From Lachnospiraceae bacterium (GTDB lineage Bacteria; Bacillota; Clostridia; Lachnospirales; Lachnospiraceae), in the NCBI GenBank assembly GCA_017473445.1, contig JAFUKS010000140.1:1-38909 (forward strand): a stretch of DNA of 38,909 nucleotides. Direction: 5' to 3'. Made by a program: the position numbers and the translations under genes. The notes under the pieces were generated by a model. That model was not told where the DNA came from, ran no database searches, and saw only the letters and a program-made list of their open reading frames with translations. Below, piece by piece: positions 1 to 38,909 of the stretch; the first letter of the stretch is position 1; each line of letters begins with the position of its first letter.

Positions 1-402
<402 letters not shown>

Positions 403-423
403 CTATAAATTATAGATAAACAA

Positions 424-1089
424 CTAGATTGTTACTGAAACCATACTATGTCTGACTACCGAATCACGGTATGTGTAACCTTTTAATAACTCCTGAGCAA
501 TAATACCTGACTCGTATTCATCACTCTCTGCCTGCATCACTGCATTGTGCAGATTGGGATCAAATTCACATCCCACTGCTTCAATGGGCTTCACTTCCAG
601 CTTTTCAAGCTCTGTCATCAGCTGCTTGTAAACCTTTCTCATGCCGTCCACAAAGGCATCCTCTTCATCCGCAGGATCTACTGTAGCAAATCCTCTTTCA
701 AAATTATCAACCACCGGAAGAATCTTTTCTATAATACTCTTTGCTCCGGTTTCAAACATGGCCTGCTTCTCCTTTTCCGTTCTCTTACGGAAATTCTCAA
801 ACTCAGCCATCTGGCGCATCACCTTATCCTCTAACTGGGCAATTTGCTCCTTGTAAGCTTCTTCCTTTTGTTTGGCCTGCTTCTTGGCTGCTCTCTTTTC
901 AGCCCAGCCGGTCTTACCCTCTCCTGAACTCTCTGCTTCTTCAGCAGCTTCAGTCTCTGTAGCATCAGCTTCTACTTCTTCATTATCTGCCTCTGCATCC
1001 TCCATATAAACCTCCTCAGCCATGGTCTCATCGGCTCCTGCCATACCATCACCGGTGATTTCTTCGGTCAAATCCTTATTGTCTGCCAT
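424..1089 (-). CDS. grpE: Nucleotide exchange factor GrpE
   Basis: AEFENFRKR, ILPVVDNFER, FDPNLHNAV and GY..D.VVRHSMV motifs. Start placed at MADNK behind a GAAAGG RBS. Confidence 0.96.
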   Translation of the reverse strand: MADNKDLTEEITGDGMAGADETMAEEVYMEDAEADNEEVEADATETEAAEEAESSGEGKTGWAEKRAAKKQAKQKEEAYKEQIAQLEDKVMRQMAEFENFRKRTEKEKQAMFETGAKSIIEKILPVVDNFERGFATVDPADEEDAFVDGMRKVYKQLMTELEKLEVKPIEAVGCEFDPNLHNAVMQAESDEYESGIIAQELLKGYTYRDSVVRHSMVSVTI

Positions 1090-1130
1090 TTTCTTCTTCC
1101 TTTCTATCTCAAACAACCGCCTATGGCTTG

Positions 1131-2165
1131 TTATTTGTCCTCTTCTTTGTATAGTTCATCCAACTGGTTCTGCAGATTCCGCAGGGTCCGGATAACCTTA
1201 TCATAATCCATCCGCTTGGGACCAATGATACCGATGGTACCCTTCATACCCTCACCCAGCTCATAGGTGGCCGTAACCACACTACAATCCTTCATACTCT
1301 GGACCGGCGTCTCATTTCCGATATATACCTGAATGCCGGTGCTGTTCTCATCCAAAAGGGTCTCCTGCACCAGTCCGGTAAGCTGCTGTTTCTCCTCAAA
1401 GGTATTAATCAGTTCGCTGGCCCTTTGCTGGTCTGCCAGCTCCGGATAACGGAAAATATTGTTGGTGCCGCTGGTATAAATCTCCAAATCCTCATCCGCT
1501 TTAATGGACTGTGCCACAGCATCGATGACCTCACTGACGATGTCGCTGTGAATACCCGCCTGCTGCTTCATGGTAGCTATCATACCCAGATTAATCTCTT
1601 CTATAGATAAACCATTGAGATTGGTATTTAGCAGGATGTTCAGCTTGAGCAAGGTCTCGTCGGAAAGTTCCTCATTGACCTCCAGGATATTGTTCTTTAT
1701 CACATTACCCTCTATCACAATGACTGCTAAAATATGGGAAGCGTCCACTCTGGACAGCTGAATGAACTTCAGCTTGTTCCGATGGGTACTGGGGGCGGAT
1801 ATCATGGTAGCATACTGGGTATTCTGTGCCAAAACCTTTACTACCTGCTTCAGCAAGGTCTCCATCTTGTCCTGACGCTCTACCAGCATCTCCTTCATCT
1901 CATCCACTTCCCGCTCCTTTTCAGCCATCATGGCATCCACATAAAAGCGGTAACCCATGTCCGAAGGAATACGGCCTGCGGAAGTGTGGGGCTGTAGGAT
2001 GTAGCCCATCTCCTCCAAATCAGCCATCTCATTACGAATGGTAGCGGAGCTCAGGTTCAAATCAGTATATTTGGAAATGGTCCTACTGCCCACAGGCTCT
2101 CCGGTCTCCAAATAGTTGCGGATGATGGCTTGCAATATCTTTGTTTTTCTCTCATCCAACTGCAT
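1131..2165 (-). CDS. hrcA: Heat-inducible transcription repressor HrcA
   Basis: EPVGSRT, SSATIRNEMADLE, HTSAGRIPS.GYR, GIIGPKRMDY motifs; CIRCE upstream. Confidence 0.98.
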   Translation of the reverse strand: MQLDERKTKILQAIIRNYLETGEPVGSRTISKYTDLNLSSATIRNEMADLEEMGYILQPHTSAGRIPSDMGYRFYVDAMMAEKEREVDEMKEMLVERQDKMETLLKQVVKVLAQNTQYATMISAPSTHRNKLKFIQLSRVDASHILAVIVIEGNVIKNNILEVNEELSDETLLKLNILLNTNLNGLSIEEINLGMIATMKQQAGIHSDIVSEVIDAVAQSIKADEDLEIYTSGTNNIFRYPELADQQRASELINTFEEKQQLTGLVQETLLDENSTGIQVYIGNETPVQSMKDCSVVTATYELGEGMKGTIGIIGPKRMDYDKVIRTLRNLQNQLDELYKEEDK

Positions 2166-2202
2166 CCCCTCACTCCTTTCATCCTATTTGCGGTTTTGAT
2201 TG

Positions 2203-2229
2203 TTAGCACTCAATCAAGGAGAGTGCTAA
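2203..2229. promoter_or_regulatory. CIRCE operator
   Basis: Exact TTAGCACTC-N9-GAGTGCTAA. Confidence 0.98.
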
Positions 2230-2243
2230 CACCATCTGTACAT

Positions 2244-2272
2244 AAAATATCACTGTCACTATATAATGTCAA
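2244..2272 (-). promoter_or_regulatory. sigmaA promoter of the hrcA operon
   Basis: TTGACA-N17-TATTTT with TGn extension, just upstream of CIRCE. Confidence 0.75.
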
Positions 2273-2320
2273 CTTCTTTTAAAGAAATTATTTGTGAAAA
2301 ATTTATAAAGTGCGCGAGCA

Positions 2321-2460
2321 ATGAGACATGCACAGGCGAGCAAAATATGTCTGCGGGAAGCTTGCTTACCGGCAGACATACTTTTGTGAGAATGTATACG
2401 GCGAATGCCGCGACACTCCCGGGGCCCCACCGGGGCACCGGGAGTGTCGGCATGTCTCAT
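2321..2460. other. Multi-stem structured non-coding element
   Basis: ATGAGACATGC (2321-2331) pairs with GCATGTCTCAT (2450-2460), enclosing hairpins at 2341-2386, 2399-2410 and 2411-2449. Confidence 0.65.
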
Positions 2461-2624
2461 GGCGGATTGTCGGCATGTCTCATGGCAGATGACTGGCATG
2501 TCTCATGGCAGGCCGTCGGCATGTCTCATGGCAGATGACTGGCATGTCTCATGGCAGGCCGTCGGCATGTCTCATGGCAGATGACTGGCATGTCTCATGG
2601 CGGGCCGTCGGCATGTCTCATGGC
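2449..2624 (+). repeat. Tandem array: 8 x GGCATGTCTCATGGC at 23-bp period
   Basis: Copies start at 2449, 2472, 2495, 2518, 2541, 2564, 2587, 2610. The 8-bp linkers are GGATTGTC then alternating AGATGACT / (A/G)GGCCGTC. Confidence 0.97.
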
Positions 2625-2720
2625 GAGCCACACAAAAATCAAAGAAAATATTTCAAATTTGATGAAATATCAGCGGAATCGTGTTACTATAAAATTAATG
2701 TACATCCAAAGGAGAAACTT

Positions 2721-3203
2721 ATGACTGATTGTGGATTTACCCAAGGAAATCAATGGTTCCGGTACAGAGCCGGTGCCATCATCATCGAAAAGGGCTGCGT
2801 GCTGTTTGCAGGCAATGCCAACGAGGACTACCTTTATTCCATCGGCGGTGGCGTACACATGGGCGAAACTGCCGAAGCTGCCGTAACACGTGAAGTATAT
2901 GAAGAAACCGGTGTCCATTATGAAATTGACCGGCTGGCAGTAATCCATGAGAACTTCTTCGATGAAAATACCGGCACCCTAAAGGGGCTGGATTGTCACG
3001 AAATCAGCTTCTATTTTCTGATGAAACCCAGGGGTACCCAGGAGCTACACAGTAATAGCTACAGCTACGGTGCAAAAGAAGAAATGCACTGGATTCCCAT
3101 TGAAGACCTGGATAAATACAAAGCATTCCCTACCTTTTTAAAGGAATATCTAAGCAAGGAACATACAGGCATTGAGCATATTGTAACCAATGAAAAGAAA
3201 TAG
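2721..3203 (+). CDS. NUDIX hydrolase (160 aa)
   Basis: Nudix box GGGVHMGETAEAAVTREVYEETG. AAAGGAG RBS at 2708-2714 supports a start at 2721 rather than 2505. Confidence 0.9.
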   Translation: MTDCGFTQGNQWFRYRAGAIIIEKGCVLFAGNANEDYLYSIGGGVHMGETAEAAVTREVYEETGVHYEIDRLAVIHENFFDENTGTLKGLDCHEISFYFLMKPRGTQELHSNSYSYGAKEEMHWIPIEDLDKYKAFPTFLKEYLSKEHTGIEHIVTNEKK

Positions 3204-3204
3204 A

Positions 3205-5004
3205 ATAATCTCTCGGAATCCTGAGTGATTATGGTCAGCTTAGCTGACAATGAACATTGAAAAGTTAATATTATCCGAAAAAGATAAAAAAGGACATGAG
3301 AAATAGACATAACGGTTGTCGCTATGCCGGGAAAGAGTGTATAATCTAAATAGGATTATGCCGTTTGTAGAATCAACTTTCTCAGGGCGGATTCATAGGG
3401 CAAATCCCATGCATCAAGATGCTGTAGCATCATGATGTGATAGAGGCGGCAGTACCACATCTTAGTAGAGCGGTGTCTGCCGTCTTCTAATTTAAAGTCT
3501 AATTTCTCACGTTTATTGGAACGTTCCGCAGAGGTTCTTGCGTTAAATTCCGTTTTCCATTCCTCACTGTCACGAGGTGGTATGTTAATCAATCTTGGAT
3601 TGTCTTTCATGGCAAGATGTACTGTTCTGCCGTACTTTGAATCAGAGCAGGGATGTTCACAGGAACAGCCGTGTTTTCTGCTTGAAAGCGGACATCTGAA
3701 CTTTAATCTGTGCTTGGATGGCTCGCAACCGTCATGATTCATACGAAGCCCTTCTTTACAGACAGGAACACCATCTTTTCCGATAGTGAAGTCATTTTTG
3801 TATTTGACTTTGATACCACGTTTTTTATTCAAATCAATGAAAGGTACGATGTTCCCGCGTTTACAGTATTCATAGATAGGCATTGCATCATGAGCGGAAT
3901 CCAAGAGTAACTTTGTAACATTGAAATCCGGAAGAAACGATTTCATTCTGAAAAATGTTTCCAGAAAGCAATGAGAATCGTGTTTTGAAGCTGGATTTAA
4001 AAAAGGGAAAACAGGAAGGTCACTTTCAGAATCGGATGCAACCAGCATATATAAATCGTATCCATGATACCAGCAGTCTCTGGAAGAATCCCATCCGATA
4101 TCACAGTCGGGTTGGGAAAAATATCTGTCACAGTTACAGTCAGAAATTCCCTTTTCAGCACAATCACAAATGCGATGGCTTCTCATTCTGTGAGAGGAAA
4201 CTACTGGAGTTCCGTCACCGGCTATAGCTAAAGAATCTTTGGTGATTAATCCTTTAGAAACAGACACATCAAGAAATTCATTTTTATAGATTTGAAGTAA
4301 GGAATGATAAGGCTGCTCCTTGGAAGAAAAGGAAGTGTTCTCAAGTTGAGGAAGTAATTCTGCAACCGTAACGTTTTCAACAGGTTCTGCTTTTGCACCG
4401 TTGTATTTCGGTTTCTTAACCTTGGTTTTGAGAGGGTGGATATGAGAAGAAAGGTTATTATCATCAGAATCCCATAAACGGTCAAAAAAATCATAAAAAG
4501 TACCAACACCCGGTGTATTTCCTACTTCAAAACCACTGAGTATGGCGTATAAAGGATTGATTTTAAGCTGAGCCGCCCAATCGGTTATGGAAGTAACCTT
4601 AAAGTCAATGGATAAAAGATAAGAGCGCTGCATACAGGAAGGAATTCTAGGAGCCGGACCGAATTTAGAGTATTTATCACGCAAAAGTACGTCAGTGTAA
4701 GATAAATCCAATGTCCAAAAACGTTCAATGATATCCCATGTAGAGCGAGCAATTGCATCTGGGTTAGGATAATATTTACGAAGATTTTTAATAACAAAGT
4801 TCTGGTAGTCGGAATGACTGCCGCAATTAACAGGTAACAAATAAAATCGCCTCCAATCGAAAAATATGTCTTATAAATAAGGGCGCGAAGCGCCGCATTT
4901 TTCGATGGATTTGTCAAGCGTTTTTGATAAAAAAGTGGGGGATTTTAATAAAAAAGGAATCTGAAAGCCTTATATTTACGAGCTTAAAGATTCCGAGAGA
5001 TTAT
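3205..5004 (-). mobile_element. Complete 1800-bp insertion sequence (IS4/IS5-like DDE, family unassigned)
   Basis: Perfect 16-bp TIRs ATAATCTCTCGGAATC (3205-3220) / GATTCCGAGAGATTAT (4989-5004); flanking TAGA direct repeats (3201-3204, 5005-5008). Confidence 0.92.
3356..4840 (-). CDS. DDE transposase
   Basis: AGDGT, WYHGYDLY, LLLDSAHD and YREK-like FNARTSAERSNKREK motifs. TTG start with GGAGG RBS; lies between the TIRs. Confidence 0.9.
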   Translation of the reverse strand: MLPVNCGSHSDYQNFVIKNLRKYYPNPDAIARSTWDIIERFWTLDLSYTDVLLRDKYSKFGPAPRIPSCMQRSYLLSIDFKVTSITDWAAQLKINPLYAILSGFEVGNTPGVGTFYDFFDRLWDSDDNNLSSHIHPLKTKVKKPKYNGAKAEPVENVTVAELLPQLENTSFSSKEQPYHSLLQIYKNEFLDVSVSKGLITKDSLAIAGDGTPVVSSHRMRSHRICDCAEKGISDCNCDRYFSQPDCDIGWDSSRDCWYHGYDLYMLVASDSESDLPVFPFLNPASKHDSHCFLETFFRMKSFLPDFNVTKLLLDSAHDAMPIYEYCKRGNIVPFIDLNKKRGIKVKYKNDFTIGKDGVPVCKEGLRMNHDGCEPSKHRLKFRCPLSSRKHGCSCEHPCSDSKYGRTVHLAMKDNPRLINIPPRDSEEWKTEFNARTSAERSNKREKLDFKLEDGRHRSTKMWYCRLYHIMMLQHLDAWDLPYESALRKLILQTA

Positions 5005-5025
5005 TAGACTTTACAGGAGGCTAAA

Positions 5026-5550
5026 ATGAATCCAATGGTATTTGCGGAAACGGAACGTTTGATTTTAAGAGGCTTTGCCCAAGATGATTTAACTGATTTA
5101 TTTGAATACTTATCTGATCCGGATGTGGTTGAATTTGAGCCTCATAAACCCATGTCTATGGATGATGCCAGAACCAATCTGAAATGGAAAATTTCATCCA
5201 ACGAAATGATTGCTGTGGAGCTGAAAAGCAATCACAAAGTGATTGGAAATGTCTATATGGGAAAAAATGATTATGAGACCTTGGAAATAGGATTTGTTTT
5301 CAATAAAGCCTATTGGCGGCAAGGATATGCCAAGGAAAGCTGTGAAGCATTAATTTCCAGCGCCTTTGGCCGTGGAATACATCGGATTTATGCCGAATGC
5401 GACCCGAAAAATATCAATTCCCGCAAATTACTGGAAGCATTGGGCTTTGAAAAGGAAGCACACCTGAAAAAGAATATCTACTTTTGGAGGGATGCGGACA
5501 ATCAGCCTATTTGGAAAGATACCCTTATCTACTCTAAATTGGCAGAGTAG
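5026..5550 (+). CDS. GNAT N-acetyltransferase (RimJ/RimL-like)
   Basis: ETERLILR, EIGFVFNKAYWRQGYAKE, N..S..LLE.LGF motifs; AGGAGG RBS. Confidence 0.9.
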   Translation: MNPMVFAETERLILRGFAQDDLTDLFEYLSDPDVVEFEPHKPMSMDDARTNLKWKISSNEMIAVELKSNHKVIGNVYMGKNDYETLEIGFVFNKAYWRQGYAKESCEALISSAFGRGIHRIYAECDPKNINSRKLLEALGFEKEAHLKKNIYFWRDADNQPIWKDTLIYSKLAE

Positions 5551-5603
5551 GCCCTAATCCGCAACCACCCGATTGCGAAAAATACCGAAAGGGAATTCAT
5601 TTT

Positions 5604-5900
5604 ATGAGCATCACAGTCAATCTATACTACACAGGTAAAAACGGAAGTGCCCGAGAATTTGCCAAAGAAATGATGGAAAAGGGTATCGTGGACGCGGTGC
5701 AGGCTGAGGAAGGAAATGAGCGATATGAATATTTCTTCCCCATGGAAGACCCGGAGACAGTTCTGCTCATTGACCGCTGGCGGGATCAGACCGCACTGGA
5801 CCTTCATCATAAAACAGATATGATGAAGCAAATTGCCCTACTACGGGATAAGTACCATTTAAAGCTACGGGTAGAACGTTATTTGGACGAGCCCCAATAA
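5604..5900 (+). CDS. ABM-family (putative quinol) monooxygenase
   Basis: 98 aa with AEEGNERYEYF...LLIDRWRDQTALDLHH pattern typical of ABM dimeric alpha/beta barrels. Confidence 0.8.
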   Translation: MSITVNLYYTGKNGSAREFAKEMMEKGIVDAVQAEEGNERYEYFFPMEDPETVLLIDRWRDQTALDLHHKTDMMKQIALLRDKYHLKLRVERYLDEPQ

Positions 5901-5939
5901 CCAACAAACGACTACAAGAAATTCCATTGGAGCTGCTAT

Positions 5940-6491
5940 ATGAGTTACATTACCACTTACACAGGAAAACATTTTGATCCCTTGGAGCCGGACATGGCTC
6001 AGGTGGATATCAGAGATATTGCCCACGCCCTGTCTCTTACTTGCAGAGGTAATGGACATGTGAAGACCTTTTTCTCCGTGGCACAGCATTGCATCAACTG
6101 TGCACTGGAAGCAGAAAAGAGAGGCTATTCCTCCCGACTGGTTCTGGCCTGCCTGATTCACGATGCCAGTGAAGCCTATATGTCAGATGTCCCTCGTCCG
6201 TTGAAACGCTGCCTGGGCGAGTACTGCCGGGCAGAAGACAAACTTCTGGATTTGATATATGAAAAATATTTGGGTACTTCTCTCACAGACGAAGAAGAAC
6301 AGTTGGTGAAATCCATCGACAATGATATGATGTATTATGATTTGAAAGAACTGCTGGGTGAAATCTCTGCTGAAAATGCACCTGCAATAAAGATTACGTT
6401 AAACTATGACTGGGTACCTTTTGAGCAGATAGAACAAAATTATTTAGCACTTTATGAAAAATGGAATAACCAACAGCCTAAATTTCACTAA
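5940..6491 (+). CDS. HD-domain phosphohydrolase (YfbR-like 5'-deoxynucleotidase)
   Basis: DIAHALS..CR.NGH, SVAQH, LIHDASEAY.SDVPRPLK motifs. Confidence 0.85.
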   Translation: MSYITTYTGKHFDPLEPDMAQVDIRDIAHALSLTCRGNGHVKTFFSVAQHCINCALEAEKRGYSSRLVLACLIHDASEAYMSDVPRPLKRCLGEYCRAEDKLLDLIYEKYLGTSLTDEEEQLVKSIDNDMMYYDLKELLGEISAENAPAIKITLNYDWVPFEQIEQNYLALYEKWNNQQPKFH

Positions 6492-6523
6492 AAAAAGGGG
6501 GGCGTGCGATGCACGCCCCCTTT
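6490..6523 (-). terminator. Intrinsic terminator, strongest on the minus strand
   Basis: GGGGGCGTGC-GAT-GCACGCCCCC stem; 7-U tail on minus, TTTA on plus. Confidence 0.85.
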
Positions 6524-6685
6524 ATGACTATTATTGATATCAATATGTCCCCTCACATCGTGTCGCTGCTTCGGTCCCTCCTACCATGCAGCAGTGAAAC
6601 AAACCATTTGTTCACATACACGCTCGACATCCTAGTCTAACCCCTCGTTTTGGTTATAATGGCCCTTATCCATTATACCTTCGGC

Positions 6686-6730
6686 TTAAAGCTTTCCGCC
6701 AAAAATCCAATCCCAAATTTCTTCAAACAT
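6686..6730 (-). CDS. 14-aa micropeptide MFEEIWDWIFGGKL (not in the ORF track)
   Basis: Minus strand AAGGAGAGGGAACG-ATG TTT GAA GAA ATT TGG GAT TGG ATT TTT GGC GGA AAG CTT TAA; strong RBS right after a promoter. Confidence 0.6.
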   Translation of the reverse strand: MFEEIWDWIFGGKL

Positions 6731-6771
6731 CGTTCCCTCTCCTTATCTGAATTTAATTTCTTTCTGAAATT

Positions 6772-6839
6772 AACATATCAAATTAATTTCTTTTTTTCAA
6801 TCACAACTCCCTAAACGGGATTTTAAAATGGTAAACGGT
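6772..6839 (-). promoter_or_regulatory. Promoter with upstream LytTR-type direct repeats
   Basis: TTGAAA (6795-6800)-N17-TATGTT (6772-6777) with TGn. Repeats ACCGTTTAC (6831-6839) and CCCGTTTAG (6811-6819), period 20. Confidence 0.65.
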
Positions 6840-6849
6840 GTGTTTTTCA

Positions 6850-8148
6850 CTATTTATTGACCTTCAACGTCACCATGGCACAGAAAAATTCCTCATTTTT
6901 CTCTATCTCCAATATGCCACCCTCGTCCTCCACCGTTTTCCGGACATTCCGCAAGCCCAGTCCATGATTCCGCTTATCCTCCTTGATTGTGTCAAAGGTA
7001 TTATCGGCCAAGCCTTTGCTTACTTCCGACAAGGTATTCTTTATTACGATTTGGAAATATTCCCTTCCCTGGGTAAAGGTGACCTCCAGCAAGGACGGTC
7101 CCTGACACCGGTTTAATTCCTCCACTGCATTTTGCAATAAATTAGCATAGATGGTACACAACTGCATCTGGTCCATGGTGGTCTGAATCCGCCCGGTAAC
7201 CTTTACTTCCACATCCGCTCCCAATGCATTGACATAATGGTTGGTCAGAATATCCAGTATATCATTGCCCGTGGAATAACACCGTTTTTGTATCTCCTCC
7301 ATCCTTTGCTGCATCTGGTACAGATAAGCCTCCACTGCCTGCAGATCCTTTTGCTCTACCAAACGTTCCAGACAAATCAGATGATTGCCCATATCATGCC
7401 GATACTTCCGGGTATCCTCTTCCCGTTCCAATAAAGTATTGTAATAGCGCACCTGCATATCTTTAATATGCTTTTCATTATCATACAATTCTTTTATTTT
7501 TTTATTGGTTCTATCTACGTAAACGGAAAACAATCCCAATGCACTCACACCAAGGTTTGCCAATATACATACCGCTAACGTCAGCCCTTGCAAAAGTTCA
7601 TTATCCACATGCTTTCCCACCCATTTCAGGCCGGCTATGGCAAAGAGTATAGCTATCGCCATGAATATGACTACATTTACGACATTCCGCTGAAACCAGG
7701 ACTTAATATCATTTTGGGACTTAGCAGATAATTGCTTTTTAAGGAGAACAATTATGCCAAACAGGAATAACTGCACCGTATATACAATCAACTGCTTGAT
7801 ATCATTGTTCATGGTCATCTTGGTAAAATGCAGGACACCATCTGCCAGTGCCAGCAAAAGCTCAGCCAGACAGTTGACAACAAAAAACAGAATCATGGTT
7901 CCCGTAATCCGTGCACCTATTTTTTCCTTGGGCACAATATAAATTACCGCAACCGACATACAGTGGTTTACCACTCTGGCAAAAGACAGATTATCGCATC
8001 CATATACCAACCAAAATATAATAAAAGCAACCATGCCTATCAAAGGTACATGGTACCGTCGCAAAACCTTCCCATAAAAAAGGTAATAGACCATATAGTA
8101 TGTTATTGTTTCTACCAAATAGATTACTAATAAAATACTTACCGTCAT
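6850..8148 (-). CDS. AgrC/VirS-like GHKL sensor histidine kinase
   Basis: Multi-TM N-terminus, RKYRHDMGNHL H-box, NLLQNAVE N-box, HGLGL G-box. Confidence 0.9.
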   Translation of the reverse strand: MTVSILLVIYLVETITYYMVYYLFYGKVLRRYHVPLIGMVAFIIFWLVYGCDNLSFARVVNHCMSVAVIYIVPKEKIGARITGTMILFFVVNCLAELLLALADGVLHFTKMTMNNDIKQLIVYTVQLFLFGIIVLLKKQLSAKSQNDIKSWFQRNVVNVVIFMAIAILFAIAGLKWVGKHVDNELLQGLTLAVCILANLGVSALGLFSVYVDRTNKKIKELYDNEKHIKDMQVRYYNTLLEREEDTRKYRHDMGNHLICLERLVEQKDLQAVEAYLYQMQQRMEEIQKRCYSTGNDILDILTNHYVNALGADVEVKVTGRIQTTMDQMQLCTIYANLLQNAVEELNRCQGPSLLEVTFTQGREYFQIVIKNTLSEVSKGLADNTFDTIKEDKRNHGLGLRNVRKTVEDEGGILEIEKNEEFFCAMVTLKVNK

Positions 8149-8855
8149 TATCTCCCCCGATTGTATTTCAAATCATAATAGATATATTGCTGCTCAAACT
8201 CTTTACGCTTTCGCTTGGATACCGGAATCACTTCCTTCGCAATCGTCACTTCTCCATTATTATACTTGCAAATCCAACGCATGTTTACAATATATTGTCT
8301 ATGTATTCGCACAAAAAATCGGGAATCCAATTGCTCCTCAATATTATTTAAGGACTCTTCTTTTCTGAACAACCGATTGCCCACCTGAAATTCCGAATAG
8401 CCATTGTAAGCCTGCACATAAAGAATATCCTTTTGCTTCACACGGCACAGTATGCGCTGATAAAACAGTTCAATACTATCATCCTTTTCTGTCAGCTCTA
8501 AGGTAGATAATACAGCCTCTTCTACTTCTTTGTAACTAAAAGGCTTGGTTACAAAACGAAATGCTCCAATATGAAACGCCTCTTTAAAACGTTCCACTGC
8601 ACTTGTAGCCATAATAAGCTTGCAATCTGAATTTCTCTGGCGAAGAATCTCACCGGTCTGAATACCATCCAATCCCGGCATCTCAATGTCCAAAAAAACT
8701 GCATCAAAATAACTTTTTTGATTCACCAATTCCTCACCTGAGGAAAAGGTTTCAATCACGTATTTGCAGCCCCTTTTGTTTAAAATAGTTTCCAAAAGCT
8801 CCTTTAATTGTTCAAGAATACACGCTTGATCATCACATAATGCCACTCTAAACAT
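8148..8855 (-). CDS. LytTR-family response regulator
   Basis: VALCDD, FLDIEMPGLDG, F.TKP receiver and FVRIHRQYIVN LytTR motifs. Start placed at MFRVAL; overlaps the kinase start. Confidence 0.92.
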   Translation of the reverse strand: MFRVALCDDQACILEQLKELLETILNKRGCKYVIETFSSGEELVNQKSYFDAVFLDIEMPGLDGIQTGEILRQRNSDCKLIMATSAVERFKEAFHIGAFRFVTKPFSYKEVEEAVLSTLELTEKDDSIELFYQRILCRVKQKDILYVQAYNGYSEFQVGNRLFRKEESLNNIEEQLDSRFFVRIHRQYIVNMRWICKYNNGEVTIAKEVIPVSKRKRKEFEQQYIYYDLKYNRGR

Positions 8856-8891
8856 ATCGGCCCCCCAATATAGTCTCTCAATCCCCTGCAA

Positions 8892-8920
8892 ATCATATCA
8901 TATTTCTGCAAATTTGTAAA
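8892..8920 (-). promoter_or_regulatory. sigmaA promoter of the regulator-kinase operon
   Basis: TTTACA-N17-TATGAT with TGn extension. Confidence 0.6.
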
Positions 8921-8995
8921 TTCTTCTATATAATTAAATACATAATTAAATGCATAATATTCGTACTTTTGAAGCTCTCCGGGACTTTTGTCTAA

Positions 8996-12172
<3,177 letters not shown>

Positions 12173-12221
12173 ACCATTCCGTCGTCAACGAAAATACAAC
12201 CTCCACAACATGATACAAAAG

Positions 12222-12256
12222 TGGCTGCAGAAACTCTTAGACGGTTTCTGCAGCCA
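12222..12256. terminator. Bidirectional terminator overlapping the LytTR gene stop
   Basis: TGGCTGCAGAAAC-N9-GTTTCTGCAGCCA with T-rich tails on both strands. Confidence 0.7.
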
Positions 12257-13019
12257 TTCTTTCTTTTCTTCTCGCTTCCTGCAACTGATATATCATGTTC
12301 ATATGCCGCTCGCTTAGTTCCTTTTGGTACTTACGGCTAACCGGTACTTCACGTCCTTCGCCCAAGGCTATAAAGGTAGGCAATACCTCTTTAATCTTGT
12401 CAAAGTTCACCACATACCCTTGATGTGCGTAGCAAAATACACTTTGATTCAACCGGTCATACAGACTTTTCAGTGATTCGTAGCATACCACTTCACCAGC
12501 TTCCAGATGAATCACACTCTGATTTCTGCGTTTCTCAATGTATAGAATATTCTGCATATCCACAAGGGTCTTTCCTTTCTGGGTATTTATCTCCAGAAAG
12601 CGTTTCTCCGCTTCTTTTATGTCATATTGATGAAAAATCTGAATAACTGCCTTTTCTACCAACTTCTTTACATCCACATACTGGGCAGGCTTTATGACAT
12701 AACCTAAGGCTTCTACTTTATAAGCATCTAAGGCATATCTGTCATGACTGGTCACAAAGCATATGATTCCATTTGCTCCCTTTTGACGTAATCTTTTTGC
12801 CACATCCATACCGGACATTTTGGGCATATCAATGTCCAAGAAAAACAAATCATATTCCTTATCACCTGATGCCACATCCTCTAATAACATTTCACCATCT
12901 GTGTATCTCTCGATAGAAAACGTATATTTATTCTCATTCATACATGCTGTCACTAAAGAATATAGGCTATCCCTAAAAAATTCTTCATCATCACATATTG
13001 CTACACTTATATTCTTCAT
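12237..13019 (-). CDS. LytTR-family response regulator
   Basis: VAICDDE, FLDIDMPKMSG, YVIKP, FCYAHQGYVVN and VPVSR motifs; GGAGG RBS. Confidence 0.92.
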   Translation of the reverse strand: MKNISVAICDDEEFFRDSLYSLVTACMNENKYTFSIERYTDGEMLLEDVASGDKEYDLFFLDIDMPKMSGMDVAKRLRQKGANGIICFVTSHDRYALDAYKVEALGYVIKPAQYVDVKKLVEKAVIQIFHQYDIKEAEKRFLEINTQKGKTLVDMQNILYIEKRRNQSVIHLEAGEVVCYESLKSLYDRLNQSVFCYAHQGYVVNFDKIKEVLPTFIALGEGREVPVSRKYQKELSERHMNMIYQLQEARRKERMAAETV

Positions 13020-13142
13020 ATGAGCGCCTCCGTTTCCTTGGATATTTTACACTTTCCTTGCTTTTCAATGGCTTGTGCCAAATCATCTGTACCTTCTCCA
13101 TAATATAATCTAGTTCGCACCTGTTCTTTCATACCATAATAT

Positions 13143-13301
13143 TTATCTCTTAAATACAACAATAAGTTTTAACACATTAGCCGGATCAGCTGACACATTA
13201 ATCAATTCCCAACCTTCTTTACACATCTTTTCGATAGTTTCCTCTGCCAGAGAAAAATCGCTTCCTTGTCTGGAAATATGCATTATTTTAACTTCTTTCA
13301 T
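13143..13301 (-). CDS. Small DUF4177-like protein (52 aa)
   Basis: MKEVKI...EETIEKMCKEGWELINV...VVFKR pattern; AGGAAGG RBS before ATG 13301. Confidence 0.65.
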   Translation of the reverse strand: MKEVKIMHISRQGSDFSLAEETIEKMCKEGWELINVSADPANVLKLIVVFKR

Positions 13302-13353
13302 CCTAATATCCTTCCTATTTTCAACAGTAAATTGCTCCCAATCTCGTGTAGCC

Positions 13354-15003
13354 TTATGGAAGTCTCCCACCCTGGATTTCCTGTACCGCTCTCCGTAACA
13401 CATCATCCCACAGAAGTCGGTTTTCATAAGTATACATATCCATATTATCCGTCCCGTTCTCCATTTCTTCCGGTTCTCTTTCCTTTACATAAATGTGCGG
13501 AGCCGTACCTACCACTGCGTTATTGGTACCATCAATGTTATAGGCCAGCTCAGGCATATAAATGAACACCAGCCCACTGGACGGCAAATAATCCATAAGG
13601 AAAGAACTCATTCTTCCTTCTCCGGCAGTATTCGTACCAATAAGTGTTGCGTTCTTACAATCCTTCAACACAAGCGCGAGCCTATCTGCTGCGGAGCCGG
13701 TTTCTCCCGATATCAGAACATAGACATTCATGTCCTCCGGTACATTCATTCCCCCTGTCAATCTGGTAATTTCTTCTGAAACCAAATAGTCCTGAGACTG
13801 TCCTAAACCATTTTCTGCCACATAGTCAGATTTTTTTAATGCCAGTTGGCGGGACGCTTTCCAGTTACTTACGATTTTCTTGGCATATTTTGTATTCGGT
13901 AAATACCATGTATGATTTATCTCCAAATCATCTCCATACAGATATGGATACAAATACATTGCCACGTAATCAAAGTTCCCTCCAAAATTATTCCGAATAT
14001 CCAAAATAATATCTGTGCACTTTATATCCTTCAGTGTATCTGCCACCGATTGCATTGTCCATTTATCTATTTGGCCAATATTCAAATATAGGATTTCATT
14101 CTCACTATCATAATAGCTGTAAAACATGTCATCAGCAACAGAAACCGGCTTCTGCTCTTTCTTTTTCACTCCCAATGCCCTGGAATAACCATCCAATACA
14201 CTTGCCACTACATCCACGTATACCTGCGACTCATGGATTGTCCCTTTCTCATCTCGAAATTTAATAGTCACCGGCACTGCCATGGCATCGGAATACGGCT
14301 CTGCACAAAAGGTCAACCATCTCCTAAAGGCTTTTTGATTTATATAATCGTACTTGATCGGCTGTGCCATTGTTCTGTCTATGTAGTCGTCCACTGCAAT
14401 ACCATCTATTTCCAGTAAGATATCTCCATTCTCAGCACAATACTCACCTGTGTAGGATTGATAATGAAATTTGTTACTTATAATCGAAAGTTCATATAAC
14501 TCTGTGCAGCTGTCCCGCATCAATGTATTCCAATATACTGATTTGTTTTTTATTCCTCTGGTGGATAAAACCTCCTCTATATTCCAACACCCAAAAGTAC
14601 CATAATAATCATAATCCGGGTAGGGTACATCCGTATGAAAGGTAGGCACATCCTCCATAATCGCATTCATTGCTGCATAAAAATCCAAATCAGTCTCTGT
14701 GTCAGTAATCATCTCTTTATATAAATCATGCCGTTCCACAAAATCAATCCCGTATTGCTTCTCTATACCGGATAAAGTATCCAATGGAAGTGATGTGGCA
14801 ATACAATTATATAAATATTCGAAATCCTTCATTTTCTCTTCCATTGACATGTTTAGCTCTATAATGGGACGTTCTGTGATTTCATTTACCTTTCTGGCTA
14901 TCTTATGACGCATCAGATAGCCACTTCCAATCAATGCCATGCATGAAATTAAATTCAAAATAATAATCAACATTCTAATATATTTATGGTTTTTTTCTTT
15001 CAT
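13354..15003 (-). CDS. Membrane-anchored S41-family serine peptidase
   Basis: N-terminal TM helix; IILDIRNNFGG, VLISGETGSAAD, LIGTNTAG and GTAPHI motifs. Confidence 0.85.
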   Translation of the reverse strand: MKEKNHKYIRMLIIILNLISCMALIGSGYLMRHKIARKVNEITERPIIELNMSMEEKMKDFEYLYNCIATSLPLDTLSGIEKQYGIDFVERHDLYKEMITDTETDLDFYAAMNAIMEDVPTFHTDVPYPDYDYYGTFGCWNIEEVLSTRGIKNKSVYWNTLMRDSCTELYELSIISNKFHYQSYTGEYCAENGDILLEIDGIAVDDYIDRTMAQPIKYDYINQKAFRRWLTFCAEPYSDAMAVPVTIKFRDEKGTIHESQVYVDVVASVLDGYSRALGVKKKEQKPVSVADDMFYSYYDSENEILYLNIGQIDKWTMQSVADTLKDIKCTDIILDIRNNFGGNFDYVAMYLYPYLYGDDLEINHTWYLPNTKYAKKIVSNWKASRQLALKKSDYVAENGLGQSQDYLVSEEITRLTGGMNVPEDMNVYVLISGETGSAADRLALVLKDCKNATLIGTNTAGEGRMSSFLMDYLPSSGLVFIYMPELAYNIDGTNNAVVGTAPHIYVKEREPEEMENGTDNMDMYTYENRLLWDDVLRRAVQEIQGGRLP

Positions 15004-15026
15004 AATCTATACTCTCGCTTTTTAGT

Positions 15027-15065
15027 GTTGTGCACAGGCGTAGTCAAATACAACCTATGCACAAC
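15027..15065. other. Intergenic stem-loop after the peptide genes
   Basis: GTTGTGCA...TGCACAAC outer stem; no U-tract on the minus strand. Confidence 0.6.
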
Positions 15066-15077
15066 TCCTATTGCTAT

Positions 15078-15275
15078 TTATTTACCATTATACAAATCCT
15101 GATAAGCCACTTGCTTACCTGTATCATAGGCATCGGATTTTGCAGACTCATACGCAGTATAAGCCAAGCATCCTACTGTTGCAATAGCTCCGACCACAGT
15201 AGCAATAGCTACTACTAAACCACCATCAGTCTCTTGTAATTCATCAATTTCCAATTCAATAAAACTACTATTCAT
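15078..15275 (-). CDS. Double-glycine-leader peptide B (class II bacteriocin-like)
   Basis: Leader FIELEIDELQETDGG, hydrophobic core LVVAIATVVGAIATVGCLAY...; AAGGAGG RBS. Confidence 0.85.
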   Translation of the reverse strand: MNSSFIELEIDELQETDGGLVVAIATVVGAIATVGCLAYTAYESAKSDAYDTGKQVAYQDLYNGK

Positions 15276-15288
15276 CTTTTTCCTCCTT

Positions 15289-15522
15289 TTACCATGTGGG
15301 CTTTTCAGGGTAATCCTTGATTAAATCAGGTCTACCATTACTATTTACCGTATCGTTATAACCGTTTATTTCAGCAACTCGAATATTATACATAATTAAG
15401 TTTGCTAAATAAATTCCTGTACGAGCACCTAAATAACTATTGACATTTCCTCCGTATGTATCAAAAATCTCATCATTTTTCAGTTCTGAAAAACATGCAC
15501 TATTTTTTACTGCAACTTCCAT
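15289..15522 (-). CDS. Double-glycine-leader peptide A (class II bacteriocin-like)
   Basis: Leader FSELKNDEIFDTYGG, core with GxxxG (GARTG) and NGYNDT; GAAAGG RBS. Confidence 0.82.
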   Translation of the reverse strand: MEVAVKNSACFSELKNDEIFDTYGGNVNSYLGARTGIYLANLIMYNIRVAEINGYNDTVNSNGRPDLIKDYPEKPTW

Positions 15523-15555
15523 ATTACTAATTTTCCTTTCAAATAAAGTATTTTC

Positions 15556-15663
15556 TTTACACTCACTCGAAAAAGCTATATACTTTACCTAGGTACTTTT
15601 TCATAAGTGCTTGTGTTGTTAGACTCCGAGGGTTTTCGCGAATTTATCGGAGTCTTTCTATTT
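15556..15663 (+). ncRNA. Candidate ~70-nt antisense sRNA (promoter to terminator)
   Basis: TTTACA (15556-15561)-N17-TATACT (15579-15584), then hairpin AGACTCCGA/TCGGAGTCT (15621-15655) with a TTCTATTT tail. Confidence 0.55.
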
Positions 15664-15750
15664 ATATAAAGCTTTGCTTGCTGCTATCTTTTCACAGCAG
15701 GCTCCGCAATATATCGTGATTATTAACATTGTATTTCTCTCTACTTTTAT

Positions 15751-15820
15751 AGCTTATTTCATCTGCATCCTACTTGCAATACGCATGTGCTATTTGGTAC
15801 GATTTCGGTGCTATTTGGTA
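15751..15820 (-). promoter_or_regulatory. Direct-repeat promoter P1 (peptides A/B)
   Basis: GTGCTATTTGGTA at 15787 and 15808 (period 21); TTGCAA-N17-TAAGCT. Confidence 0.8.
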
Positions 15821-15851
15821 ATTTTAATTTATTCACAATTCTCCTACCTAT

Positions 15852-17609
15852 TTACTGCCGAAACATCTTGTCAATCAGTACCTCCAACACACTCTTAGTC
15901 TCTATAACCACCTTTGTCTCGCAAAGCATACCTACTCTTAAGGTCACCTCCTCACCCATACGATTACAGAGTTCTCCCGGATTTACGCTGGTTTCAACCA
16001 CATAATAAGCACTACCGCTATCATTCACCTTTAAATCAGCTGACACAAATGTCACTTCTCCCCTCATGGTTCCATACTCTCTGGAGGGATAAGCACCGAC
16101 TTCATAGGTCACCTCCATGCCCTCATGTACTTTCGCAATATCCGTATTTTTCACATAACTTCTGACCATAAAGGAGCCCGCTTCAGTCTGTGGTATGATG
16201 GATAACACCTGTGCACCCGCGGTGAGATAGTCCCCTTCCACCAAATCGGTTGCCAAGTTAATTGTTCCATCCATAGTAGCCTTTACAGTAGCATTTTCTA
16301 CGCTTTGCTGCAATCCCTCTATCTGTTGTAAAAGCTGTGCCCGACTCTGTCTGCAAGTCTCCAGTTCTTCCGCTACACTATACTTCTCCTGGGTCACAAA
16401 GTTTTCTATTTCCAGACTAAAGCCCTGATCCTTTAAATTATTTTTTCCATTGGTGTACTCTAACTCCGTACCCTCACAAACAGCGAGATTCTGCTCATAC
16501 GCCAAAATGCTGTTCTCAACAGACGCAATACTCTCCTTCTCATAAGAAATTAATGCACTGCTTTTTTGTATATTGTAATCATTGATATTACTATCCAACA
16601 CTGCTTTGGCAGACTTCTCGACACTAATCTGTGCCTCCAAGCTATGTATCTGTTGCTCCAGCCCAGTAACCGTCGCCTGCAAATCCTCATCTATAACAGG
16701 CGCATCTGCAGAATCATCCACACTTGCTGTATCCACTGCCTCGCCTACTATCGGCTCCTGCTCAGGTATTGTTTCCTCAACACTCACCGTTAAAATAGGC
16801 TGCCTTGCCCCTTCTAACTTGGTCTGCAACGCCTGCATCTCAGTCTCTAATGTATGGATCCTATTTCCCGAAGCTGTGCTCTCATCTCTCCATGCCTTTG
16901 TCTTACTATCATATTGAATGATAATATTCTGATACTGAGCCAAATAATTATCCATATAATTCCGATAATAGCTTTCCGCTTCACCAAAGGAATTATTTCT
17001 ATTCTTTATTGCTTCTATCAATTGTCTGGACTTATTGATGGCTTCCTTGTAGTAATCAGCCATAGTTTCATTGGCATTCAACTTTGTTTCATAAGCCAGT
17101 AATTGCTCTGAGTAAATCTGTTTGGTGCTTTCCTCTTTTAATTCCACCAACATTTTCCGCGTAGTAACCTCACTATAATACAAATTGTCCGATGCACTTA
17201 CCGGAAACTCTTCTCCATCCTGCAGCCACGCCTGGTATACTTTAAGCATTTCTTCCTTTTCATCATTATCTGCCAGCTGTTTCTTTAATGACTCTAACTG
17301 CAAAGATTGTGCTTCATGGGAAATCGTATATAGTACATCTCCCTTTTTCACAGTCTGACCATCCTCTATCATTCGTCCGGTTATGGTCCCGGATACCTGA
17401 TTCGTCACTGTCGCCACTTCATCTGCAGCTGCGACCGTACCCGTGGCTTTCACCACAATATCCATCGTAAAGAATCCCATCCAGATAAATGCTACAATTA
17501 TCATAGCCAATATCAAATATATAAACCCTGACAGTACCGGATTGGGGCGTGCTTCATACACTTCCGTACTATCCGACATGTCCTTCATATCTACAATAAT
17601 CGGTTTCAT
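15852..17609 (-). CDS. HlyD/LcnD-like secretion accessory protein
   Basis: Single N-terminal TM, lipoyl-like half motifs (GQTVKKGDVL; VKATMDGTI), long coiled coil and beta-barrel end (YGTMRGEVTFVS, LRVGM). Confidence 0.9.
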   Translation of the reverse strand: MKPIIVDMKDMSDSTEVYEARPNPVLSGFIYLILAMIIVAFIWMGFFTMDIVVKATGTVAAADEVATVTNQVSGTITGRMIEDGQTVKKGDVLYTISHEAQSLQLESLKKQLADNDEKEEMLKVYQAWLQDGEEFPVSASDNLYYSEVTTRKMLVELKEESTKQIYSEQLLAYETKLNANETMADYYKEAINKSRQLIEAIKNRNNSFGEAESYYRNYMDNYLAQYQNIIIQYDSKTKAWRDESTASGNRIHTLETEMQALQTKLEGARQPILTVSVEETIPEQEPIVGEAVDTASVDDSADAPVIDEDLQATVTGLEQQIHSLEAQISVEKSAKAVLDSNINDYNIQKSSALISYEKESIASVENSILAYEQNLAVCEGTELEYTNGKNNLKDQGFSLEIENFVTQEKYSVAEELETCRQSRAQLLQQIEGLQQSVENATVKATMDGTINLATDLVEGDYLTAGAQVLSIIPQTEAGSFMVRSYVKNTDIAKVHEGMEVTYEVGAYPSREYGTMRGEVTFVSADLKVNDSGSAYYVVETSVNPGELCNRMGEEVTLRVGMLCETKVVIETKSVLEVLIDKMFRQ

Positions 17610-17630
17610 AGTATCCTCTCATTCTAAAAA

Positions 17631-19823
17631 TCATTCGTTAGATAATGACTGCTGTCTCACCAGCTCTGCATATTTTCCACCCAATTCTCTCAATTCTTCA
17701 TGGGTTCCGCTTTCGATAATCTTACCCTTTTCCATTACGTAAATCTTATCGCAGTTTTTAATAGTACTAAGCCTATGTGCGATGAAAATAGTAGTCATAT
17801 CCTGACAAAACTCACGAATCGTTGTATCCAGGGCACGCTCCGTAATTGCGTCCAGATTACTGGTAGCTTCATCCAAAATCAGAATATCCGGTTTTTTTAG
17901 CATAGCTCTGGCAATTGCCAGACGCTGTCTCTGTCCACCCGAGAGATTGGACCCGTTTTCTTCCAGTCTGGTTTCATATCGTAGTGGCAATTCATTAATA
18001 AAATCATGCGCCTGTGCTTTCTTTGCCGCCTCTATTACGTCATCCATAGTTACATCGTCCATACCCAGCGTCAAATTCTCCAGAATACTTCCACTAAAAA
18101 GGAATGTTTCCTGAGGAATATAGGCAATCTTGTCACGAAGACTTTCTATCTGAATATCTTCTATATTGTTATGATTAATTAATATGGCCCCTTTTTCCGG
18201 CTGATACAAATGCAGTAAGAGCTTGGACAAGGTGGTTTTACCGGAGCCGCTTTCCCCTACAAAAGCCACCTTTTCTCCCTGTTTAATATGTACATTAATA
18301 TTCTCTAATACCAACCGTCTCGTACCATAGCGGAAATCCACGTCTTTGAATTCAATATCTCCGCTCAGAGACTCCGGCTTCATCTTTTTTTGCTCGTTTT
18401 CACTCTTTTCTGCATCCAAATCCAGAATTTCACCCAAACGCTCTGCTGCAACCACCGCGGTCTGCATCTGTGGCTGTAAATTAATCAAATTCTTTACAGG
18501 ATCCAAGAAATATACCAACAGAGAATTGAATGTAATCAACTGTCCCATGGTTAGATTCCCTTCTATTACATTTACACCACCTACCCATAGTATTACAATT
18601 CCACCAATCAGCTCTATTGCAACCTTCAATGATGACTGTATATTTCCTACCAAAGACAAGTTAAATATACTTTTCAATAATTTTACAAATTTGTGCTCTG
18701 TCTCTAAATTGGCCTTACGCTCTGCATTATAAGCCTTTACGGTCTGGATACCGTTCAGAGATTCTACCAGATAAGAGGTTAATTGTGCATTGTCCTCCAT
18801 CTGCTTCTGATTTAGTTTTTTATATTGCTTATTAAAGGTAATTACAATAATCCCATACAATACTACGATGGCAAAGGCAATACCAAACATGGTTGCATTC
18901 TGCATATATAAGATAATTGCTCCTGCCACTGCCATCAACGTATCAATCATAATGGTAAGGGTTGCACCTGATATGGCATCTCTTACCTTGGATGCATCCG
19001 TAAAACGGGATATGATTTCGCCCACTTTTCTGGTGCCGAAGAAATTCATCGGCAATGCCAACACATGCCTGTAATATCCGAGCAATAACGCAATATCCAG
19101 CTTCTGGCTCAAATAAAGCAATAAATGTGAACGAAAAGCAGATAACAAAACTCTGAAAACATTTAGTATGATTACTCCCACCGACAGCGTAAACAATGTC
19201 TGTCTCAGCCCATCCGGTAGCACACTATCCATAAGTTCTTGAAAGTAAAATGCTGCCAAAATTCCTAATAGCGTGTATATCAGGGATGCCACAAAAATAT
19301 GTGCCAGCAACTTTTTCTGAGGAATCAGCAAATGAATAAATCGCTCAAACAGCCCCTGTGTATCATCACCTTTTTTGAAGCTTTCATTTTTCATTAATAA
19401 AATTAGGATACCTGTCCACTGATATTTGGGTGGCTTATCCTCTTCATGTACCTGTCCAAAAAATTCTTCCGGCGTTAGCTTTACAATACCGCAACCCGGG
19501 TCAGCAATGATAACCTGCTTCTTGGTAATTTTATGTATAACTACATAGTGCAACAATGCTCCATCCACTACTACATGTGCAATGCAGGGAAGGGGAAACT
19601 CTGAGAAAAAAGCATCTGCATTTCCCTTTACACCCTTTGCAGAAAACCCCAACTGTTCTGCCGCCTGTATCACCCCATATGCATTTGTTCCCTGCTTATC
19701 CGTTCCGGCTATTTCTCTGATTTTGGAAATGCTTATCTTATATCCGTTTTGTTTGGATATTGTCGCCAGGCACGCTGCTCCGCAATCCGTTATATCATGT
19801 TGTTTTACGCAGTAGTATTTCAT
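17631..19823 (-). CDS. Peptidase C39-containing ABC exporter (PCAT)
   Basis: QHDITDCGAAC, LLHYVV, IADP; TMD; Walker A GESGSGKT, LSGGQRQR, ILDEATS. Confidence 0.96.
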   Translation of the reverse strand: MKYYCVKQHDITDCGAACLATISKQNGYKISISKIREIAGTDKQGTNAYGVIQAAEQLGFSAKGVKGNADAFFSEFPLPCIAHVVVDGALLHYVVIHKITKKQVIIADPGCGIVKLTPEEFFGQVHEEDKPPKYQWTGILILLMKNESFKKGDDTQGLFERFIHLLIPQKKLLAHIFVASLIYTLLGILAAFYFQELMDSVLPDGLRQTLFTLSVGVIILNVFRVLLSAFRSHLLLYLSQKLDIALLLGYYRHVLALPMNFFGTRKVGEIISRFTDASKVRDAISGATLTIMIDTLMAVAGAIILYMQNATMFGIAFAIVVLYGIIVITFNKQYKKLNQKQMEDNAQLTSYLVESLNGIQTVKAYNAERKANLETEHKFVKLLKSIFNLSLVGNIQSSLKVAIELIGGIVILWVGGVNVIEGNLTMGQLITFNSLLVYFLDPVKNLINLQPQMQTAVVAAERLGEILDLDAEKSENEQKKMKPESLSGDIEFKDVDFRYGTRRLVLENINVHIKQGEKVAFVGESGSGKTTLSKLLLHLYQPEKGAILINHNNIEDIQIESLRDKIAYIPQETFLFSGSILENLTLGMDDVTMDDVIEAAKKAQAHDFINELPLRYETRLEENGSNLSGGQRQRLAIARAMLKKPDILILDEATSNLDAITERALDTTIREFCQDMTTIFIAHRLSTIKNCDKIYVMEKGKIIESGTHEELRELGGKYAELVRQQSLSNE

Positions 19824-19864
19824 CTTTGTTACCAGCTTCCCATGTAGTCGTTTTTGTCTTTTAC

Positions 19865-19934
19865 AGATTATCTGAAAAAATTATACCATGCAATATGCAT
19901 GTGCTATTTGGTAGGATTTCGATGCTATTTAACA
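19865..19934 (-). promoter_or_regulatory. Direct-repeat promoter P2 (PCAT-HlyD)
   Basis: Repeats at 19901 and 19922 (period 21); TTGCAT-N17-TAATCT. Confidence 0.8.
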
Positions 19935-20086
19935 TTCTGGGTATCTACTATGCCAAGCAAATCGAAAACCATATTCTTTATGCAACAAATAATATTATTT
20001 TGATCCCCTCCTTGTGTATCCAAAAGTTCATCCATTACCAATGTTTCAAACATATCTTCTTTTCCTATGCTGTTCTTATTTTGCAT
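19925..20086 (-). CDS. Double-glycine-leader peptide C (candidate inducer pheromone, 53 aa)
   Basis: MQNKNSIGKEDMFETLVMDELLDTQGG|DQNNIICCIKNMVFDLLGIVDTQNVK; GAAAGG RBS and its own promoter P3. Alternative start at 20053. Confidence 0.72.
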   Translation of the reverse strand: MQNKNSIGKEDMFETLVMDELLDTQGGDQNNIICCIKNMVFDLLGIVDTQNVK

Positions 20087-20120
20087 ACTTTCTACCTTTC
20101 CCTTCATCGATTGTAAACTC

Positions 20121-20190
20121 AGCATATAAAAAATGTTTTTTAATTGCAATACACATGTGCTAGTTGGTAAGATTTCGGTGCTATTTGACA
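20121..20190 (-). promoter_or_regulatory. Direct-repeat promoter P3 (peptide C)
   Basis: Repeats at 20157 and 20178 (period 21); TTGCAA-N17-TATGCT. Confidence 0.8.
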
Positions 20191-20214
20191 TAAATTTGCT
20201 ACTTATGCTATACT
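20185..20214 (+). promoter_or_regulatory. sigmaA promoter of the divergent kinase
   Basis: TTGACA-N18-TATACT with TGn extension. Confidence 0.75.
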
Positions 20215-20248
20215 TTTCTGGGATTAATTGATGTAAAGGGGTATTATT

Positions 20249-21529
20249 ATGAATTGGTTTCATGCTATCGCAAATTGCGTGATTTGTTTATTTCTATTCT
20301 TCACGCTAGACTTATTTCTTAACTCATTTTTTGAATGCAAATCAAAAGAGAAACAACTTCCATTTAAGCTAGGTTTAATTATTCTTTGGATAATTCTAGC
20401 TTTAACACCTTCCATCCCTTATTCGTTTATCTTTATGTTGTTATTGGATTTTCTGTATACTTTTTTTATTTTAAAAGGTAAAGCAAATATAAAATTACGC
20501 GCCCTTATAAAATATGAATTATATTACTACATCTGTTCAATCGTTACATCCCTACTACATACATTACTTACAATGGACTTGCTTATTTTCCATTCCAATG
20601 TTATTTATGTAGAATATATTAATATCCTCGGTGCCTTTTATTTATATGTTATCCTTAGCATGTACATTATCCATAAGAAACTTTCTATGTTTTCTTCCGG
20701 AAAGATATATAAACGCTATTTTTTAACTATCACTATAATATCCGTTATGCTACTTACTGCCAGCAGCATGTTGCTTGGTAGTACCCTTATTAAGCCGGAG
20801 GATTTGGTTCCGCTTATTTTCACCTTGCTTCTGGTGGTGACACTTCTGTGTATCTCCATCTATCGCAAAGTGATTACCGTATTGGAAGAGGGCACCCGGG
20901 CCAAGCTGGAAGCAGAGAAGAATGCAATGCAGCTAGATTATCAGGAGCATATTGAGGAGAACCTAAAAGCACTGTCCACACTGCGACATGATTTTAAAAA
21001 CCATTTGATTATCATTCAGGAATATGCCAGATGCGGCAATTATGAAAAGTTACAGCATTATGTTGGGGCTATTCAGGAAGAGCTTTCTCCTACCGCATTA
21101 ATCGATACTCCCTCTCACTTGATTTCTTCTCTATTAAATGCCAAGAATGAAACCTGTAAGAGAAACGGTATCAAGCTTAACTTTGAACAGTGTTTCACAA
21201 ACGTTCATGCAGATGATTTCCATATGGTAACGATTCTCAGTAATCTGATGGACAATGCCATTACTGCGGCGGCAAAATGTGAAAATGGATATATTAATTT
21301 ATCTATATCGGAAGTAAATTCCTATTTAGAGATTAGTTGTGTGAACAACCATAAAGAAGAGATTATTGAAAAGAATAATGTGTTCCAAACCACCAAGACC
21401 ACCCAAAGAGAAATTCATGGTATCGGTATTATCAGCATCCAAAAGACTGTAGATAAATTACGGGGTAAAATCAAAATTGATTATACAGAAGATACCTTTA
21501 CCGTAAATATTTTGTTACCCAATTATTAA
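20249..21529 (+). CDS. AgrC/ComD-like GHKL sensor histidine kinase
   Basis: About 6-7 TM segments, LRHDFKNHL, NLMDNAI and HGIGI motifs. Confidence 0.9.
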   Translation: MNWFHAIANCVICLFLFFTLDLFLNSFFECKSKEKQLPFKLGLIILWIILALTPSIPYSFIFMLLLDFLYTFFILKGKANIKLRALIKYELYYYICSIVTSLLHTLLTMDLLIFHSNVIYVEYINILGAFYLYVILSMYIIHKKLSMFSSGKIYKRYFLTITIISVMLLTASSMLLGSTLIKPEDLVPLIFTLLLVVTLLCISIYRKVITVLEEGTRAKLEAEKNAMQLDYQEHIEENLKALSTLRHDFKNHLIIIQEYARCGNYEKLQHYVGAIQEELSPTALIDTPSHLISSLLNAKNETCKRNGIKLNFEQCFTNVHADDFHMVTILSNLMDNAITAAAKCENGYINLSISEVNSYLEISCVNNHKEEIIEKNNVFQTTKTTQREIHGIGIISIQKTVDKLRGKIKIDYTEDTFTVNILLPNY

Positions 21530-21565
21530 AGGAAAAAGATTATTGTTTTCGATAAATAGCCGGTT

Positions 21566-21620
21566 AAAAGAGGGGACAATCCTTTCAGTCATAAAATGAC
21601 TTTGGGGATTGCCCTCTTTT
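21566..21620. terminator. Bidirectional terminator between kinase and thiC
   Basis: AAAAGAGGG...CCCTCTTTT with inner AGTCAT-AAA-ATGACT stem. Confidence 0.75.
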
Positions 21621-21625
21621 TCTCT

Positions 21626-22927
21626 TTATAAAATATCAATATATTCCCCACTCAACGCCTTATTCATGCTGCGTACCGCACAGAATTTACCACACATAGA
21701 GCAGCTTTCTTCGATTTCCGGCTTTCTTTCATCCCGGATTCTCTTAGCTGTTTCCGGGTCAATGGCACACTCCCATTGTTTTTCCCAATCAAAGGTTCTG
21801 CGGGCGTCGGCCATCCGGTCATCCATATCCCTTGCATGGGGCACATGCTTGGCAATGTCAGCCGCATGAGCTGCGATTCTGGATGCTATAATCCCCTGCT
21901 TCACATCCTCCACATTGGGCAATGCCAGATGCTCTGCGGGTGTCACGTAGCAAAGGAAGGCTGCTCCGGCAGAAGCTGCGATAGCCCCACCAATGGCCGA
22001 AGTAATATGATCATAGCCGGGAGCAATATCCGTTACCAGGGGGCCTAACACGTAGAAGGGTGCTCCCATACAAATGGTCTGCTGCATTTTCATATTGGCT
22101 GCAATCTGGTCAAGGGGCATGTGTCCGGGCCCCTCCACCATTACCTGTACATCCTTTTCCCAGGCACGTTTCGTCAACTCACCCAGACGTACCAGCTCCT
22201 CAATCTGGCATACATCACTTGCATCTGCCAGACATCCGGGACGACAGGCATCGCCCAGCGAAATGGTTACATCATATTCTCTACAAATCTCCAAAATTTC
22301 ATCGTAATATTCATAAAAGGGATTCTCCTGACCGGTCATACTCATCCAGGCAAATACCAGTGAACCCCCTCTGGATACAATATTCATTTTACGTTTATGC
22401 TGTTTTATCTGCTCTATGGTCTTGCGGGTAATACCACAATGCAAAGTCACAAAATCCACACCATCCTGTGCATGAAGCCGCACCACATCAATAAAATCCT
22501 TGGCTGTTAGGGTAGCCAGGTCACGCTGATAATGAATCACGCTGTCATATACAGGGACCGTACCAATCATAGCAGGGCATTGGCTGGTCAGTTTACGACG
22601 AAAGGGTTGGGTATTGCCATGGGAGGACAAATCCATGATGGCTTCTGCTCCCATGTTTACTGCTGCCATGACCTTTTCCATCTCCACATCATAGTCCTTG
22701 CAATCCTTGGAAACACCCAGATTTACATTGATTTTGGTGCGAAGCATGGAACCTACACCATTGGGCTCCAGACATTTGTGCAGAGAATTTGCACAAATAA
22801 CCACCTGCCCCTTTGCTACCAGCTCTCGAATTTCTTCTTCGCTGCGATATTCCTTTCGGGCTACTATTTTCATTTCCTTCGTAATAATTCCTTTTTTGGC
22901 AGCCTCCATTTGTGTATGATATTTCAT
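21626..22927 (-). CDS. thiC: Phosphomethylpyrimidine synthase ThiC
   Basis: [47 protein letters not shown]. Confidence 0.98.
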
Positions 22928-23733
22928 GATATAATCTCCTTTGCAAACTCACTTTCTAAATTAAATGCATGATTCATGGGACCACTTCCATGCCCCAAAT
23001 CCAGCATGGCAGACAGAGCCCCGGAAATATAGTCCTTGGCCCTTTGCACTGCCATTTCCAGCTCATAGCCTTTAGCTAAATTGGCCGCAATAGCGCTGGA
23101 TAGCGTACACCCGGTTCCGTGGGTATTGGGGTTATCTATCCGTTTTCCCTGAAACCAGCAATGTGCCCCCCGGTTATAAAGCAGGTCATTGGCATCATGG
23201 ATGCTGTGACCTCCCTTTAATAAAACCGCGCAATTATAGGTATCTCCAAGGATTCCGGCTACCTCAAGCATATCCGCAGCATTTTGAATCCTTCTGCCGG
23301 AAAGTAGCTCTGCCTCCGGGATATTGGGCGTGACCACAGTAGCCAAAGGCAGTAGCTCCTGTACCAGCGTCCGGACTGCTTCCTGCTGTATCAATCCGGC
23401 ACCACTGGTCGCCACCATTACCGGATCCACCACAATATTTTGGGCTTTATAATGCGTCAGCTGCCGGACAATGGTATGAATCAGTGCCGACGAGGACACC
23501 ATTCCTATTTTTACTGCATCCGGGAAAATATCCTCCAAAACCGTTACCAGCTGCTGCTCCAAAAAATCCGGTGTCACCTCCAGAATCCCCGTAACACCCA
23601 AGGTATTTTGTGCAGTCAGAGCGGTAATGACACTCATGGCATAGACTCCATTCATGGTCATGGTCTTAATATCCGCCTGAATGCCTGCACCACCGCTACA
23701 ATCACTACCTGCAATGGATAATGCTGTTTTCAT
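22924..23733 (-). CDS. thiD: HMP/HMP-P kinase ThiD
   Basis: [36 protein letters not shown]; start at MKTALS behind AAAGGAG. Confidence 0.96.
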
Positions 23734-23754
23734 ACTGCAACTCCTTTCTGCCAA

Positions 23755-24396
23755 TCATACGCCTACCACCCGCCGCGCTATTTCTTTTAAGCGTAGGGTG
23801 TCCTCCCGTATATTCTCCGCTCCAAAAATAGCGGACACTACTGCAATGCCCGCCATACCGCCTCCCTGCAATTCTGCTGCATTTTGCAGGCTGATTCCGC
23901 CAATGGCTACAGCAGGAATGGATACGGAGGCACAAATCTCCTTGAACTGCTCCCCGGTAATACGAATGGCATTGGTTTTGGTCGGAGAGGGAAATACCGC
24001 TCCCACTCCCAGATAATCCGCTCCGGCCACTTGCGCGGCCCGAGCCTGTTCTACAGTTTTGGCTGTGGCTCCGATGATAAAATCTGTGCCAACTCTTCTG
24101 CGAATCTCTGCCACAGACGCATCCTGGGCTCCCACATGGACACCATCTGCACCACTCTCCAGTGCCACCTCCACATTATCATTGATAATCAGAGGCACCT
24201 GATAACGGTGGCACAGCTCTCTCAATTGGATGGCCTCTGCTAAAAATTCCTCCCGGGGCAGATGCTTTTCTCTCAGCTGTACTATGGTGACACCTCCCTT
24301 TAAAGCATCCTCTACCTGCTCATATAATGTCTGCCTGCCCACCCAGCTGCGATCGGTTACGGCATATAATAGTAGCATGTCCTTGCTAAATTTCAT
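23755..24396 (-). CDS. thiE: Thiamine-phosphate synthase ThiE
   Basis: LYAVTD, VQLREK, IINDN, GVHVG, FPSPTK, AIGGI. Start uncertain (24396 or 24405). Confidence 0.93.
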   Translation of the reverse strand: MKFSKDMLLLYAVTDRSWVGRQTLYEQVEDALKGGVTIVQLREKHLPREEFLAEAIQLRELCHRYQVPLIINDNVEVALESGADGVHVGAQDASVAEIRRRVGTDFIIGATAKTVEQARAAQVAGADYLGVGAVFPSPTKTNAIRITGEQFKEICASVSIPAVAIGGISLQNAAELQGGGMAGIAVVSAIFGAENIREDTLRLKEIARRVVGV

Positions 24397-25000
24397 TTTT
24401 ATCACTTACTCCTTTGAAAGCCATCAGATATTCCTTGGGATGATCACATTCCATGACACTGCTCATGAGGCAGGCACCCTTGGCACCGGCACTCCTTACC
24501 TGGGCGATATTTTCGGCCCGGATACCTCCAATGGCATACACCGGAATGGATACGCTCTCACACATCTTTTCCAGAAAATTGATTCCCCGCCCGGGCAAAT
24601 CCTTTTTACAGTCTGTAGCAAAAATATGCCCCGCAATGATATAAGTGCACCCCAGCTTTTCAGCTTCCAGTGCTTCCTCCACACTATGGCAGGAGGCTCC
24701 CAAGTGAGTAAACCTGCTCCTTTCATCCGCAGAAAGCCGCCGCAAAACAGGCAACGGCAAATGCAGGGCCTGACAGCCCAGCTCCTGTGCCACCTCCTGA
24801 AAATTATGTAAGATACAGGTCACTTGGTGGTCCCGACAGATCTTCCATACCTCTTTTGCCAGTGCCTTATATGCCTCCGGCGACAAATCCTTTTCTCTCA
24901 GAACAATACCTGCCGGACCTGCGGCGGCGATTTCTCCCAGGCGTTGCAAAAAATCCCCCTTGCAAAGCCTCCTGTTGGTTACACATAAAATATCATACAT
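24386..25000 (-). CDS. ThiE paralogue / TenI-like thiazole tautomerase
   Basis: LREKDL, GASCHS.EE, GHIFATDCK, YAIGGI; translationally coupled to thiH. Confidence 0.8.
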   Translation of the reverse strand: MYDILCVTNRRLCKGDFLQRLGEIAAAGPAGIVLREKDLSPEAYKALAKEVWKICRDHQVTCILHNFQEVAQELGCQALHLPLPVLRRLSADERSRFTHLGASCHSVEEALEAEKLGCTYIIAGHIFATDCKKDLPGRGINFLEKMCESVSIPVYAIGGIRAENIAQVRSAGAKGACLMSSVMECDHPKEYLMAFKGVSDKNEI

Positions 25001-26246
25001 ACAGATAATCATTCAGAACCGGCTGCAGGCCTTCTGATGCAATATCCTGATACATCACACCCAAACTACGGTCATCCTCTATTTCAAACTGCCCGTCACC
25101 CTGCGCACCCTCTGTCTCCTTTCCAGTGTATTTGCTTTCATGGTCGCCGATACCGGTGGATACTCCGGCAGATACCTTGGTAGCCGCAATTTTCACGATT
25201 CCATTACGGAACCGGGCACTTTCCCTGGAGGATACCGTGATTCCCACATAAGGCAGGAAAATACGATAGGCACAGATAATTTGGCACAACTGCTTCTCAT
25301 GCACATCCAAGGGATTGATTTTATCGTTATTTACAATAGGGCGTAGTCTGGGACAGGACAGGGACATCTCCGCATGGGGATATTTTCTCTGCAAATAGTA
25401 CACATGCAGGGCGCTGGCCAGTGCATCCTTACGGAAATCCGATAATCCCAGCAAGGCAGAAAAGGCTACCCCACGCATGCCTCCCCGAAGAGCTCTCTCC
25501 TGAGCATCAAAGCGATAGGGCCATACTCTCTTATGCCCCGACAAATGCAGGGTTTCATATTTATCTGTATCATAGGTTTCCTGAAATACAGTCACATAAT
25601 CTGCACCACATTCATGAAGAAACCGGTATTCTTCTGTATTTACGGGATAGATTTCCAGCCCTACCATACGAAAATATTTCCGTGCCAGCTTACAGGCTTC
25701 TCCGATGTAGTTCACATCACTCTGCCCCCGGCTCTCACCGGTGAGAATCAAAATTTCTTCCATACCACTTGCTGCAATTACCTGCATCTCGTGCTCCACC
25801 TGCTCCAATGTCAGCTTCATACGCTTGATATGGTTGTAGCAATTAAACCCACAATAAACACAATAGTTTTCACAATAATTTGCTATGTAAAGGGGCGTAA
25901 ACAGATAAACCGTATTGCCAAAGTGCTTGCCGGTTTCCAATCCGGCCCGTTGTGCCATTTCCTCCACAAAGGGCTCTGCCGCAGGGGACAACAAGGCTTT
26001 AAAATCCTCCATGGTACAGGTCTCATGGTCCAACGCCGCCCTTACATCCCGGGCAGTATACTTATCATAATCATAGGAGTGCATCTGCTCCATTACCTTC
26101 CGGCACACATCAGATTCTATCTGCTCCATCCCCGGTAGATATTCCATATGATTTGTTCTGGAGGCAGGGTCCGTTTCCAACCGGTGCTTTCGTTCCAATG
26201 CCTCGGGTGAGAGATGCTCCGAATCCACAAAAAATTGATTTTCCAT
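24993..26246 (-). CDS. thiH: 2-iminoacetate synthase ThiH (radical SAM)
   Basis: PLYIANYCENYCVYCGF (CxxxCxxC), FQETY, GQFEI.D.RS. Confidence 0.95.
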   Translation of the reverse strand: MENQFFVDSEHLSPEALERKHRLETDPASRTNHMEYLPGMEQIESDVCRKVMEQMHSYDYDKYTARDVRAALDHETCTMEDFKALLSPAAEPFVEEMAQRAGLETGKHFGNTVYLFTPLYIANYCENYCVYCGFNCYNHIKRMKLTLEQVEHEMQVIAASGMEEILILTGESRGQSDVNYIGEACKLARKYFRMVGLEIYPVNTEEYRFLHECGADYVTVFQETYDTDKYETLHLSGHKRVWPYRFDAQERALRGGMRGVAFSALLGLSDFRKDALASALHVYYLQRKYPHAEMSLSCPRLRPIVNNDKINPLDVHEKQLCQIICAYRIFLPYVGITVSSRESARFRNGIVKIAATKVSAGVSTGIGDHESKYTGKETEGAQGDGQFEIEDDRSLGVMYQDIASEGLQPVLNDYLYV

Positions 26247-26258
26247 ATCCTTTACTCC

Positions 26259-27029
26259 TTAGTCCCTTAAAAATCCGGTAAGTGGGTCAGAGGCAGAAGC
26301 CCCACGGGTCAACACTCTGCCCAATCCTGCCAAATATGCTTTACGGCCTGCTGCAATGGCCTGGCGGAAAGCCGATGCCATGGCGGGCAGGTCCCCGGCT
26401 GTGGCCAACGCCGTATTTGCCATGATGGCTGCTGCTCCCATCTCCATGGCCTCACAGGCCTGAGAGGGACGTCCGATTCCAGCGTCTACAATGATAGGCA
26501 GATCGATTTCATCGATGAGTATCTGTATGAAATCCTTGGTAGCCAGCCCTTTATTGGAACCAATAGGGGATGCCAGGGGCATAATGGAAGCAGCCCCGGC
26601 ATTTACCAAATCCCGTGCTACATTCAAATCCGGATACATATAGGGCATAACCACAAATCCTTCCTTGGCCAAAATCTCTGTGGCTTTAATCGTTTCCTGA
26701 TTATCAGGCAACAGATACTTGGAATCTCTCATGATTTCCACCTTTACAAAATTACCACAGCCCAATTCTCTGGCCAATCTGGCAATACGTACCGCCTCCT
26801 GTGCGTCTCTGGCACCGCTGGTATTGGGTAACAGTGTCACTCCTTCGGGAATAAAATCCAGGATATTTTCCTGGTCCGCAGTATTAGCTCTCCGCACTGC
26901 CAGTGTAATCATCTCTGCACCTGCATCCTTTATGGCTGCCTCAATGAGTCTCAGAGAATACTTGCCCGAGCCCAAAATAAATCTGGAGTGAAACTCCTTA
27001 CCACCAATTAACAAAGTATCATTTTTCAT
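26259..27029 (-). CDS. thiG: Thiazole synthase ThiG
   Basis: [36 protein letters not shown]. Confidence 0.97.
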
Positions 27030-27054
27030 TTTTCTCCTCCTATCAACTTACCAT

Positions 27055-27690
27055 TTATACTTCATATTCCTTTGCCAAAATCCGCAAAGCCGTATGGGCC
27101 TGATGAGCGGCACAAAGCATTACCCGGGGTGCCACCAATCCCATCCCCTCCGACACGTCACTGGTTCCGTCCCCACAAAGGTAAAAACGCTCCGTAATGC
27201 GGCGGGTTTGGATGGCATTGACACTCCCCATCCCTGCCATACCGGAGGCCGCTATGAGATATTTCCCGGGTAGCTTCTCCAGCACCCGGTTGGTAAGCAT
27301 TGCTTTTGCCTCCGGTTCATCCAAAGCTTCACAGATAATATCCGCCCGTTGCAGCAGCTCCTCCACATTTTCTTCTGTTATGCGTATACAATGCAGTTCC
27401 AATTCCAAATAGGGAGCCATTTCCAGTAGATTTTCTGCCAATGCTTCGGTTTTACAGCGGCCGATCTGCGTCACCTTGTATTGCTGCCGATGCAGATTGG
27501 TAATATCCACTTGGTCAAAATCTATGAGAATCAATCGCCCGATTCCTGCTCTGGCCAGGGCTGTGGCAATATGGGAACCCAGCCCACCCAGTCCGCAAAT
27601 AGCTACCGTTGCAGCAGTAAACCGTTCCTGTAATTCTCTTCCGTGTCGTTGCTGTAAAGCCTCCAACAATGCATTCTGTTCCGGCACCAT
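27055..27690 (-). CDS. thiF: ThiS adenylyltransferase ThiF (short form)
   Basis: GLGGLGS, DFD.V..TNLHRQ, FYLCGD, APRV..CAAHQA. Confidence 0.92.
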   Translation of the reverse strand: MVPEQNALLEALQQRHGRELQERFTAATVAICGLGGLGSHIATALARAGIGRLILIDFDQVDITNLHRQQYKVTQIGRCKTEALAENLLEMAPYLELELHCIRITEENVEELLQRADIICEALDEPEAKAMLTNRVLEKLPGKYLIAASGMAGMGSVNAIQTRRITERFYLCGDGTSDVSEGMGLVAPRVMLCAAHQAHTALRILAKEYEV

Positions 27691-27691
27691 T

Positions 27692-27886
27692 TCAACCACC
27701 TCCCACAAAACTGACTACTTCTATCACATCACCCTCTGCAAGTATGGTTTCCTCATACTGCGTCCTGGGAATGATATCCCCATTTCGCTCCACTGCAATG
27801 CGCTTGCAGTCATAATTGGTAGTTGCCAGATATGCCGACAGTGTTTTACCGGCAATATCCACATTCTTTCCATTGACTTTTACCAT
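27692..27886 (-). CDS. thiS: Sulfur carrier ThiS
   Basis: MVKVNG...IAVERNG...EVVSFVGGG with C-terminal GG; AGGAGG RBS. Confidence 0.96.
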   Translation of the reverse strand: MVKVNGKNVDIAGKTLSAYLATTNYDCKRIAVERNGDIIPRTQYEETILAEGDVIEVVSFVGGG

Positions 27887-27964
27887 ATAGCTACCTCCTA
27901 ACTTATAATTTATGGCGTTGAGATACACTCTGCCTCATCTGTATAGATTAGCAGTCTCCGCAAC

Positions 27965-27996
27965 AAAAAAAGGAAGCCACCAAGTGGGTGACTTCC
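27965..27996 (-). terminator. Riboswitch expression-platform terminator
   Basis: GGAAGTCACC-CACTT-GGTGGCTTCC followed by a U-run. Confidence 0.85.
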
Positions 27997-28016
27997 CGTA
28001 AAATACAAATATTCTC

Positions 28017-28105
28017 TCAGGCATCCCTACGTTGGCATTATCCAAATCAGGTTATCGGTCGAAGGTCATACCTTCCTCTCAGCCTGTCATACAAGCTCCC
28101 GTCTG
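28017..28105 (-). ncRNA. TPP riboswitch aptamer
   Basis: Minus strand GGGAGC...GGCTGAGAG...ACCTGAT.TGGATAATGCCAACGTAGGGA upstream of the thi operon. Confidence 0.96.
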
Positions 28106-28121
28106 TATTATTTAGTTTTGA

Positions 28122-29321
28122 TTAATCTACGATATTAGGGTCCTCAGCAGGTGCTACGGAATTGCGGCTCATGGTCAGCAGCTTATCGCGCATCTCAGTC
28201 TCAATTCTCTGCAACTCTACCTCAGCAGCAGCACGCTTGGTTCTGCCATCCTCCTGAATCTTCATTACCTCATCAAAGGTGCTGATCAGCATCTGATTGG
28301 TATTGGTCAAGGTCTCGATATCAATAATTCCTCTCTCTGCTTCCTTAGCGGTCTCAATGGTTGCCATTTTCAGAGCCTCCGCATTCTTCTTTAATAAGGT
28401 ATTGGTCATATCGGTTACTTCACGCTGAGCCTTTGCAGCATCCGTGGAATTCTTTAATCCGATAGCAATTACCATCTGGCTCTTCCACAGAGGAATGGTA
28501 TTTACCAATGTGGACTGAATCTTCTCAGACATGGCCATATTGTTGTTCTGAATCAGACGAATCTGGGGTGCCATCTGTAATGCTACGGTTCTGGTCAGCT
28601 CCAGGTCATAAATCTTCTTCTCGAATCTGTCAATCTGTGCTGCAAAGTCCTTAGCTGCCTGGGTATCCTCAGGAAGTCCGCTTTGCTCTGCCTTTTTCAC
28701 CAATTCAGGCAATTCTGTATTTTTTGCCTCTTCCAGCTTTTTCTTGCCCGCAAGGATGTACATGGTCAGCTCTCTGAAGTAATTCAGATTTAAATCGTAC
28801 ATCTTATCCAATACTGCAATGTCCTTCAGCAGGGTAATCTGATGCTTCTCCATTGCCCCCACGATTCGGTCAATATTAGCATCCGCCTTGTCGTACTTTG
28901 CCTTCATTACCTCCAGCTTGTTGGCACTCTTTTTGAATAAACCAAAGAAGCCCTTGGTCTCCTCTTCGTCCTCAAATGCTTTCAGCTCAGAAATAACACC
29001 GGTCAGCAGTTCACCTACTTCTCCCATGTCCTTGGTACGCACATTGGTCAATGCAGTCTCGGAAAATTCTGCAATCTTCTTCTGGCTGCCTGCACCGTAC
29101 TGAATCACCTGATGGGTATTTTTCAAGTCAATCTGAGTAGCAAAATCATCCACCATCTTCTGCTCCTCGGGAGTCAGCTGTACCAGCTGGGGTGCTGCTA
29201 CATCTTCCTTTTTCTCTACCAGTACCACTTCCTCATTGGTTGCCACAGTGGGTTCCAGAGTCAATACCGGAGTAGGTGCTTCCTTCAATAATTCATCCAA
29301 ATTGTTTGTTGTAGTATCCAT
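28122..29321 (-). CDS. telA: Toxic anion resistance protein (TelA/YaaN)
   Basis: QYGAGSQ, KGFFGLF, DLELTR.VA.QMAPQIRLIQ, NTIPLWK, ERGIIDIETL. Confidence 0.9.
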   Translation of the reverse strand: MDTTTNNLDELLKEAPTPVLTLEPTVATNEEVVLVEKKEDVAAPQLVQLTPEEQKMVDDFATQIDLKNTHQVIQYGAGSQKKIAEFSETALTNVRTKDMGEVGELLTGVISELKAFEDEEETKGFFGLFKKSANKLEVMKAKYDKADANIDRIVGAMEKHQITLLKDIAVLDKMYDLNLNYFRELTMYILAGKKKLEEAKNTELPELVKKAEQSGLPEDTQAAKDFAAQIDRFEKKIYDLELTRTVALQMAPQIRLIQNNNMAMSEKIQSTLVNTIPLWKSQMVIAIGLKNSTDAAKAQREVTDMTNTLLKKNAEALKMATIETAKEAERGIIDIETLTNTNQMLISTFDEVMKIQEDGRTKRAAAEVELQRIETEMRDKLLTMSRNSVAPAEDPNIVD

Positions 29322-29344
29322 TTGTAACCTCCCTATATATTATT

Positions 29345-30634
29345 CTATACATCATTGTCTGTATTGCTCATTACCGGCACCGGCTCCAGCTCCAGCTCTT
29401 TGGTAAGACCTTCCCGGGCCAGCATGGTTTGTAATACCTGTGCATCCGTGGTCACATCAAAAATGCTATCCTGAAACAAGCTGTTTAACAGCTGTTCAAA
29501 TGCCATATTGATACTATCCAATGTCTTCTCAATCTCTGCCATGGCAGAAATTACTTCTGTACCGGGAGCACTGATGCTGTCATAATCCCGATAAGCCTCT
29601 ACCAGCTTCAGGGTAGTGGGAAGATAATACTCCATGACCTTTTTCATACGATGCATCTGATCCGGCTCTTTCTCTACCCGGGCAAAAATCTCTTTCAAAA
29701 TATTTTCCAACTGATAAAGCTTGTTGGAAATCACTTCTCCCTCAATCACATCATTCAGCTCACGCAGTTTTTTGATATATTCGTGGCCCTCATTAACCAT
29801 GGTCTGAAGCTCTGCCTGCTGCTTACTGCGTGCTTCATTGACCAACTGGGAAGGAGTCTTGGACTCCTGGGGCTTCACAGCCGCTGCTGCCTGCTCTGTA
29901 CGGGCCTGCTGGGACTTCAAATACTGCTGGAATACAATGTCATTGAGCATTAGGGTGGTAGCCTTCAAATCCACCCGGGCGGTAGGAAGAATTCCCTTCC
30001 GAAGAATCTTCTTAATATCCTTACGCACCTGGCGAACGCTCTCACCGGTTCCCGCTGCCAGCTCCTCCATAGTAGCATAAAGCTTATTGCCGCAAAGTCT
30101 CACATAACGCTTGGCTCTGGTAATCATACTCACATCCTTGGCTCCTGCCACAATCATTGCGATTGCCAGAAACAGAAGGAGTCCCCATACCGGCACACTT
30201 CCCAGCACACCTACACTGGCCAATATAAAAAACACCAAAAAGGGAACCAATGCACAGGACCCTAATACAATGCCTGTAATACCCCAGCCCAATCCAACGT
30301 TTTTCACAGGTACCGTAAGGGTATTGCGGGCTACAGCCTGACGAGCCTGGGCTGCATTACGCATGGCCTGTCGGCTCTGCTGCTGTGCCTGCAATCTTGC
30401 CATCCGCTGCTGACTCCAATATTCGGGAGAATAATTGGAAGTGTGCTTCTGGTTCTTCCAAGCCTCCTTTTGTTGCCAAGCCTTACCGGTGGTAATACCC
30501 GCATCATTGAGTGCGGAGGTCACTGTATCCGATATCATATTATTTAAATTTTTAAAATCACCTGTCACCAGGGCCTCACTGAGTGCGCCCTTAATCTGGT
30601 CTCCCAGATTGTTCAGATTCTGGTTATTACTCAT
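29345..30634 (-). CDS. XpaC-like 5-bromo-4-chloroindolyl phosphate hydrolysis family membrane protein
   Basis: Two TM helices, YYLPTTLKLVEAY and DV.TDAQVL..ML..EGL motifs; directly upstream of telA. Confidence 0.82.
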   Translation of the reverse strand: MSNNQNLNNLGDQIKGALSEALVTGDFKNLNNMISDTVTSALNDAGITTGKAWQQKEAWKNQKHTSNYSPEYWSQQRMARLQAQQQSRQAMRNAAQARQAVARNTLTVPVKNVGLGWGITGIVLGSCALVPFLVFFILASVGVLGSVPVWGLLLFLAIAMIVAGAKDVSMITRAKRYVRLCGNKLYATMEELAAGTGESVRQVRKDIKKILRKGILPTARVDLKATTLMLNDIVFQQYLKSQQARTEQAAAAVKPQESKTPSQLVNEARSKQQAELQTMVNEGHEYIKKLRELNDVIEGEVISNKLYQLENILKEIFARVEKEPDQMHRMKKVMEYYLPTTLKLVEAYRDYDSISAPGTEVISAMAEIEKTLDSINMAFEQLLNSLFQDSIFDVTTDAQVLQTMLAREGLTKELELEPVPVMSNTDNDV

Positions 30635-30693
30635 GCCAAAACCTTGCCTTCCTCTCTGCAAAGACTAATACGCCTATTTTGCACTTACTAATT

Positions 30694-30722
30694 AGTGTAT
30701 CACGGGATTAGGACAATCGCAA
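30694..30722 (-). promoter_or_regulatory. sigmaA promoter of xpaC-telA
   Basis: TTGCGA-N17-TACACT with TGn extension. Confidence 0.65.
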
Positions 30723-30933
30723 GGGGAAAGTATTGCGGAAAGGGTCATATCGTAGTAGTATTTATATCCTACACGGACACGCTTTCGCTCTCTATCGCCG
30801 GCAACGATACTAAGCGAGGCGTGTGGACTGGTCAATGAGCGAAAGGAATTGAAAGCAGAATCTTCCATATGCTTAAGTCATCCAACATAGAATCACTATA
30901 AGGCAGAAATCCATCACATCTGAATACAAGAAC

Positions 30934-30994
30934 GGCTATCCCCACAAATGATATATGTCCGGGATTCCGGGTACATATCAATAAAGGGATAGCC
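30934..30994. terminator. Long hairpin downstream of uppP
   Basis: GGCTATCCC/GGGATAGCC outer stem, TGATAT...CCGG/CCGG...ATATCA inner stem; weak U tail. Confidence 0.55.
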
Positions 30995-31030
30995 ATTTAT
31001 ATTATCTACGAAAAAACTTCCAGCCGGGTA

Positions 31031-31882
31031 TTACTTAATCACAAAGAAATACAACAGCACTACAATACCCAGCACAATACGGTACCAGCCGAAGACCTTA
31101 AAGTCGTGCTTCTTGATATAGCCCATCAGGAAACGCAGGACGAACAGGGATACCAGGAAGGATACCAGCACACCGATAAGTAGTAAGGTCAGCTCCAGGC
31201 CGGTGAAATCAAAGCCGAATTTCACGATTTTCAACAGACTGGCGCCAAACATTACGGGTATGGCCAGGAAAAAGGTAAATTCTGCTGCAACCGTACGGGA
31301 TACACCGATAATCAGTGCACCTACAATGGTAGCACCGGAGCGGGAGGTACCCGGGAATACCGCTGCAATCAACTGGAAGATACCAATTAACAAAGCAGTG
31401 GTATAGGTGATCTCTGTAAGGGTATTCACCTTAGCGGAACGACCCTTGTTCCAATTCTCCACCACAATGAACGCCACACCAAATAGAATCAAAGCCAGTG
31501 CTACGCAAACAGGATTATAAAACAAAGCATCAAACACATCATCAAAAAGTACGCCGATGACTGCTGCGGGTACGCAGGCCACCAATATCTTGAACCACAG
31601 GGTCAAAATATCCATCTTAATAAAGGACATCAGACCTGTTTGACCTCCACGCTCAGCCTTGGTCAGTGCAAAGGGCCAAATCTAGCTCCAAAACAATACC
31701 ACCACTGCCAGGATAGCCCCCAGCTGTATCACCACATCAAACATATCAAAAAAACCTGCACTGGTACCACTGAAAGGAAGCAATTCTTCTACCAGAATCA
31801 GATGTCCGGTACTACTCACGGGTAGCCACTCTGTAATTCCTTCCACAATACCATAAATAATCGCCTTCAAAATCTCCAGCAT
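31031..31882 (-). pseudogene. uppP: Undecaprenyl-diphosphatase UppP/BacA interrupted by an in-frame TAG at codon 67 (31682-31684)
   Basis: [17 protein letters not shown] and IQLGAILAV before the stop, PGTSRSG after it. Both halves are in one frame: FWS*IWPFALTKAERGGQTGLMSFIK. Confidence 0.88.
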
Positions 31883-31899
31883 AGTATAATCTCCTTTAC

Positions 31900-31931
31900 A
31901 AAAAGGCCCGGTCACCGCAGTGGCCGGGCCT
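31900..31931 (-). terminator. Intrinsic terminator just upstream of the uppP RBS
   Basis: AGGCCCGGCCAC-TGCG-GTGACCGGGCC followed by TTTTT. Confidence 0.75.
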
Positions 31932-31975
31932 GCTTCTCTACTTCACATACTACTCCAAAGTAGGAAAAAATACAA

Positions 31976-32824
31976 CTAACTTTCCAGATAAGCTTTCAAT
32001 TCTTCGTAGCAATTCTCTGCATCGCGATAGCCTTCCTCATAAAGAGCCATCAGCTTATCCCTATTTTTTTCAATACGACCTACATCGCTGGCCTTTTTCG
32101 GACGAATGACAAATGCCTTACCGGCCTCCTGCATCCTCTCCACATAAGCCATGGTCTCATTGTAATCCGTATGTCTGCTTGCCATAAGCTCATGAACCTT
32201 AGGATATTTCAGGTAACGAAGCTTAAACAATGCGGTACTGCCGGAAGGCTTTCGCACATAGCCCTCTTCCTTGGTAAGCACCACAATGTGCTTTCGATTG
32301 CCGTCCACCACGGAACGACGCAAGGGAATGGGATCTGCAATGCCGCCGTCCAGATACAGCTTGTCACCGATTCGTACATTACGGGACACCAAGGGCAGAG
32401 AAGCAGATGCCTGCACTGCCACAATATCCTTCCTCATATCCTTCAGACGCAGGTACTCCGCCCTGCCGGTCTCTATATTGGTCACTACACTGTAAGCCTT
32501 ACCTTCATAACGCTCAAAGGCTTCATAATCATAGGGATGTAAATACTCCGGTATCATATAATAGCAGGTATCCGCATTGAACAAATCACCGGTGGTGAGT
32601 AAGCTCTCCACACTGCAATACTTTTTGGTGTCCAGATAGTCAATATTGATGTCCAGTGCCCTTCCCCGCTGACGGGAAATATAACTACACATATGACATG
32701 CACCGGCAGATACGCCGTATACACGGGAAAACATCAAATCCTTATCCAAGAAAAAATCCAATACTCCGGCGGTATACACACCCTTCATGCCGCCGCCCTC
32801 TAACACTAATCCTGCCTGATACAT
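31976..32824 (-). CDS. Patatin-like phospholipase
   Basis: LEGGGMKG, GVSAG, ASASLP and DGG motifs; start at MYQAG. Confidence 0.9.
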   Translation of the reverse strand: MYQAGLVLEGGGMKGVYTAGVLDFFLDKDLMFSRVYGVSAGACHMCSYISRQRGRALDINIDYLDTKKYCSVESLLTTGDLFNADTCYYMIPEYLHPYDYEAFERYEGKAYSVVTNIETGRAEYLRLKDMRKDIVAVQASASLPLVSRNVRIGDKLYLDGGIADPIPLRRSVVDGNRKHIVVLTKEEGYVRKPSGSTALFKLRYLKYPKVHELMASRHTDYNETMAYVERMQEAGKAFVIRPKKASDVGRIEKNRDKLMALYEEGYRDAENCYEELKAYLES

Positions 32825-32871
32825 ACTGTCTACTCCCTCTGTCGCCACATGGCGCATAATTACTTATTATA

Positions 32872-34368
32872 TTATTCAGCTGACCCAAACATCTTCGCAC
32901 AAGTCACTGCACGGTTCCAGCCGGATACACGTTTTGCTCTTTCCTCATCGCTCATCTGAGGTTCAAACTTCCGTCCACACTGCCAATGCTCACGGATTTC
33001 ATCCTTATTTTTCCAGTAGCCCACTGCCAAACCTGCCAGATACGCAGCACCCAAAGCAGAAATCTCCGTACACTGGGGGCGCTCCAGGTCCACACCTAAA
33101 ATATCCGCCTGGAACTGCATCAGGAAATCACTGACGCTGGCACCGCCGTCCACCTTCAGACTCTTTAATTCCACACCACTGTCTTCCTCCATGGCACGCA
33201 GAATATCTACAGTCTGATATGCAATGGCTTCCACGGATGCTCTAATAAAATGCTCCTTGGTACAGCCTCTGGTAATACCCACTACCATACCTCTTGCATC
33301 CTGATCCCAGTGAGGTGCACCCAAACCATTAAATGCAGGTACAAAATATACTCCTGTGGTATCCTTTACTCTGGTAGCGTAATCCTCGGACTGTCCCGCA
33401 GTGCGGATCATGCGCATACTGTCACGAAGCCACTGAATGGCAGCTCCACCTGCAAATACACTACCCTCCAAAGCGTACTCCACTTCATTAGGGCAGCTGG
33501 CTGCAATGGTGGTAATCAGACCGGACTTGGAGGTCTTTGCCTTACGTCCTGTGTTCATCAGCATAAAACAACCGGTACCATAGGTATTCTTTACTTCGCC
33601 CTCTTCAAAACAGCAGTGGCCAAACATAGCCGCCTGCTGGTCACCGACAGCAGATGCAATGGGAATCTCCGCACCCAGAATGGCAGGGTCCGTATAACCG
33701 AATACACATCTGGAAGCCTTTACTTCAGGTAAAATCTTTTCAGGAATACGGAACTTCTCTAACAGTTCAGGGTCCCAACGCAAATCATGAATATCAAACA
33801 ACATGGTACGGGATGCATTGGTATAGTCTGTAGCATGAATCTTGCCACCGGACAATTTCCACATGAGCCAGGTATCCACTGTACCAAAGAGTATCTCACC
33901 CTTCTGGGCACGTATACGTACATCAGGAATATTTTCCAAAATCCATACAATCTTGGAGGCACTAAAATATGCATCAGGTACCAGACCGGTCTTCTCACGG
34001 ATGACCCCAGCAAACTCATCTTCCTTCAGTTCATCCATTCTCTTGGCGGTACGTCTGCACTGCCATACAATTGCATTATAAACAGGTTCGCCGGTATTCT
34101 TGTCCCACATAATGGTAGTTTCTCTTTGATTTGAAATACCCAGTGCTGCAATCTGCTGTGCAGAAATACCGCCTACTGCCATAGCTTCCATAATCACTGC
34201 CAACTGGGAGGACCAAATCTCCATGGGATTATGCTCTACCCAACCGGGCTGGGGATAAAACTGGGTAAACTCCTTCTGTGCGGAAGAAACGATATTACCC
34301 TCCTTATCGAAAATCACACAACGGGAACTGGTGGTTCCCTGATCCAATGCCATGATGTACTTGTTCAT
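32872..34368 (-). CDS. glpK: Glycerol kinase
   Basis: [51 protein letters not shown]. Start is 34368 or 34380. Confidence 0.96.
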
Positions 34369-34539
34369 AATTCTCGCCATCCTTTCTCTGTTGTCGTAAA
34401 ATACTTCTAGTAGTGGTACTATTTTACCACTATTTCCATAAAAAACCAATAGTTTTGGCACAAAAGATTAGAAAAATTTGACACACAAACAAATTTTATT
34501 TTATGCACAATAAATACCCATAACGTGCGGATATTCCCA

Positions 34540-34568
34540 TTGAACAAAAATATAAAGTTTAGTATAGT
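34540..34568 (+). promoter_or_regulatory. sigmaA promoter of hflKC
   Basis: TTGAAC-N17-TATAGT. Confidence 0.65.
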
Positions 34569-34622
34569 AGGTACAACGAAAGAACATTTTATACGCAAAG
34601 AGCAGAAGGGAGCGAAGTATTT

Positions 34623-35591
34623 ATGAGTAATGATTCCTTTCGTAACAGACAAAACGGATTTGAAACCATGACCGGCAAATCCATGAACAATTTTTCCGGC
34701 GGCAAGATTGCTGCCATCATAGTAGGTGTGATTATCGTATTATCACTGGTATTCGGAGCCACCTATCAGATTAGAGAACAGGAACAGGCAGTTCTGGTGA
34801 CCTTTGGTAAGGCACAGGCAGTGACCGAGCCCGGTCTGCATTTTAAAATTCCTTATATTCAAAGTGTAAAAAAGGTAAACACCACTATCCAGGGTTTCTC
34901 CATTGGATATGATATGGAATCCGATGTCAGCAACGATGAATCCATGATGATTACCTCCGATTACAACTTTGTAAACGTGGACTTCTTTGTGGAGTACCGT
35001 TACAGCGATCCGGTAAAAGCAGTATATGCTTCCAAGCAACCCGTGGATATTCTGAAAAATATCAGCCAAAGCTGCATCCGTGCAGTCATCGGCAGCTATG
35101 ATGTAGACAGTGTTTTGACCACCGGTAAAAACGAGATTCAGGCAGCAATTAAGGAAATGATTATTGCAGAGTTGGAAGTACAGGATATCGGTGTACAGCT
35201 GGTGAATATCACCATTCAGGATTCCGAGCCCCCCACCACCGAGGTAATGGAAGCGTTCAAAGCAGTGGAAACTGCAAAGCAGGGCAAAGAAACCGCTATT
35301 AACAATGCTAATAAGTACAGAAATGAGCAGATTCCCTCCGCTCAGGCAAAAGCTGACGGTATCGTAAAGGATGCAGAGGCCCAAAAAACCGAGCGTATCA
35401 ATGAAGCAACTGCTCAGGTGGCACGTTTCAATGCAATGTACGAAGAATACATCAAGAATCCCACCATTACCAAGGAGCGTATGTTCTACGAGACCATGGA
35501 AGAGATTATGCCCGACTTAAAGGTCATCATCGAGAGTCCTGATGGCAATGTGCAATCCTTCTACCCGGTAGAATCCTTTACAGCTCAATAG
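34623..35591 (+). CDS. hflK: FtsH modulator HflK (SPFH)
   Basis: TM helix, PGLHFKIP, MITSD.N.V, P.IT.ERM.YETME. Confidence 0.9.
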   Translation: MSNDSFRNRQNGFETMTGKSMNNFSGGKIAAIIVGVIIVLSLVFGATYQIREQEQAVLVTFGKAQAVTEPGLHFKIPYIQSVKKVNTTIQGFSIGYDMESDVSNDESMMITSDYNFVNVDFFVEYRYSDPVKAVYASKQPVDILKNISQSCIRAVIGSYDVDSVLTTGKNEIQAAIKEMIIAELEVQDIGVQLVNITIQDSEPPTTEVMEAFKAVETAKQGKETAINNANKYRNEQIPSAQAKADGIVKDAEAQKTERINEATAQVARFNAMYEEYIKNPTITKERMFYETMEEIMPDLKVIIESPDGNVQSFYPVESFTAQ

Positions 35592-35642
35592 AGTATTATC
35601 TCCGACAATTAACTTGATTTGTACAGATTGGAGCATTAAATT

Positions 35643-36515
35643 ATGAAGAAAACAATTAGAAATGTGGTATTAATCGTGGTACTGTTTGTAGCCGTGATTG
35701 TGGGTTCTTCCAGTATCGTAATTACAAATGAAAATCAATATAGCCTGGTTCGCCAGTTCGGTAGAATCGACCATGTGGTATCCGAAGCCGGTGTCAGCTT
35801 CAAGGTTCCTTTTATCCAGAGTGTAGATACTCTTCCTAAAATGACCCTGTTATATGACTTGTCCGCATCCGATGTTATCACCAGTGACAAGAAAACCATG
35901 ATTTGTGACAGCTACGTGCTGTGGCAGATTACAGACCCGCTGAAATTTGCCCAGACCCTGAACTGCTCCATCACCAATGCGGAGACCCGTCTGGACACCA
36001 TCGTGTACAACTCTACCAAAAACATTATCAGTAGTATCACCCAGGAGGAGGTTATCTCCGGCCGTGACGGTGAGTTATCCGCTGCCATCATCAACAATAT
36101 CGGCAATACTCTGGACCAGTACGGTATTAAGTTGCTGGCTTTTGAAACCAAGCAATTAGACCTGCCCAGCGACAACAAGGCTGCTGTATATGAGCGTATG
36201 ATTTCCGAGCGTGATAACATAGCCGCTACCTTTACCGCAGAGGGTAGCTCCGAGGCTCAGAAAATTAAGAACACCACCGATATGGAGGTAACCGTAATGC
36301 TTTCTGAAGCAGAAAAAGATGCTGCCATCCTTATCGCAGAGGGCGAAGCTGAGTACATGAAGATTTTGTCCGAGGCTTACGCAGACGAATCCAAGCAGGA
36401 TTTCTACTCCTTTGTAAGAAGTTTGGATGCATTAAAAATCTCCATGGAGGGCGAGAACAAGACCGTGTTCCTGTCTCCCGATTCCCCCATTGCCCAGATT
36501 TTCTACGGCAAATAA
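35643..36515 (+). CDS. hflC: FtsH modulator HflC (SPFH)
   Basis: ITSDKK, DLP.DN..AVYERM.SER, FYSFVRSL.A motifs; follows hflK. Confidence 0.9.
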   Translation: MKKTIRNVVLIVVLFVAVIVGSSSIVITNENQYSLVRQFGRIDHVVSEAGVSFKVPFIQSVDTLPKMTLLYDLSASDVITSDKKTMICDSYVLWQITDPLKFAQTLNCSITNAETRLDTIVYNSTKNIISSITQEEVISGRDGELSAAIINNIGNTLDQYGIKLLAFETKQLDLPSDNKAAVYERMISERDNIAATFTAEGSSEAQKIKNTTDMEVTVMLSEAEKDAAILIAEGEAEYMKILSEAYADESKQDFYSFVRSLDALKISMEGENKTVFLSPDSPIAQIFYGK

Positions 36516-36531
36516 GTATGTAATGTATGAG

Positions 36532-36619
36532 GAGGGTGTCCCAAAACACAATTTCAGAGACACAAAGAGAGGATGCCCCTCCCTATGACGTTAATCATTC
36601 ATAGTTTTGGGACACCCTC
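36532..36619. repeat. 88-bp element with perfect 16-bp inverted repeats (MITE/REP-like)
   Basis: GAGGGTGTCCCAAAAC (36532-36547) / GTTTTGGGACACCCTC (36604-36619). Confidence 0.75.
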
Positions 36620-36647
36620 ATCCTCCCTTTTAAGGGGTCTTTTTAAT

Positions 36648-38909
36648 TTATTCCCTAGATTTAATTGCTACAATCGTTGACGTATTTGCTACTTTTCGGA
36701 CTTCTAATCTCGTTACTAAAATACATACTATACAGCAAAATATAGACAAGGCTAATAAAATCTTTCCTGCACTGGCTGTTCCTATACATACATCGGAAAA
36801 CATTACTGATAACGCGCAAAAAATAATATACAAAACTCCTCCTGCCATACATGACGCTGCACCCACTAAATATATTTCAAAAGAAAGTATTTTTCTAATT
36901 TCTTTTTTTTCTAATCCCAAGGAACTTAATATACCCATTTCATATAGTCGTCCTGAAACAGCAATTTTGCTATATGAGTGCATTAAAACAACCAGCAACA
37001 ACGTGATAATGATTAACGCTATCGCAAACATCATTTTCCATATTCCGGTTGTAGAAACAGCGTTTTCAAATCGCTCTTCATAATTTGATACGTAAGCATA
37101 TTGGGCTGCCAGCTCACTATCATTAAATGACTGCACAATTTGCATGTTCTTACAATAACATTCTATTTTGCTGGGAAGAACTGCCGAAACCTCTTGTGTC
37201 CAGTCATCATCCAACACCACTTCATAAGATGCTCCGCTATGAATGCCTACTATCCTACACTTGTATGCCCTATTTGCACTTATATAATATTCCTGTGCCA
37301 AAACTTCATCTAATTTGTCTTTTATACACGGGTCTGCATTCTTAACATTTTCAAATGTAAAATCTACGTATTCTCCAGTCATTGAATAGTAAATATTGCG
37401 TACCATATCTGTACTAACTACAATTTGATTAGATAGGGGGGAGGTGCCATAGATAATGTCCCCATCTGTTTCTGCTACAACAAATCCTGATGCATCCTCA
37501 CTATACATTATCTTGGATAAATCTTCTACGTTTGATGCTAAATAAATAGATGCAAACAGATTCTCATACGTAGAGGCGGATATAGATTCACCTACAATAT
37601 ACGTGAAATATATTCCATCCACATTTTTCTCTTGGTTAACTCCTACAATATCATAAGTCTTACTGATTCCAAAATCACTTGTTATGGTTATTGTCTTTCC
37701 TATTGCTTCACCATCATAATATTTCTCCGCCATGTCTTTTGCTAAAATAATCTGATACTGACTTTGAGGAAACGAACCAATTACTGCATCTGTCATTAGT
37801 CGTTCATAAAAGAAATCCGTTAAGCTTATCAGCTTAACATTTATATGATCTTCTGTATTTTTCACAAAATAGTCAATATCATAAACAGGCACAACTCCTT
37901 CAAACAAAGGAGAAGACATGACATCCAGATACAATTCATCCGGAATGGAAGAATAGTCCCCACCCATAATAATTGATTCAACTGTTTTTATCCCCAAAGG
38001 ATAAGGATAAAATGTTATCATATCCGCATCATAATAGACCGTATTCATTTCCTTCATTTCTACACTCATATCCATATTCATCGAACACACAATTCCCACA
38101 GTGGCAAATGCCACTGCCATTGCTAAAATGATAGAAATAAATTTTGCTTTATATCTACGTATATTGTTGAAGGTTAACGCTTTTACTATATTAAAATCAA
38201 GTCCTTTTCCTTTTCGTTTTTCCTTCTTGCTTCCAGTCCTCTCCCCTATTGTCCCAAGATAATTATTTACGTCATCTACTACTTCACCATCACTAATCCT
38301 AATGATTCTATCCCCGTATTTGTATGCCATTTCCTCGTTATGACTTACAACTATTACAATACGTTCAGATGAAAGAGTCTTTAACATATCAAAAACTTGT
38401 ATAGAATTCGTTCGGTCCAAACTTCCTGTAGGCTCGTCCGCCAAAAGTACAGATACATCTTTTATAACAGCACGAGCCATTGCTGCCCTTTGTCTCTCTC
38501 CTCCACTAAGACCGTCAACCTTTCTATCAGCACATTCCTGCAATCCAAAATAAGCAAGCGTACTCTCCAGTTCTTTTTCAGACCTTTTTACACCAGAAAT
38601 TTGTGTTGCCAACATTACATTTTCCTTAATTGTAAGCCCATTGATTAGATTCGAGTCCTGAAATACAAACCCTAAATAGTCCCTTTGATATCGCGAACAG
38701 CCGGTAATATGCTCTATTTCTTGTCCTATCTCAAATGACACTTCTCCGTCGGTTGGTGCATCCAAGCCTCCGATAATGTTAAGTAATGTACTTTTTCCCG
38801 CACCGGAATCTCCTATAATAAATGTTAATCCTGTACCAATTTCAAGGTTAATATCTCTTAGAATTACATTTTTTCCAATATCTTTCCGTAGTCCCTCAAT
38901 TTTAATAAC
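36648..38909 (-). CDS. Fused ABC ATPase/FtsX-type permease (MacB-like), 5' end beyond the window
   Basis: The frame stays open to the window end: VIKIEGLRKD...GDSGAGKSTLLN, LSGGERQR, LADEPTG.LD; C-terminal R..EMGIL.SLG permease motif. Confidence 0.88.
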   Translation of the reverse strand, partial: VIKIEGLRKDIGKNVILRDINLEIGTGLTFIIGDSGAGKSTLLNIIGGLDAPTDGEVSFEIGQEIEHITGCSRYQRDYLGFVFQDSNLINGLTIKENVMLATQISGVKRSEKELESTLAYFGLQECADRKVDGLSGGERQRAAMARAVIKDVSVLLADEPTGSLDRTNSIQVFDMLKTLSSERIVIVVSHNEEMAYKYGDRIIRISDGEVVDDVNNYLGTIGERTGSKKEKRKGKGLDFNIVKALTFNNIRRYKAKFISIILAMAVAFATVGIVCSMNMDMSVEMKEMNTVYYDADMITFYPYPLGIKTVESIIMGGDYSSIPDELYLDVMSSPLFEGVVPVYDIDYFVKNTEDHINVKLISLTDFFYERLMTDAVIGSFPQSQYQIILAKDMAEKYYDGEAIGKTITITSDFGISKTYDIVGVNQEKNVDGIYFTYIVGESISASTYENLFASIYLASNVEDLSKIMYSEDASGFVVAETDGDIIYGTSPLSNQIVVSTDMVRNIYYSMTGEYVDFTFENVKNADPCIKDKLDEVLAQEYYISANRAYKCRIVGIHSGASYEVVLDDDWTQEVSAVLPSKIECYCKNMQIVQSFNDSELAAQYAYVSNYEERFENAVSTTGIWKMMFAIALIIITLLLVVLMHSYSKIAVSGRLYEMGILSSLGLEKKEIRKILSFEIYLVGAASCMAGGVLYIIFCALSVMFSDVCIGTASAGKILLALSIFCCIVCILVTRLEVRKVANTSTIVAIKSRE

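What the first reader, a model, noticed from the sequence alone, without database searches (positions are those of the whole stretch)
12237..21529. Self-contained quorum-controlled peptide system: three GG-leader peptides, PCAT/HlyD, S41 peptidase, split LytTR/GHKL pair
Seen: regulator and kinase bracket the cluster ~7 kb apart on opposite strands. Between them lie an exporter with intact C39 Cys/His motifs, three peptides with F-x-x-L-x-x-D-E-(L/I)-x-x-T-x-GG leaders and an S41 peptidase; no modifying enzyme or typical small TM immunity gene is visible. The segment is visibly AT-richer than lacZ and the thi operon. Known: the layout parallels blp/pln/com three-component systems. Inference: an uncharacterised gut-clostridial bacteriocin/signalling locus with protease-based protection, probably acquired horizontally.
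Basis: partly seen in the sequence, partly recalled or inferred. Interest (0 to 1): 0.82.

Follow-up and report, generated by a model that had tools for sequence, protein, structure and literature searches.

The report
Bacteriocin regulon with matched protease immunity
A gut bacterium carries a likely quorum-controlled peptide-export cluster of a well-known type, but where a small immunity gene normally sits it has a membrane-anchored protease that, across related bacteria, travels one-to-one with its own peptide family and likely protects the producer by cutting that peptide.

Summary
All genes and the three double-glycine leaders are there; the leaders rank 1, 2 and 4 of 43,338 short reading frames in the genome. 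In congeners the kinase, regulator, a pepC-like peptide and this operator sit together but drive different cargo. So the chassis is a Blp/Pln-type three-component regulon and pepC the likely pheromone. The new part is the cargo. pepB-pepA-S41 recurs as a unit in Oscillospiraceae under agr control. In 14 peptide/S41 pairs each peptide family has its own S41 clade, even among paralogues in one genome. S41-linked peptides have polar C-terminal tails, while the Gly-rich cargo without S41 stays hydrophobic and is mostly followed by small membrane proteins. The S41 keeps His/Ser/Glu and is also retained without peptide or exporter in one draft genome. Best reading: cognate S41-protease self-immunity (about 0.5); tail-trimming maturation and non-killing peptides remain open. 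No activity was tested. New variant of a known kind.

The parts
12220..12258 (.). 16-bp hairpin between convergent lacZ and regulator; likely terminator closing the cargo operon
   Evidence: stem of 16 pairs with T-rich tail; inverted repeat I15
12237..13019 (-). REC-LytTR response regulator (260 aa), last gene of the cargo operon; cognate of the kinase
   Evidence: orthologues 55% (G194) and 49% (G106) lie directly behind the pepC counterpart next to the kinase orthologue
13016..13162 (-). 48-aa remnant ORF marking a variable slot; strains in runs X4-X6 carry other DNA here (1,827 nt in X6) ending in an S41-type C-terminus, and a 2-TM bPH_4 protein (P0023) shares this ORF's C-terminal end
13143..13301 (-). 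52-aa soluble DUF4177-like ORF, function open
   Evidence: PF13783 E 0.0012, below cut-off; NF053529 E 1.2e-5, below cut-off; RBS upstream
13354..15003 (-). S41 peptidase, 549 aa, one N-terminal membrane helix, His123/Ser437/Glu462; proposed cognate immunity protease
15078..15275 (-). pepA: 19-aa leader + 46-aa core (hydrophobic helix, polar Tyr-rich tail; predicted 4,773 Da)
   Evidence: TIGR03949 E 0.013, below cut-off
15289..15522 (-). pepB: 25-aa leader + 52-aa core (predicted 5,919 Da); likely partner of pepA
   Evidence: same order pepB-pepA-S41 in L010 and L012
15771..15817 (-). operator copy 1 (AAATAGCAC-N12-AAATAGCAC), 249 nt before pepB
15852..17609 (-). HlyD-type secretion accessory protein (585 aa, one TM)
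17631..19823 (-). peptidase-containing ABC exporter (C39-TMD-NBD, 730 aa); only C39 domain found in the genome
19885..19931 (-). operator copy 2, 62 nt before the exporter
19925..20086 (-). pepC: leader + 26-aa amphipathic core (predicted 2,951 Da); likely inducing pheromone
20141..20187 (-). operator copy 3, 55 nt before pepC; abuts the -35 box of the divergent kinase promoter
20185..20214 (+). best sigma-70-type promoter match in the region (11 of 12, extended -10), facing the kinase
   Evidence: consensus match only
20249..21529 (+). AgrC/BlpH-type histidine kinase (426 aa, six predicted TM, H-box His247, GHKL)

Best explanation
The cluster encodes a C39-ABC exporter, three double-glycine peptides, a GHKL/LytTR pair and three copies of one operator, and it likely works as a Blp/Pln-type quorum circuit in which exported pepC would activate the kinase and regulator, which would switch on export and a likely two-peptide bacteriocin (pepB+pepA) whose neighbouring membrane-anchored S41 protease likely protects the producer by cutting it. 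Shown by sequence: genes, leaders, catalytic residues, operator, conservation of the chassis in congeners and of the pepB-pepA-S41 cassette in another family, one-to-one pairing of peptide families with S41 clades. Inferred: GG cleavage and export, pepC as the signal, positive feedback through the regulator at the end of the cargo operon, killing activity of pepA/pepB, and proteolytic immunity, probably by cleavage in the polar C-terminal tail.
For: Operator: 3 hits above 14 bits in 2.6 Mb, all in the cluster; six more copies in G062 and G194 align, with an invariant TA---T box about 30 nt downstream; the 9-bp/12-bp geometry is that described for putative BlpR sites (PMC12943804, passages). 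Chassis: regulator-pepC<>kinase adjacent in G194 and G106, pepC<>kinase in G062; pepC core identical in 5 of 5 cluster members. Cassette: pepB-pepA-S41 in L010 and L012 at 44-52% identity but beside agrB/agrD. A GG peptide lies directly upstream of 12 of 52 close S41 clusters (14 of 52 after inspection by eye), 0 of 35 distant ones and 4 of 568 control ORFs, all four exporters. S41 identity tracks peptide similarity in 14 pairs (Spearman 0.65, 0 of 5,000 permutations), and paralogues within L010 and L089 group by peptide, not host. Tail polarity: 13 of 13 S41-linked against 5 of 21 other peptides. His/Ser/Glu invariant in 14 of 14 peptide-linked S41s. Genome G684 keeps four intact S41 ORFs, one 70% identical to a peptide-linked clade, while neither that peptide, pepB nor a C39 exporter was found. 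Precedents: the S41 protease NSR inactivates nisin (PMC4828448, passages; 4y68 Z 15.9, rmsd 5.3, 264 aligned); Abi proteases are suggested to degrade cognate class IIb bacteriocins (PMC8538875, passages).
Against: No activity, expression or cleavage data. Most subfamily S41s (38 of 52 clusters) have no GG peptide upstream, and many stand alone in housekeeping neighbourhoods, so the family has peptide-independent uses. Adjacent genes co-inherit by linkage alone, and kin inflate the Mantel and Fisher figures. pepA and pepB cores are neutral to slightly acidic and reach no curated bacteriocin cut-off. NSR is described from nisin non-producers. G684 is a draft genome of unstated completeness. In L082-L084 and L102 the S41 itself is split. 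One peptide before a broken S41 (L096) has a non-polar tail (0.07), which would make the table 13 of 14 against 5 of 20.
Confidence: 0.5

Rival explanations
1. Same circuit, but the S41 is a maturation enzyme: it trims the polar C-terminal tail, which would keep the exported hydrophobic helix soluble and inactive, and so releases the active peptide.
For: S41 enzymes are C-terminal processing proteases. All 13 S41-linked peptides have a polar tail, and the invariant core residues of pepA and pepB cluster in the tail, as a recognition motif would.
Against: It leaves the cassettes with no immunity gene: L089 runs peptide-S41 four times with nothing between peptide and S41. It does not explain intact orphan S41s in G684 or S41 kept beside a truncated exporter in L013, L014 and L078.
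Confidence: 0.2
2. pepA and pepB are not antibacterial but signals or membrane/surface peptides, and the S41 turns them over or is regulated by them.
For: Cores are not cationic, no curated bacteriocin family passes, and Atlas neighbours are mostly unnamed (best 0.90). One S41-linked peptide (L047) lacks the hydrophobic helix altogether.
Against: They are interleaved with Gly-rich class II-like peptides and small membrane proteins in the same exporter loci, and replace such cargo under the same operator in congeners. One S41-linked peptide passes TIGR03949 (L089, 32.9 bits, cut-off 21.5). No second kinase accompanies each peptide family.
Confidence: 0.2
3. The S41 is a general surface protease or resistance gene that hitch-hikes with the peptides and has no specific relation to them.
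For: 38 of 52 close S41 clusters have no peptide upstream; several follow a LytTR/GHKL pair with no peptide (L019, L022, L036, L042).
Against: One genome would not need three or four 26-33% identical paralogues each behind its own peptide; the tail dichotomy and 4 of 568 control rate argue for a specific link.
Confidence: 0.1

Closest known systems
Streptococcal Blp (BlpC/BlpH/BlpR/BlpAB) and related Pln/Sil three-component class II bacteriocin regulons
   Same: GG-leader pheromone next to an AgrC-type kinase, LytTR regulator, C39-ABC exporter with HlyD accessory, 9-bp direct repeats 12 bp apart, swappable cargo cassettes (PMC12943804, passages).
   Different: Different operator sequence; kinase divergent from the pheromone; regulator moved to the end of the cargo operon; immunity slot holds a 549-aa S41 protease instead of small membrane or CAAX proteins.
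Nisin resistance protein NSR (S41 peptidase)
   Same: S41 fold, single N-terminal membrane helix, Ser/His catalysis; cuts near the C-terminus of an antimicrobial peptide (PMC4828448, passages; structural match Z 15.9).
   Different: NSR is 320 aa, acts on a lantibiotic and is described from non-producers; this protein is 549 aa, 13% identical in the structural alignment, closest by Foldseek to CPAF, and sits with unmodified peptides in the putative producer.
Abi/CAAX protease immunity proteins (SkkI, PlnI, PlnL, PncP, BlpY)
   Same: Protease gene in the immunity position of unmodified class II bacteriocin operons (PMC8538875; PMC12943804; passages).
   Different: Those are putative membrane-bound metalloproteases; this is an extracytoplasmic serine protease with a distinct clade per peptide family.
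Thuricin CD cluster gene trnE
   Same: Recalled from memory as an S41-type peptidase in a two-peptide producer cluster; the primary paper could not be retrieved, and the review passage seen calls TrnE an enzyme of unknown function (PMC8172795).
   Different: Thuricin CD is a radical-SAM-modified sactipeptide; no per-peptide pairing is described in the passage seen.
Class IIb lactobin A/cerein 7B family (TIGR03949)
   Same: GG leader followed by a hydrophobic helix; pepA and homologues score 15-21 bits.
   Different: All below the 21.5 cut-off; polar Tyr-rich tail; pepB core has no match beyond the leader.

Membership tests
Three-component (pheromone/HK/LytTR) class II bacteriocin regulon | C39-ABC exporter with intact catalytic residues plus accessory protein | tested here: met
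Three-component (pheromone/HK/LytTR) class II bacteriocin regulon | GG leaders with hydrophobic or beta-branched residues at -4, -7, -12 | tested here: met
   (T/L-I/L in all three); positions from PMC6363468 passages; genome-wide rank
Three-component (pheromone/HK/LytTR) class II bacteriocin regulon | Cognate AgrC-type kinase and LytTR regulator linked to a short GG peptide | tested here: met
   orthologues adjacent in G194 and G106
Three-component (pheromone/HK/LytTR) class II bacteriocin regulon | 9-bp direct repeats with 12-bp spacer at pheromone, exporter and cargo promoters | tested here: met
Three-component (pheromone/HK/LytTR) class II bacteriocin regulon | Peptide-induced transcription | not testable with these tools
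   needs synthetic pepC and reporter or RNA data; no RNA holder listed
Class IIb two-peptide bacteriocin | Two adjacent unmodified GG peptides followed by one immunity gene | tested here: inconclusive
   pepB-pepA adjacent in window, L010, L012; pepA without pepB in L011; following gene is S41, whose role is the open question
Class IIb two-peptide bacteriocin | Synergistic antibacterial activity | not testable with these tools
   bench assay needed
TIGR03949 lactobin A/cerein 7B | HMM score above 21.5 bits | tested here: not met
   pepA 15.3; homologues 20.8 and 18.8; pepB no hit
Peptidase S41 (His/Ser/Glu type) | PF03572 above cut-off, S41 fold, conserved His, Ser, Glu | tested here: met
   (63 bits, cut-off 24); His 119, Ser 119, Glu/Asp 120 of 121 representatives
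NSR family | TASSAEM motif and about 320 aa | tested here: not met
   motif here is TGSAAD, 549 aa; NSR features
agr (cyclic peptide) quorum system | agrB and agrD | tested here: not met
   no AgrB among 35 window ORFs scanned; agrB/agrD present only in the Oscillospiraceae loci
Modified RiPP cluster | Modifying enzyme in the cluster | tested here: not met

The most novel reading that the evidence does not exclude
Gut clostridia carry an undescribed class of exchangeable toxin-immunity cassettes: GG-leader bacteriocins with a hydrophobic helix and a polar tail, each paired with its own co-evolved, membrane-anchored S41 protease that confers specific immunity. The cassettes move between families and between pheromone and agr control, and non-producers stock orphan S41 genes as an acquired immunity array.
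Probability: 0.45. Interest if true: 0.72.

Novelty: new variant of a known kind. Interest (0 to 1): 0.56.

Why it matters
The regulatory and export chassis is textbook. If the S41 reading is right, it adds a third way for makers of unmodified bacteriocins to protect themselves (beside binding proteins and Abi/CAAX proteases) and offers a producer-side origin for NSR-like resistance proteases. It also gives a mining rule: a supplementary table of IIBacFinder lists Peptidase_S41 as not related to class II bacteriocins (PMC12648112, supplement file 10), so peptide-S41 cassettes are a blind spot. The 14 natural peptide/protease pairs make specificity directly testable in a cross matrix.

Tried and rejected
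Complex prediction of S41 with pepA gave no verdict (score 0.02, mark 0.32); it is not used as evidence. No RNA holder was listed for the cargo region. A single-sequence locus search with the S41 found nothing; the alignment search did. A homologue search with pepA returned only its own cluster. The second LytTR/GHKL pair at 6850-8891 was considered as the controller and rejected: no operator copy lies near it, and orthologues of the 12237/20249 pair are the ones adjacent to pepC in congeners. An empty lacZ-thiC site was looked for and not seen: three congener thiC loci (81-83% identity) lack the cluster but also lack this lacZ arrangement, and listed contigs of four runs carry the cluster (tables cut). 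No plasmid record covers 80% of the S41 (8 weak hits of 72,556 records). Six short tail motifs found no known class II bacteriocin in the 13 IIBacFinder supplementary files, only unrelated predicted peptides in file 13 (first places only shown). Ten literature searches listed no paper on S41 peptidases paired with unmodified GG peptides; subscription papers are largely outside the library. The second S41 of strains X4-X6 was not found among fetched proteins. The Atlas search for pepB did not complete. Earlier findings of this scan held nothing on this system.
Full report
Observation. The exporter passes TIGR01193, keeps Cys14, His92 and Asp108, and is the only C39 domain found in the 78%-complete genome. 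The three leaders fit the stated motif, with Thr at -4, Leu/Ile at -7 and Leu at -12, the positions the LahT protease binds (PMC6363468, passages). A leader profile trained on 18 peptides from other loci ranks them 1, 2 and 4 of 43,338 short segments in the genome. GC is 38.5% against 44.1% for the genome; 3.3% of 419 windows are as low, and lacZ and thi lie above average.

A 47-nt element occurs three times (15771, 19885, 20141) and nowhere else in 2.6 Mb. It is a 9-bp direct repeat with a 12-bp spacer, placed before pepB, the exporter and pepC. Six further copies in congeners G062 and G194 align with it, with an invariant TA---T box about 30 nt downstream. The same geometry is described for putative BlpR sites (PMC12943804, passages). 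Two small ORFs lie between S41 and the regulator: a DUF4177-like peptide and a 48-aa remnant.

The chassis. Kinase orthologues were found in 4 of 269 genomes of the genus, the window's included, close exporter orthologues in 10 of 269. In G194 and G106 the order is regulator, short GG peptide, divergent kinase; in G062 peptide and kinase. So the split pair is cognate, and in this genome the regulator lies at the end of the cargo operon, where it would give positive feedback (inference). The pepC counterparts have 26-27-aa cores that differ between species, while pepC is identical in 5 of 5 cluster members; two counterparts give weak ComC and BLP hits, below cut-off. pepC is therefore the likely pheromone. 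In G194 and G106 this chassis drives Gly-rich peptides with small membrane proteins and no S41 in the stretches fetched, so cargo is exchangeable.

The cargo. An S41 alignment fetched 68 genome loci and 62 metagenome loci. pepB-pepA-S41 recurs in two Oscillospiraceae genomes (L010, L012) at 44-52% identity, and pepA-S41 in a third (L011); L010 and L012 carry agrB/agrD-type genes instead of a GG pheromone (families checked for L010). Similar S41s are rare in the own genus (4 of 269) and family sample (3 of 401). After collapsing at 90% identity and dropping S41s with under 500 nt of upstream DNA, a GG peptide stood directly upstream of 12 of 52 close clusters, 0 of 35 distant ones and 4 of 568 control ORFs (not de-duplicated; all four were exporters); two more were found by eye. 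In these 14 pairs S41 identity tracks peptide similarity (Spearman 0.65, 0 of 5,000 permutations). Four peptide families each match one S41 clade, and paralogues in one locus (two in L010, three tested in L089) fall with their peptide family, not with each other (one search is the quick tree). Linkage alone can give such co-inheritance, so this shows stable cassettes, not function. Among 34 distinct peptides of 30 or more residues from 31 loci (two at contig edges dropped), 13 of 13 S41-linked ones have a polar last 20 residues against 5 of 21 others; moving one peptide that precedes a broken S41 gives 13 of 14 against 5 of 20. Gly-rich peptides without S41 are mostly followed by a second such peptide or a small hydrophobic ORF. 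Kin are not independent, so the P value overstates.

The protease. It has one N-terminal membrane helix and a confident model (pLDDT 89.5, pTM 0.87) whose best Foldseek matches are CPAF (E 8e-17); NSR aligns at Z 15.9, rmsd 5.3 over 264 residues, behind several CtpA-type and Bacteroidetes S41s. His123, Ser437 and Glu462 are invariant in 14 of 14 peptide-linked members and nearly so in 121 full-length representatives, 112 of which have the membrane helix. Assigning them as the catalytic set rests on conservation and recalled CPAF chemistry.

Immunity or maturation. For immunity: the S41 takes the slot behind the peptide and no other candidate is in the cassette; G684 keeps four intact S41 ORFs, one 70% identical to a peptide-linked clade, while searches found neither that peptide, pepB nor a full C39 exporter (draft genome); L013, L014 and L078 keep the S41 beside a truncated exporter. 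Strains in three studies (runs X4-X6) carry other DNA between 13065 and 13135, 1,827 nt in X6, whose printed end reads by eye as an S41 C-terminus; a two-helix bPH_4 membrane protein ends like the remnant ORF. The slot thus varies as immunity slots do (inference; the interior was not read). For maturation: S41s are C-terminal processing enzymes, and the tails hold the conserved residues. Against any specific role: 38 of 52 close S41 clusters lack a peptide, and some S41s beside dead exporters are themselves split. I put immunity at 0.5, maturation 0.2, non-killing peptides 0.2, passenger 0.1.

Origin. Exporter, HlyD and regulator have GC3 within the lower normal range (6th-25th percentile), the peptides far below it. 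The chassis has close relatives in congeners at other chromosomal neighbourhoods; the cargo's nearest relatives are in Oscillospiraceae. Cassette exchange is likely; direction was not tested. Laid runs include bovine and sheep gut metagenomes.

What is known. NSR is an S41 protease that inactivates nisin in non-producers (PMC4828448, passages). Abi proteases are suggested immunity factors for class IIb bacteriocins (PMC8538875, passages). An S41 gene was noted in predicted thiopeptide/lantibiotic clusters (PMC5410138, one passage). TrnE of thuricin CD is recalled as S41-like; only a review passage calling it of unknown function was seen (PMC8172795). IIBacFinder's supplement marks Peptidase_S41 as unrelated to class II bacteriocins (PMC12648112, passages and supplement searches). 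Passages of the Hungate1000 survey showed nothing on this arrangement (PMC13289728). Ten searches listed no paper on the pairing; most subscription papers are not covered.

Verdict. The regulon is a new member of a known kind; the paired peptide-S41 cassette is a new variant, well supported as a genetic unit and untested as a mechanism. Interest 0.56.

Noticed in passing
window 6850-8891: A second LytTR regulator/GHKL kinase pair with no agrBD and no copy of the operator, in an AT-rich stretch beside an IS1182-like transposase (3356-4840, below cut-off).
   Followed up: partly
window 15012-15784: One contig in run X6 joins 15012 to 15784 with 14 letters between (table 5c), which would be an allele with the operator directly before the S41 and no pepB-pepA; side lengths were not given and it may come from another organism.
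   Followed up: no
window 15595-15660: Inverted repeat in the 249-nt leader before pepB; loose ends in run X6 suggest similar sequence elsewhere. Possible terminator, attenuator or insertion scar.
   Followed up: no
L019, L022, L036, L042, L105, L108: S41 of this subfamily directly behind a LytTR/GHKL pair with no peptide upstream: possible sensing-resistance modules reminiscent of nsr operons.
   Followed up: partly
L047 about 8600-8990: GG-leader peptide before an S41 whose core looks by eye like a LysM domain; a second GG peptide lies upstream.
   Followed up: no
L157 13128-13675, L158 12634-12786, L159 6766-7400: Congener exporter loci with short Tyr-rich GG peptides beginning F/I/G-Y-Y next to a different LytTR/GHKL pair; another pheromone or cargo type.
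   Followed up: no
L013 9666-12206 (Huintestinicola butyrica, cultured strain): GG peptide, intact S41 and an exporter truncated at 111 aa: a cultured candidate for an immune non-producer.
   Followed up: partly
window 36648-38765: AT-rich (35.8% GC) fused ABC ATPase/FtsX permease at the contig end, resembling peptide-resistance or export transporters.
   Followed up: no
window 19925-20002: The pepC core has two adjacent cysteines absent from the three congener counterparts.
   Followed up: no
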